This document shows, piece by piece, positions 1-50,378 of a DNA stretch of 50,378 nt (its first letter is position 1; each line of letters begins with the position of its first letter). A program made the translations under genes and the position numbers. Below the pieces are notes generated by a model. The model saw only the letters and a list, made by a program, of their open reading frames with translations. It made no database searches and was not told where the DNA came from. Origin of the DNA: Promethearchaeota archaeon (lineage in GTDB: Archaea > Asgardarchaeota > Lokiarchaeia > Sigyniarchaeales > SOKP01); contig JBHLNF010000018.1 in assembly GCA_048937405.1 (NCBI GenBank), positions 1-50,378 on the forward strand, read 5' to 3'.

Positions 1-2
1 TT

Positions 3-146
3 ATGCTGAATTTTTTTGAACCATATTTTTTAAGCTTTCTGATTAGTTCTATTGCCCTAGTTCCATTTTTAATGGGATTCAAAACAATTCAATTAAAAAA
101 ATATGATATACCTAATTTAAATCGAGAAAAAATGATTGAAGAATAA
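3..146 (+). CDS. 3' end of a membrane protein truncated by the window edge
   Basis: Open frame from the edge (MLNFFEPYFLSFLISSIALVPFLMGFKTIQLKK...EE) to TAA at 144-146; hydrophobic helix followed by a charged tail. Confidence 0.55.
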   Translation: MLNFFEPYFLSFLISSIALVPFLMGFKTIQLKKYDIPNLNREKMIEE

Positions 147-446
147 ATTAAATAACTTATTATTTACTCCTAGAAAACATATTATAAACTATTTTGTTTC
201 TTAAGTTCTTAAAATAAATGAAATATGACTTGCTTTTTCCATAATCATAAAAAAGTAAGTTGGGATTAAAAAAAGTAAAATTAAGATGGTAATATAAGAG
301 ATTTTATATTTGTATTGTTTTCTCCAAAAAGAGAATTTGGTGAATCGTGATTCATAATTTTAAAAAGAGAATTTTACTGAATTAGATTAAAATCACTAGA
401 TTCATTTCTGACTATTTTTTCTTAAAAATTTGGAATATAAATTTTT

Positions 447-1286
447 TTAATTTCTCAAGAAGTCAACTATAATTTGATTAATTTCTGGAGCTTTTTCAAA
501 AGGAGAAGAGTGTCCAACGCCTTCAAGTACAATAAATTTGCTATTTGAAATACCTTCATGAATTTTCATATTTACTAATTTTGGCATTTGTCGATCTTTT
601 TCAGCACAGATAATTAACGTTTCAGAACTAATCATATGCAAACTTTCTAAAACATTATGAGTACCAAGAGCGTGAGCTTGATTTCTAATATCTTGAGGAG
701 TTGCTGGATTAATTATACTTTTATTAATTAAATCTTCTGCTGAGAATAGTCCATGGAATTTCTTTTTCGGACTTTCTTTCATTAATTTTAAAAAATTACG
801 GGAAAATCCCATTTTTGCTGCATCAAAGAAAGTTTTAACCGGATCTTTTAATCTTGCTTCATATCTAGCAATTTGTCCATTTTTATAGAGTTCTAATCCA
901 GATTTTTCTTCAGGCCAAGCAGCCATAGTGTTTATCAAGATTAATTTATTTACTCTTTCAGGATATTTTATCGCAAAATGTTGAGAAATCATACCACCTA
1001 CAGACCAACCTACTATGTGTGCTTTCTCAATCTTTAAAAAGTCCATCAAACTTTTAGTATCATCAGCAAACAGTTCCATAGTATATGGTTCATTAGGTCT
1101 ATCAGATTTTCCTGAACCTCGATTATCAAATCTTAGTACCTTAAAATATTGAGATAATGGTTCAAATTGACAAAGCCATTCCTCTTTAGTAACCCCAAAT
1201 CCATGGATTAGAATAACTGGATTACCCTCTCCACGAACTTCATAACAAATTTTTATATCATTAATATTTGCATAAGATTCAGTCAT
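447..1286 (-). CDS. Alpha/beta fold hydrolase
   Basis: LIHGF oxyanion motif, DNRGSGKSD, nucleophile elbow GWSVG, Asp in EKDR, His in GVGHS. Confidence 0.92.
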   Translation of the reverse strand: MTESYANINDIKICYEVRGEGNPVILIHGFGVTKEEWLCQFEPLSQYFKVLRFDNRGSGKSDRPNEPYTMELFADDTKSLMDFLKIEKAHIVGWSVGGMISQHFAIKYPERVNKLILINTMAAWPEEKSGLELYKNGQIARYEARLKDPVKTFFDAAKMGFSRNFLKLMKESPKKKFHGLFSAEDLINKSIINPATPQDIRNQAHALGTHNVLESLHMISSETLIICAEKDRQMPKLVNMKIHEGISNSKFIVLEGVGHSSPFEKAPEINQIIVDFLRN

Positions 1287-1316
1287 AACTTTTAAAAAAG
1301 TAGAATAATAATAAAT

Positions 1317-2153
1317 TTATTCTTTTAAAAAGGCTATTAAAGAATTATTTACTTCTGGAGCATTCTCCAATGGAAGATAATGCCCTCCATTAAATATAAT
1401 CAATTTACTTCTTTTTAACTTGCTATTTAATTCTAAACTTACACTTTTGGGGGATATTCTATCTTTTTCTCCAGCAAGTATTAACACTTCATTTGATATT
1501 TCATGGATTTTATCAATTGTATTTAATTCTGCTATCGCATTGATTCTATTCTCAATATCATGTGGTTGTGAAGTATCATTAAAAACTAAGTTCATTAAAT
1601 CATTTGTATTGAAGATTCTATGAAATTTTTCATATGGACTTTCTACTAATTGTTTGTAAAATTTTCTAGAAAACCTTAGTTTCATTTTTGAGAAAAAAGC
1701 ATTTTCAGGATTCTTTTGTTTCTCTTCATGGAAAGCTAACTGACTTCTCTTAAACATTTCTAGCCCAGATTTATCTACTGGAATTTTTGTAAGAGCTGCG
1801 ATGAGTACGACTTTGTCTATCCGTTTAGGATATTGTATTACTAAATATTGGGCTATCATTGCGCCAGTAGCCCAACCAATTACATGGGCTTTTTCAATTT
1901 CTAAATAATCCATTAGATTTTTGACATCATTTGCTAGATCTTCTAATTTATAAGGCTCTTTTGGGTGATCTGATCTACCTGATCCTCGATTATCTAATGA
2001 TATCACCTTAAAATGTTCTGCTAATTCAGGAATTTGTGCTAACCAAAATCCTTTATGTAAACCAAAACCATGAATTAAAATAACTGGGTATCCATCTCCA
2101 TGAAGTTCATAGCAAATTCTAATTCCGTTTACTTCTGCAAATAAATCGACCAT
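1317..2153 (-). CDS. Alpha/beta fold hydrolase paralog with Ser-to-Ala at the nucleophile
   Basis: LIHGF, DNRGSGRSD, elbow reads GWATG, EKDR, GGHY; colinear with the neighbouring hydrolase. Confidence 0.88.
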   Translation of the reverse strand: MVDLFAEVNGIRICYELHGDGYPVILIHGFGLHKGFWLAQIPELAEHFKVISLDNRGSGRSDHPKEPYKLEDLANDVKNLMDYLEIEKAHVIGWATGAMIAQYLVIQYPKRIDKVVLIAALTKIPVDKSGLEMFKRSQLAFHEEKQKNPENAFFSKMKLRFSRKFYKQLVESPYEKFHRIFNTNDLMNLVFNDTSQPHDIENRINAIAELNTIDKIHEISNEVLILAGEKDRISPKSVSLELNSKLKRSKLIIFNGGHYLPLENAPEVNNSLIAFLKE

Positions 2154-2213
2154 ATCTATTAAAAAATCCGAATGATATTTGAGTTTTTTTATTGAGAGCA
2201 GATCATTTATTAG

Positions 2214-3260
2214 TTAAGACACAATGCAAATTGGAAATCCACAGAAATTACATTTTCCAGCAGAATCTAAGTATAATTCTTTAATCCCCATTACTTTCCT
2301 TTTTATGACTAATTTAGTACATTTTGGACAATAAGTATTTTCATAATCAGTAGTGGGTAGATTCCCAAGATATACATATTTTAAACCAACATCTTTTGCT
2401 ATTGCATGAGCGTTATACAAGAGTTTTAGAGGTGTCGGTTCACAAATTCCATGCTTTTCCGATTTGAAATGAGGAAAGAATCGAGTAATATGATATGGTG
2501 TTAATTCTCCTAATTCATTTAATATCCTTTTTGATATTTCTCTTATAATCCCATTTTCAGAATTAAATCCAGGAATTAATAGAGTTGTAATCTCTATATG
2601 TATACCTAAATCCTTTGCTAACTTTACATTTCGCCATACTTTTTCTCCATCAATTCCACAATATTTCTCAACCATATCAGAATCTCCTTTTATATCTATA
2701 TTCATTGCATCAAGACCAGCATCTGCCAAGTCTATTAAAACATCTTCCGTCATGTAGCCATTTGTAACATATGTATTGTATAGACTATTTTCTTTTGCTA
2801 GTTTAAAAACTGCTATTGAATATTCAAACAATAACGTAGGTTCATTAAAAGAGATTGACGTTCCATTACATTTTTCGTTTAAAGCGATTTCAATCAATTT
2901 TTCAGGAGAAATAAAATCACCAGATATAACAGATTGATAAGTGTTTAAAGGATTTGTTTTAGAAAGATGATAGTTTTGGCACCAGAAACAAGTAAAATTA
3001 CATCCATAAGTCCCTATTGTTATTGCAGTACTTCCAGGATGAAAGTGATATAAAGGTTTTTTCTCTATGGGATTAAATGATAAAGCAGGTATTAGACCAT
3101 AAACTATAGAATATATTTCTCCTTTTTTATTGGTTCGTGTTTTGCAAAATCCAAACTTTCCTTCTGAAATCTTACATTTCTTCTCACAAGTAAAACATTG
3201 TGTTAAATTCTCATCAATCTTTCGCTGGTATTTAGCTTTTATTAAAAAGTCTGAATTCAT
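2214..3260 (-). CDS. amrS: AmmeMemoRadiSam system radical SAM enzyme
   Basis: N-terminal CxxCxxxC...GFC, PIEKKPLYHFHPG, GCNFTCFWCQN radical SAM motif, YVYLGN and C-terminal CPKC...CxxCG. Confidence 0.88.
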   Translation of the reverse strand: MNSDFLIKAKYQRKIDENLTQCFTCEKKCKISEGKFGFCKTRTNKKGEIYSIVYGLIPALSFNPIEKKPLYHFHPGSTAITIGTYGCNFTCFWCQNYHLSKTNPLNTYQSVISGDFISPEKLIEIALNEKCNGTSISFNEPTLLFEYSIAVFKLAKENSLYNTYVTNGYMTEDVLIDLADAGLDAMNIDIKGDSDMVEKYCGIDGEKVWRNVKLAKDLGIHIEITTLLIPGFNSENGIIREISKRILNELGELTPYHITRFFPHFKSEKHGICEPTPLKLLYNAHAIAKDVGLKYVYLGNLPTTDYENTYCPKCTKLVIKRKVMGIKELYLDSAGKCNFCGFPICIVS

Positions 3261-3378
3261 ATAAACCTATTTTTTAAATTATTTAATAATGCATTATATA
3301 CAATTTAACATTAATGAGTTTTAATAAATTGGAAATTTAATAAACACTCCACTATTTAGAAAAATATTTAGATTTATG

Positions 3379-4194
3379 TTAAGGAGCAACTATTAAAATA
3401 ATCATATACACAAGCATTAAATTACCTAAAATGATTCCAGTATCTTTTAAGGACGTTTTTCCTAATAAAGTAGTCCTAGGCTTTCTATAGATATACATAA
3501 TTCCCAATGGAAAAAATACAATTGGAATAAATATCCAATATTGAGTAATAATGAATGAAATGATTGAAATAACTAATGAAAGTAAGCATGCAATCCAAAT
3601 TACCAATTGAGACGACTTAGGCTTTAGTTTTGCTAATGAATCTCCATCAATCATTTCATGTACCATCTGTCCTGTAAATGCTACAGCAGTTATAGCTGCT
3701 AAAATTAATGATTCATACAATTGCATTCGTGGAAGAAAATTGAAAATAATATCCCCGGCATTAATTTTAATCATAAAATATGGTAAAATTATGTGAGAGG
3801 TTCCTAAAATAATATGGTTAATAACAACAAGCCTTTTGAACAAACAATAGAAAATTACCAAAAATATAATCATAACTAAATAAATTCCTAGAATTGGATT
3901 CACTAAAATATCATTCATAAAACACATTGAGCCTAACAAAAAACTTGCAATAGCAAGTACAGCAATTTCTTTTCTACCATATCCTTCGACTCTTTCCAAC
4001 GTTTCCTTTTCATTAAGATCCTTCATATCAATAACATCATTAAGAGTATTTCCTGTAATAGCATAAAAAGCAAATCCTGATAATATCCAAATATTAGAAC
4101 GTAATTCATAATTATTCAAATATATACACAAAAGACATGGTATTAATACAGAAAAAAGATATTCTAAACGAAGTAGTCTAAATCCTTTACTCAT
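3379..4194 (-). CDS. UbiA family prenyltransferase
   Basis: N-terminal LLRL, Asp-rich NTLNDVIDMKD, degenerate second motif HEMIDGD, multiple TM helices. Confidence 0.7.
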   Translation of the reverse strand: MSKGFRLLRLEYLFSVLIPCLLCIYLNNYELRSNIWILSGFAFYAITGNTLNDVIDMKDLNEKETLERVEGYGRKEIAVLAIASFLLGSMCFMNDILVNPILGIYLVMIIFLVIFYCLFKRLVVINHIILGTSHIILPYFMIKINAGDIIFNFLPRMQLYESLILAAITAVAFTGQMVHEMIDGDSLAKLKPKSSQLVIWIACLLSLVISIISFIITQYWIFIPIVFFPLGIMYIYRKPRTTLLGKTSLKDTGIILGNLMLVYMIILIVAP

Positions 4195-4485
4195 GTAAAA
4201 AATCTACTCATTTAATTAATATTAAATAATAAATTCTAATATTAACAAAAAAATTTAAGATTTTGCTGAAGAAAATTATTAGAAATAATTCTATTTGTTA
4301 TAATTAGTGAAGAGTTGGTAAAACAAGTATAATAAAACATATTCACTTGAATGGTTGTTAAGGTTGTGATTCTTATGAGTATTAAGATCAGAAATCATTT
4401 TATGTTTATATTCAAGCATCTCTAACTATTTTATTCTTCTAGATAATATCTAAATCCTAAAATATTCAGGTTTATAATACTAGTG

Positions 4486-4510
4486 GTCCCCCTCTTAAAA
4501 AGAGGGGGAC
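4486..4510. other. Perfect GC-rich inverted repeat/hairpin (11-bp stem, 3-nt loop)
   Basis: GTCCCCCTCTT-AAA-AAGAGGGGGAC in very AT-rich intergenic DNA. Confidence 0.75.
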
Positions 4511-4612
4511 TTACTTTCCAAATAAAAGAGAATTACTATTTTGTGGTTTTTTATAAAAACCTAAATGAGTTCTGTTATTTTAAATAATATTAAATAAAAT
4601 TAAAAAAAAGTA

Positions 4613-4765
4613 TTAATATCTCTTACGTTTTTTTGGTATAAAATCTTCTAATCCAAAAGCGAATCCATTAGGATGTAACATATAACAATTAATGGATTTT
4701 TTCCATCTCTTTTTTTCTCTATTTATATCAATTGGATCTTGATATTCTTCATTAATTGATTCCAT
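4613..4765 (-). CDS. Small 50-aa protein not in the ORF track
   Basis: GAGGTAA SD 6 nt before ATG; MESINEEYQDPIDINREKKRWKKSINCYMLHPNGFAFGLEDFIPKKRKRY*; followed by a T-run terminator; divergent from the PhoU regulator. Confidence 0.65.
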   Translation of the reverse strand: MESINEEYQDPIDINREKKRWKKSINCYMLHPNGFAFGLEDFIPKKRKRY

Positions 4766-4941
4766 TTTAGTTTACCTCAATTTTTTTATTTATATTAAAT
4801 TTTAATTTTTTTGATGTTTGTTATACTACTCTTTCTAAGTTATATATAATTTAAAGAACTAATTAATGTTATGTATAAAAAATTAAAGGAAGAATAAAAA
4901 GTTTAAACAAACTTAAATATTATATTATATATTAATTATGT

Positions 4942-5832
4942 ATGGAAAGAATTTTTAGAAAATTGCAGAAAATAAGTGGGTCCTATTTTGTAAGTTTACC
5001 TAAAAGTTGGGTTGAAAAGTTTAATCTAGATAGTAAATCACCAATAGCAATAGACTACCTAAATGATGGCTCTTTAAATATTACACCTAAACATGAACAA
5101 GAGGATATGAATCTGAAAGAGGAACTTACCCTCCAAGTTAGTCCCTATATTGCTAGAGAAATCATATCATATTGTTTAACAGGGCAAACAAATATAGTAG
5201 TAATTTCTGATAAGGAAATTGATAAAGATTTGATAAGTCAAATAAGATGGATTGTGAGTGGACTTCCTAATACTGAAATAATTGAAGAGCAAAGACAGAG
5301 AATAGTGATACGAAATTTTGGTTATAAAAAGATTCCCACTAAAAAAATAATTCAACGTTTATTATATTTAATTGCTAATATGTTTGAAAATTTATTAGAA
5401 AATCGAACTGATGATTTGAACTATGATTTTGAACAGTTAAGAAGATTTTATTTTATATTAGTAACCCATATAAGAACTTATCTTAAAACTGGAATATATG
5501 TTTCAGAAGATGCTGATTTTACACCACTCCAAGCTATGGATTATCGCATGTTCTGTGAACAAATTGAAAAAATTGGAAAGATTTTGAAAGATTTAAGGAT
5601 CAATGAGAATGTAAGAGAATTTTTCTTAGAAATTAATAATTATTTCAATGATGTAATGAACGCATATATGAAAAGAGATTTGAATTTAGCTCATCAAATT
5701 TGGTTGGGAAAAGATGAATTAGTTGAAAGAGCTAATTCTTTATTAAGCCCTTTAAATTATGAGGATAAAGACAAAATAAAAGATATAATAAGAATTGCAG
5801 AGAGATGTAAAGATATGGCCGCTTTTATATAA
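4942..5832 (+). CDS. AbrB/MazE-PhoU family regulator (archaeal phosphate-uptake regulator type)
   Basis: RKLQKISGSYFVSLPKSWV AbrB-type N-terminus; helical PhoU-like repeats (EQIEKIG, IIRIAERCKDMA). Confidence 0.85.
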   Translation: MERIFRKLQKISGSYFVSLPKSWVEKFNLDSKSPIAIDYLNDGSLNITPKHEQEDMNLKEELTLQVSPYIAREIISYCLTGQTNIVVISDKEIDKDLISQIRWIVSGLPNTEIIEEQRQRIVIRNFGYKKIPTKKIIQRLLYLIANMFENLLENRTDDLNYDFEQLRRFYFILVTHIRTYLKTGIYVSEDADFTPLQAMDYRMFCEQIEKIGKILKDLRINENVREFFLEINNYFNDVMNAYMKRDLNLAHQIWLGKDELVERANSLLSPLNYEDKDKIKDIIRIAERCKDMAAFI

Positions 5833-5844
5833 AAATTAATTATC

Positions 5845-8800
5845 TTATCTAGTACTTTGAATAAATTGTACTTCTTTCTTTTGTTCATTTTCCCATTTTT
5901 TACGTTCTGAACGCAACTTGAAAAGATCAATATCTTTATATATCAAACCTTCTTCTTCTGCGGGAATAGTTCTTTCAGTACGATCTTTTTCAGGAGTATA
6001 TATTAAAGAATCGCCGAATTCAGCCACATTGGCAAAAAAACAGTAAGCATAGATAGATCTTCGGGCATCGAAATGTGCCGCTTCAAAATCAGCAGTGACG
6101 GGAGTGAATGCTGGATTAATAATAATATCTACTGGTGGTTCAAAATTCTTTAATTCTACTCTTAAATCCATATCCAGAAAGTCTCGACATATAGCAATAG
6201 CGATTCTTCCATATTCAGTATTACAGACTAATATTTTTTGAGGTCCTGAGGTGATCTCTATAGCTTCTTTAAACTTTTTTTCTTTAAAGTGAATTATTGC
6301 AGGAATGTGTTTTTCTTGTTTCCATAGAATTTTTTCAGGTGAGACAACCATACAAATATTTTGTTTTGTTTCTTGATCATGATAGGAACCAGGAATAATA
6401 TACATATTATAATTCTTAGCAAGATTTGATATCTCTTCTATAAATTCTCTATAGTTTAAATCTATAGTCATTTCTGGAAAAATTAGAATATTAACTTTAT
6501 TTTTGCTAGCATCATCGACCATGTCTTTTACTTTATTTCTCACAGTATTTACTTTATTCCTCTTAAGACCCAATAGTCCAGAGGATTTCTCTTCATAAAA
6601 TTCTGTTATAATATCACCTGATTCTGATAAACCAATTTGAGCAATCCCTATTCTAAATTGACTTTTTTGGATTTTTGACTCTTGTTTAAGGAAATCTGTA
6701 TATATTATTTCATACTTTTTTCTTTCTATTCTCTCTATTACTATCTGTCTTTCTTTTTCAGTGAACTGACGCGCTTCGCCTAACCTTGGAGATTGACTAC
6801 TTTCGATAGGACAAGAAGGAGCATATATACCAATAGTACTTCGGGAAATTGAAGGCTCTTTTATAGTATTTAAAGCGGAAAAAAGTATTGATTCTTCCCG
6901 TTCTACTCTATTTAATCGATCCTGAACCTCTTTCTTTTTATCTCTATAACCTGCTTTGCCAAATAATTCAATTGCTGATTTTAAATATTTTGCGCCTATT
7001 CCTAAGAGTTTTCCTTTTTTCTGAAGATCTGCTTCTTCGTCAGCCCTAATTAGGTTCCATGCGGCATCAAAATATATAGAGGTCGCTTGAGCCCAATCGG
7101 CACCACTTTTAAAACCTCCTTTTTCATATGACGTAGCTGCTTTACTAAGATTCAATTTAACTTTTGGATATAAATCTGTTTTGATTTCTATCCTAATTGC
7201 ACCATCAAATTTACAACCATTTTCAAGAGCTTGACAAAAAGCTGAATTTCCAGAAGCTAATAATTTTAATTTTATATCAGTAAAAAGACTACTGGCTTTT
7301 GTAAATAATTTCGCTGCTTCTGAAAATCTTTCAGGATCTTCATGTATTTCAGCAATTTCCATATTTTCCCAAGCTTTACACAAGAAATAAACTGCTTCCA
7401 ATTCTTCTCGTTCTTTCTCAATTTTAAAGAGAAAGCAAATATCTCTAAATTGTGAAGAAGCAAGCGCGAATTTTTCCGCAGCAGCGATATGCTCTCCTTG
7501 CTTTCCTAAGATTCTTGCTTCTTCAAGGTTTATTCTAGAGGTACAATAATTCATCCTTACGTGAGCAACTTTTTCAAGTTTAATAATTCTCTCTCTTTCA
7601 AATTTTTCTCTGGATTTCTCATGAGAAATTTCTAATGCACTAATAGCTTTCTTAAAAGTTTCTGCTGTCTCTTTAAATCTTTCTATAGCTTCTTCATGAT
7701 TTTCTTGTTTACTTAGTTGCTCTGCCTCCTCCAATAAAATCCAACTAAAATAATAGGAAGCCTCATAGCTATAACTTGATAATTTAATTAAAACATCATA
7801 AGCTTTTTCATACTGTTTCTTGGCTTGTAAATGATTTTCTCGGATATGAAACGATTTAGCTTCTTCAATAAAAGTCCAAGCCTTAACATAGTTATGTTTC
7901 TCGGTTGTTCTATTTTTTAGCAGCTTATACTTTATCAATTTCAGTGACTTATTATAAGCTTCTTGAGCTTTCTTATAATTTTCTGCAGAAAGCATATAAT
8001 TACCCAAACGATCTTCTATACGAGCTATATACTGATAACTCGCCGCTTCATAAAAAAAGAATCTTCTATCAACACTCTCTTTTATTGTGTGGAGAAAAAT
8101 TTCCCGTGCTTGAATTAAAATAGTTTTTTCTCCCGTTATAATCCCTAATTCCTCAAATAATAATCCTAGCCTCATTCGCTCTGTAAGAGCACCGGATCGA
8201 GATAAAATAGCATAACTGGTTAATTTATTTTGAGCTTCTATTGCCTTTTTAAGATTTGTGATCCTTTCTTCCTTCTCTTTAGCGATATCTGCAAGTGTTT
8301 TATAGGCTTTATAAAGACTTGTATAACCACTAGCTCGAGGAAATCCTCCCTCATATTTTAAACCGAATTTTTCTGCCTGGATAGCATGCTGAAGCATAAT
8401 TTGGGCATATTCACCTTGTTTTGTTTTTGATTCCGCGAGAATAGCAAGTTGAGAATAAGCTAATATCAAACATTCGTATACCCATGATAAAATATTAGGG
8501 ATATGAGGAGAACTCATCGCTGCTTTTGCATGTTGTATCGCTTTTTCAGCATAGATTTTGCGTTGTGCAGCAGTAAAAAAACTCCTCTGAGAAGAAGTAG
8601 TATAATAAAGTGCAGATAATACATTTCCTAGAGAACGATAAAAAATATAAGAATGTGCATAGATTTTTCCTAATTCTATGCAGTCTTTGATGTCATTAAG
8701 AATTCTCTTTTGAAGATAATTGACTTTGCCACCGTAAAGTGCAAAATAATCTATGAAAAATATACATAATAATATGTTAATTTTACTTTTCGTTTTTCTG

Positions 8801-9702
8801 GCAAAATTTAAAGCTTTCTCTAATAATTTTATTCCCCTATCTAGGTAATCTTCTTGTTCTCTTTCATCTTCAACAAATTGATATCCAAAATAGCAATAAT
8901 AAGCTCCCATAGCTTGGTAAATTAAATTATATGCCCAAGAATCATCTAAGTTATCAATAAATGTAATAGTATTCTTGCATTTTGCCAAGAATTTCTTAGT
9001 ATCCTCGATAGAAATGTATATATTTTTTTTAAAATCTTTAACTATTGTTAGATTGAAACCGATTATAAATTCCATATATAATGAGTCAGCCAGAATTTGA
9101 ATATTTCCAATTTTTTTTAAGATTTCCCAAGCTTTTTGAGCAGATTCAATTCCTTGCTGAGCAATCCGATCATATTCTTCTTTACTGATGTTATAAGTCA
9201 TAAGGAGAAATGAAGCATCTGCTATACATCCCAGTACTCTCGCAAAACTCTCTTCATCACCCTCCTTAGAATAAATCTTACTTGATTCACTAAACAGTTT
9301 AATCGCCTGAACATATATTTTCTGAGCTTCTCCATCAGAAGTTGCAAGAAATCCACTTGTAAAAACTGTTTTTGCTTCGCATTCAATCTCTTCAGATCTA
9401 TTTCCAAGTTGTTTAAATAACTTTCTTGCATCCTTATAAGCCTTAATAGCACAATTTATGTGATTCAAATATTCCTCCGCAGTTTCTACCGTATCAGAAG
9501 CACGGACATGACTATACCCAAGCCTTTTATAACAATTAGCGGCTTTTTCAATTAAATTATTCTCTAAATAAAGTTTAACAGCTTTTTCATATAAGGTCGC
9601 CGCTTCAATCCAATTATAATTTTTTTCTTCCATTAATGCCTTTTCCAATAAATCTTCTTCTTGCGTTATTTCTGTCATCTGAGAGTTCAAGGATTTATTC
9701 AA
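5845..9702 (-). CDS. TPR/alpha-SNAP-like solenoid protein with C-terminal carbon-nitrogen hydrolase (nitrilase) domain
   Basis: About 950 aa of AA..Y/F..A helical repeats; C-terminal RIGIAQ, LIFPEM (Glu), QEKHIP (Lys), IAICRDF (Cys); TTG start. Confidence 0.85.
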   Translation of the reverse strand: MNKSLNSQMTEITQEEDLLEKALMEEKNYNWIEAATLYEKAVKLYLENNLIEKAANCYKRLGYSHVRASDTVETAEEYLNHINCAIKAYKDARKLFKQLGNRSEEIECEAKTVFTSGFLATSDGEAQKIYVQAIKLFSESSKIYSKEGDEESFARVLGCIADASFLLMTYNISKEEYDRIAQQGIESAQKAWEILKKIGNIQILADSLYMEFIIGFNLTIVKDFKKNIYISIEDTKKFLAKCKNTITFIDNLDDSWAYNLIYQAMGAYYCYFGYQFVEDEREQEDYLDRGIKLLEKALNFARKTKSKINILLCIFFIDYFALYGGKVNYLQKRILNDIKDCIELGKIYAHSYIFYRSLGNVLSALYYTTSSQRSFFTAAQRKIYAEKAIQHAKAAMSSPHIPNILSWVYECLILAYSQLAILAESKTKQGEYAQIMLQHAIQAEKFGLKYEGGFPRASGYTSLYKAYKTLADIAKEKEERITNLKKAIEAQNKLTSYAILSRSGALTERMRLGLLFEELGIITGEKTILIQAREIFLHTIKESVDRRFFFYEAASYQYIARIEDRLGNYMLSAENYKKAQEAYNKSLKLIKYKLLKNRTTEKHNYVKAWTFIEEAKSFHIRENHLQAKKQYEKAYDVLIKLSSYSYEASYYFSWILLEEAEQLSKQENHEEAIERFKETAETFKKAISALEISHEKSREKFERERIIKLEKVAHVRMNYCTSRINLEEARILGKQGEHIAAAEKFALASSQFRDICFLFKIEKEREELEAVYFLCKAWENMEIAEIHEDPERFSEAAKLFTKASSLFTDIKLKLLASGNSAFCQALENGCKFDGAIRIEIKTDLYPKVKLNLSKAATSYEKGGFKSGADWAQATSIYFDAAWNLIRADEEADLQKKGKLLGIGAKYLKSAIELFGKAGYRDKKKEVQDRLNRVEREESILFSALNTIKEPSISRSTIGIYAPSCPIESSQSPRLGEARQFTEKERQIVIERIERKKYEIIYTDFLKQESKIQKSQFRIGIAQIGLSESGDIITEFYEEKSSGLLGLKRNKVNTVRNKVKDMVDDASKNKVNILIFPEMTIDLNYREFIEEISNLAKNYNMYIIPGSYHDQETKQNICMVVSPEKILWKQEKHIPAIIHFKEKKFKEAIEITSGPQKILVCNTEYGRIAIAICRDFLDMDLRVELKNFEPPVDIIINPAFTPVTADFEAAHFDARRSIYAYCFFANVAEFGDSLIYTPEKDRTERTIPAEEEGLIYKDIDLFKLRSERKKWENEQKKEVQFIQSTR

Positions 9703-9840
9703 TTAAAATAGGATCTATTTAATTTGCCCTATACGATATATATTTGTTTATTGATCAAATTTTTCATTTTATACTTAATAAATTTATTCATAAATGTATA
9801 AAAAGTGAGAAAATGGTAAATTAACTTATATATCAAATTT

Positions 9841-10935
9841 TTACTTTCGAATTACCCATATACTACTCCCACCCTCCTTGATAAATTCTGATCTTGTAAA
9901 GGAGGTCGAATCAATAAACTCTCGAAGGGTTTTTTCATTATAAAAAAATGAAGCTTTAACTTCTGTAAACTTATGAGTGATATCAAAAAGTTCAAATCTT
10001 TTTTTTGGGGCAAAAGTATCAGGAATCATACTTTCTCCAATAAGCAACATCCCTTCATCATCCAATAATGAATATAAATTGTTAAAAACACTTACTCGAT
10101 ATTTCTCATCAGTATTCATTTCATGAAGAACTTGATTTAAGATGATTAAATCAAATTTCTCTTTATAGAATTGTGTAAATTCATCAATTGTAGTCTCAAA
10201 AATCTCTATTCTTTTATTCCAATTATTTCTACTAATTAATTCTTTTGCGTGTGCTATTGCAATAGGATCTATATCAATTCCTATAAATCTTGCTTTGCCG
10301 TACTTTTTTGCCCAAGTTTCAAGATTAAATCCATAACCACATCCTAGTTCAAAAACAGTACCTGCTTCTCGAATTTTTTCGCAAAAATTCTCAAATTTCT
10401 TAGAAAATAATCTTTCTGCTAAAGCCCCAAACCTAGCACCACGTTCTTGTAGATCCTTTATAGCATTCCCTGATAAATCCAATATGCTCCATACTTTACC
10501 AGTTCTAAAATACTCTATTAAAATATCCTGACTTGGAGCAATATAATAGAATGCACCAAGAGTCCCTCCAAGGTAAGATTCATTATTTCGGTCAATAAGT
10601 AATTCATATATGAAAGGAGCTGTTTTTAAAATTTTGGATTCAGAATTCTCAATCTCGAGTATCCCACATTCAAGTGCTAAATGAATCCAACCATCTAAAT
10701 ACTTAAAATCCAAACCTAATTTTTCAGATAGTTCAATTGGAGTAAAAAATATTTCAATTTTTTTATCAGAACTAATGGATAATTTGGCTTTTTCATATAA
10801 ATAGTTAAAAATACCTAAACGTCTTCCCATACCAATTAATATTATTGTATTAAATCCGTAAAGACCATTTATCGCAAATTTTTTTATTTGATCATTAATA
10901 GAAACTTCAAGATTTTCTTTATTTTCAGTGTTAAT
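9841..10935 (-). CDS. Class I SAM methyltransferase with N-terminal winged-helix domain (Rv2258c-like); probable ATT start at 10935
   Basis: ELGCGYG, GIDID, QVLHEM; GRRLGIF...ELSEKLGLD...W wHTH; frame open 35 codons upstream of the ATG at 10830 up to an ATT 6 nt after GGTGA. Confidence 0.85.
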   Translation of the reverse strand: MNTENKENLEVSINDQIKKFAINGLYGFNTIILIGMGRRLGIFNYLYEKAKLSISSDKKIEIFFTPIELSEKLGLDFKYLDGWIHLALECGILEIENSESKILKTAPFIYELLIDRNNESYLGGTLGAFYYIAPSQDILIEYFRTGKVWSILDLSGNAIKDLQERGARFGALAERLFSKKFENFCEKIREAGTVFELGCGYGFNLETWAKKYGKARFIGIDIDPIAIAHAKELISRNNWNKRIEIFETTIDEFTQFYKEKFDLIILNQVLHEMNTDEKYRVSVFNNLYSLLDDEGMLLIGESMIPDTFAPKKRFELFDITHKFTEVKASFFYNEKTLREFIDSTSFTRSEFIKEGGSSIWVIRK

Positions 10936-11012
10936 TTAATTTCACCATGATCTCTTTTACTTATTCATATTCAATTATTTAGTAAAAATTAATAAAAATT
11001 AGTACTACACAA

Positions 11013-11243
11013 TTAAATTTCTTTCAGAGTTATAACTTCCTCTGGTAAAAATGATTTAAAAATATCGCTTAATTTCCTATTATCTTCAATTGGAATCCCC
11101 CTTATTTGAAATTGAGATCTTTTCAATGGGTCGGTTTTCCAATCGAACTCTGCTAGAAGATAAGGTTTGATGTTAAAGAATTTATCTTCTGGATCAAGCA
11201 TGAAATCGTCCATAAGTGTTTCAAGATCTTTAACTTTTACCAT
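11013..11243 (-). CDS. Ubiquitin-like (beta-grasp) protein, 76 aa, no C-terminal Gly-Gly
   Basis: Manual alignment to ubiquitin: VKVKDL/IFVKTL, LDPEDKFFNIK/VEPSDTIENVK, GIPIEDNRKLSD/GKQLEDGRTLSD. Confidence 0.65.
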   Translation of the reverse strand: MVKVKDLETLMDDFMLDPEDKFFNIKPYLLAEFDWKTDPLKRSQFQIRGIPIEDNRKLSDIFKSFLPEEVITLKEI

Positions 11244-11348
11244 TTTTTAATCTACTTTCCATTGTATTTGATCGTAGAAAATTGTATCTTTTAAGGATTC
11301 TTAATAAAGCTTACGTATTAAAATTTATAAATTTTCAAGAATCATTTA

Positions 11349-12143
11349 CTAAAAATACATTCTAATTGCTAAACCCATTAAAACTATGGCAACTAAAACT
11401 TGTAAATGACTTTTTGGTATTTTTTTAGAAATTTTTGCTCCAACTACAGAACCCAAAACTGCCCCAACTCCAATTAAAATCCCAATCAGATAATTTATTT
11501 CACCAAATAAACTTTTCGCAATAGTATTATAAATTGCAGTAAAAAATATTATACCCGTTGAGATTGCTGTGGCATTATGAATTGGATATTGAAGAATAAT
11601 ATGAAGGGAAGGAGTGTTAATTATGCCACCCCCAATACCTAATAAATTAGCTGTAACTCCAGCTAAAAAGAATAAAGGTATTGATTTTTTTAAATTAGTT
11701 TTATAATCATGATTATTAATTTCAAAGTTATTCTCAAATTCCTCGTGAGCTGGATCGTATTTTTTAGATTTTATTGCCTTATAAATCATATTTACTCCAG
11801 CTATCAAAATTGTTGTTGCGAACAATATTTTTAAGATAGTATCATCTAGATGGATGAAGGTGAATAATATCGTGCTAGTAAAACTTCCTAAAATTGAAAA
11901 TGAAGAAAATAAGAGGACTTGTTGAATATGTAATCTTTTTTGTTTATAATAAGTAAAAAATCCTGCACCACTAGAAATTAAAATTATAAATGTAGAAGTA
12001 TCTACAGCCACATCTATGGGAATAAGAAAAAAGATAACCATAAAGCTAACAAAAAATACACCCCCTCCAATACCTGCTATGCAACTTATGATACCAAAAA
12101 GAACACCAAGAATAAACAATAGTATGACAGCAAGAATATCCAT
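11349..12143 (-). CDS. Sulfite exporter TauE/SafE (TSUP) family protein
   Basis: Duplicated GIGGG motifs, AVDTS/ATAIS, G...GAKIS; multiple TM helices. Confidence 0.9.
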   Translation of the reverse strand: MDILAVILLFILGVLFGIISCIAGIGGGVFFVSFMVIFFLIPIDVAVDTSTFIILISSGAGFFTYYKQKRLHIQQVLLFSSFSILGSFTSTILFTFIHLDDTILKILFATTILIAGVNMIYKAIKSKKYDPAHEEFENNFEINNHDYKTNLKKSIPLFFLAGVTANLLGIGGGIINTPSLHIILQYPIHNATAISTGIIFFTAIYNTIAKSLFGEINYLIGILIGVGAVLGSVVGAKISKKIPKSHLQVLVAIVLMGLAIRMYF

Positions 12144-12274
12144 ATAATGTGAAATATCATAACCTATTATTAGTTTTCTAAAAAAACCTTATTGAATAAT
12201 AATATATTACTAAACCAAGATTATAATAATAATAGTTAAATTATTATAAATTAAAAGTCATTTCTCTCTTAAAT

Positions 12275-12679
12275 ATGCCGGATTCTAATGCTGACAAATT
12301 AGTACTTGAATTAGTTGCATGTGATCGTTGTAAAAATGCTTTCATGATGAATAAGGGAGAAAAATTAAGAAAGCAACAACAAAATGAAGAAATTGTATGC
12401 GAAAATTGTATAAAATTAGAACAAAGAAAAAAGCATTTAGCTAGCTCTGTACGTGAATCTCAGAATGAAAGTAAAAATTCAATTAAAGAATATGAAAATC
12501 AAATAGAATCCTCAAATTCACAAGATACAAAAAAACTTTATTTAGAAAAAATCAAAAAACAATCTGAATTTCTCACTAAATCAATTGAGCTTCTCAAAAA
12601 GATTGAAGAAACTAATGATGAGAAATATATTGAAGAGTATAAACAACTTTTTGAACAATTAAAAAATAAAAAAGCATAG
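12275..12679 (+). CDS. Hypothetical Zn-finger plus coiled-coil protein
   Basis: CDRC and CENC pairs followed by an E/K/Q-rich helical region. Confidence 0.7.
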   Translation: MPDSNADKLVLELVACDRCKNAFMMNKGEKLRKQQQNEEIVCENCIKLEQRKKHLASSVRESQNESKNSIKEYENQIESSNSQDTKKLYLEKIKKQSEFLTKSIELLKKIEETNDEKYIEEYKQLFEQLKNKKA

Positions 12680-12698
12680 GAGATTATTGAAAAAAATT

Positions 12699-13457
12699 TT
12701 ATTTCTTTATAAAAATTAATCCTATATTTCTAATTTTATCAGTAGAAACATATTTAGCATCCAATTTCATAATTTTTGAAAGAATTCTTACTATAATATT
12801 CCAAAATTTTCTGAAAGTAATATTAGATTCATATTTATTCCTTAAATTTATTAGATTCTCTTCAATTCTTTTAGGATTAGTTGATTGAATATCTGCAATT
12901 ATCATGAGTCTACCATATACACCAAATATTTTTAGATTTCTTAGATTATATTTTTTAAAATTAGAGATAATTTTGTTTATTTCATACCTTCTGAAATGTC
13001 CAATTATTCTATCTTGATTAGTAAAATATTTCATTTTATGAGGTACAGTAATTACAACGATTCCATTTTCTTTTAGAATTCTACTAATTTCTGATATTGC
13101 TAATTTATCATCCTGAATATGCTCTAAAACATCCAAAGCACTAACAAAATCAAAAGACTCTTCTCTATAAGGTAATCTTATAAGATCACCACATAAAGGA
13201 TGCCAAGCCTTTTGATTCAAATACTGCTTTAGAGGAAGGTTTGATATGTCAAAAAAAGATTTATGCTCAATATTTTCTAAAACATTGAGAAAAGAATTTC
13301 CAGATGAACCAAGATCAATAGCATGTAAGATTTTTCTTTTAGTTTTGATATTATCTCTCATTAAATCAAATTTACATCTTATTCCTGGAGAAATATAATA
13401 TTCTGACAGAGTTCTAAAAGAAAAATTTTTATGCTTATCGTAAAAATCCTTGATCAT
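12699..13457 (-). CDS. Class I SAM methyltransferase (type 11-like)
   Basis: LPYREESFDFVSALDVLEHI, EISRILKENG, ITVP, GHFRRY; degenerate motif I (IDLGSSG). Confidence 0.85.
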   Translation of the reverse strand: MIKDFYDKHKNFSFRTLSEYYISPGIRCKFDLMRDNIKTKRKILHAIDLGSSGNSFLNVLENIEHKSFFDISNLPLKQYLNQKAWHPLCGDLIRLPYREESFDFVSALDVLEHIQDDKLAISEISRILKENGIVVITVPHKMKYFTNQDRIIGHFRRYEINKIISNFKKYNLRNLKIFGVYGRLMIIADIQSTNPKRIEENLINLRNKYESNITFRKFWNIIVRILSKIMKLDAKYVSTDKIRNIGLIFIKK

Positions 13458-13563
13458 TAACTTAATTTATGAGAGATTGATCTTAATAATTTTCTTACTA
13501 AATTTAAAAAAAAGGGAATATTAAAATTTAACATCTATTTATTTAACAAAAATTTTAAAAAAA

Positions 13564-13971
13564 ATGATTCAACTTAGTGTCTATTTAGAAGATAGACCTG
13601 GCGAACTTGCTAATTTTATAAAACTTTTAATGGACAATAAAATTTTTATAAGGGCCTTGACTGTAGCACAAACCAGTGAATACGGGTTGGTTTTAATATT
13701 AGTTGATAATCCAAAAAAATGTATGAATATATTAGAAGAAAAAAATTTTCTCACTTCTACAACAGAAGTAATTGCAATAAAGTTAAATGATCACCCTAAT
13801 GCTTTATATGGAATCCCAAAATCTTTAGGTGATAATAACATAAATATTGATTATTTCTATTCTACTTTAGTAAAAGATGAATTGATGGTTATTGTACGTG
13901 TTCAAGATGAAATTATAGATCACGCGGTAGATATTTTAAGAAAATCAGGATTTGTAATCGTAGAAAAATAA
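13564..13971 (+). CDS. Tandem ACT-domain protein
   Basis: QLSVYLEDRPGEL and LNDHPNAL...NINIDYFY double-ACT signature. Confidence 0.88.
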   Translation: MIQLSVYLEDRPGELANFIKLLMDNKIFIRALTVAQTSEYGLVLILVDNPKKCMNILEEKNFLTSTTEVIAIKLNDHPNALYGIPKSLGDNNINIDYFYSTLVKDELMVIVRVQDEIIDHAVDILRKSGFVIVEK

Positions 13972-14063
13972 TCTAAAATGAGCAAATCTCAAAAAGACAC
14001 AATAAAAAAACTTTTCTTTTAATCTTTAAATTACTTAGTTTAATCTCTTTTGGCATTATTATT

Positions 14064-14330
14064 TTGAATATATTTCTCGATATCAATAAATATCTATTAA
14101 TAAGTGTAATTGCTTTTCTTATTATTCTTTTTATATTTAGCTTTATTTTTGAATCTACTGAAGCTAAAACGGATAATAACAAAAAGGTTAATGAAATTAT
14201 TGATAAATGGATTGAATCTGAAAAAACTGAACAATTCAGTACTACCTTAATCTGTCCAAAGTGTGGACAAGCTATACATCTTGATGCAACATATTGCTCT
14301 AAATGTGGATCTGTTTTAAATAATGAGTAA
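14064..14330 (+). CDS. Membrane-anchored zinc-ribbon protein
   Basis: N-terminal TM helix; C-terminal CPKCG...YCSKCG. Confidence 0.65.
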   Translation: MNIFLDINKYLLISVIAFLIILFIFSFIFESTEAKTDNNKKVNEIIDKWIESEKTEQFSTTLICPKCGQAIHLDATYCSKCGSVLNNE

Positions 14331-14529
14331 TGTCTACAAATAATTTCAAATTTAATTATATAGTAGAATTTATGAATTTCTATCAATCATAGGTTATATA
14401 TTAATGTGCTTATTAGAAACTCTTTCATTTTTAATTTTTAATTTTTAACTAAAGTTTAAATTTTAGTTTTTTGTTTATACATACTGCAGGCTATTTTTTG
14501 ATGAAACTATTATTAATTTAATTTAAATT

Positions 14530-17361
14530 ATGATTACGGAATCCCTCCTAGATTTGCAAATATTCATTTTATGTGTTATTGGAGTCATAATTTTTTTTAT
14601 AGTATATATGAAAACTCGAGATTTAAAATATTACTTTCCTGCTTATCCACTTCTTCCAATTGGTTACTTTTTCTATTATTTACATATATTTGATCCAAAT
14701 TATAGGTTAATTGGAAATCTTTTTTTTTTCGTGGCATGCATATTAACCATAATTGGATCTTTTCTTGAATATAACCACGTTTTTCAAATGAATAGGAAAA
14801 AAGTTAATATATACCCTCTCTTTTTTTTAAGTTTTTCAACTATATTTCTTATGGGATTACAATTTATACTCATCATATTGTTGGTGGTGTCAGGTTTTTT
14901 TCAAGCAAAAATCTTTTTAAAACTTAAAACACCTAGGCATGTACTAATTATGTTATTTCAAGGATCAAGTGGTTTTGCTATTCTAAACTCTATTCTAGAT
15001 AGTTTTAATATTAAGGGTGCTTGGGAGTTAAGTTATATTAGCACAGTAATGCTTGCTACTTTCTTAATGATTATTCCAGTTGTCACATACATTGAAAAAT
15101 TATTAATCAAATCAAGAGAAAAGTTAAAGAAAAGTGAGCAAGAGTTCCAGGTTTTATTCAATAACTCAACGAGTGGTATTGCATATCATGAAATTATTTA
15201 TGATAAAAAAAAAAATCCCATTGATTATATTATAACAGATGTAAATCTTCAATATGAAAAAATTCTGTCATTAAAGAGAAAAGATGTGATCAACAGAAAA
15301 TCTACTGACGTATATCAAGTTGAGGATCCTCCATATATTGATATCTATTCACGAGTTGCTCATACACAAAAATCTGTTTCGTTTGAATCCTATTTTCCAC
15401 CATTAGATAAACATTTTAAAATTTCTGTAATATCTCCTAAAAATGGTGTTTTTATAACTGTATTTGATGATATCACAGAACGAATAAATGCTGAGAAAAT
15501 ATCTAAAACTGAAAAAGATAGATTACAAGCTTTCATGGACGGATTAACCAGTTCAGGGATTGGTGTAGATATTGTCAATATAAATTATGAAGTTATAATT
15601 CAGAATAAAATATTAAAGGAAAGATTTGGAGATCTTAATGAAGAATTATGTTTTAAAAAATATTTGGGAAGGAAAACCCCTTGTGACTATTGTCCGATGA
15701 GAGAAGCAATAAAAAATAATAAAGTAGAGAGCATTGAATTAACAGGTAAAGACGGGAGGAATTATGAATTGATTTCTGCGCCCATTCCAAAATCAGATGG
15801 AATAGCTAATCAAGCCATAGAAATCATCCTGGACATAACTGAACGTAAAATTGCAGAGAAAAAATTAAAAGAATCAGAAGAGAAATTTAGAACAATCACA
15901 GAAGAATCCCATTTAGCGATTTGTATCCTACAGGACAATGTTGTAAAATATGCAAATCAAAAAATAGCTGATTTATATGAATATACAATAGAAGAAATAT
16001 TAAACTGGAAACGTGGAGAATTTACTAAGATATTCGCAGAAGATTCTTTAGATATTGTTTTGGAACAGGCTAAAAAAAAGCAAGCAGGAGATTCTGATAT
16101 TTTTGTTCAATATCAAATTCATTGTATTAAAAAATCTGGTAAATTATTTTGGGTTGATAACATATCAAAAACAATAACATTTCAAGAAAGACCAGCAGAT
16201 CTTATTACTTTAATAGATATAACTAAAAAAAAAAAAGCAGAACAAAAATTAAAAGAATCGGAAGAGAAATATCGTATGCTTTTCGAAGGGGCTAATGATG
16301 CTATATTCCTCTTGAAAGACTATAAACTCTCTGAGTGCAATACTAAATCATTAGAAGTGTTTGGAATCAATACTGAATTAGATATCATTGGTATTTTTCC
16401 TTGGGATATTTCACCTTTATCTCAACCAGATGGAAGGGATTCAAAACAAACGGCTATAGACTACATGAATGAAGCTTTAACTGGAAAACCGCAAAGATTT
16501 TATTGGCAACATTTGAAGAAAAATGGAAATCTTTTTGACACAGAAGTTTCCTTAAATCGTATTTTACTTGACAATGAATATCATCTTCAAGCAATTGTAA
16601 GAGATATTACCGAGCGAAAAGAAGCAGAAAGGCTTATTATAGAGGAAAATAAGAAATTACAAGAACTAAATGAAATTAGACAGGATTTGATCACGAGAAT
16701 ATCACACGAGTTAAAAACACCAATAAGTTCAACTTATGGTGCCACTCAAGCACTCTTAGAGCTTTATAGAAAGGATATGAGCGAAGAAATACTAGAGTTT
16801 GTGGAAATAATACAACAAGGAGGTAAAAGATTAAAAAGTCTAATAGAAAATTTATTGGAGTCTATAAAAGTCGAAGAAAGAGTATTAAAATTAAATTTTT
16901 CAAAAGAGAATCTTATTAAAATTATTGAAGAATGTGTAAAAGATATGCAGTATCATGCTAATAATCGAAATGTAGAGATAAATACATACCTTCCTGATGA
17001 ATTAATTTTAAATGTTGATAAAATCAGAATTGGTCAAGTAATCATTAATATTATTTCAAATGCTATAAACAATACTCCTGCAGGAGGAAATATTTTTATA
17101 AGCATTGATAAAAAAAATGAATATGTTGATTTAATAATAAAAGATACGGGAGTAGGTATAACAGAACAAGAAAAATCAAGGTTATTTAAAAAATTTGGAA
17201 AGATAGAAAGATTTGGAAAAGGAGATGATGTATATATAGAAGGTTCAGGTTTAGGTTTATATATATCAAAAGAATATGTTAAGTTGCATGGAGGGGAAAT
17301 ATTAGTCGAATCAGGTGGTAGAAATCAAGGTGCTACTTTCATAGTAAGACTTTTTAGATAA
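14530..17361 (+). CDS. Membrane sensor histidine kinase with multiple PAS domains
   Basis: About 6 N-terminal TM helices; four PAS/PAC modules ending DITE/DITK; H-box SHELKTP; N-box; DTGVGI, GSGLGL, GATF. Confidence 0.95.
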   Translation: MITESLLDLQIFILCVIGVIIFFIVYMKTRDLKYYFPAYPLLPIGYFFYYLHIFDPNYRLIGNLFFFVACILTIIGSFLEYNHVFQMNRKKVNIYPLFFLSFSTIFLMGLQFILIILLVVSGFFQAKIFLKLKTPRHVLIMLFQGSSGFAILNSILDSFNIKGAWELSYISTVMLATFLMIIPVVTYIEKLLIKSREKLKKSEQEFQVLFNNSTSGIAYHEIIYDKKKNPIDYIITDVNLQYEKILSLKRKDVINRKSTDVYQVEDPPYIDIYSRVAHTQKSVSFESYFPPLDKHFKISVISPKNGVFITVFDDITERINAEKISKTEKDRLQAFMDGLTSSGIGVDIVNINYEVIIQNKILKERFGDLNEELCFKKYLGRKTPCDYCPMREAIKNNKVESIELTGKDGRNYELISAPIPKSDGIANQAIEIILDITERKIAEKKLKESEEKFRTITEESHLAICILQDNVVKYANQKIADLYEYTIEEILNWKRGEFTKIFAEDSLDIVLEQAKKKQAGDSDIFVQYQIHCIKKSGKLFWVDNISKTITFQERPADLITLIDITKKKKAEQKLKESEEKYRMLFEGANDAIFLLKDYKLSECNTKSLEVFGINTELDIIGIFPWDISPLSQPDGRDSKQTAIDYMNEALTGKPQRFYWQHLKKNGNLFDTEVSLNRILLDNEYHLQAIVRDITERKEAERLIIEENKKLQELNEIRQDLITRISHELKTPISSTYGATQALLELYRKDMSEEILEFVEIIQQGGKRLKSLIENLLESIKVEERVLKLNFSKENLIKIIEECVKDMQYHANNRNVEINTYLPDELILNVDKIRIGQVIINIISNAINNTPAGGNIFISIDKKNEYVDLIIKDTGVGITEQEKSRLFKKFGKIERFGKGDDVYIEGSGLGLYISKEYVKLHGGEILVESGGRNQGATFIVRLFR

Positions 17362-17464
17362 TAAAGTAAAATATTACCTGTCAAACTCTCAATTTCTTTA
17401 CGTTAAAATTGAAGTAGTCTTTGATAATCTATTTAATAAGAATTTATTTGAATAAAATGGATTA

Positions 17465-18361
17465 TTACTCATTAATATAATCATAAACAATTTTTAAATC
17501 TTTTAAATCAAATGGTTTCGAAATTAACCCATCAACATCTAATTCCTCAACCTTTTTAAGCGCCTCTGCTTTTGGAATTGCAGTTAAAAAAATTACTGGG
17601 AGATCTTTAGTTGACTCATCTAATCTAATTGACTTAAAGATTTCATAACCATTAATATCAGGTAAAATAATATCAAGTAAAACCAGTTTTGGTTGATAAT
17701 TTGTTAATTTTTCAAATCCTTCAGTACCATTCATTGCAACAATGCTTGAATAACCTTTTGATGTAAAATAAGAATTTAGAAATTTTACAAGTTCAAGATC
17801 ATCTTCTATTAAAAGAATATCACACTTAATCTTCTCTTCAGTTTTAATTTCATCCTTTTTAGAACTTATTGAATCCAGTTTCTCTTTTATTGTATTTTCA
17901 AGTATAAGACATTGATTAAAGGCACTTTTCAAAATATTTATTACATTTTCTTTAGATGGACTTTCATGATCTTCAAGAATTAACTGTAAATTAGCTTTTA
18001 ATGATGTTAGAGGATCTTTTAAATCATGGGATAATTGTGATATAAAATCTATATCAATAATCTTTTTTTGGTTAAAAATTTGAGAATGATATTCTCTAAA
18101 GAATTTTAAAGATTCTCTAATTAGTTTTGATAAAGTTGAATAATTGTGTTCTTCAGCGAATCTCGACCATTCACTTTTGATCCCTTCAGGAACATAAATA
18201 GAAATCCTATCCCTATTTATATTATATGTTTTCTCTCCTTTCTGCCATTTTTTAAAGCTCTCTGTGATTTTATTTCTCCAAATTGCTTTTCTACCTGTTT
18301 CTTCCTCAAATTGTCCCATTTCTTTAGTTTTTTTAATTTGTTCAGAAATAACTCTCACCAA
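17465..18361 (-). CDS. Ribbon-helix-helix / HisKA / receiver hybrid regulator without a HATPase domain
   Basis: RISIYVPEGIKSEW...STLSKLIRESL (RHH); SHDLKDPLTSL (H-box); LLIEDD, LLDIILP, FLTA, ISKPF (REC); true start may be ATT at 18349. Confidence 0.85.
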   Translation of the reverse strand: MVRVISEQIKKTKEMGQFEEETGRKAIWRNKITESFKKWQKGEKTYNINRDRISIYVPEGIKSEWSRFAEEHNYSTLSKLIRESLKFFREYHSQIFNQKKIIDIDFISQLSHDLKDPLTSLKANLQLILEDHESPSKENVINILKSAFNQCLILENTIKEKLDSISSKKDEIKTEEKIKCDILLIEDDLELVKFLNSYFTSKGYSSIVAMNGTEGFEKLTNYQPKLVLLDIILPDINGYEIFKSIRLDESTKDLPVIFLTAIPKAEALKKVEELDVDGLISKPFDLKDLKIVYDYINE

Positions 18362-18366
18362 AGTTT

Positions 18367-18523
18367 TTTTACATATTATTATAATAGATATTACATTTAT
18401 ATTAATTTTTTTTATATTTTATAACCTATAATAGATTTCTTTTTAACAAAACAAATGATAAATGATAGACTTTTACATATAGAAGAACTTATATATGTAA
18501 AATTCTATTGAGTATATGTAAAA
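18367..18523. promoter_or_regulatory. Four TTTTACATAT(A) repeats, candidate operator array
   Basis: Copies at 18367-18376 (+), 18471-18481 (+), 18492-18502 (-), 18513-18523 (-); the last three start 21 bp apart. Confidence 0.65.
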
Positions 18524-18577
18524 AATTCTTTAATTTAAAATAAAACAGATTAAATAACTTTAAAAAGGTGAAAAATA

Positions 18578-18952
18578 ATGGTCATAAATTTTAAACTTGA
18601 ATCAATGCAAAATTCAGAAGATTATTATAAAAAAATCCATATGGTCGCTGACCAAAATACTGTTATAACCCAAATGGCACAATTCTTATGTCAATTTCTC
18701 CCTATTCCTGAAAGACCGATGAAGGGATTCATATGGAGAGCTCTAACAGATTGGCAAGTAAAAAACCGAAAAGATTTAAGTGAAGTATTAAAAATTAGTC
18801 CCGATCAACGAGTGGAAACAGTGCTAGAAATTATTGCTTTGCTTAAAAAACATCTTACACGAATTTTAATTAGTCAGGAACAAGAACCATTATTGAATGA
18901 ATCTTGTCAAAAAGCAGTAAAGTTTTATAAAACAAAGTTTGCTGGACGCTAA
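18578..18952 (+). CDS. Hypothetical helical protein
   Basis: 124-aa ORF, AGGTGA SD 6 nt before ATG, T-run after the stop. Confidence 0.8.
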   Translation: MVINFKLESMQNSEDYYKKIHMVADQNTVITQMAQFLCQFLPIPERPMKGFIWRALTDWQVKNRKDLSEVLKISPDQRVETVLEIIALLKKHLTRILISQEQEPLLNESCQKAVKFYKTKFAGR

Positions 18953-19126
18953 TATTAATATCTTACAACTCTATTTTTTTTCAATTTAATTAATTAATAA
19001 CTATATCAAATTGTATAATTCTTTCTTTTTTTCCAATAATTTGGAGTTTTATTTAATTAGTAAAACTTAAGAATTTTTACTAATTACAAGGCATACATCT
19101 AAATTATTATCCTAAGGGGAACAAAT

Positions 19127-20311
19127 ATGAGTTTAAAATTTACCGAAGAACAAGATATGATACGGGAAAGTGTTAGAGAATTTGCTCAGAGTAAAATTGC
19201 ACCAATAGCTCTTCAAATGGAACAAACTAAGGAAATTCCTAGAGATGTTGTTAAAGGAATGGCAGAATTAGGACTTATGACCTGTACTGCAGATGAAAAA
19301 TATGGTGGCCCTGGGTTAGATGCGGTGAGTGCGGGAGTAATTGCTGAAGAATTAGCAAGAGCAGATTGTACAGGATCCACTTGTGTATACTATTTAGTCC
19401 CTGCATCTTGGGGTTTCCTTTTAAATAAATATGGAACGGAAGAGGCAAAACAAGAAATATTTCCAAAAACAGTTTCAGGAGAGTGGTTCCTTGGAATTGC
19501 CACAACAGAAAGTGATGCTGGTTCTGATGTTGGTGGTACTAAAACAACAATAAAGCCAGATGGAGATGGATTTGTGGTAAATGGTGAAAAGATGTATATA
19601 AGTGGAGTAAGAGAGGCAGCTACTTATGGTGGAGGACATATCACCATCGCACATCAATCTCAAGAACTAGGAACAAGAGGAATGACATGTTTCTATTTAC
19701 CTTTAACAGCTGAAGGAATTACACCTACCTATGTTGATGATTTGGGTAGAGAAGGGATCTCCTGTGGAGGCTTCTCGATAGACAATGTAAAAATCCCAAA
19801 ACATTACATTCTAGGAGAAGAAAAAAGAGGATTTTATATACTTCATGAAGGATACGAATATGCAAGAGCTTTAATTTCTGTTATTTGTGCTTCTGCTGGC
19901 TTAAAATCTCTTGAAAATGGAATGACTTATATACAGGAAAGAAAGTCTTTTGGAAAACCATTAGCACAATACCAAGAAATTAACTTTAGATTAGCTGAGC
20001 ATTACACGAAATTGAACATGTTAAGGGATTTGGGCTATAAAGCATTAAAGACCATTGATTTAGAGCAAGAAGGAAAAGCTTCAAGATTTGAAACCAGCAA
20101 TATTGTGGCTCAAGCGAAGATGTTCTGTTCAGATTGGGCTTGCGACGCAATAAATGATGTTATGCAATGGCAAGGTGCTTTTGGATATTCACGAGAATGT
20201 CCTGATCAGGCAGCATGGAGAGCTGTTAGATCCTTTTCACTTGCGGAAGGAACTAAGGAAGTAATGAAAATGATTGTAGCAAGAGAGCTATTGGGTAAGA
20301 AACAATATTAA
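19127..20311 (+). CDS. Acyl-CoA dehydrogenase
   Basis: TESDAGSD, VNGEKMYISG, ERKSFGKPL, QWQGAFGY, AEGTKEV. Confidence 0.95.
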   Translation: MSLKFTEEQDMIRESVREFAQSKIAPIALQMEQTKEIPRDVVKGMAELGLMTCTADEKYGGPGLDAVSAGVIAEELARADCTGSTCVYYLVPASWGFLLNKYGTEEAKQEIFPKTVSGEWFLGIATTESDAGSDVGGTKTTIKPDGDGFVVNGEKMYISGVREAATYGGGHITIAHQSQELGTRGMTCFYLPLTAEGITPTYVDDLGREGISCGGFSIDNVKIPKHYILGEEKRGFYILHEGYEYARALISVICASAGLKSLENGMTYIQERKSFGKPLAQYQEINFRLAEHYTKLNMLRDLGYKALKTIDLEQEGKASRFETSNIVAQAKMFCSDWACDAINDVMQWQGAFGYSRECPDQAAWRAVRSFSLAEGTKEVMKMIVARELLGKKQY

Positions 20312-20313
20312 AA

Positions 20314-20343
20314 TTCTTATTTTCTCTTTTTATTTTATTTTTT
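20314..20343 (+). terminator. Oligo-T archaeal-type terminator candidate
   Basis: T-rich tract immediately after the acyl-CoA dehydrogenase stop. Confidence 0.35.
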
Positions 20344-20506
20344 AAACAATTGTAAATCCATCAATTAAAGCAAAAGAAAAAAAATTATTAAATCTCAATC
20401 TTCTTTTTTTTTAAGAAATTCAATTGTAGCTAAAAATAATAATAATTAACTTTTTTTTCAATTTTTAATATCCTTATTTAACTCTTTAAAGATAAATTGT
20501 GAAACT

Positions 20507-21295
20507 ATGAAATTTATAGTATGTGTAAAACAGGTTCCAGATACAACTGAGGTAAAAATAGATCCTGAGACTAACACTTTGATAAGAGAGGGTGTTCCTA
20601 GCATTTTAAATCCATTTGATCAATTTGCACTTGAAGAGGCTATTAAAATTAAGCAAGAAGGTGATGAGATTATTGCTATTTCTATGGGACCACCTCAAGC
20701 TAAAAAGGCTCTACTGAAATGTCTAGCATTAGGAGCAGATAAGGCAATTTTACTAAGTGATAAAGCGTTTGCTGGTGCTGACACTTGGGCAACATCTTAT
20801 ACTTTGACTCAATGTATCAAAAAGATTGGTAACTTTAATATTATTTTCTGTGGTTTGCAAGCTATTGACGGAGATACTGCTCAAGTGGGTCCAGAAATCG
20901 CAGCTCAATTAGGTATTCCTCAAATAACTTATGTGGAAAGTGTTGAAAAATTAGAGGGAAAAAAATTAACAGCTAAAGTTCAAACAGATGATGGATACAA
21001 AATTGTAGAAGCAAAACTTCCAGTACTCATAACTGGAATAACGCCTTCTTCATTTGAGCCTAGTAATCCTCCTATGATGAGTATAATGAAAGCAAACAAA
21101 AAACCTTTTTCTAATTGGAATGCTGATGATCTTGGAGGTAATAAAGATGATTATGGATTAAATGGTTCATTAACAGAAGTTATTAAGGTTTATTCCCCTC
21201 CAGCACGACAGCAAGGTGTTGTTATTGATGAGGAAACACCTGAAAAGGCGGTTCAAAAATTAATTGAATTATTCTCTAAAGATAAGGTGATTTAA
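20507..21295 (+). CDS. etfB: Electron transfer flavoprotein beta subunit (FixA family)
   Basis: VCVKQVPDT, NPFD, SMGP, GADTWAT, CGLQAIDGDTAQV. Confidence 0.96.
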   Translation: MKFIVCVKQVPDTTEVKIDPETNTLIREGVPSILNPFDQFALEEAIKIKQEGDEIIAISMGPPQAKKALLKCLALGADKAILLSDKAFAGADTWATSYTLTQCIKKIGNFNIIFCGLQAIDGDTAQVGPEIAAQLGIPQITYVESVEKLEGKKLTAKVQTDDGYKIVEAKLPVLITGITPSSFEPSNPPMMSIMKANKKPFSNWNADDLGGNKDDYGLNGSLTEVIKVYSPPARQQGVVIDEETPEKAVQKLIELFSKDKVI

Positions 21296-21296
21296 T

Positions 21297-22490
21297 CTGA
21301 TAAATGTAGATAAGGAAAAATGTACTGGATGCGGACTCTGTGAGAAAGTATGTCCATTTGGAGCGATTATAATTGTAGATAAAATTGCACAAATAGGAGA
21401 TGAATGTACTCTTTGTGGTGCTTGTGTCGATCAATGCAATGTAGGAGCAATTACTACACAAAGGAAAAAAATTGAAGAAATTGATTTATCAAAATATCAA
21501 GATGTATGGATAGTCGCTGAGATTAAAGATGAAAAAATTAGAAATGTATCATTTGAATTATTAGGTAAAGCAAAAGAACTTGCAAATGAATTAAATCAAA
21601 TGACTTGCGTATTACTTTTAGGAAATAATGTCAAAAGATTCGCTAAAGATTTTTCAAAACGTGGAGTTAATAAAATATATATTGCAGAACATGAAGCTCT
21701 AAAAGAATATAATACTGAAACTTATTCATCTGTAATAACTGGAATAATTTCGAAATATAACCCAAATATTGTATTGTATCCAGCAACCATTAATGGAAGA
21801 GATTTAGCTCCACGAGTAGCGGCAACTCTAAAATTAGGACTAACAGCAGATTGCACTGGTCTTTCTATACGAGATAGTCTGTTATTACAGACAAGACCAG
21901 CATTTGGAGGCAATATCATGGCTGATATTATTTGTCCTATAACACGACCGCAAATGGCAACAGTTAGACCCAATGTTATGGAATCAGCGCCTATTCAAGA
22001 AGAAAATAAAGCAGAAATTATCGAAGTATCTATTAATCTAGAACTTAAAAATTTAAAGGTAAAAACAATAGAAATTATCAGTGGGACTACTATGGAATGT
22101 GGGATTCCAGTTTGTGAAGCAGATACTATCGTATCTGGTGGAAGAGGAGTTGGAAGTAAAGAGAATTTTAAACTAATCGAGGGCCTAGCTAAAGTATTAA
22201 ATGCTGCTGTTGGAGCAAGTAGAGCTGCTGTCGATTTGGGGTGGATTCCAAAATCACAGCAGGTAGGACAAAGTGGAAATACAGTATCTCCAAGGATTTA
22301 TATTGCCTGTGGAATATCAGGAACAATCCAACATTTAGTTGGAATGAAAAGTAGCGATATAATAATCGCAATTAATAAAGATCCTGAAGCTCCAATTTTC
22401 CAATTTGCAAACTATGGAATTGTTGGTGATCTATGTGAAATTTTACCTCTATTAACTAAAGCTTTAGAGGAAAAATTAAATGAAAATTAA
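21297..22490 (+). CDS. etfA: Electron transfer flavoprotein alpha subunit with N-terminal 2x[4Fe-4S] ferredoxin domain; probable CTG start
   Basis: Frame open 101 codons upstream of the ORF-track ATG (21600), encoding CTGCGLCEKVCP and CTLCGACVDQC; GLTADCT, QTRPAFGGN, QVGQSG, ACGISG. Confidence 0.92.
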   Translation: MINVDKEKCTGCGLCEKVCPFGAIIIVDKIAQIGDECTLCGACVDQCNVGAITTQRKKIEEIDLSKYQDVWIVAEIKDEKIRNVSFELLGKAKELANELNQMTCVLLLGNNVKRFAKDFSKRGVNKIYIAEHEALKEYNTETYSSVITGIISKYNPNIVLYPATINGRDLAPRVAATLKLGLTADCTGLSIRDSLLLQTRPAFGGNIMADIICPITRPQMATVRPNVMESAPIQEENKAEIIEVSINLELKNLKVKTIEIISGTTMECGIPVCEADTIVSGGRGVGSKENFKLIEGLAKVLNAAVGASRAAVDLGWIPKSQQVGQSGNTVSPRIYIACGISGTIQHLVGMKSSDIIIAINKDPEAPIFQFANYGIVGDLCEILPLLTKALEEKLNEN

Positions 22491-22546
22491 TACTAAAAAA
22501 GACCTTCATTTAGTTCTTTAGTTTAATTAAAAATTATAGTTACATT

Positions 22547-22963
22547 TTATCTATTAACGAGCTGGATACAACCTGTAGGACATACAATCATACATGAAGG
22601 ATTTTTTTTCTCTTCTAGTTTTTTGATGCATAGATCGCACTTTATAGCTACCTCTTGAATATTATCAAATTGCATAGCTTCATAATTACATGCCTTGATA
22701 CATTCTTTACATCCAATGCACAATTCACTATCAATTAAAACTATACCTTGTTCATTTATTGATATCGCCTCTACAGAACAAACTTCCTTACAAGGAGGAT
22801 TTTCACAATGATGACAGTATATAGGAATGAAATCAGGAGATTGCTCAATCACTTGCACCAATCTTGGACCGATACCTAGTTTGTGCTCTTGTTTACATGC
22901 TATTTCACAGGCATGACAACCCATGCAATTTTCCTTATTAATTATTAATGATATCTTTCCCAT
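22547..22963 (-). CDS. 4Fe-4S dicluster subunit (DmsB/FdhB-like)
   Basis: CMGCHACEIAC, CHHCENPPCKEVC, CIGCKECIKAC, KCDLC...CMIVCP. Confidence 0.92.
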   Translation of the reverse strand: MGKISLIINKENCMGCHACEIACKQEHKLGIGPRLVQVIEQSPDFIPIYCHHCENPPCKEVCSVEAISINEQGIVLIDSELCIGCKECIKACNYEAMQFDNIQEVAIKCDLCIKKLEEKKNPSCMIVCPTGCIQLVNR

Positions 22964-22973
22964 CTAGTTCATC

Positions 22974-25064
22974 TCAATCATTTTCACACTGATATATATT
23001 ACACAAGAGGACTCTTAGACTTGTTGCTCCCATTACTGGATCCATCGACTCATAGGAGTTATCTGTCAGTAAGTTTATGTTTGAAGTTTTCCATCCATGA
23101 TCAGAGCTCTTGATCTCTGGATACCACCAGCCATGTTCTGCTACGATCACTCTGGGATCTATTCCGCTATTCAATTTTGCCCGTTGCTTAACACGTCCTC
23201 GTGGTGATTCAATCCAAATCCACTCTCCTTCAGATATATTATGCTTTCTTGCTGTTTTGGGATGAATCTCAACAATTGGATCAGGTCTTATCTCTCTAAG
23301 CCATGGTATCATCCTGTTTTCAGAATGAAAAAAAGTAGGTGTCCTTAATCCAGCATTCAAAATATATGGAAACCTTTTAGCTAAATCTGGATTAGATATA
23401 TAACTTTCTGGTATCTCTTTATATTTTGGTAAGGGATCAAAACCCCATTTTTTAAGAATAGTCGAGTATAGCTCAACTTTTCTTGTAGGAGTGGAAAAAC
23501 CTTTTTCTTTGTATTTGTAATATTTCATATCTCCTTGAAGATATCCTTTTTCTTTAAATTCGTTCCAACTTAAACCTGATGGTTCGAGTAACCAGTTAAG
23601 GGAATCTTCCACGGTATCCCACCATTCTTGACCTAATTTTTTACCCAATTCCATGAAAATCTTATGATCCTGCCAACACTCACCAATTTCTACAACCTTT
23701 TTTCTTGCTAGGATATACCCATGATACTTCCAATTTTCTGAAACGTGATCTTGCTCAAGCCAAGTACCAGCAGGAAGAAAAATATCAGCCAGTTCTGCAG
23801 TTGGTGTTAGGAAAAAATCTGATACAGCAAGAAAGTCGAGATTCTTTAATGCCTTGTAAACTTCCTTTGCGTTCGCTCTTGAAACCACAGGATTGGTTCC
23901 GACAAGAAATCCTGCTTTTACAGGATAAGGGTTTTCATTCAATATAGCATCCCATGCACATTTAGGTGTGATGATAGTCATTCTATCAGCAAGTTTATAT
24001 TGATCTCCCCCAAGACGTTTCTTTTTCTGTACGATAGGTAATGCACTATTAGCAGAAAATTCAGATATTTTTCTAACAGGGGGAGGTTGGTAAAAAACAT
24101 TACCACCAGGGATATCAAGATTGCCAGTAGCTGCCATAAGACCTATCGCGGTTCTTGTGAAATCTGTACAATTGATATTCTGTTCTGTTGGTACACCCCA
24201 ATGAATTACAGCTGGTTTAATAGTGGCATACTCTCTAGCAGCATTTTGGATTAATTCTTGATCAATCCATGTTATCTTTTCCACACGATTGAGAGGGTAA
24301 TCTGTCATAACTCTTTCAATAAATTCATTCCAACCGTGGATATAATGTTCTACAAACTCCTTATCGTATAGTTCTTCTTCAATAATCACTCTAAAAAATC
24401 CTAAAGCTAGTGCTGTATCTGTTCCTGGACGGATCTGAAGCCATTGATCTGCCTTTTTAGCTAAGAAACCTTTTCTTGGATCTATTACAATCAGCTTAGT
24501 ACCCTTTTCATAAGCCCGCCAGAAACTTATACCCTTGTATTCATCTGGATTGGTCCATAGAGGATTACAGCCCCATATAATAATACACTTGGGATTATTT
24601 GCATAGTCACATACTGGAAGTCTTCCACATATGGTTAAACTAGCGCCGATCCGTGATAGATAACACATATGTCCCGCTGTAAGCAAATTTGGGGTCCCTA
24701 ATAAGTTTCCAAATCGGGAAAAATGACTCTCATAATCCCGACCAGTCCCCTGACCAATAATAATAGCTTCGGGACCAAATTTCTTGATCACTTCGTTGAA
24801 TTTTTCGGTTATCGTGTCTAAAGCTTCTTCCCAAGAAATTCTCTGCCAATCTCTCCCAATTTTTTTCATCGGAAAAAGGATCCGGTCTGGATGATATGCT
24901 AGTTGTGTGATTGCTAAGCCTTTACTGCACATAGATCCATAACTTATAGGCGATTCAGGATCCCCTTCCACCTTTATCACTTTATCATTTTTTACATGAG
25001 CGATAACTCCACATCCACCATGACAACCTCGACAAACAGTCCTAATCTTCTCAACTTTTTCCAT
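22974..25064 (-). CDS. Mo/W-bis-MGD oxidoreductase catalytic subunit, acetylene-hydratase-like clade
   Basis: CRGCHGGC...CSKG FeS motif, GTPNLLTAGHMC, IRPGTD, TPTAELAD, FFHSE, VEIHP; no Tat signal. Confidence 0.9.
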   Translation of the reverse strand: MEKVEKIRTVCRGCHGGCGVIAHVKNDKVIKVEGDPESPISYGSMCSKGLAITQLAYHPDRILFPMKKIGRDWQRISWEEALDTITEKFNEVIKKFGPEAIIIGQGTGRDYESHFSRFGNLLGTPNLLTAGHMCYLSRIGASLTICGRLPVCDYANNPKCIIIWGCNPLWTNPDEYKGISFWRAYEKGTKLIVIDPRKGFLAKKADQWLQIRPGTDTALALGFFRVIIEEELYDKEFVEHYIHGWNEFIERVMTDYPLNRVEKITWIDQELIQNAAREYATIKPAVIHWGVPTEQNINCTDFTRTAIGLMAATGNLDIPGGNVFYQPPPVRKISEFSANSALPIVQKKKRLGGDQYKLADRMTIITPKCAWDAILNENPYPVKAGFLVGTNPVVSRANAKEVYKALKNLDFLAVSDFFLTPTAELADIFLPAGTWLEQDHVSENWKYHGYILARKKVVEIGECWQDHKIFMELGKKLGQEWWDTVEDSLNWLLEPSGLSWNEFKEKGYLQGDMKYYKYKEKGFSTPTRKVELYSTILKKWGFDPLPKYKEIPESYISNPDLAKRFPYILNAGLRTPTFFHSENRMIPWLREIRPDPIVEIHPKTARKHNISEGEWIWIESPRGRVKQRAKLNSGIDPRVIVAEHGWWYPEIKSSDHGWKTSNINLLTDNSYESMDPVMGATSLRVLLCNIYQCEND

Positions 25065-25344
25065 TTTGCTTGTTTATTTAATATTTAAAATTAAAATTTT
25101 TATAACTTTTTCCTTTAATCTATTATAATTTTTCAACATTTTTATAACATAAAAATTCTGTTTTAAATTATACATAGTATTTCTCTGTCTAATTGATTTT
25201 TTAATGTTATTACATTTTTAAAAATTCTTACCAATTAAATTTATTGAAATATTATTAAAATGAGTGAAATAATTCCACCATAATTATATAATATTATTCA
25301 AACTCTTTTTCTGAATTTAATTAAATACATTTATATAAAACAAA

Positions 25345-26994
25345 GTGTTAATAGATTTCATGACAATTCTTAGTCGTATATTGGGTAAGAGATTGAAACT
25401 TCCACCGACCGAAACTCATAAAATCTTAGTTGAACGTGATATCAAGATTCCAATGCCCGATGGCGTTGATTTGTTGGCAGATCATTATTATCCTCTAGGG
25501 GAAAAGAAACCTCCTACTGTACTTGTCCGTTCACCCTACGGTAGACGTATCGTTTTTGGTCTTCTATTCGGTCGATTCTTTGCAGAACGCGGATTTCAAG
25601 TACTGATACAGAGTTGCCGGGGAACCTTTGGTTCGGGTGGTAAATTTTATCCATTCGTAAATGAGCATAACGATGGTATCGCTACCATTGAATGGATCAA
25701 AAATCAAGATTGGTTCTCCGGTGAACTTGTCACAAATGGCCTTAGTTATCTCGGCTATGTCCAATGGACAGTAGTACATGAAGCTGGATCTATACTAAAA
25801 GCGATGGCTACTCAAGTTTGCAGCTCTGATTTTGGTTATATGCACTATCCTGGGGGATCTTTTTCATTCCATGGTGCCCTTTCTTGGATTGTGATGACTG
25901 CTATTCAGCAAAGTTCGAGCTTCCTCAAGAGCATGTTATATAATCCATATAAAAAAATCAAACCTGTTATAAATCACCTTCCCTTACAAGATGCCGTTGA
26001 ACTCACAATTGGGAAATCAGTACCTCATTGGCAGGATTGGCTTGAACACAATAATCCTGAAGATGAATATTGGAAGCAGTCAGACTTTAGAAAAACATTA
26101 ACCGATGTATCCGTACCAGTCAATATGATTGGTGGATGGTATGATATCTTCCTTCCATGGCAACTCAGGGACTATACAGTTCTCCGTCAAGCAGGACATC
26201 AACCATTCCTCATGATCGGACCTTGGGTGCATGATGATATGTCTGTTATGGGAATGGCTGTACGTGAAACAATCACTTGGTTTCATGCTCATCTTAGTGG
26301 TGATTTGATGGAACTCCGGAAGGAACCTGTTAGACTCTTTATAATGGGGGCTAATGAATGGAGAAATTTCATGGATTGGCCACCATCAGGCTCTCAACTG
26401 CAACGTTGGCACCTTCAACCAAACAATGTTTTAGATCCTGAGACTTCTGAAGAATCCGAACCTGATCATTATCGTTATGATCCTAGTGACCCTACACCTT
26501 CAGTGGGCGGTACATTTCTTGGTCCAAATTCAGGTCCCCAAAAGAATAATGCTCTAGAATCTAGATCGGATGTACTTGTATATACAAGTGCTAAACTTAA
26601 ACAAGATCTAGAGGTTATTGGCCATATACAAGCTGAGCTCTATATCCATTCCAGCCTCGAATATACAGACTTTTTTGCACGCCTATGTGACGTTAATCCC
26701 TCGGGTAGGTCTATTAATATTTGCGACGGAATAATCCGCTTAACACCAGGAAAATATATACGGGAATCTGATGGCTCTATCAAGATAAATATTAACCTTT
26801 GGCCAACTGCATATCGTTTCCTTTATAAGCATCGTATACGACTTCAAGTATCGAGTGGTGCTCACCCACGTTTTTTACGTAATTTTGGTACTGGAGAACC
26901 ATTAGCAACCGCAACAAAACTCATTATTGCCGATCAAACTATATATCACGATCCCATTCATCCATCCGCGATTATCCTCCCAGTTATGAAATGA
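25345..26994 (+). CDS. CocE/NonD (peptidase S15) family hydrolase; likely start ATG at 25360
   Basis: IPMPDGVDLLAD, RSPYG, CRGTFGSGG, GLSYLG nucleophile, GGWYD, IGPWVH, YDPSDPTP. Confidence 0.93.
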   Translation: MLIDFMTILSRILGKRLKLPPTETHKILVERDIKIPMPDGVDLLADHYYPLGEKKPPTVLVRSPYGRRIVFGLLFGRFFAERGFQVLIQSCRGTFGSGGKFYPFVNEHNDGIATIEWIKNQDWFSGELVTNGLSYLGYVQWTVVHEAGSILKAMATQVCSSDFGYMHYPGGSFSFHGALSWIVMTAIQQSSSFLKSMLYNPYKKIKPVINHLPLQDAVELTIGKSVPHWQDWLEHNNPEDEYWKQSDFRKTLTDVSVPVNMIGGWYDIFLPWQLRDYTVLRQAGHQPFLMIGPWVHDDMSVMGMAVRETITWFHAHLSGDLMELRKEPVRLFIMGANEWRNFMDWPPSGSQLQRWHLQPNNVLDPETSEESEPDHYRYDPSDPTPSVGGTFLGPNSGPQKNNALESRSDVLVYTSAKLKQDLEVIGHIQAELYIHSSLEYTDFFARLCDVNPSGRSINICDGIIRLTPGKYIRESDGSIKININLWPTAYRFLYKHRIRLQVSSGAHPRFLRNFGTGEPLATATKLIIADQTIYHDPIHPSAIILPVMK

Positions 26995-27039
26995 TTCTCA
27001 TCTAATAGATTGAAAAAATTAAAAATTAAAGAACATATT

Positions 27040-28713
27040 TTATTTCTTACTTTTTCCTTCATTTTCTCTGAGTCTTCTTCTTAAAATCTTTCCAGCAGGA
27101 CTTTTTGGTAAGTTATTTACAAATTCTATAATTCTAGGATAACAATAAGCTGCTATTTTTTCTTTACTCCAATTAATAATTTCCTGCTTGCTAATCTTAT
27201 CTTTATATTCATTTTGGAGAACAATACAAGCTTTTATATCCTCACCTTTGATAGGATCTTGTACCCCAATTACACAACACTCTAAAATAGCAGGATGCTC
27301 ATATAAAACCTCTTCAACCTCTCTAGGATAAACGCTGTGTCCTTTATATTTTATCATATCTTTGATTCGATCTAAAATATAGATATATCCTGCTTCATCA
27401 ATTTTGGCAAGATCACCAGTTCTTAACCATCTACAACCACCCTCCTCAAAAAACACCTCTTTATTTTCTTCAGGTCTATTATGATACCCCACCATTACTT
27501 GAGGTCCTGAAACAACTAATTCACCAGGACTTTCAAAAGGTAGAAATTCCAATCTTTCATTAATGATACCTACCAAAGTGTTAGGTAATGGATGACCACA
27601 GCTTCCAGGCTTTTTCTTTGCCCAAGGTGGAGAAATAGCAACACCCGGGCTAGCTTCAGTGAGTCCATAACCTTCTCCCATAGCAAATCCTGTTCTTTTT
27701 TCCCATTCTTTTGCTGCTTCAATTGGCATTGGAGTGGCTCCTACATGAGTAGATTTCAAACATGAAATATCCACATTTTCTTTTAAAGATGAATTTAAGA
27801 GATTAATATACATGGTAGGTACACCAAACAATGAATTTGGTCTATAATTCTTTAATATTTCAAAGATTTTTTCTAAATTAAAACCATTTAAAACAAATGC
27901 TTTCGACCCAATAAAAAGAGCAGAAACTAATTCCACTATTTGACCAAAAATATGATACCATGGGAGAACAAAGATAGAAACTAAATCTTCCTTAAGAAAT
28001 TTATCTTTAAGATATTCATTAACTTGTCTGAATTGTAGACTATTAGCTACTAAATTAAAATGTGATAAGCATGCCCCCTTTGGATGACCTGTTGTTCCGC
28101 CAGTATATTGAATAACCGCAATATCGTTTTTTGGATTAAATTTAACTTCTGGTATAGGAATTGGTTCAGGATTTTGATCTAGTAAAGTATTAAAATAAAT
28201 TATTTTTTTAGGTTTAGTTTTAATGGGAGTCTCATCCTTAAGGTTGACTAGAATTACTTTTTCTAAGGTTAATTGATCTTCGGCTTTTTTAAATTCATTG
28301 AAAAGACTATCAATCATTACAAGATATTTAGCACCTGAATCTCTAATTTGATAAGCTGCCTCTCTCGCTATATATAATGGGCTAATAGCTGTCACTGTTC
28401 CTCCTATATTCAATACAGCAAAATAGCTTATGATGAAATGTGGACAATTTGTTAGCCATAAAGCCGCAACATCTCCTTTCTTTACCCCTAATTTTAATAA
28501 TATATTGCTAAATCTTAACGTTAGTTCTTGTATATGTTTATAGGTATATTCTTTGTTATCATACACTATAAAAGTTTTATTCTTATACTCTTCAGTATAT
28601 TTTTCAAATAAATCACATAAAGAGATATCTTCAGGTATTTCTACTTCTAAAGTAACTCCCTTAGGTAAATAATCTTTCCAATATCCTTTTTTAATATAAT
28701 CTGGTACATTCAT
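27040..28713 (-). CDS. Long-chain fatty acid--CoA ligase (AMP-binding)
   Basis: YTGGTTGHPKG, GYGLTE, RTGD, DRIKDMIK, PKSPAGKI. Confidence 0.93.
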   Translation of the reverse strand: MNVPDYIKKGYWKDYLPKGVTLEVEIPEDISLCDLFEKYTEEYKNKTFIVYDNKEYTYKHIQELTLRFSNILLKLGVKKGDVAALWLTNCPHFIISYFAVLNIGGTVTAISPLYIAREAAYQIRDSGAKYLVMIDSLFNEFKKAEDQLTLEKVILVNLKDETPIKTKPKKIIYFNTLLDQNPEPIPIPEVKFNPKNDIAVIQYTGGTTGHPKGACLSHFNLVANSLQFRQVNEYLKDKFLKEDLVSIFVLPWYHIFGQIVELVSALFIGSKAFVLNGFNLEKIFEILKNYRPNSLFGVPTMYINLLNSSLKENVDISCLKSTHVGATPMPIEAAKEWEKRTGFAMGEGYGLTEASPGVAISPPWAKKKPGSCGHPLPNTLVGIINERLEFLPFESPGELVVSGPQVMVGYHNRPEENKEVFFEEGGCRWLRTGDLAKIDEAGYIYILDRIKDMIKYKGHSVYPREVEEVLYEHPAILECCVIGVQDPIKGEDIKACIVLQNEYKDKISKQEIINWSKEKIAAYCYPRIIEFVNNLPKSPAGKILRRRLRENEGKSKK

Positions 28714-28732
28714 ACTTTTTCATTTCTTTATT

Positions 28733-29779
28733 CTATTTTTGACATAATATGATAATTCTGATTCCTTCTCCTCGACGCATTACATCAAAGGCTTCATTAA
28801 TTTCCGAAAGTGGAAATTTATGAGTAATTAAAGGTTTTACTTGAAGTGACCCATTTTTCACTAAGTTAATAATATGGGGATAATCGACAGGACGACAACC
28901 AAGACTACCCATTATTTCCATTTCTCGAAACATTACACGACCAATATCAAAACCATCCCAACGCTGGGGTGAATATCCCACGGCAACTAGACGACCTCCA
29001 GTTCGTAAACTATTAAATGCTTGTTTCATAGTTGAGGGATGCCCTATAGCTTCAAAAGCTATATCTGCACCTCCTCCTGTTATTTTTCTAATAGTACTGA
29101 CAATTTCCCGTTCATTCATATCTTTTGCTAAAACAGTTTCTACAGCTCCAATTTGCTTAGCAACTTCTAATTTTTTTGGTAGAATATCAACAGCTATAGG
29201 TAAACCTCCAGCTACTTTTATATTTTGAACAACATTTAATCCAATTCCTCCACAACCAATCACCACCGCCCAATCACCAGGTCTTACTTGACCCCGATTT
29301 TTAACAGCATGGTAAGGTGTCGAAATTGCATCTGAAATTATACAACTTTCTTCTAAGGATATTTCACTCGGCAGGTGAATTACATCTTTTATAGGAACTT
29401 TTATCTGTTCTGCAAATCCCCCATCAATATGGTTTCCAAGCATTATTTGATTAAGACAAATATTTTCTCTTCCTGTCCTACAATTAAAACAATATCCACA
29501 GGAAAGCACAGCAGGTATAATAACATGGTCACCCACCTTGAAATTTTTTACATCCTTACTTACTTCTTTAATACATCCTGATATTTCATGACCTAAAATA
29601 AGAGGTGGTTTTTTAGCTGTCGGGACTCCTAATTCAAGATAACCAAAATCAGTATGACAAACTCCACATGCTTCAACCTCTATTATAGCTTTACCAAATT
29701 CTCCAGAAATAATAGGATCAGGATAATTATTATCTATTTTTAAAGGTTCCTTGATATTTTCAAAAATTGCTGCTTTCAA
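28733..29779 (-). CDS. Zn-dependent MDR dehydrogenase resembling 6-hydroxycyclohex-1-ene-1-carbonyl-CoA dehydrogenase (Had)
   Basis: CGVCHTDFGY...PLILGHEISG, PAVLSCGYCFNC...C...GNHIDGGFA, DAISTPYHA, GCGGIG; TTG start. Confidence 0.8.
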   Translation of the reverse strand: MKAAIFENIKEPLKIDNNYPDPIISGEFGKAIIEVEACGVCHTDFGYLELGVPTAKKPPLILGHEISGCIKEVSKDVKNFKVGDHVIIPAVLSCGYCFNCRTGRENICLNQIMLGNHIDGGFAEQIKVPIKDVIHLPSEISLEESCIISDAISTPYHAVKNRGQVRPGDWAVVIGCGGIGLNVVQNIKVAGGLPIAVDILPKKLEVAKQIGAVETVLAKDMNEREIVSTIRKITGGGADIAFEAIGHPSTMKQAFNSLRTGGRLVAVGYSPQRWDGFDIGRVMFREMEIMGSLGCRPVDYPHIINLVKNGSLQVKPLITHKFPLSEINEAFDVMRRGEGIRIIILCQK

Positions 29780-29916
29780 GTTAATTTCCTACATTTTGTT
29801 TTATTACTATTCTTAAATAATTTTCCAAATTAATATAAAATTTATCAAGAGAAAAATTTCAGTAGAATTTACATGAATAGTTAATATTTTTATCTACATT
29901 TTCATTAATTTATTTT

Positions 29917-30354
29917 ATGTCAGAATTAGAACCTGTCAAATGGGATTATTATGAAATCGGGCAATCAGCATCATTTACTAAAACGATAACTGAAGAAGAT
30001 GTCATGAAATTTGCTGAAGTGACTGGAGATTACAATCCAATCCATGTGAATCCCGAATTTGCTGCAACTCAAATGTTTGGAAAACAAGTAGCGCATGGAG
30101 CTCTGAGTTCTGGGTTAATCTCAGCAGTATTAGGCACTTATTTATTCGGACCGGGTATATTATATGGTGGACAGACAGTAAGGTTTGAAAAACCAGTATT
30201 TTTTGGTGATACACTGACTGCCATTGCTACAGTAAAGAAAAAATATACTAAAAAAGAAGGCAAATTAAAATTTATTGATTGTGAGACTATTGTAAAAAAC
30301 CAGAATGGTGAAGTAGTAACATCTGGTGAAGGTACTATATTAGTTTTAAAATAA
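29917..30354 (+). CDS. MaoC family (R)-enoyl-CoA hydratase/dehydratase
   Basis: FAEVTGDYNPIH, VAHG, PVFFGD hot-dog motifs. Confidence 0.92.
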   Translation: MSELEPVKWDYYEIGQSASFTKTITEEDVMKFAEVTGDYNPIHVNPEFAATQMFGKQVAHGALSSGLISAVLGTYLFGPGILYGGQTVRFEKPVFFGDTLTAIATVKKKYTKKEGKLKFIDCETIVKNQNGEVVTSGEGTILVLK

Positions 30355-30567
30355 TTCTTTTCTTCTTTATTCTTCCTATAATTGGAAGCTAAATTATATA
30401 ATCTAAACCATTTAAGGCAATAATTTCTTTTAAGGATTTATAAATTTTTAATTATTTTCATTTTTGTAGTAGAATTTATTATTTCTTTGAATTTAAAAAG
30501 TATATTTTTACTTTTTTAAGTATAGTAATGAATCATTTCAGTAAGATAAGTGCACAAAGTAAGAATA

Positions 30568-31245
30568 TTACAAATCTTTTCTAAAACTATTAAATATTAA
30601 CAATGTACCTATTATGAATGAAATAGGGGCAATAATATTAGTCAATTCTATTATTATATCCACAGTTTTAGAAAATCCCATGTATCTATCTAAAATATCT
30701 GGTCCAAAGACATATCCGAAAATAATAACACAAGCACCAAACACAATCAATAAAGTTTTATTTCTTGAAGTTCCTATGTTATTCCAGAATAAGAAAAAGA
30801 TTAAAAAGGGAATAAAAGTTGTAAAGAGGAACACAAAAATTAGAATAATATTTGATAAGGAAGTAAATCCTAGCACTAATATTATAATAAGAGGAATAAG
30901 ACCTGCAAAATAATGTCTTTCATATGATATTAGATCCATAACTCTTTCTAAATGGATTATTTTTGTCCAAAATGGAAAAAACATGATTAAAATCCTAATT
31001 CTTAAAAGAAAAAAAGAAATTTGAACATTGTCTAAGAGAAATAATAATAATATTTGTAGGATATTCTCAATACTAATAAAAATATAAAACATTTCCCAAG
31101 AAAATAAGTCATTATAGAAGTGAAAATTTTTTTCTTTAGAAAATTTTTTTGAAATATATAGTTTGTCAATTATAAGCGCGGTAAAGAGTAGAGACAAGAT
31201 GATATTAACTATATATAATATTGTACCTAGAATTTCTAAATCCAT
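30568..31245 (-). CDS. Hypothetical multi-pass membrane protein
   Basis: About 7 hydrophobic segments; GGAGG SD precedes the ATG at 31245, so the ORF-track TTG start is probably too early. Confidence 0.75.
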   Translation of the reverse strand: MDLEILGTILYIVNIILSLLFTALIIDKLYISKKFSKEKNFHFYNDLFSWEMFYIFISIENILQILLLFLLDNVQISFFLLRIRILIMFFPFWTKIIHLERVMDLISYERHYFAGLIPLIIILVLGFTSLSNIILIFVFLFTTFIPFLIFFLFWNNIGTSRNKTLLIVFGACVIIFGYVFGPDILDRYMGFSKTVDIIIELTNIIAPISFIIGTLLIFNSFRKDL

Positions 31246-31281
31246 GATTAATCCTCCCAAATAGGAAATTGAATTATAAAG

Positions 31282-32577
31282 TTATTGATTTTTAAGGAAG
31301 AATAAAACCAAAGGTACTAAATTTCCTTTAAGCGATAATCTCTCATTTTTTCCTCGATTCACTAAATTAAATGCCAATTGGTTAATAGAATTTTCAGCAT
31401 CATCAAGATTGAATAAATTTCTGAATTTTGGATCATCTGGATTTGAGATAATTGTTTTTTGCCATTGAAGACCTAGCGCATTAGCTTGAAGTTGCAATCC
31501 TGCAAGTGCCATACCTGCTTCAATCTCCGCCCAGTATTTCGTATTCATAAATGCTTTTCCAATAGTACTATGCATAAATCCTGAGCATGGTTTCTTTCTA
31601 TCAATACATAATAAAATAGCGTAATGAGAAAAATCCATATCAAATTGACTTTCTATCTCATCTTTACGAATATCTGAAGTATAGCGTTTAAGAAAATGAT
31701 CATAAATCTTTCGATTATCAACCTTAATCCATCTATTTAACGCGGAATATCCAACAGGATTATATATATATGATCCTTTTGGCAGTTGAACAAGATCATC
31801 CACAATAACTATTGGATAAACTGCATAACCCGCACATCCAGAAGCATGAACTCTACCATAACCGTTTTTCTCCAAAACATCTCTATTTCCATGAGTAGCA
31901 TGATCAGTTTCTCCTTGGCAAGCCCATAACAATTGAGAGATTTCATGCAAATTTGTGTAATTTGGTGGCTTTTTATCAACATTTTTAAAGATGGCATCGT
32001 CTAACGGAATTCCCTTATATTGATTTTTGTAAATTGAACGTTCTTTATAACACGCTGGGATATCTAGCAATATTATTCCCTCCATCTCTGTTTTTTGAAG
32101 GGGCTCTAAAGTATCTTCTACTAAAATGCTCCGATCTCTTTCACGAACAGCCACAGAATATAGAAAAACATAATCATGATTTAGTATATTATTAATTAGT
32201 TTATTATATTTTTTTGGAGCTCTTGCGCGTTGAGATACTCCAAGTCCTATGCTTTCCACTTTTAACGAAAGATATTGCCAAATAAGGCCCATTTCTATTA
32301 ACTCAAATAATTCAAGTGGGTCGTTCCAATTCACCTCTGGATAGAGTTCCATTGAATATTGAGTCTTTTCTTTATCTGTAATTAATGATAGCTCATTATT
32401 TTTATACAAATATATTCCTCCATTATAATTCTCACCTTCGGGTAGAATAACAAATAAATTTTTTGATGATGCTGCGTGATTGGTTGATCTACAAATATCT
32501 AAAATCTGAGTTAATGAAAGTATTCTACCTTCTCCTGAACAGTCTTTTCGACTTGATAAGCATCCTTGCAAGCTCAT
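31282..32577 (-). CDS. Divergent nitroreductase-fold (SagB/ThcOx-like) protein, probably tandem domains
   Basis: ISQLLWACQG, RVHASGCAGYAV, LPKGSYIYNP, IEAGMALAGLQLQANALGL; N-terminal copy IEMGLIWQYLSLKVESIGLG. Confidence 0.7.
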   Translation of the reverse strand: MSLQGCLSSRKDCSGEGRILSLTQILDICRSTNHAASSKNLFVILPEGENYNGGIYLYKNNELSLITDKEKTQYSMELYPEVNWNDPLELFELIEMGLIWQYLSLKVESIGLGVSQRARAPKKYNKLINNILNHDYVFLYSVAVRERDRSILVEDTLEPLQKTEMEGIILLDIPACYKERSIYKNQYKGIPLDDAIFKNVDKKPPNYTNLHEISQLLWACQGETDHATHGNRDVLEKNGYGRVHASGCAGYAVYPIVIVDDLVQLPKGSYIYNPVGYSALNRWIKVDNRKIYDHFLKRYTSDIRKDEIESQFDMDFSHYAILLCIDRKKPCSGFMHSTIGKAFMNTKYWAEIEAGMALAGLQLQANALGLQWQKTIISNPDDPKFRNLFNLDDAENSINQLAFNLVNRGKNERLSLKGNLVPLVLFFLKNQ

Positions 32578-32807
32578 GTTTATATAATTTCTTTTATTTG
32601 ATTAAATGAAATTCTAATATTTTCTTCAAATAAAATTTATGATTATTAAAATTTAATAAATTTTACCTTAATAAAGTAAAAAGTAAAATTTTTTATCTAA
32701 TCTTGATGTTTAAAATAAGATTGAAAGATCATTAAATTTGATCTGAACCATTAAAACTGAGAGATTATTCATTTGACTTAATAAGTATGCAATAGGAGGA
32801 TAATTGT

Positions 32808-34385
32808 ATGACTTGGCTCAATATAGGTGAAATTGTTAATGTTAATGCTAAAAAATATCCAAATAAATTAGCCCTAAAAGATAAACGAAAAGAACTAACA
32901 TTTAAAGAGTTAAATGAAAGAACTAATAAACTTACTAATGGAATTCTTAAAAATGGCATAAAAAAAGGCGACAAAGTTGCTATTTTGTCAAATAATTGTA
33001 TTGAATTTATGGAACTATTCATTGCAGCAGCTAAAGGAGGATTTATTCTTGTCCCATTAAATTTTCGATTACATCCTGATGATATAAATTTTGTAATTAA
33101 AAACTCAGATGCAAAATGGTTCTTTGTAGAATCTCGATTCTATTCCACAACTGAAAAAATATGGAAAGAAGCTAAAGAGTTGGGATTCGAAAATATAGAG
33201 CGCGTTCTAATTGCCGATAATCCTACAGAAGGTTGGAAGTTCTATGAAGATCTTGTTGAAATGGGAGATAATGAATATCCTTCCATAAAAGTTGATCCAG
33301 AGGACACATGGATAATCCTTTATACCTCTGGAACAACAGGCAGACCAAAGGGCGTTATTCGTTCTCATCGTTCTTTTATCGCGTTTTTTTTAATTAATGA
33401 AGTAGAATTTTCTTTTACACCTCAAGATTATGGAATGATATTGATGCCATTGTCACACGTAAATTCTATATTTCATTCTTTCGTATTTACCTACTTAGGA
33501 GCTCCAGTTTTTATACATATAGAATACAATTTTAACCCTGAAGAAGTATTAAAAATAATTAGTCAAGAGAAAATAACATTTACTTCAATGATACCTACTC
33601 ATTATAATCTAATATTAAGTTTATCAGAAGAAACAATACAAAAATACGACCTTAACAGTATAAACTCGTTATTAACTTCATCCGCTCCTGCTACCAAACA
33701 AATGAAATTAGGTGTTATGAAACTTTTTAGTAAAGCGCGACTTTTTGAGGCGTATGGATCAACTGAAGCAGGATTAGTTACAATACTAAGACCTGAAGAC
33801 CAGATGAATAAATTAGGTTCTATTGGTAAAGAATGTATTGGAAGTGATAATATAAAATTATTAGATAAAGAAGGAAATCCTGTAGCAATTGGAGAAATTG
33901 GTGAGTTATATTCCCGTAGTCCACAATTGTTTGATGAGTATTATAAATTGCCTGAAAAAACTAAAGAATCATTCAATGGAGAACATTTTAGTGCAGGTGA
34001 TATGGCGACGAGAGATAAAGATGGCTTTTATTATTTAGTGGATAGAAAAGCTAATATGATAATAAGTGGGGGAGAGCATATTTATCCCTCTGAAGTTGAG
34101 AAAGTGATCCTATCACATCCTTCAGTTAAAGAATGTGCTGTAGTTGGTTTGCAGGATTATAAGTGGGGTGAATGTGTTACTGGTGTGTGTGTTTTAAACG
34201 AGAATGTAGACTTGGATACCTTTAATGAGGAAATGCACCAATATTGTCAAGATAAATTAGCTAGATTTAAGATTCCAAAAAAATTCATATGCATCAGTTC
34301 TAAAGAAATTCCTAGAACTAGTTCTGGAAAAATTATTCATCGAAAATTAAGAGAAAAGTATGATAAACAAACTAGTGATTTATAA
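32808..34385 (+). CDS. AMP-binding acyl/aryl-CoA ligase
   Basis: YTSGTTGRPKG, YGSTE, SAGD, DRKANMIISGGE, PRTSSGK. Confidence 0.93.
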   Translation: MTWLNIGEIVNVNAKKYPNKLALKDKRKELTFKELNERTNKLTNGILKNGIKKGDKVAILSNNCIEFMELFIAAAKGGFILVPLNFRLHPDDINFVIKNSDAKWFFVESRFYSTTEKIWKEAKELGFENIERVLIADNPTEGWKFYEDLVEMGDNEYPSIKVDPEDTWIILYTSGTTGRPKGVIRSHRSFIAFFLINEVEFSFTPQDYGMILMPLSHVNSIFHSFVFTYLGAPVFIHIEYNFNPEEVLKIISQEKITFTSMIPTHYNLILSLSEETIQKYDLNSINSLLTSSAPATKQMKLGVMKLFSKARLFEAYGSTEAGLVTILRPEDQMNKLGSIGKECIGSDNIKLLDKEGNPVAIGEIGELYSRSPQLFDEYYKLPEKTKESFNGEHFSAGDMATRDKDGFYYLVDRKANMIISGGEHIYPSEVEKVILSHPSVKECAVVGLQDYKWGECVTGVCVLNENVDLDTFNEEMHQYCQDKLARFKIPKKFICISSKEIPRTSSGKIIHRKLREKYDKQTSDL

Positions 34386-34428
34386 AAAATATCAAAACAG
34401 TGCTTAAAAAATATAATGGGTTTAGTAA

Positions 34429-35637
34429 ATGTTATTTAAAGAAGCATATATACCATATGGACAGTATTGGAGTACTCCTTTTTCAAGGTGGCAAATGAGT
34501 TTCCAAAATCTCCACGCCATAAGATTTGCAGCAGATATTACTAAAAAATTTTTGGATATAAAGGGAATCTCATCTAACATCTTTGATAAACTAATCTTTG
34601 GTATTACAATTCCCCAACTTTCTAGTTTTTATGGAGGACCTTGGTTAGCAAGTATGATTGGAATAAAACATGTTACTGGACCTATGATTAGTCAAGCATG
34701 TGCCACTGGAACAAATGCAATTTCTATTGCTGCCCAGAATATTGAATCTGGATTAAATAATACTGTACTTGTAATAACAGCAGATCGATGCTCTAATGGA
34801 CCTCACTTAGTCTATGTAAATCCTCAGGCTCCAGGAAACACCTTAGATTCAGAAAATTGGGTTTGGGATAACTTTGGAAATGACCCATTTGCTAAAAACT
34901 CAATGATTCAAACAGCTGAAAATGTAGCCAAAGAAGTAGGTATTAGTAAAAAGGAACAAGACAAAATTACGATAATGCGATATAATCAATACCAAAATTC
35001 ATTAAAAAATAATAGGGCATTCCAAAAGAGATACATGATAGAACCAATCGAAATTAAAGATCACAAAGGTCAAAAAATACTTTCCATAATAGAAGGAGAT
35101 GAAGGAATCTATCCTACAACAATGGAAGGTTTATTAAAACTTAAACCAGTTCTTTCAGAAGGTACTGTTACTTATGGAACTCAAACACATCCCGCCGATG
35201 GTAATTGTGGAATAATAGTTACATCAAAAGAGAAAGCAGATCAATTAAGAAAAAGAGAAGATGTTGAGATTAGAATTGTATCTTATGGAGAATATAGGAC
35301 TAAGAAAGGATATATGGCAATGGCCATAGTTCCAGCTGCAAATAAAGCTCTAAAAAAAGGAAATATTTCTATTAAAGATGTATCTGTGATTAAAACACAT
35401 AATCCTTTTGCAGTTAATGATATATATTTCTGTATGGAAATGGACGTTGATTGGAAGGATATGAATAACTACGGAAGTTCACTCATATATGGACACCCTC
35501 AAGCACCTACAATGATGCGTGTAATTATAGAATTAATAGAAGAATTAGTAGAAAAAGGAGGGGGATTTGGCCTTGCAGACGGATGTGCTGCTGGAGATTC
35601 AGCAGCAGCTCTACTGTTAGAAGTAAAAGTTAATTGA
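34429..35637 (+). CDS. Thiolase family protein
   Basis: SQACATG active Cys, KTHNPFA, YGHP, GCAAGD; YIPYGxYWSTPF N-terminus. Confidence 0.9.
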   Translation: MLFKEAYIPYGQYWSTPFSRWQMSFQNLHAIRFAADITKKFLDIKGISSNIFDKLIFGITIPQLSSFYGGPWLASMIGIKHVTGPMISQACATGTNAISIAAQNIESGLNNTVLVITADRCSNGPHLVYVNPQAPGNTLDSENWVWDNFGNDPFAKNSMIQTAENVAKEVGISKKEQDKITIMRYNQYQNSLKNNRAFQKRYMIEPIEIKDHKGQKILSIIEGDEGIYPTTMEGLLKLKPVLSEGTVTYGTQTHPADGNCGIIVTSKEKADQLRKREDVEIRIVSYGEYRTKKGYMAMAIVPAANKALKKGNISIKDVSVIKTHNPFAVNDIYFCMEMDVDWKDMNNYGSSLIYGHPQAPTMMRVIIELIEELVEKGGGFGLADGCAAGDSAAALLLEVKVN

Positions 35638-35688
35638 TTTAAAATCATACTTTAAATTTTAAAAAATAAGAAAATAACTAATTTCGAG

Positions 35689-36933
35689 GTGAATTTCATA
35701 CTTAGAAAGAAGCTTCACGCGACAAAAGAATTAGACCAACTAATGTCAAAATATTACCATGAATTGAACCAAGCTTCAAAAGACAATAATAAGAAAATAG
35801 CTTGGTGTTCAAGTGTTGGACCAGCAGAAATTTTAAGAAGTTTGGATTTTGAAGTTTATTTCCCAGAAAATCATAGTGCTATGTTAGGAACTTCTAGAAT
35901 GGCTACAGATTTAATTCCATATGCAAATGCAATTGGTTATTCACCCGAAATTTGTTCATATCTTACAGCTGATATTGGAGCTTATTTAAAACAAAAAACT
36001 CCATTAACGAAGGCCTACCCTGATATTAAAAGTATTCCTAAACCTGATGTATTAGTTTTTAATACAAACCAATGTAGAGAAGTTCGAGACTGGTTTAGTT
36101 GGTATGCCAATGAATTCCGGGTACCATTACTGGGTATTTCAACCCCAAGAACTATAGATGATATTGAAAATAGCCATATTAAGTTTATTTCACAACAAAT
36201 GGAAGGTCTTATTCAAAAATTAGAAAAAATTTCAAAGATTAATTTTGATCTTAATAAACTCAAAGAAGTATTATCACTCTCTCGTAAATGTTCTGAACTA
36301 TGGGAAAAAGTGTTAGACACAGCAGCTACTATACCTTCCCCGTTAACTTTCTTTGATGGTACTATTCATATGGCTCCCGCAGTAGTTATGAGGGGAACAG
36401 ATCAAGCTGTAGACTATTACAAAATTTTATTAGCAGAACTACAGGAGAGAATTAACAATCATATTGGAGCTGTGGAAGATGAAAGGTTTAGGCTTTATTG
36501 GGAAGGAATGCCTATTTGGGGAAGGTTAAAACACTATTCTGAATTATTTGCTAATCTAAAAACATGTGTAGTTGCATCAACCTATTGCAATAGCTGGATT
36601 TTTTCAGCTTTCGATGAAAATGATCCCTTTAGAAGCATGGCTAAAGCATATACTGAACTTTTTATTGTCCGTTCAGATGAATATAAAGAAAAATATCTTC
36701 TTAAAAAATTAGTATTTTTTAACATTAACGGTATTATTTTTCATGATGCCAAAACTTGCCCATATAATACTAATTCTCGATATGGTATGCCACAAAGACT
36801 CGAAAATAATATCGGAATTCCCCATCTGATTATAAATGGAGATTTAAATGATTTAAGATGTCTTTCTGATGAACAGTCAAGAACAAGCATCGAAGCATTT
36901 ATTGAACAATTAGAAGAAATTAAAAGAACTTAA
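35689..36933 (+). CDS. 2-hydroxyacyl-CoA dehydratase / benzoyl-CoA reductase-type FeS subunit; start possibly ATA at 35698
   Basis: AWCSSVGPAE, FPENH, EICSY, NTNQC, RLYWEGMPIW, HDAKTCP, IEAFIEQL. Confidence 0.88.
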   Translation: MNFILRKKLHATKELDQLMSKYYHELNQASKDNNKKIAWCSSVGPAEILRSLDFEVYFPENHSAMLGTSRMATDLIPYANAIGYSPEICSYLTADIGAYLKQKTPLTKAYPDIKSIPKPDVLVFNTNQCREVRDWFSWYANEFRVPLLGISTPRTIDDIENSHIKFISQQMEGLIQKLEKISKINFDLNKLKEVLSLSRKCSELWEKVLDTAATIPSPLTFFDGTIHMAPAVVMRGTDQAVDYYKILLAELQERINNHIGAVEDERFRLYWEGMPIWGRLKHYSELFANLKTCVVASTYCNSWIFSAFDENDPFRSMAKAYTELFIVRSDEYKEKYLLKKLVFFNINGIIFHDAKTCPYNTNSRYGMPQRLENNIGIPHLIINGDLNDLRCLSDEQSRTSIEAFIEQLEEIKRT

Positions 36934-37006
36934 ATTTCAATGTAATAATCTAAAAATTGTAAAAAAATATAAATAAAAGAAAATGATATAAAAAGCAGAT
37001 CTTATA

Positions 37007-37477
37007 ATGGTTAATAAAATAAAAGCAATTGAAATAAAAAATTATATTGGGAAGGAGTTTCACACAAAGTGGTATCAAGTTACTCAAGAAGCAATTGATA
37101 AATTTGCTGATCTTACACGTGATCATCAATATATTCATATTGATCCTGAATTAGCAAAAAAGTCAATTTATGGGGAAACAGTTGCTCATGGTTTTTTTGT
37201 TTTGTCTATGCTAGGTTTTTTTACATTACAGGATGGAGAGCAAGAGGCTATGCAATTTTATGTAACAGATGCAAAATCAATACTTAATTATGGATTTGAT
37301 AAGATAAGATTTATTTCTGCTGTTCCTATAGGTGCATTTATCAGGGATGTAACCTATATTTCAAAAGTTGAGTTAGTCAAACGAGGTATGAAATTCACAT
37401 CACATCATACAATTGAAATTAAAGGTCAAAAAAAACCTGCGCTCATAGCAGATTGGATAAATTTACTAATTTTATAA
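37007..37477 (+). CDS. MaoC family dehydratase (NodN-like)
   Basis: FADLTRDHQYIH, TVAHG, NYGFDKIRF. Confidence 0.9.
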   Translation: MVNKIKAIEIKNYIGKEFHTKWYQVTQEAIDKFADLTRDHQYIHIDPELAKKSIYGETVAHGFFVLSMLGFFTLQDGEQEAMQFYVTDAKSILNYGFDKIRFISAVPIGAFIRDVTYISKVELVKRGMKFTSHHTIEIKGQKKPALIADWINLLIL

Positions 37478-37594
37478 AGAAAAAACAGAGAGTAATTTTT
37501 TAGAATTTTAGAAAACCATATCAGTTATTACATAAATCCATTGAATTGATGATTTAATATATAATAATTTAAAATTTTGAAAATTGAAATATTT

Positions 37595-38530
37595 ATGGCA
37601 GAGAATTTGAAGTTTGTAATCATAGGAATAGGACCAACAGGGGGGATTTTAGCTGCTCATCTAGCCACAGCTGGTTATGAGGTTGTTCTTGTTGATATTA
37701 ATGAAAATCATATGAATGCTATAAAAAACAATGGACTCAAAATTAGATATCTCAAAGAATTTAACATTACTTTTCCAAAAGAAAATATTTTAAATTCAAT
37801 AAATGATCTTCAAAATAAAGAAATAGATGTTTTATTTATTGCTGTAAAAGCCCCTCATCTTAGAAATATTTTATCACAAGTTAAAAAAGTTGTAAAATCG
37901 AAAACAACCTTGATTAGTATGCAAAATGGATTTGATACAGAACAAATAATTGCTGAATATATTGGAGAAGAAAATTCTTTGCGCATGATAGTTAATTTTG
38001 GTGGTTATATTATAGATAATGGAGTAATAAGAATGTCATTTTTTAATCCTCCAAATTATTTAGGATTACTAACAATAAAAGCTGAAGAAAAAGCAAAAAA
38101 AATAGCAGAAATAATTACTTCATCAGGAATGGAAACAATTTTCACTCATGATATCAAAGAGGAGGTTTGGAAAAAAAGTATTCTTAACACAATAGCTCCT
38201 CTCTGTGTATTAACCCATACAACAATGAAGGAGATAATGGATTTTAGTGAAACAAGAAAAATAAGTAGAAAATTATTATATGAAGGATTAAAGGTTGCAG
38301 AAGCATATGGTATTAATTTAGAACCAGACTTTATAGATAAAGGTATAGATTATTTGGAACATTTAGGACATCATAGAGTGTCAATGGCGCAAGATATCTA
38401 TAACGGAAATCCCTCTGAAATAGACTTTCTCAATGGAAAAATTGTAGAATATGGTAATATCAAAGGCATAGAAACACCCTATAATAAATTACTTGTTTCT
38501 TTAATAAAGGTATGTGAATTTGCTCCATAA
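37595..38530 (+). CDS. panE: 2-dehydropantoate 2-reductase (ketopantoate reductase) family
   Basis: GIGPTGG, IAVKA, QNG, WKK..LN, SMAQD...SEIDFLNG, TPYN. Confidence 0.88.
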   Translation: MAENLKFVIIGIGPTGGILAAHLATAGYEVVLVDINENHMNAIKNNGLKIRYLKEFNITFPKENILNSINDLQNKEIDVLFIAVKAPHLRNILSQVKKVVKSKTTLISMQNGFDTEQIIAEYIGEENSLRMIVNFGGYIIDNGVIRMSFFNPPNYLGLLTIKAEEKAKKIAEIITSSGMETIFTHDIKEEVWKKSILNTIAPLCVLTHTTMKEIMDFSETRKISRKLLYEGLKVAEAYGINLEPDFIDKGIDYLEHLGHHRVSMAQDIYNGNPSEIDFLNGKIVEYGNIKGIETPYNKLLVSLIKVCEFAP

Positions 38531-38566
38531 ATTGCTAATATATCATAAATCATTTAATATATAATT

Positions 38567-39349
38567 ATGAGTAATAAAATCTTTTTTGCAGGTATTGATG
38601 TTGGAACATCATATATAAAATCAGTAATCATAGATATTAAAAAAGAATTAGTAAGCTCATTTATTAAGCGGACTGGTACTTCAATTGAGACCTCAAGTAA
38701 AACTGCTCTTGATGAAGTTATTAATAGAGTATCATTAACAAAATCATCTATAAAGCACATTACAGCAACCGGTTATGGAAAGAATAAGATTCCTTTTGCT
38801 GATAGTTATAAAACCGAAATTAGTTGTCATGCGAAGGGGGCTTATCATTATTTTCCAAAGAAAATTACAATTATTGACATTGGGGGTCAAGATACCAAGG
38901 TTATCAAGCTTGATAAAGAAGGAAAATTAATTCGATTTAAAATGAATAGAAAATGTGCTGCAGGTACAGGAGCTTTCATTGAAGAAATTGCATACCGCTT
39001 AGATATTCCACTTAATGAATTAAACACATTAGCATTAAAATCTAGATCAAATACACCACTTGCAAGTTATTGTACCGTTTTTGCTAAAACAGAAATTCTT
39101 ACCCGTATCAAAGAGGGTGAAAAGGTGGAAGACATGATAAAAAGTGCTTTTGGCTCAGTTATAAGAAGAATAATTGAGATGACTGAAATAGAAGGTTCAG
39201 TTGTTCTTACTGGTGGATTAATTGCTCATAATAGCATTATAGGAGAGATCCTAAAAAAAGAAATAAATGTTGATATTTTTATTCCCCCTCATCCACAATT
39301 AATTGGAGCATTTGGAGCTGCATTATTTGCCTTAGAAAATTATGATTAA
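38567..39349 (+). CDS. CoA-substrate-specific enzyme activase (HgdC/BcrAD/BadFG ATPase)
   Basis: GIDVGTS, TGYG, EISCHAKG, IDIGGQDTK, MNRKCAAGTG, CTVFA. Confidence 0.93.
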   Translation: MSNKIFFAGIDVGTSYIKSVIIDIKKELVSSFIKRTGTSIETSSKTALDEVINRVSLTKSSIKHITATGYGKNKIPFADSYKTEISCHAKGAYHYFPKKITIIDIGGQDTKVIKLDKEGKLIRFKMNRKCAAGTGAFIEEIAYRLDIPLNELNTLALKSRSNTPLASYCTVFAKTEILTRIKEGEKVEDMIKSAFGSVIRRIIEMTEIEGSVVLTGGLIAHNSIIGEILKKEINVDIFIPPHPQLIGAFGAALFALENYD

Positions 39350-39402
39350 AAACAAAATTAAAAAATAAAAAAATAAAAAATTTATAAATGTTCTAGGTAA
39401 TT

Positions 39403-39921
39403 CTAAGTTAATATTTTTCCTAACTCTTTTCTAGCTTTTTTGGTTTCTTCATTTGTGATAAAGAATCCAATAAAATAAGCAAGTAAGATAAGTAAAAAAT
39501 AGATTAATGCAGTTAAATAAAACCACCGTCCTAAATGCCCCATTACATCCATAATTATCCACTTTAATAACCATGTAGACGCGCCTCCTAAAATTACGAA
39601 TATGATATCAAATAAGGAATTAATCAATGAATCCTTCCTATTTTCATTTTTTAAGCCCAATTTCCAAATTATCGTATTTTCTATTAATTCCCAACAAACA
39701 GCAACAATTAGCACAAAAATAAGGATATAGTACCATGGCATTGTTGCTGGACCGATAAGCATCTCCCAAACCGTTATTATTAATGAAAAAATAGAAAACG
39801 CAGCTATTCCAAAGGCAATATGACCCCAACTATAATAATCCCAAGGCGAACGACCCACATAATCATTTAGAAGCCCAACAAACGGAACATAATGTTTTTT
39901 TCCAGATTCTTCACTTGACAT
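39403..39921 (-). CDS. Membrane protein, DUF2585-like
   Basis: DYYSWGH, WELIEN, DSLINSLFD motifs; about 4 TM helices. Confidence 0.7.
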   Translation of the reverse strand: MSSEESGKKHYVPFVGLLNDYVGRSPWDYYSWGHIAFGIAAFSIFSLIITVWEMLIGPATMPWYYILIFVLIVAVCWELIENTIIWKLGLKNENRKDSLINSLFDIIFVILGGASTWLLKWIIMDVMGHLGRWFYLTALIYFLLILLAYFIGFFITNEETKKARKELGKILT

Positions 39922-40061
39922 TTAAAAACCTCATTCTAATTTTCTAATTTTTTTCAAACAGATTTCTTAATAATACCACAGTATACTATTTTATAAATTT
40001 AAGTAATAAAAATCTAATCTTATTATTTGACATTTTATTAAAGGATTTGGAAATCAAATTT

Positions 40062-40110
40062 ATATACGTATATTAACCTTTGTAAGTTATAGATCACTTT
40101 ATTGATCTAT
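40062..40110. promoter_or_regulatory. Palindromes in the promoter of the surface-protein pair
   Basis: ATATACGTATAT (40062-40073) overlapping a TATA-like TTTATATA; ATAGATCA-N6-TGATCTAT (40089-40110). Confidence 0.45.
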
Positions 40111-40131
40111 TTTTAAAAAAAAAGTTATCTA

Positions 40132-43100
40132 ATGAGAAAAATGAAATCTATAATAAAAAATAAAAAATTATATACATTGATACCAATCTTCTTATTTCTA
40201 TTCTTCAACGCTTTAAGTTTAACTTCTGTAATGGCGATACCTATGCATGATGAAGCAGCAACTTTTGATCTTGATAGTGAGGATCCTTTAGCATATGGTG
40301 TATTTATTCCTGAACCTAATATGTATGCAACCTTGTCAATCTTAGGATCAAATCAAGGAGAATTTATATTGATGGATTTAGAAGGAGCTGAACAATCAAG
40401 TCTGGTCGTAGATCAACCAGGAGAAGATATTTCCACTATATATCCCCAATATTTTGATGATTACCCATTAAGTACTACTAATTGTATCGAGACTGTAACT
40501 ATCAATGATTACATTGACCCTATCCGAGATATTTATTGGCTAAACGTATCTGCTTATAATGCTGAAAGTGCAAATCTCTCATCTTATAAGATAAATACAG
40601 CTTATAATTACTTTGTAATGAATGAGGGAGGAGAATTACAAATCCCCCTGAATCATTCTATCCCAATGCAGATTGATATTACTATTGATAGTACTGGACC
40701 TAAAATCCTTAAATATGACTGGTTAACTGATGATCCAGCAAAGATTACTGAAAACCATGATCTTGTATCTCCTTCAGGAAAAACAATAATATCTTTTCCA
40801 TGGAGCGCGGTATATACTCCTACGACTCCAGATGTAGAGGTATTTGACTATATTATGTTTTTAGCTCCTGAAAAAGGTACTTATCGTTTATTAATTAATG
40901 CAAAACATGACGAAGGCAAACCAGCTTACTTGAATTTAGAGTTTTTGAGCTCTTCTATTTCTTCCTTACCCGTGGAATCATTAGAGTTTTGTGGAAATAG
41001 TGAGGATATTTTGGCAATTGAGGAGAGCGAACACTCTACATGGCAATCAAATTGGTTAAGAATCAATGGTAAAAAAGGGGATATTTTTAGAGTTGATTTG
41101 AATAAGGATTATGCGACTGGTTATGAACCTATAATATTTATTTGGATACCTACGAAAATGGGCTATTTTCCATCCCACATTGCTATATCTGAAGGATCTT
41201 ATGATATTTTCTTTCCTATTAACGGTTATGCATATCTTTCATTTGTAGATACTTATTATGGTGATTGGTATAGATACTCATTATTCCTAAATAAATATGA
41301 AACTTTAGATTATAACATTGGAGCGAATTTAACCTCGGTAAGATTATCTCAAGATCAAAGAAAGGCTATAGAATTTTCACTTGAGGAGGATTCTTTCATC
41401 CAGTTTAACTTTACTTCTACTCCACCAGGGAATCCTTACTTAAGTGATATAGGACTAGAGTGGATGTGGCCTGATTATACTTTTTTGTTTATGGATTCGA
41501 AATCTCCTATTGGTTTTAATATGGCTTCTCCTTTAGATCAAAAAGTTGTGAATGATGAATTGTTTTGTTATTATTACATGCCTGCTGGAAATTACAAAGG
41601 AATGATTAAAAATTTTAATACTACTGTTGATGGTGTGTGTAAAATAAGTTCAAAATTTATTGATCTTCATAATGAGACAATTCCAATGAATTCTTATACC
41701 TATCCAGATAGATATCCTTCTCAGTTTGTGAATATAGAATTTGAACCCGATGATTATTGTAGTGATCTTCATAAGGCTCAATATATTAACATAAATATTA
41801 CAGAACCAGGGCAATATTTCATAAATGCCACAATTTATGCTTCTGAGAATGCAGGAGCCGCACTTACCCCAAGCCCTTCTGCTGTAGTATATTATAATGG
41901 TACACAGGGAGAATGGTATGATAATTCATCTATGGCGATAACTCCAGGTCAAACATTTCCCGTGTTTGATTCTACCAATGATTATCTCTATATTGCTTAT
42001 GATAGAAAATTTGGTGGTATTACTTTCGATTTCTCTCAAGGAGGAGATGCAGGGGGAGACATTTGGCCATACTTAGAAGTATGGAATGGGTTTAATTTTA
42101 ATAGTTATGTAGATTCAGACGTTGATGGTACTAATCGTTTTCAACAAGATGGATTATGGTCATTTGATATTTTTGATCCTCAATTTACAAATTGGCAAAA
42201 AGGGACAGATCTATTTGATTTACCTGATATTGAAGAAGATATGTATTATTGGGCAAGATTTGATTGCTGGGGTAGTGCTTTTACAACCTTACCAACAATA
42301 GATCTGATTACTTTATCGAATATTACTTTGGGAGGAGATATAAATCTGGTGCTTGTAGGTGATAGTGAGTATGAGTATTGTGATTTCTTTACTCCTGATA
42401 TTGTTCCCGAGTTGACAGATCTAGAGATTAATCCAGGTGGTATTTTCAATGACTCAGATGCAGGACTTGTATTCTCAAACACATTTCCAGGTATAATTGG
42501 TCTTGAGGAAGGAGAATACAAGTTGTTAATTATACCTGTAGATTGGAGTTATTCTGGACCTCTTTCATTAAACTTTGCACTTGAAAACTATTGGTCTTAC
42601 CGACATCAAGAAATATATAATATCACAGCCTTAACACCAAATCCACAGCTACATAGTTTCCAAATAAATAATTACACCAGTTATGGTTATGCTAATGGTA
42701 CTGGTCCGTTTTATGATTATGGATTAACAACACAATATAATGGTACTGAAGCTTTTGTGCCAAAGTTAGCTGGAAACAGTTATTTTCTATTAGAATGCTA
42801 TGGTGAAGCAAATCAATGGACTCAATTAGTAGTTTCTACAAATAATGTTTCAAGTTATCATCTCTATTTAATGCAGGATCTTCCTTGGGTGGATTGTTCC
42901 CCAAATAGCGAAGTTTACGATTTGGAAGGAGGATTTGTAAATAGCACTCATGAATTTGGTGTACATTCTAATCACTTTTATCTACTATTTGAAGTTGATT
43001 ATTTTGGTGGGCCAGGAGGTGAAATGGTTACTTTTAGAATAGCATTAAGTCAATATGATACAGTTGAACTTTTAGGTACGGCTCCTACAGCATCATATAA

Positions 43101-43215
43101 AGCTCCACTAGATACCTCATTAATATTTATACTCGCCATAACAATACCTGCTGCTATAGGAGTAACAGTCTTAGTTGTCTATATTACAAAGAAAAAGAGA
43201 GGTGGGAAAATATAA
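40132..43215 (+). CDS. Large secreted, C-terminally membrane-anchored surface glycoprotein (paralog 1)
   Basis: Signal peptide; acidic, beta-rich body with many NxS/T sequons; C-terminal TM helix plus KKKRGG. Confidence 0.85.
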   Translation: MRKMKSIIKNKKLYTLIPIFLFLFFNALSLTSVMAIPMHDEAATFDLDSEDPLAYGVFIPEPNMYATLSILGSNQGEFILMDLEGAEQSSLVVDQPGEDISTIYPQYFDDYPLSTTNCIETVTINDYIDPIRDIYWLNVSAYNAESANLSSYKINTAYNYFVMNEGGELQIPLNHSIPMQIDITIDSTGPKILKYDWLTDDPAKITENHDLVSPSGKTIISFPWSAVYTPTTPDVEVFDYIMFLAPEKGTYRLLINAKHDEGKPAYLNLEFLSSSISSLPVESLEFCGNSEDILAIEESEHSTWQSNWLRINGKKGDIFRVDLNKDYATGYEPIIFIWIPTKMGYFPSHIAISEGSYDIFFPINGYAYLSFVDTYYGDWYRYSLFLNKYETLDYNIGANLTSVRLSQDQRKAIEFSLEEDSFIQFNFTSTPPGNPYLSDIGLEWMWPDYTFLFMDSKSPIGFNMASPLDQKVVNDELFCYYYMPAGNYKGMIKNFNTTVDGVCKISSKFIDLHNETIPMNSYTYPDRYPSQFVNIEFEPDDYCSDLHKAQYININITEPGQYFINATIYASENAGAALTPSPSAVVYYNGTQGEWYDNSSMAITPGQTFPVFDSTNDYLYIAYDRKFGGITFDFSQGGDAGGDIWPYLEVWNGFNFNSYVDSDVDGTNRFQQDGLWSFDIFDPQFTNWQKGTDLFDLPDIEEDMYYWARFDCWGSAFTTLPTIDLITLSNITLGGDINLVLVGDSEYEYCDFFTPDIVPELTDLEINPGGIFNDSDAGLVFSNTFPGIIGLEEGEYKLLIIPVDWSYSGPLSLNFALENYWSYRHQEIYNITALTPNPQLHSFQINNYTSYGYANGTGPFYDYGLTTQYNGTEAFVPKLAGNSYFLLECYGEANQWTQLVVSTNNVSSYHLYLMQDLPWVDCSPNSEVYDLEGGFVNSTHEFGVHSNHFYLLFEVDYFGGPGGEMVTFRIALSQYDTVELLGTAPTASYKAPLDTSLIFILAITIPAAIGVTVLVVYITKKKRGGKI
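41794..42512 (+). repeat. Near-identical DNA tract, copy 1 (shared with paralog 2)
   Basis: Aligns to 44829-45544; for example 42213-42396 vs 45245-45428 differ at 5 of 184 nt by manual count. Confidence 0.9.
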
Positions 43216-46200
43216 TGAATTCGAAGAGTAATAGAAAAAAAATTTTATCATTCTTAATAGTCTCTTTCTTGCTTATACTGGGAATTTTTAATGTACCTTT
43301 TATTTATGCAATTCATATGGAAGGAGATGGAGCAACTTTTATTCCTGATGATGATCATCCTGTTCAATACGGTGTGTTTCTCCCAGAACCAAACATGTAT
43401 GGTACAATTTCTATAGAGGCATCAAATCAAGGTCGGTTTGCGATGTTAAATTGGAAAGGAGTGGAGAAAGATCATGAACTTGTAGATTTTCCTGGTGAAG
43501 ACATTTCAGATGTTTATCCTTGGTATTTTGATAAATACTATAAAGACACATCAACCAGCAATGATTTTATTGATCCTTGGATGATTGATTGGATTAATAT
43601 AACCACTCTAAATCCTCACAATATAACTCTATCAAATTATACAATTAACACGGTTTTTAATTACCAAGTTCTAATTGAGGGAAATAGCTTGATAGCTCAG
43701 CTAAATCATTCTATTCCATTTCAAATTGATGTTATGATACAAAGTACTGGACCTAAAGTATTAAAAATGGATTGGTTAACGGATGATCCAAGTAAAATTA
43801 GTCAATGGATGAGTTTAATTTCTCCATCTGGTAAAGAAGTAGATTATTATGATGAAACAGCAACATCTCATGCTGTAACACCTTCTGTTGATGTTTTTGA
43901 TTATATAACTTTTGTAGCACATGAAACAGGTGCATATCGTCTATTAGTTTATGCTAAACATGACGAAGGTAAAGCAGCTTTTTTGAATTTAGAATTTTTA
44001 AGTTCTTCAATTTCTTCCTTACCCTTGGAATCATTAGAGTTTTGTGGAAATAATGAAGATATTTTGGCAATTGAAGAAGCTGAACATTCTACTTGGCAAT
44101 CAATGTGGTATAGAATTAAAGGTGAAGAAGGAGATATAATTAGGGTGGATTTGACTGAAGACTATACTACAGGTGTGGAACCAATAATTAGTATTTGGAA
44201 TCCAGGTGAAAATGGTTATGTTTTAGATACACCCCTTGGAGCAGGTACTTACGAAATTTACTTTCCTATTAAAGAAAATGCATATATCTCCTTTGTCGAT
44301 GCTGATTACGGAGACTGGTATAGATACTCATTATATTCGAGGAAATATGAATCAATTGGATACAATATTGGAGATAATTTAACAACGGTTAGATTGTCAA
44401 GATTTGAAAGCAAGGTATTAGAATTTTCAATTGAAGATGATTCATTTGTACGATTTAATTTTACCTCGAAACAAGCAGGAAATCCTCAATTAAATACCTT
44501 AGGAACAGAAAATGCCACTATTTTTATGGATTCGAAAAAACAGGATGGTTATAAAGTACTATCTCCTATAAAGTCGATAATAGCTAATAATGAATGGTTT
44601 CATTATTATTATATGCCTAGCGGAACATATAAAGCCATAATTAAAAATTCTGATGAGGCGAATGAGGGTGTTTTTGAAATAAGTTCAAAATATGTTGATT
44701 ATTTAAATGATACAATGCCAATTACTTCGCTAACTTATCCTGATATTTATCCATCTCAATTTTTAACTATAGGATTCGATCCAGACGACTATTATGCTGG
44801 TATTCATAAAGCCCAGTGTGCTTATATTAATATTACAGAACCAGGGCAATATTTCATAAATGCCACAATTTATGCTTCTGATAATGCAGGAGCCGCTACC
44901 GCAAACCCTTCTGCAGTAGTATATTATAATGGTACAGAATCAATATACTATGATAATACATCTGCGGCGATAACTCCAGGTCAGACATTTCCCGTGTTTG
45001 ATTCTACCAATGATTATCTCTATATTGCTTTTGATAGAAAATTTGGTGGTTTTACTTTCGATTTCTCTCAAGGAGGAGATGCAGGGGGAGATATTTATCC
45101 ATTCTTAGAAGTATGGGATGGTTCAAATTTTAATAATTATGTAACTACGGACAGTGATAGTACTAATCATTTTCAACAAGATGGATTATGGTCATTTGAT
45201 ATTTTAGATCCTGATTTTGTAGCCTGGCCAAAGGGAACTACTCAATTTGATTTACCTGATATTGAAGAAGATATGTATTATTGGGCAAGATTTGATTGCT
45301 GGAGTAGTGCTTTTACAACCTTACCAACAATAGATCTGATTACTTTGTCAAATATTACTTTGGAAGGAGATATAAATCTGGTGCTTGTAGGTGATAGTGA
45401 GTATGAGTATTGTGATTTCTATACTCCTTGGATTGACTCCGATTTGTCAGATCTAGAGATTAATCCAGGTGGTATTTTCAATGACTCAGATGCTGGAGGT
45501 ATATTCTCAGACACAGCTCCAGGTATAATTGGTCTTGAGGAAGGGCTTTATAAATTATTTATTATCCCACATGGATGGGATTATCAAGGACAAATTCAAA
45601 TTGACTTTGGTATTGGAAACTTTTATTCTTATAGACATGAGCAGACGTATAACATAACTGAGGAACCGAACCTATATCCATATCAAATAAGAAGTTATAA
45701 TGCTAGTTGGTATGGACCAAATAATATCACAAAATTTAGTTATGGTTTGACTACATCTTATAACGATACTGAATCATCTATATATGGTGGTGTTGGACCA
45801 AGTTATTTTGTATTAGAATGTTATGGTGATGCATATATGTGGACACAATTGGTTGTATCAACTAATAATGTTACTGATTATACTCTTTACTTGATGCAAG
45901 ACCTCCCTTGGGTTAACAATTCTGGACCCAATAGAGAAGTTGCTACTATTGTTTCAACAAGTATTCCCGATGTTAATATGACTCATGAGTTTGGAGTACA
46001 TACAGATCATTTCTACTTGATATTTGAAGTTACCTCACCTGGTGATTGGGTAACTTTCAGAATTGATTTAACACAATATAACACCACTATATTGACTACT
46101 AGTGTACCAACCGGCTCGTATAAAAAACCATCACCAGGACTCTCTGGACTCCTTTTTTGGGGATTAGTTATTGGAGTCCCTGTTGCCGCGGGAGTTATCG

Positions 46201-46253
46201 TTCTTATCTATGTTCTAAAGAAGAAAGGTAGAATTGGCACAAAAACACCATAA
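43215..46253 (+). CDS. Large secreted, C-terminally membrane-anchored surface glycoprotein (paralog 2)
   Basis: Same architecture, colinear with paralog 1; TAATG stop/start overlap. Confidence 0.85.
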   Translation: MNSKSNRKKILSFLIVSFLLILGIFNVPFIYAIHMEGDGATFIPDDDHPVQYGVFLPEPNMYGTISIEASNQGRFAMLNWKGVEKDHELVDFPGEDISDVYPWYFDKYYKDTSTSNDFIDPWMIDWINITTLNPHNITLSNYTINTVFNYQVLIEGNSLIAQLNHSIPFQIDVMIQSTGPKVLKMDWLTDDPSKISQWMSLISPSGKEVDYYDETATSHAVTPSVDVFDYITFVAHETGAYRLLVYAKHDEGKAAFLNLEFLSSSISSLPLESLEFCGNNEDILAIEEAEHSTWQSMWYRIKGEEGDIIRVDLTEDYTTGVEPIISIWNPGENGYVLDTPLGAGTYEIYFPIKENAYISFVDADYGDWYRYSLYSRKYESIGYNIGDNLTTVRLSRFESKVLEFSIEDDSFVRFNFTSKQAGNPQLNTLGTENATIFMDSKKQDGYKVLSPIKSIIANNEWFHYYYMPSGTYKAIIKNSDEANEGVFEISSKYVDYLNDTMPITSLTYPDIYPSQFLTIGFDPDDYYAGIHKAQCAYINITEPGQYFINATIYASDNAGAATANPSAVVYYNGTESIYYDNTSAAITPGQTFPVFDSTNDYLYIAFDRKFGGFTFDFSQGGDAGGDIYPFLEVWDGSNFNNYVTTDSDSTNHFQQDGLWSFDILDPDFVAWPKGTTQFDLPDIEEDMYYWARFDCWSSAFTTLPTIDLITLSNITLEGDINLVLVGDSEYEYCDFYTPWIDSDLSDLEINPGGIFNDSDAGGIFSDTAPGIIGLEEGLYKLFIIPHGWDYQGQIQIDFGIGNFYSYRHEQTYNITEEPNLYPYQIRSYNASWYGPNNITKFSYGLTTSYNDTESSIYGGVGPSYFVLECYGDAYMWTQLVVSTNNVTDYTLYLMQDLPWVNNSGPNREVATIVSTSIPDVNMTHEFGVHTDHFYLIFEVTSPGDWVTFRIDLTQYNTTILTTSVPTGSYKKPSPGLSGLLFWGLVIGVPVAAGVIVLIYVLKKKGRIGTKTP
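44829..45544 (+). repeat. Near-identical DNA tract, copy 2
   Basis: Aligns to 41794-42512. Confidence 0.9.
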
Positions 46254-46272
46254 AACTATTTAAATAACTAAA

Positions 46273-46287
46273 TTTTCTTTTTTTTTT
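46273..46287 (+). terminator. Oligo-T terminator candidate
   Basis: T-run about 20 nt after the stop of paralog 2. Confidence 0.45.
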
Positions 46288-46807
46288 AATATTTTATAGT
46301 ATTAATAAATTTTTTATATTATATTTCAATCATCATAAAAGATTTTAAATTGGATAATAAAAATTTAAGATCCAATGAGTGTAATTTTACTTTTGAGAAA
46401 AAATTTATACAAACTAATGGAATTAGTTAAGAAATTTAAAGAATTAATCAATATAGTTTTGTAAAATAGATTTCATTCATATTAATTTCTTAATAAATTT
46501 TAAAAATATTTTTATTATTATGAAGTAAATAAAAAATTTGCAAAAAAAATTGGATAATCTTTTTCATAAAAAGTGATTTCTTTTCCATATTTTTTAAGAA
46601 TTTTTTTTTTTTTTAATTAAACTTATGAATTGTTTTAGCTTTTATTATTAAATTAAGGATGTAAGTAAGACATATTAAATTTTTAACATCTTAATAGTGC
46701 CATACCTATTATATTTACAGAATAATGGAACAGAGCGTTCATTTAATTGACGAAACATTTATTAGGATAGATAACTAAATGCATAATAGAAAAAAAAATT
46801 TTTTTCT

Positions 46808-46880
46808 AGTAGTGGAATGTTTGTTTTTTAGCCCATAATTTATTCCTCCACGAATAAAACTAAAAATTCATTCCATTACT
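46808..46880. other. Extended imperfect hairpin in a long intergenic region
   Basis: Nested stems AGTAGTGGAATG/CATTCCATTACT, TTTTTAG/CTAAAAA and TTTATTC/GAATAAA. Confidence 0.5.
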
Positions 46881-46996
46881 TACTTTTTTTTTCAAGATAT
46901 GACGATTTTAGAAAGACTTATTCTTTTTACTTCGAATTTTTTAATAATTAAATCAATTCGATTAAAAATTAAGTTTCAAACTCTAATTAGACCATT

Positions 46997-48196
46997 TTAT
47001 TCTTCAGATTTTAATTTTTTAAATTCTTGAATAAGGACTGGAATAATTTCGTTAAGATCTCCAACTATACCATAATGAGCCCAATGAAAGATTGGTGCAT
47101 TTGGATCTTTATTTATAGCAACGATAATATCTGAATTTTGCATACCCACAATATGTTGAATCGCTCCTGAAATTCCACATGCAATATATAATTTTGGATT
47201 CACAGTTTTTCCTGTCTGACCAATTTGTCTATCTGGCTCTAACCAGTTCAATTCAATTGTTATTCGGGATCCTCCCAATTCAGCCCCTAAAATAGTTGCT
47301 AATTCTTCTAAAAGTTTAAAATTCTCTTTCGATCCAACTCCACGACCTCCGGCAACAATATATTTAGCATCCTCAAGATTCACAATATTCTTAGTTTTAT
47401 TTATTACTTTTACGATTTTTGAAACAGAATCCTTTTCTTTAAATTGATATTCAAGTATCCTAATATTTACATCTTTTTGTACTTTTTCAGGCATTTTAAA
47501 AATACCAGGTCTTACAGTGGCCATTTGAGGTCTGCCAGAAGGAGTTTGAATGGTTGCTAAAATATTTCCACCGTATGTAGGACGAGTTTGAAGTAAATTT
47601 CTAGTTTCAGGATTTATTTCTAATCCAGTACAGTCAGCTGTTAAACCAGCATTAAGTCTTTTCGCAATTCTAGGGGCAAAATCTCTTCCTGTGGGTGTAG
47701 CTCCTATTAAAATTATTTCTGGTTTGTCCCTTAAAACTAGTTCTACAATTACTTTTACATACAAATCTGAATAATAGTCTTTCAATATTGATGATTTAAT
47801 ATATATTATCTCATCCATCCCATATTGGCTAAATCCTTCTAATTTGTCATCGAAATCATTTCCCAATATAACAAGAGTTAAATCTACTTTTAATTTATTT
47901 GCCAGTTCTCGTCCTTTCCTTAGCAATTGGAATGCTACATTGTGAATTTTATTTTTATAATGCTCTGCAATAACCCAAACTCCTGAAAATTGGGAAATAT
48001 CTATTTTCTTTATTTTAATGTCCTCCCGTTCTAATGAAATTGCTTTTTCAGGACAAGATTCTATACATGCTCCACAAAGAGTACAATTTGTTAATATTTT
48101 TGCTATATTATTATTCAATTCAATAGCTCCATACATACAGCTTTCCACACAGCTAGCGCAACCAGTACATAAATCATCATCTATTATTATACTCAA
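46997..48196 (-). CDS. etfA: Electron transfer flavoprotein alpha subunit with N-terminal 2x[4Fe-4S] ferredoxin domain
   Basis: CTGCASCVESC, CTLCGACIESCP, GLTADCT, QTRPTYGGN, QIGQTG, ACGISGAIQH; TTG start. Confidence 0.95.
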   Translation of the reverse strand: MSIIIDDDLCTGCASCVESCMYGAIELNNNIAKILTNCTLCGACIESCPEKAISLEREDIKIKKIDISQFSGVWVIAEHYKNKIHNVAFQLLRKGRELANKLKVDLTLVILGNDFDDKLEGFSQYGMDEIIYIKSSILKDYYSDLYVKVIVELVLRDKPEIILIGATPTGRDFAPRIAKRLNAGLTADCTGLEINPETRNLLQTRPTYGGNILATIQTPSGRPQMATVRPGIFKMPEKVQKDVNIRILEYQFKEKDSVSKIVKVINKTKNIVNLEDAKYIVAGGRGVGSKENFKLLEELATILGAELGGSRITIELNWLEPDRQIGQTGKTVNPKLYIACGISGAIQHIVGMQNSDIIVAINKDPNAPIFHWAHYGIVGDLNEIIPVLIQEFKKLKSEE

Positions 48197-48209
48197 TGAA
48201 AATTTCCTC

Positions 48210-49016
48210 TTAGAAAATGTTATCTTTTTTTAGATAATGACATAATTTTTTTACTACTTCTTCAGGAGAACCTTCTAAAATAATATGCTTTCCCTTTCTT
48301 TCAGGAAAAAAAATTTTCTTGACTTCAGTCATTGAACCATTTATACCTATTTTGGAAGGATCTGCATTTAAATTCTGAGAATCAAAATTTATCAAATTTG
48401 AGTTTTCATAAGCTTTCATAATTCCCATCATAGTTGGGTATCTAGGTTTATTTATATCGGTTAATACTGAAATTAATGCTGGTAGTTTTGTTTCAATAAC
48501 AACTATCTCTGTTGCTTTAAATTTTCTCTCTACTATAATTTTTTCTTCATTTAACTTAACTTTTTGAACATATGTGATTTGTGGAATTCCTAATTCTTCT
48601 GCCAATTCTGGAGGAACTTGCCCTGTATCTCCATCTACTGCTTGAGATCCACAAATGATAAGATACTTTTCTTCAGAATCAGATTCTTTCATAAATTTTT
48701 TAATTGCTAAAGCAAGTGTGTATGATGTAGCTAGTGTATCTGCCCCAGCAAAAGCTTTATCACTTAATAAGACTCCTTTATCAACACCCATTGCTAAAGC
48801 TTCACGTAATACTTCTTCTGCTTGAGGAGGTCCCATAGTTAAAGCTATAACTTCTGCTTTTTGTTCTTCTTTAAGTACTAAAGCCATTTCTAGTGCGTTT
48901 CGATCATTTGGATTAAGAATTGACTCAACACCTTCTCTAATTAGAGTATTTGTCTTTGGGTTGATTTTAACCTCTGAAATCCCTGGTACTTGTTTAATAC
49001 ATACGAATATTTTCAA
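48210..49016 (-). CDS. etfB: Electron transfer flavoprotein beta subunit
   Basis: VCIKQVP, NPND, TMGP, GADTLAT, CGSQAVDGDTGQV; TTG start. Confidence 0.95.
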   Translation of the reverse strand: MKIFVCIKQVPGISEVKINPKTNTLIREGVESILNPNDRNALEMALVLKEEQKAEVIALTMGPPQAEEVLREALAMGVDKGVLLSDKAFAGADTLATSYTLALAIKKFMKESDSEEKYLIICGSQAVDGDTGQVPPELAEELGIPQITYVQKVKLNEEKIIVERKFKATEIVVIETKLPALISVLTDINKPRYPTMMGIMKAYENSNLINFDSQNLNADPSKIGINGSMTEVKKIFFPERKGKHIILEGSPEEVVKKLCHYLKKDNIF

Positions 49017-49164
49017 TCTAATCTCATGACCTCATTATCTTATCTCAAAAATTATCTATTTTTTTTTGAAAGCAATAAAAAATCCTGAAAGAATATAATT
49101 TATGATGTTGATAGAAAAATCTTAAATTGAAACGGATTATTTCAAAGTTATTTACGGATCTTTT

Positions 49165-50319
49165 TTACACTCCTTTTCTTAAAAGATTACCCGCAATTAC
49201 CATTCTTTGAACTTCACTTGTTCCTTCATATATTTCGCCCATCTTTGCGTCGCGGAAATATCTCTCTACAGGATAAGCTTTCATTAATCCATATCCGCCA
49301 TGGATCTGAACGGCATCATGAGCCGCTTGCATTGCAGCTTCAGAAGCTACTAATTTTGCCATTGAACTTGCCGTTCCAAAATCTTCACCTTTATCATGCA
49401 AAAATGCTGCTTTATATGTAAATAACCGAGCTGATTCAACTGCACATACCATATCTGCTAATTTCCATTGTATTCCCTGAAATCTTCCTATAGGCTTTCC
49501 AAATTGGACTCTTTCATTTGAATATTTGATTGATGCTTCTAATGCTGCTTGCCCTAAACCTAAGCATTGAGCAGCAATACCAATTCTCCCGAAATCTAAG
49601 ATTTTCATTGCCATTTTAAATCCATCACCATATTGACCTAAAATATTTTCTTGCGGTACTCTTACATCTTCAAATACAAGTTCTGAAGTATTTGATGCTC
49701 TTACTCCTAATTTATCCTCTTTTACGCCTACAGAATAACCAGGAGTCTTGCTATCTACAATAAAAACAGTCATTTCTCTTCTACTATCTTTATCTCCAGT
49801 TTTTGCTACAACTAATAATGCCCCAGCTATACCTCCAGAGGTAGAGAAGATCTTTGTACCATTTAAGACATACTCATCACCATCTTTAACTGCTGTTAAT
49901 TGAACCCCAGCAGCATCTGAGCCCGCATTTGGTTCAGTTAAACAAAATGCTCCTACCTTGTTACCTTTTGCAAGATCTTCTAAAAAAGCTTGTTTTTGTT
50001 CTTCAGTACCATATTTATAAATTGGATAAGCTGCAACACCATTATGTACCGCAATAGTAATTCCCCAACCTGCATCTGCACGTGAAATTTCTTCAATAAC
50101 GATACAAAAACCAATAGTATCATTTTCAAGTCCTGCACCTCCATATTCTACTGGAAGGCAAGCTCCAAAATAATTCATTTCTTGCATTTTTTTGAAAGCA
50201 GTTTCATTTAATTCTTGTTTTTCATCGCTTTCCTTTGCGACAGGTACAAGGGTTTCCTCAGCAAATTTCCTAGTTATTTTTCTTAACATTTTTTGTTTTT
50301 CAGTTAACGAAAAATCCAT
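49165..50319 (-). CDS. Acyl-CoA dehydrogenase (butyryl-CoA dehydrogenase-like)
   Basis: FCLTEPNAGSD, LNGTKIF, GRIGIAAQ, ERVQFGKPI, QIHGGYG, IYEGTSE. Confidence 0.96.
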   Translation of the reverse strand: MDFSLTEKQKMLRKITRKFAEETLVPVAKESDEKQELNETAFKKMQEMNYFGACLPVEYGGAGLENDTIGFCIVIEEISRADAGWGITIAVHNGVAAYPIYKYGTEEQKQAFLEDLAKGNKVGAFCLTEPNAGSDAAGVQLTAVKDGDEYVLNGTKIFSTSGGIAGALLVVAKTGDKDSRREMTVFIVDSKTPGYSVGVKEDKLGVRASNTSELVFEDVRVPQENILGQYGDGFKMAMKILDFGRIGIAAQCLGLGQAALEASIKYSNERVQFGKPIGRFQGIQWKLADMVCAVESARLFTYKAAFLHDKGEDFGTASSMAKLVASEAAMQAAHDAVQIHGGYGLMKAYPVERYFRDAKMGEIYEGTSEVQRMVIAGNLLRKGV

Positions 50320-50378
50320 AATAACATCAACAAATAATTTTCTGTTTTTTAAATAGTCTGTTTTTAAAAACTAGTTAA

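Follow-up and report, generated by a model that had tools for sequence, protein, structure and literature searches.

The window, a 50,378-nucleotide stretch of Asgard archaeal DNA, encodes a giant protein that joins a helical-repeat solenoid to a nitrilase, and the question raised by this locus is what a C-N hydrolase might do at the end of such a scaffold. We found no paper on a solenoid-nitrilase family. On the reverse strand, positions 5845 to 9702 form a single intact open reading frame (ORF) of 1285 codons, from a TTG at 9702 to the stop codon at 5845 to 5847, and no competing ORF of at least 80 amino acids was found across this interval. Translation most likely begins at the ATG at 9678, giving a protein of 1277 amino acids, because database homologs and their alignments begin at Met9 of the ORF; database copy P0002 starts at the same methionine. 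The layout is a continuous TPR-like alpha-solenoid, a conserved disordered linker, and a nitrilase-superfamily domain (Table 1), in keeping with the helical repeats, Pro/Ser linker, and nitrilase that the earlier note on this DNA had described. Hundreds of full-length homologs of ∼1276 amino acids (50 to 90% identity) are present in independent Asgard MAGs, which rules out the assembly chimera, absent from other genomes, that the note had raised as a danger to its own reading.

Table 1. Features of the solenoid-nitrilase gene and its surroundings (residues numbered along the ORF)
Feature	Positions in window	Strand	Basis
Coding sequence, solenoid-nitrilase protein, 1277 aa	5845..9678	-	ORF; start of homologs and of P0002
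Eight in-frame codons after upstream TTG, probably untranslated	9679..9702	-	homolog alignments begin at ORF residues 7-9
Variable N-terminal half of alpha-solenoid, residues 9-450	8353..9678	-	identity, column conservation, dN/dS, AF2
Conserved C-terminal half of alpha-solenoid, residues 451-940	6883..8352	-	identity, column conservation, dN/dS
Disordered linker, residues 941-999; junction for exchange of C-terminal modules	6706..6882	-	pLDDT <50; invariant residues
Conserved linker motif EPSISRS...APSCPIE(S/T)SQSPR	6775-6858	-	alignment across C-terminal variants
Recombination crossover near residues 975-990, directly past the conserved motif	6733..6780	-	sliding-window identity switch
Nitrilase-superfamily (C-N hydrolase) effector module, residues 1000-1285	5848..6705	-	Pfam, PADLOC, AF2, Foldseek, tetrad, dN/dS
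Catalytic codon E1077 (FPE)	6472-6474	-	alignment
Catalytic codon K1131 (EKH)	6310-6312	-	alignment
Catalytic codon E1146 (second Glu)	6265-6267	-	alignment
Catalytic codon C1172 (ICRD)	6187-6189	-	alignment
C-terminal tail F-IQSTR: F and S invariant, other four positions >=90%	5848..5865	-	alignment
SAM methyltransferase, upstream hotspot boundary, kept with or without solenoid genes	9841..10830	-	locus comparison
296-aa protein with AbrB/MazE-type N-terminal domain, variable occupant of the same hotspot	4942..5832	+	locus comparison
UbiA-family prenyltransferase, downstream hotspot boundary	3379..4194	-	locus comparison
Tail-less ubiquitin-like gene, 1.3 kb upstream of solenoid gene	11013-11243		

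AlphaFold2 (AF2), working from a 22-sequence alignment, models residues 11 to 939 as an unbroken alpha-solenoid of 37 helices with a mean pLDDT of 85. Its best fold matches are generic long TPR superhelices, with TM-scores of at most 0.33, and the likeness to the eukaryotic scaffold TPR proteins Ctr9, Ski3, and IFT-A is generic as well. Of the earlier label "TPR/alpha-SNAP-like," the TPR half agrees with the fold, and the alpha-SNAP half is doubtful: the match to alpha-SNAP (PF14938) covers only residues 25 to 192 and is marginal (27.4 bits against a cutoff of 25), and for alpha-SNAP and MIT homology alike the Pfam matches are marginal or subthreshold. We also considered and rejected an NTPase or other domain hidden within the solenoid, as Pfam and PADLOC searches and the AF2 structure revealed none; the solenoid matched no PADLOC model, and neither a P-loop NTPase (NACHT, NB-ARC, or nSTAND) nor another known switch was detected in the protein by Pfam or AF2. 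Mean identity to 75 relatives is 39% in the N-terminal arm, 60% in the rest of the solenoid, and 72% in the nitrilase, with median dN/dS values of ∼0.37, ∼0.15, and ∼0.12, respectively; by dN/dS the arm evolves ∼3 times faster than the enzyme, and in close pairs its values range from 0.29 to 0.94. Column conservation is lowest at residues 130 to 330 and reaches 75 to 80% at residues 730 to 970. We regard the N-terminal half, whose AF2 helices have pLDDT values above 90, as a candidate ligand-sensing arm, with the qualification that its average dN/dS is below 1, so relaxed constraint may also account for its divergence.

The C-terminal domain is recognized as a nitrilase by several comparisons. 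Residues 1055 to 1265 match Pfam CN_hydrolase (PF00795) at 41.8 bits against a cutoff of 23.2, the AF2 model (pLDDT 80, pTM 0.81) has the four-layer alpha-beta-beta-alpha fold, and Foldseek against the PDB returned 213 nitrilase-type matches at E <=1e-3, with mouse Nit2 at the top (9e-16). The sequence alignment with Nit2 pairs the motifs of Lys, the second Glu, and Cys with HRKiH, FQE, and ICYD and leaves the Glu of FPE outside the aligned region. The full Glu-Lys-Cys triad that had been read from the sequence alone is borne out here: E1077, K1131, and C1172, along with E1146, are invariant in 20 aligned relatives. Four PADLOC defense models match the domain, the best-scoring being CARF_nitrilase (3e-19), followed by RTasNitrilase (6.5e-17), RT_UG5-nitrilase (1.4e-15), and Drt1a (1.4e-5). 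As a control, we scored the three ordinary CN_hydrolases that this genome also encodes (Pfam scores of 88 to 154 bits); they match no PADLOC model at E <=1, and NCBIfam metabolic models score far under their cutoff on our domain (17.6 bits against 410). These results rule out an ordinary metabolic amidase, the grouping that the earlier note had said would count against its interpretation. The module is matched at E <=1e-3 by only 389 of 1.84 billion representatives, and one of its nearest outgroups, P0186, is a strong RTasNitrilase match (3.6e-44). Taken together, the sequence comparisons support placing the nitrilase with defense-associated rather than metabolic nitrilases.

The linker is the point at which family members part ways. 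Relatives that share the solenoid and linker terminate in a TIR domain (TIR_2), a metallophosphoesterase (Metallophos), a Cys-rich Zn-ribbon-like module, or a roadblock/longin-like module, and the P, S, G, I, P, C, E, S, S, and P of the linker, which in the window protein includes EPSISRSTIGIYAPSCPIESS (residues 949 to 969), are invariant across the nitrilase, TIR, phosphoesterase, and other variants. Part of the replacement set, the roadblock-like and Zn-ribbon-like modules, is of adaptor type rather than a toxic enzyme. Conversely, the same nitrilase module (59 to 69% identity) is carried on other scaffolds, including MalT-like TPR, beta-helix, and alpha/beta-hydrolase proteins, and its nearest outgroups include proteins in which it is fused to an nSTAND3 NTPase or to HEAT repeats. 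A tie between the two alpha/beta-hydrolase genes in the window and the hydrolase-nitrilase fusions was rejected, as their identity is only a generic 23%. Upstream of the crossover in Table 1 the window protein is closest to relatives of group A, and downstream to those of group B; this switch in identity marks the window's own gene as a recombinant. Across relatives, solenoid and nitrilase identities are uncorrelated (r = -0.24).

The family is patchily distributed: 109 of 301 Asgard genomes encode it, as do 35 of the 90 of good quality. Species-representative genomes contribute 251 relatives, and metagenomes contribute hundreds. The site between the methyltransferase and UbiA genes holds 0, 1, 2, 3, or 5 solenoid-gene copies across related genomes, within one genus, in tandem arrays whose spacers of 130 to 220 bp contain no ORF; in the nearest relative, the site is a deletion scar retaining the last codons of a solenoid gene. 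The AbrB/MazE-type gene is convergent with the solenoid gene and ends 12 bp from its stop codon. We rejected the idea that the solenoid gene works in one operon with the methyltransferase and the ubiquitin-like gene upstream of it because both persist at empty sites, and the PADLOC "mad2" match of the methyltransferase spans only its SAM-binding core. No defense-island context was seen: in a descriptive survey of the window and of relatives' loci (9 to 12 sampled loci), the immediate neighbors are housekeeping or metabolic genes or have no Pfam match. Neither the protein nor its neighbors include a reverse transcriptase by Pfam or PADLOC, no CARF domain or cas gene lies near the solenoid gene, and no relatives were found on viral contigs in IMG/VR.

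We propose, with slightly better than even confidence, that the protein is a one-polypeptide sensor-effector belonging to an Asgard-specific conflict family, probably antiviral. The solenoid, chiefly its fast-evolving N-terminal half, would bind a foreign or stress-derived ligand, and this binding would gather copies of the protein; the nitrilase, like the other nitrilases and the TIR replacements, would become active only once assembled and would then hydrolyze a C-N bond of an essential, conserved cellular molecule, leaving the infected cell arrested. What the data show is the domain layout, an intact catalytic tetrad under strong purifying selection, the relationship to defense-type nitrilases, exchange of modules at the linker, turnover in copy number, and the quicker evolution of the N-terminal arm; the immune role, the trigger, the activation by oligomerization, and the substrate are elements that we infer. 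A sensor-gated effector with exchangeable C termini had already been suggested in the earlier note, and comparatively this idea has fared well, given the TIR, metallophosphoesterase, Zn-ribbon-like, and roadblock-like swaps, the defense-type nitrilase, copy turnover, recombination, and the fast arm. More tentatively, and at somewhat less than even confidence, we suggest that the family comprises Asgard-restricted innate immune receptors without an NTPase, in which the TPR solenoid recognizes viral components and drives plug-in outputs through a recombination-prone linker, the nitrilase killing or arresting the cell by hydrolyzing an essential amide or other nitrogen-containing metabolite after ligand-induced assembly.

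Three other explanations deserve consideration. The housekeeping neighborhoods, the adaptor-type variants such as the roadblock/longin-like module, and the resemblance of the solenoid fold to Ctr9, Ski3, and IFT-A would suit a regulated enzyme or scaffold outside immunity, acting as a signaling or stress hub in which the solenoid docks cellular partners and the output domain (nitrilase, TIR, phosphoesterase, or roadblock) tunes metabolism or a process that involves a GTPase or membranes. Such a hub would also suit how strongly the linker and the C-terminal half of the solenoid are conserved, a level that exceeds what a pure sensor would predict and counts against the immune reading, as do the adaptor-type outputs, the lack of a PADLOC match for the solenoid and of a recognizable NTPase switch, the neighborhoods free of defense genes, and the search of viral contigs that yielded no relative. 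We nevertheless consider a hub unlikely, as it sits poorly with presence/absence and 0 to 5 copies within one genus, with kinship of the enzyme to defense nitrilases only, and with mosaic recombination and a fast-evolving arm, while the fold resemblance is generic at the TM-scores given above. It is very improbable that the family mediates polymorphic-toxin-like conflict between cells, with a conserved carrier and junction motif, interchangeable C-terminal toxins, and arrays serving as reservoirs of toxin cassettes. Interchangeable enzymes after a conserved motif, tandem arrays, and recombination just past the motif are what such a system would show, but inspection of the protein reveals neither a signal peptide nor a membrane-spanning segment nor any domain linked to secretion, its N terminus looks cytoplasmic, the short array spacers hold no small immunity gene behind each copy, and a carrier whose N terminus is most variable joined to a "toxin" that is most conserved is the reverse of polymorphic toxins.

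The earlier note had also offered a protein-recognizing amidase or deamidase, and the nitrilase superfamily does include a protein amidase, Nta1, as precedent. The solenoid would then recruit clients, and the nitrilase would deamidate Asn or Gln or cut an isopeptide-like bond in an Asgard ubiquitin-like or N-degron-type pathway, an idea to which the nearby tail-less ubiquitin-like gene and the Cys-rich Zn-ribbon-like variant lend some color. That gene and the methyltransferase, however, remain at loci where the solenoid is absent (L018, L019, and L020). A divergently oriented JAB-E1-E2 cassette adjoins arrays in two genomes (L011 and L007), but the L011 cassette is matched in no other genome among 79 further loci within the flanks fetched (∼3 kb upstream), and a general link was rejected; in one lineage 31 of 76 genomes carry the nitrilase module and 1 of 76 has E2, among the matches listed. 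Positive evidence for an Nta1-like role did not emerge, and no Nta1 appeared among PDB sequence matches or the listed Foldseek matches. Since a TIR or phosphoesterase can stand in the enzyme's place, a dedicated protein-amidase role is disfavored, and we regard this explanation as quite unlikely.

Asgard archaea are the closest prokaryotic relatives of eukaryotes, and to our knowledge very little is known about their immunity. If the immune-receptor reading is correct, it would add a large lineage-specific receptor family built unlike STAND/NLR, CBASS, or DRT systems, and these archaea would possess a receptor logic parallel to that of eukaryotic repeat-plus-TIR receptors. It would also provide a second, reverse transcriptase-free setting for an "immune" nitrilase, which could help to find its substrate, still unknown for DRT1, and the swap of nitrilase, TIR, and phosphoesterase at the linker would be a natural experiment on effectors sharing an activation mode. 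Should this reading be wrong, the family would still be a widespread, unannotated giant protein that deserves a name.

Among known systems, metabolic members of the superfamily (Nit2, beta-ureidopropionase, amidases, and Nta1) have in common with the window nitrilase the alpha-beta-beta-alpha fold and the Glu-Lys-Glu-Cys tetrad, but they share only 12 to 20% identity with it and lack the giant-solenoid fusion, patchy distribution, and module swapping. DRT1 (UG1; PDB 9yfd) and the class 3 UG/Abi RT-nitrilases carry a C-terminal nitrilase that PADLOC matches place in the same divergent clade. The nitrilase serves as the effector of DRT1; its activity requires tetramer assembly, and its substrate is unknown (PMC13275509). 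Like the window protein, DRT1 is a single large polypeptide in which helical repeats precede a nitrilase with an intact catalytic tetrad; DRT1 residues 1113 to 1225 of 1229, from the catalytic Cys onward, are colinear with the family profile, a marginal match (E 1.4e-3 with the profile). A conserved C-terminal tail that closes the active site of the neighboring protomer characterizes DRT1-type systems; the solenoid family has a conserved tail, F-IQSTR, that may be its counterpart. Unlike bacterial DRT1, the window protein has no RT in or beside its gene and a 930-residue TPR-like solenoid instead, and its family is archaeal (Asgard), with additional TIR, Zn-ribbon-like, and roadblock-like outputs. 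Class 3 UG/Abi RTs alternate nitrilase with phosphohydrolase domains (PMC9226505), as the solenoid family alternates nitrilase with phosphoesterase. In CARF-nitrilase (PADLOC PDLC01989), predicted to act in type III CRISPR-Cas as an ancillary effector that cyclic oligoadenylate switches on (nitrilase effectors are mentioned in PMC8157118), a ligand-sensing domain has a nitrilase as its output, as proposed here. That model is matched over its nitrilase part only (positions 214 to 393), the window protein having a solenoid in place of CARF and no CRISPR context. DSR2-type proteins are single polypeptides with an N-terminal SIR2 effector and a long helical-repeat sensor, activated on assembly without an NTPase. 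The proposed logic of one polypeptide, alpha-solenoid sensor, and assembly-activated effector without an NTPase switch is shared, although the two are unrelated in sequence (PADLOC returned nothing for the solenoid) and the effector is instead a C-terminal nitrilase. Finally, in the STAND/NLR-like protein nSTAND3-nitrilase P0205, a remote relative of the window nitrilase lies at the N terminus of a STAND NTPase; whereas the window protein has no P-loop or NTPase domain, swappable effectors, repeat sensors, and clustered paralogs are common to STAND/NLR-like systems and the solenoid family.

The solenoid-nitrilase gene lies in an AT-rich region (~30% G+C) as a single reading frame, with no overlapping ORFs of at least 80 amino acids across it. 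Translation probably starts at ATG 9678, giving a protein of 1277 residues, because Met9, in the numbering from TTG 9702 that is used here, is the first residue of homologues and of the database copy. Pfam places a CN_hydrolase domain at residues 1055-1265 (41.8 bits against a cut-off of 23.2) and N-terminal to it gives SNAP, TPR, and MIT at a marginal level only. In the AlphaFold2 model of the solenoid, built from a 22-sequence alignment, residues 11-939 form one continuous alpha-solenoid of 37 helices (mean pLDDT, 85) with no other domain embedded in it, followed by a disordered stretch (pLDDT <50); the last 325 residues of the protein are modeled as a nitrilase fold (pLDDT, 80), for which mouse Nit2 is the top solved-structure match in Foldseek (9e-16, 20% identity). 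Four residues, E1077 (FPE), K1131 (EKH), E1146 (FKE), and C1172 (ICRD), are invariant among 20 relatives, and the C-terminal tail F-IQSTR is likewise conserved, its F and S without exception and its remaining positions in at least 90% of sequences. The ORF, Pfam, the models, and the invariant residues thus bear out the earlier note's description of helical repeats, a linker, and a nitrilase with a Glu-Lys-Cys triad in one frame. Its TPR-like label for the solenoid also stands, and its alpha-SNAP-like label has a marginal Pfam hit behind it. Foldseek matches of the modeled solenoid are long TPR superhelices (Ctr9, Ski3, and IFT-A subunits; TM-scores of at most 0.33), indicating a generic TPR-like arm that is not specifically alpha-SNAP.

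Coordinates of the solenoid-nitrilase gene, its neighbors, and related features (G, Asgard genomes; L, loci of relatives)
Feature	Position	Strand	Remarks
Solenoid-nitrilase ORF	window 5845-9702	-	uninterrupted; 1285 codons counted from TTG
SAM methyltransferase	window 9841-10830	-	matches PADLOC "mad2" over SAM-binding core only
Tail-less ubiquitin-like (UbL) gene	window 11013-11243	-	
AbrB/MazE-type gene	window 4942-5832	+	296 aa; N-terminal AbrB/MazE-type domain, ~240-residue uncharacterized C-terminal part
AbrB/MazE-type gene, other loci	L008:326-1216; L020:544-1431; L021:7954-8841; L028; L041; L089		
Tandem alpha/beta-hydrolases	window 447-2153	-	two paralogues
Tandem alpha/beta-hydrolases, G273	L019:9616-12216		three paralogues
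JAB - ThiF-type E1 - UQ_con E2	L011:17628-19638	+	divergent; adjoins solenoid array of G121
JAB - ThiF-type E1 - UQ_con E2	L007:761-2796	-	divergent; adjoins solenoid array of G065
Histone-deacetylase-family gene	L013:4068-5102	-	directly adjoins next entry
Classic-TPR nitrilase protein gene	L013:5175-7817	+	
Fourth tandem copy, G192	L012:16746-18001 continuing L021:746-4594		
Short solenoid-like ORFs	G245:C1:1617032-1618282; G299:C23:2977-3924; G099:C189:5074-6042		334-482 aa

Among 5.8 billion clustered proteins, a search recovered hundreds of ~1276-aa homologues with 50-90% identity across 99% of the length; their source MAGs are labeled Promethearchaeota, Thor-, Hermod-, and Hodarchaeota, showing that the fusion is real and widespread. 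The names of homologous records put the window's own genome in the Lokiarchaeia (Promethearchaeota, Asgard). The family is patchy, occurring in 109 of 301 sampled Asgard genomes, 35 of 90 good-quality genomes, and 15 of 70 genera; many genomes hold at least two copies, and the window's genome holds one. Species-representative genomes contain 251 relatives of the nitrilase module, and the best 80 of these are all Asgard records except for two contigs filed under other taxa, L036 (DATKTW010000007.1; "Candidatus Nanopelagicaceae bacterium") and L069 (JAFCGI010000032.1; "Candidatus Pacearchaeota"). Both carry full solenoid-nitrilase genes, that of L036 being 99.1% identical in protein to a Promethearchaeota gene (L035), and both are probably binning contaminants, not transfers. 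Three short ORFs (G245, G299, and G099) resemble the solenoid over its first 330-430 residues alone, with 34-36% identity, and may be stand-alone N-terminal arms.

The solenoid belongs to a family with exchangeable C-terminal domains, as had been suspected. After the same solenoid and linker, whose common motif is EPSISRS...APSCPIE(S/T)SQSPR, variants carry TIR_2 (four examples), a calcineurin-like metallophosphoesterase, a Cys-rich Zn-ribbon-like module of ~50 residues, or a ~130-residue module for which a language-model search suggests archaeal Roadblock/LAMTOR2-longin proteins as neighbors, a kinship we treat as a lead only. The nitrilase module in turn occurs at 59-69% identity on other scaffolds in other Asgard lineages (MalT-like TPR arrays, right-handed beta-helix [NosD] repeats, and an alpha/beta-hydrolase), and remoter relatives (25-35% identity) are found on HEAT repeats or N-terminal to an nSTAND3 NTPase. 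Kinship between the nitrilase-fused hydrolase of P0157 and the tandem hydrolases of the window and G273 was rejected, since identity is 23% and nothing beyond the fold is shared.

Several lines of evidence place the nitrilase in a defense-associated clade. Among 1.84 billion representative proteins, the domain finds just 389 matches at an E value of ≤1e-3, with a sharp drop past ~50 close family members. The NCBIfam models of metabolic nitrilases score far under their cut-offs, and the domain alone matches four PADLOC defense models: CARF_nitrilase (3e-19), RTasNitrilase (6.5e-17), RT_UG5-nitrilase (1.4e-15), and Drt1a (1.4e-5). As a control, the genome's three other CN_hydrolases (88-154 bits in Pfam) match no PADLOC model at an E value of ≤1. 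The domain therefore does not group with ordinary metabolic amidases, a grouping that the earlier note had named as refuting its reading. P0186, among the nearest outgroup proteins, scores 3.6e-44 on the RTasNitrilase model, and the family profile aligns with DRT1 (PDB 9yfd) from the catalytic Cys to residue 1225 of 1229. The nitrilase of DRT1 serves as its effector and requires tetramer assembly (PMC13275509); nitrilases of class 3 UG/Abi reverse transcriptases constitute a clade distinct from metabolic nitrilases, with phosphohydrolase domains occurring in their place in other members (PMC9226505), and nitrilases are also among the cyclic-nucleotide effectors of type III CRISPR systems (PMC8157118).

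The gene sits between the methyltransferase on one side and the AbrB-domain gene plus a UbiA-family prenyltransferase on the other. We aligned the shared flanking genes across relatives and counted genes between these boundaries, which revealed a copy-number series of solenoid genes at this site: none in three genomes of the window's own genus (G225, G273, and G216; loci L018, L019, and L020), one with a Cys-rich Zn-ribbon-like C terminus in G252 (L006), two in G065 (L007; one TIR, one nitrilase), three in G121 (L011), and five in G192 (L012 and L021; four nitrilase, one other). In G065 and G121, which are same-family genomes, a JAB-E1-E2 cassette stands in place of the methyltransferase side, leaving UbiA as the sole shared boundary. 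Where the site is empty in the closest relative, a degenerate vestige of the final codons survives between flanks that are 85-96% identical at the protein level, so the absence of the gene there is due to deletion. The AbrB/MazE-type gene is a variable occupant of the hotspot, lying in most cases convergent to the final solenoid gene; it is kept in G216, where the solenoid gene is deleted, and missing at the solenoid-free sites of G225 and G273, and its protein has no PADLOC match. The order TauE - UbL - methyltransferase is constant in all same-genus loci examined; the UbL gene and the methyltransferase are present with or without a solenoid gene and are its syntenic neighbors, not partners. 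At nine relatives' loci, the sampled immediate neighbors have metabolic or housekeeping roles (e.g., H+-pyrophosphatase, enoyl-CoA hydratase, HDAC, and methyltransferase-corrinoid genes) or no Pfam match, and no defense island was seen among them.

The regions of the protein evolve at different rates. Mean identity to the window protein over 75 full-length relatives is 39% for residues 9-450, 60% for residues 451-960, and 72% for the nitrilase (1000-1285), and median Nei-Gojobori dN/dS over 13 close pairs (83-99% identity) is ~0.37 (range, 0.29-0.94) for the first region, ~0.15 for residues 451-940, and ~0.12 for the nitrilase. The N-terminal arm is thus the fast-evolving part of the family, and strong purifying selection on the nitrilase points to a functional enzyme. 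The fourth copy of the G192 array is an extreme of N-terminal divergence, its first ~417 residues being 32% identical to the window protein and the whole 51%. Identity of the nitrilase is uncorrelated with that of the solenoid (r = -0.24), whereas the solenoid halves track each other (r = 0.89), and synonymous divergence differs several-fold between regions within one pair; the genes therefore have mosaic histories. For the window gene, a sliding-window comparison finds a clean switch of nearest relatives at residues 975-990, just past the linker motif: upstream it is nearest one group (75-90%), and downstream it is nearest another (80-98%) that includes the UbiA-proximal copy of G121 and the same-site single-copy gene L023. 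The window gene is therefore a recombinant whose crossover falls at the junction of module exchange.

Patchy accessory genes, diversified tandem paralogues, a fast-evolving repeat arm, and swappable conserved effectors are usual hallmarks of immune or conflict receptors. Because this family is accessory and patchy, forms diversified tandem paralogues gained and lost at a hotspot, has a fast repeat arm, and joins it to a defense-clade effector that is exchanged for others including TIR, we lean modestly toward a one-protein sensor-effector of the immune or conflict type. The solenoid would bind a trigger, binding would induce assembly and activate the nitrilase, and the active enzyme would hydrolyze a conserved essential molecule; we infer activation by assembly from the oligomer-dependent activity of nitrilases and TIR domains and from DRT1. 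Counting against an immune role are the neighborhood without a defense island, the absence of a PADLOC match for the solenoid, dN/dS values below 1, adaptor-type C-terminal variants, and a conservation of the linker and of the solenoid's C-terminal half that is higher than expected; these parts may act as an assembly interface or as a site of processing or binding.

A regulated scaffold-enzyme of non-immune function is unlikely and a polymorphic-toxin-like system highly improbable; both fit fewer of the observations. The nearby tail-less UbL gene and the JAB-E1-E2 cassettes beside arrays in two genomes hint at a protein amidase linked to ubiquitin-like pathways, but we consider it quite unlikely: genomes lacking the solenoid still keep the UbL gene, a lineage almost without E2 commonly has the nitrilase module, and the L011 cassette proteins, compared with 79 further loci, match only L039, itself on the same G121 contig, so that within the limited flanks fetched no additional genome has the cassette.

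A literature search found no paper describing a solenoid-nitrilase family. The present analysis contributes the comparison with the genome's own nitrilases as a negative control, the series of zero to five copies at one site with a deletion scar, region-wise dN/dS, and the demonstration that the window gene is a recombinant with its crossover just past the linker motif. The window nitrilase shares its effector clade with the reverse transcriptase-nitrilase proteins DRT1/UG5 and with CARF-nitrilases; because the window protein has no RT, CARF domain, or NTPase, it falls outside those systems, and its mode of working would, by analogy, be most like that of single-protein solenoid sensor-effectors.
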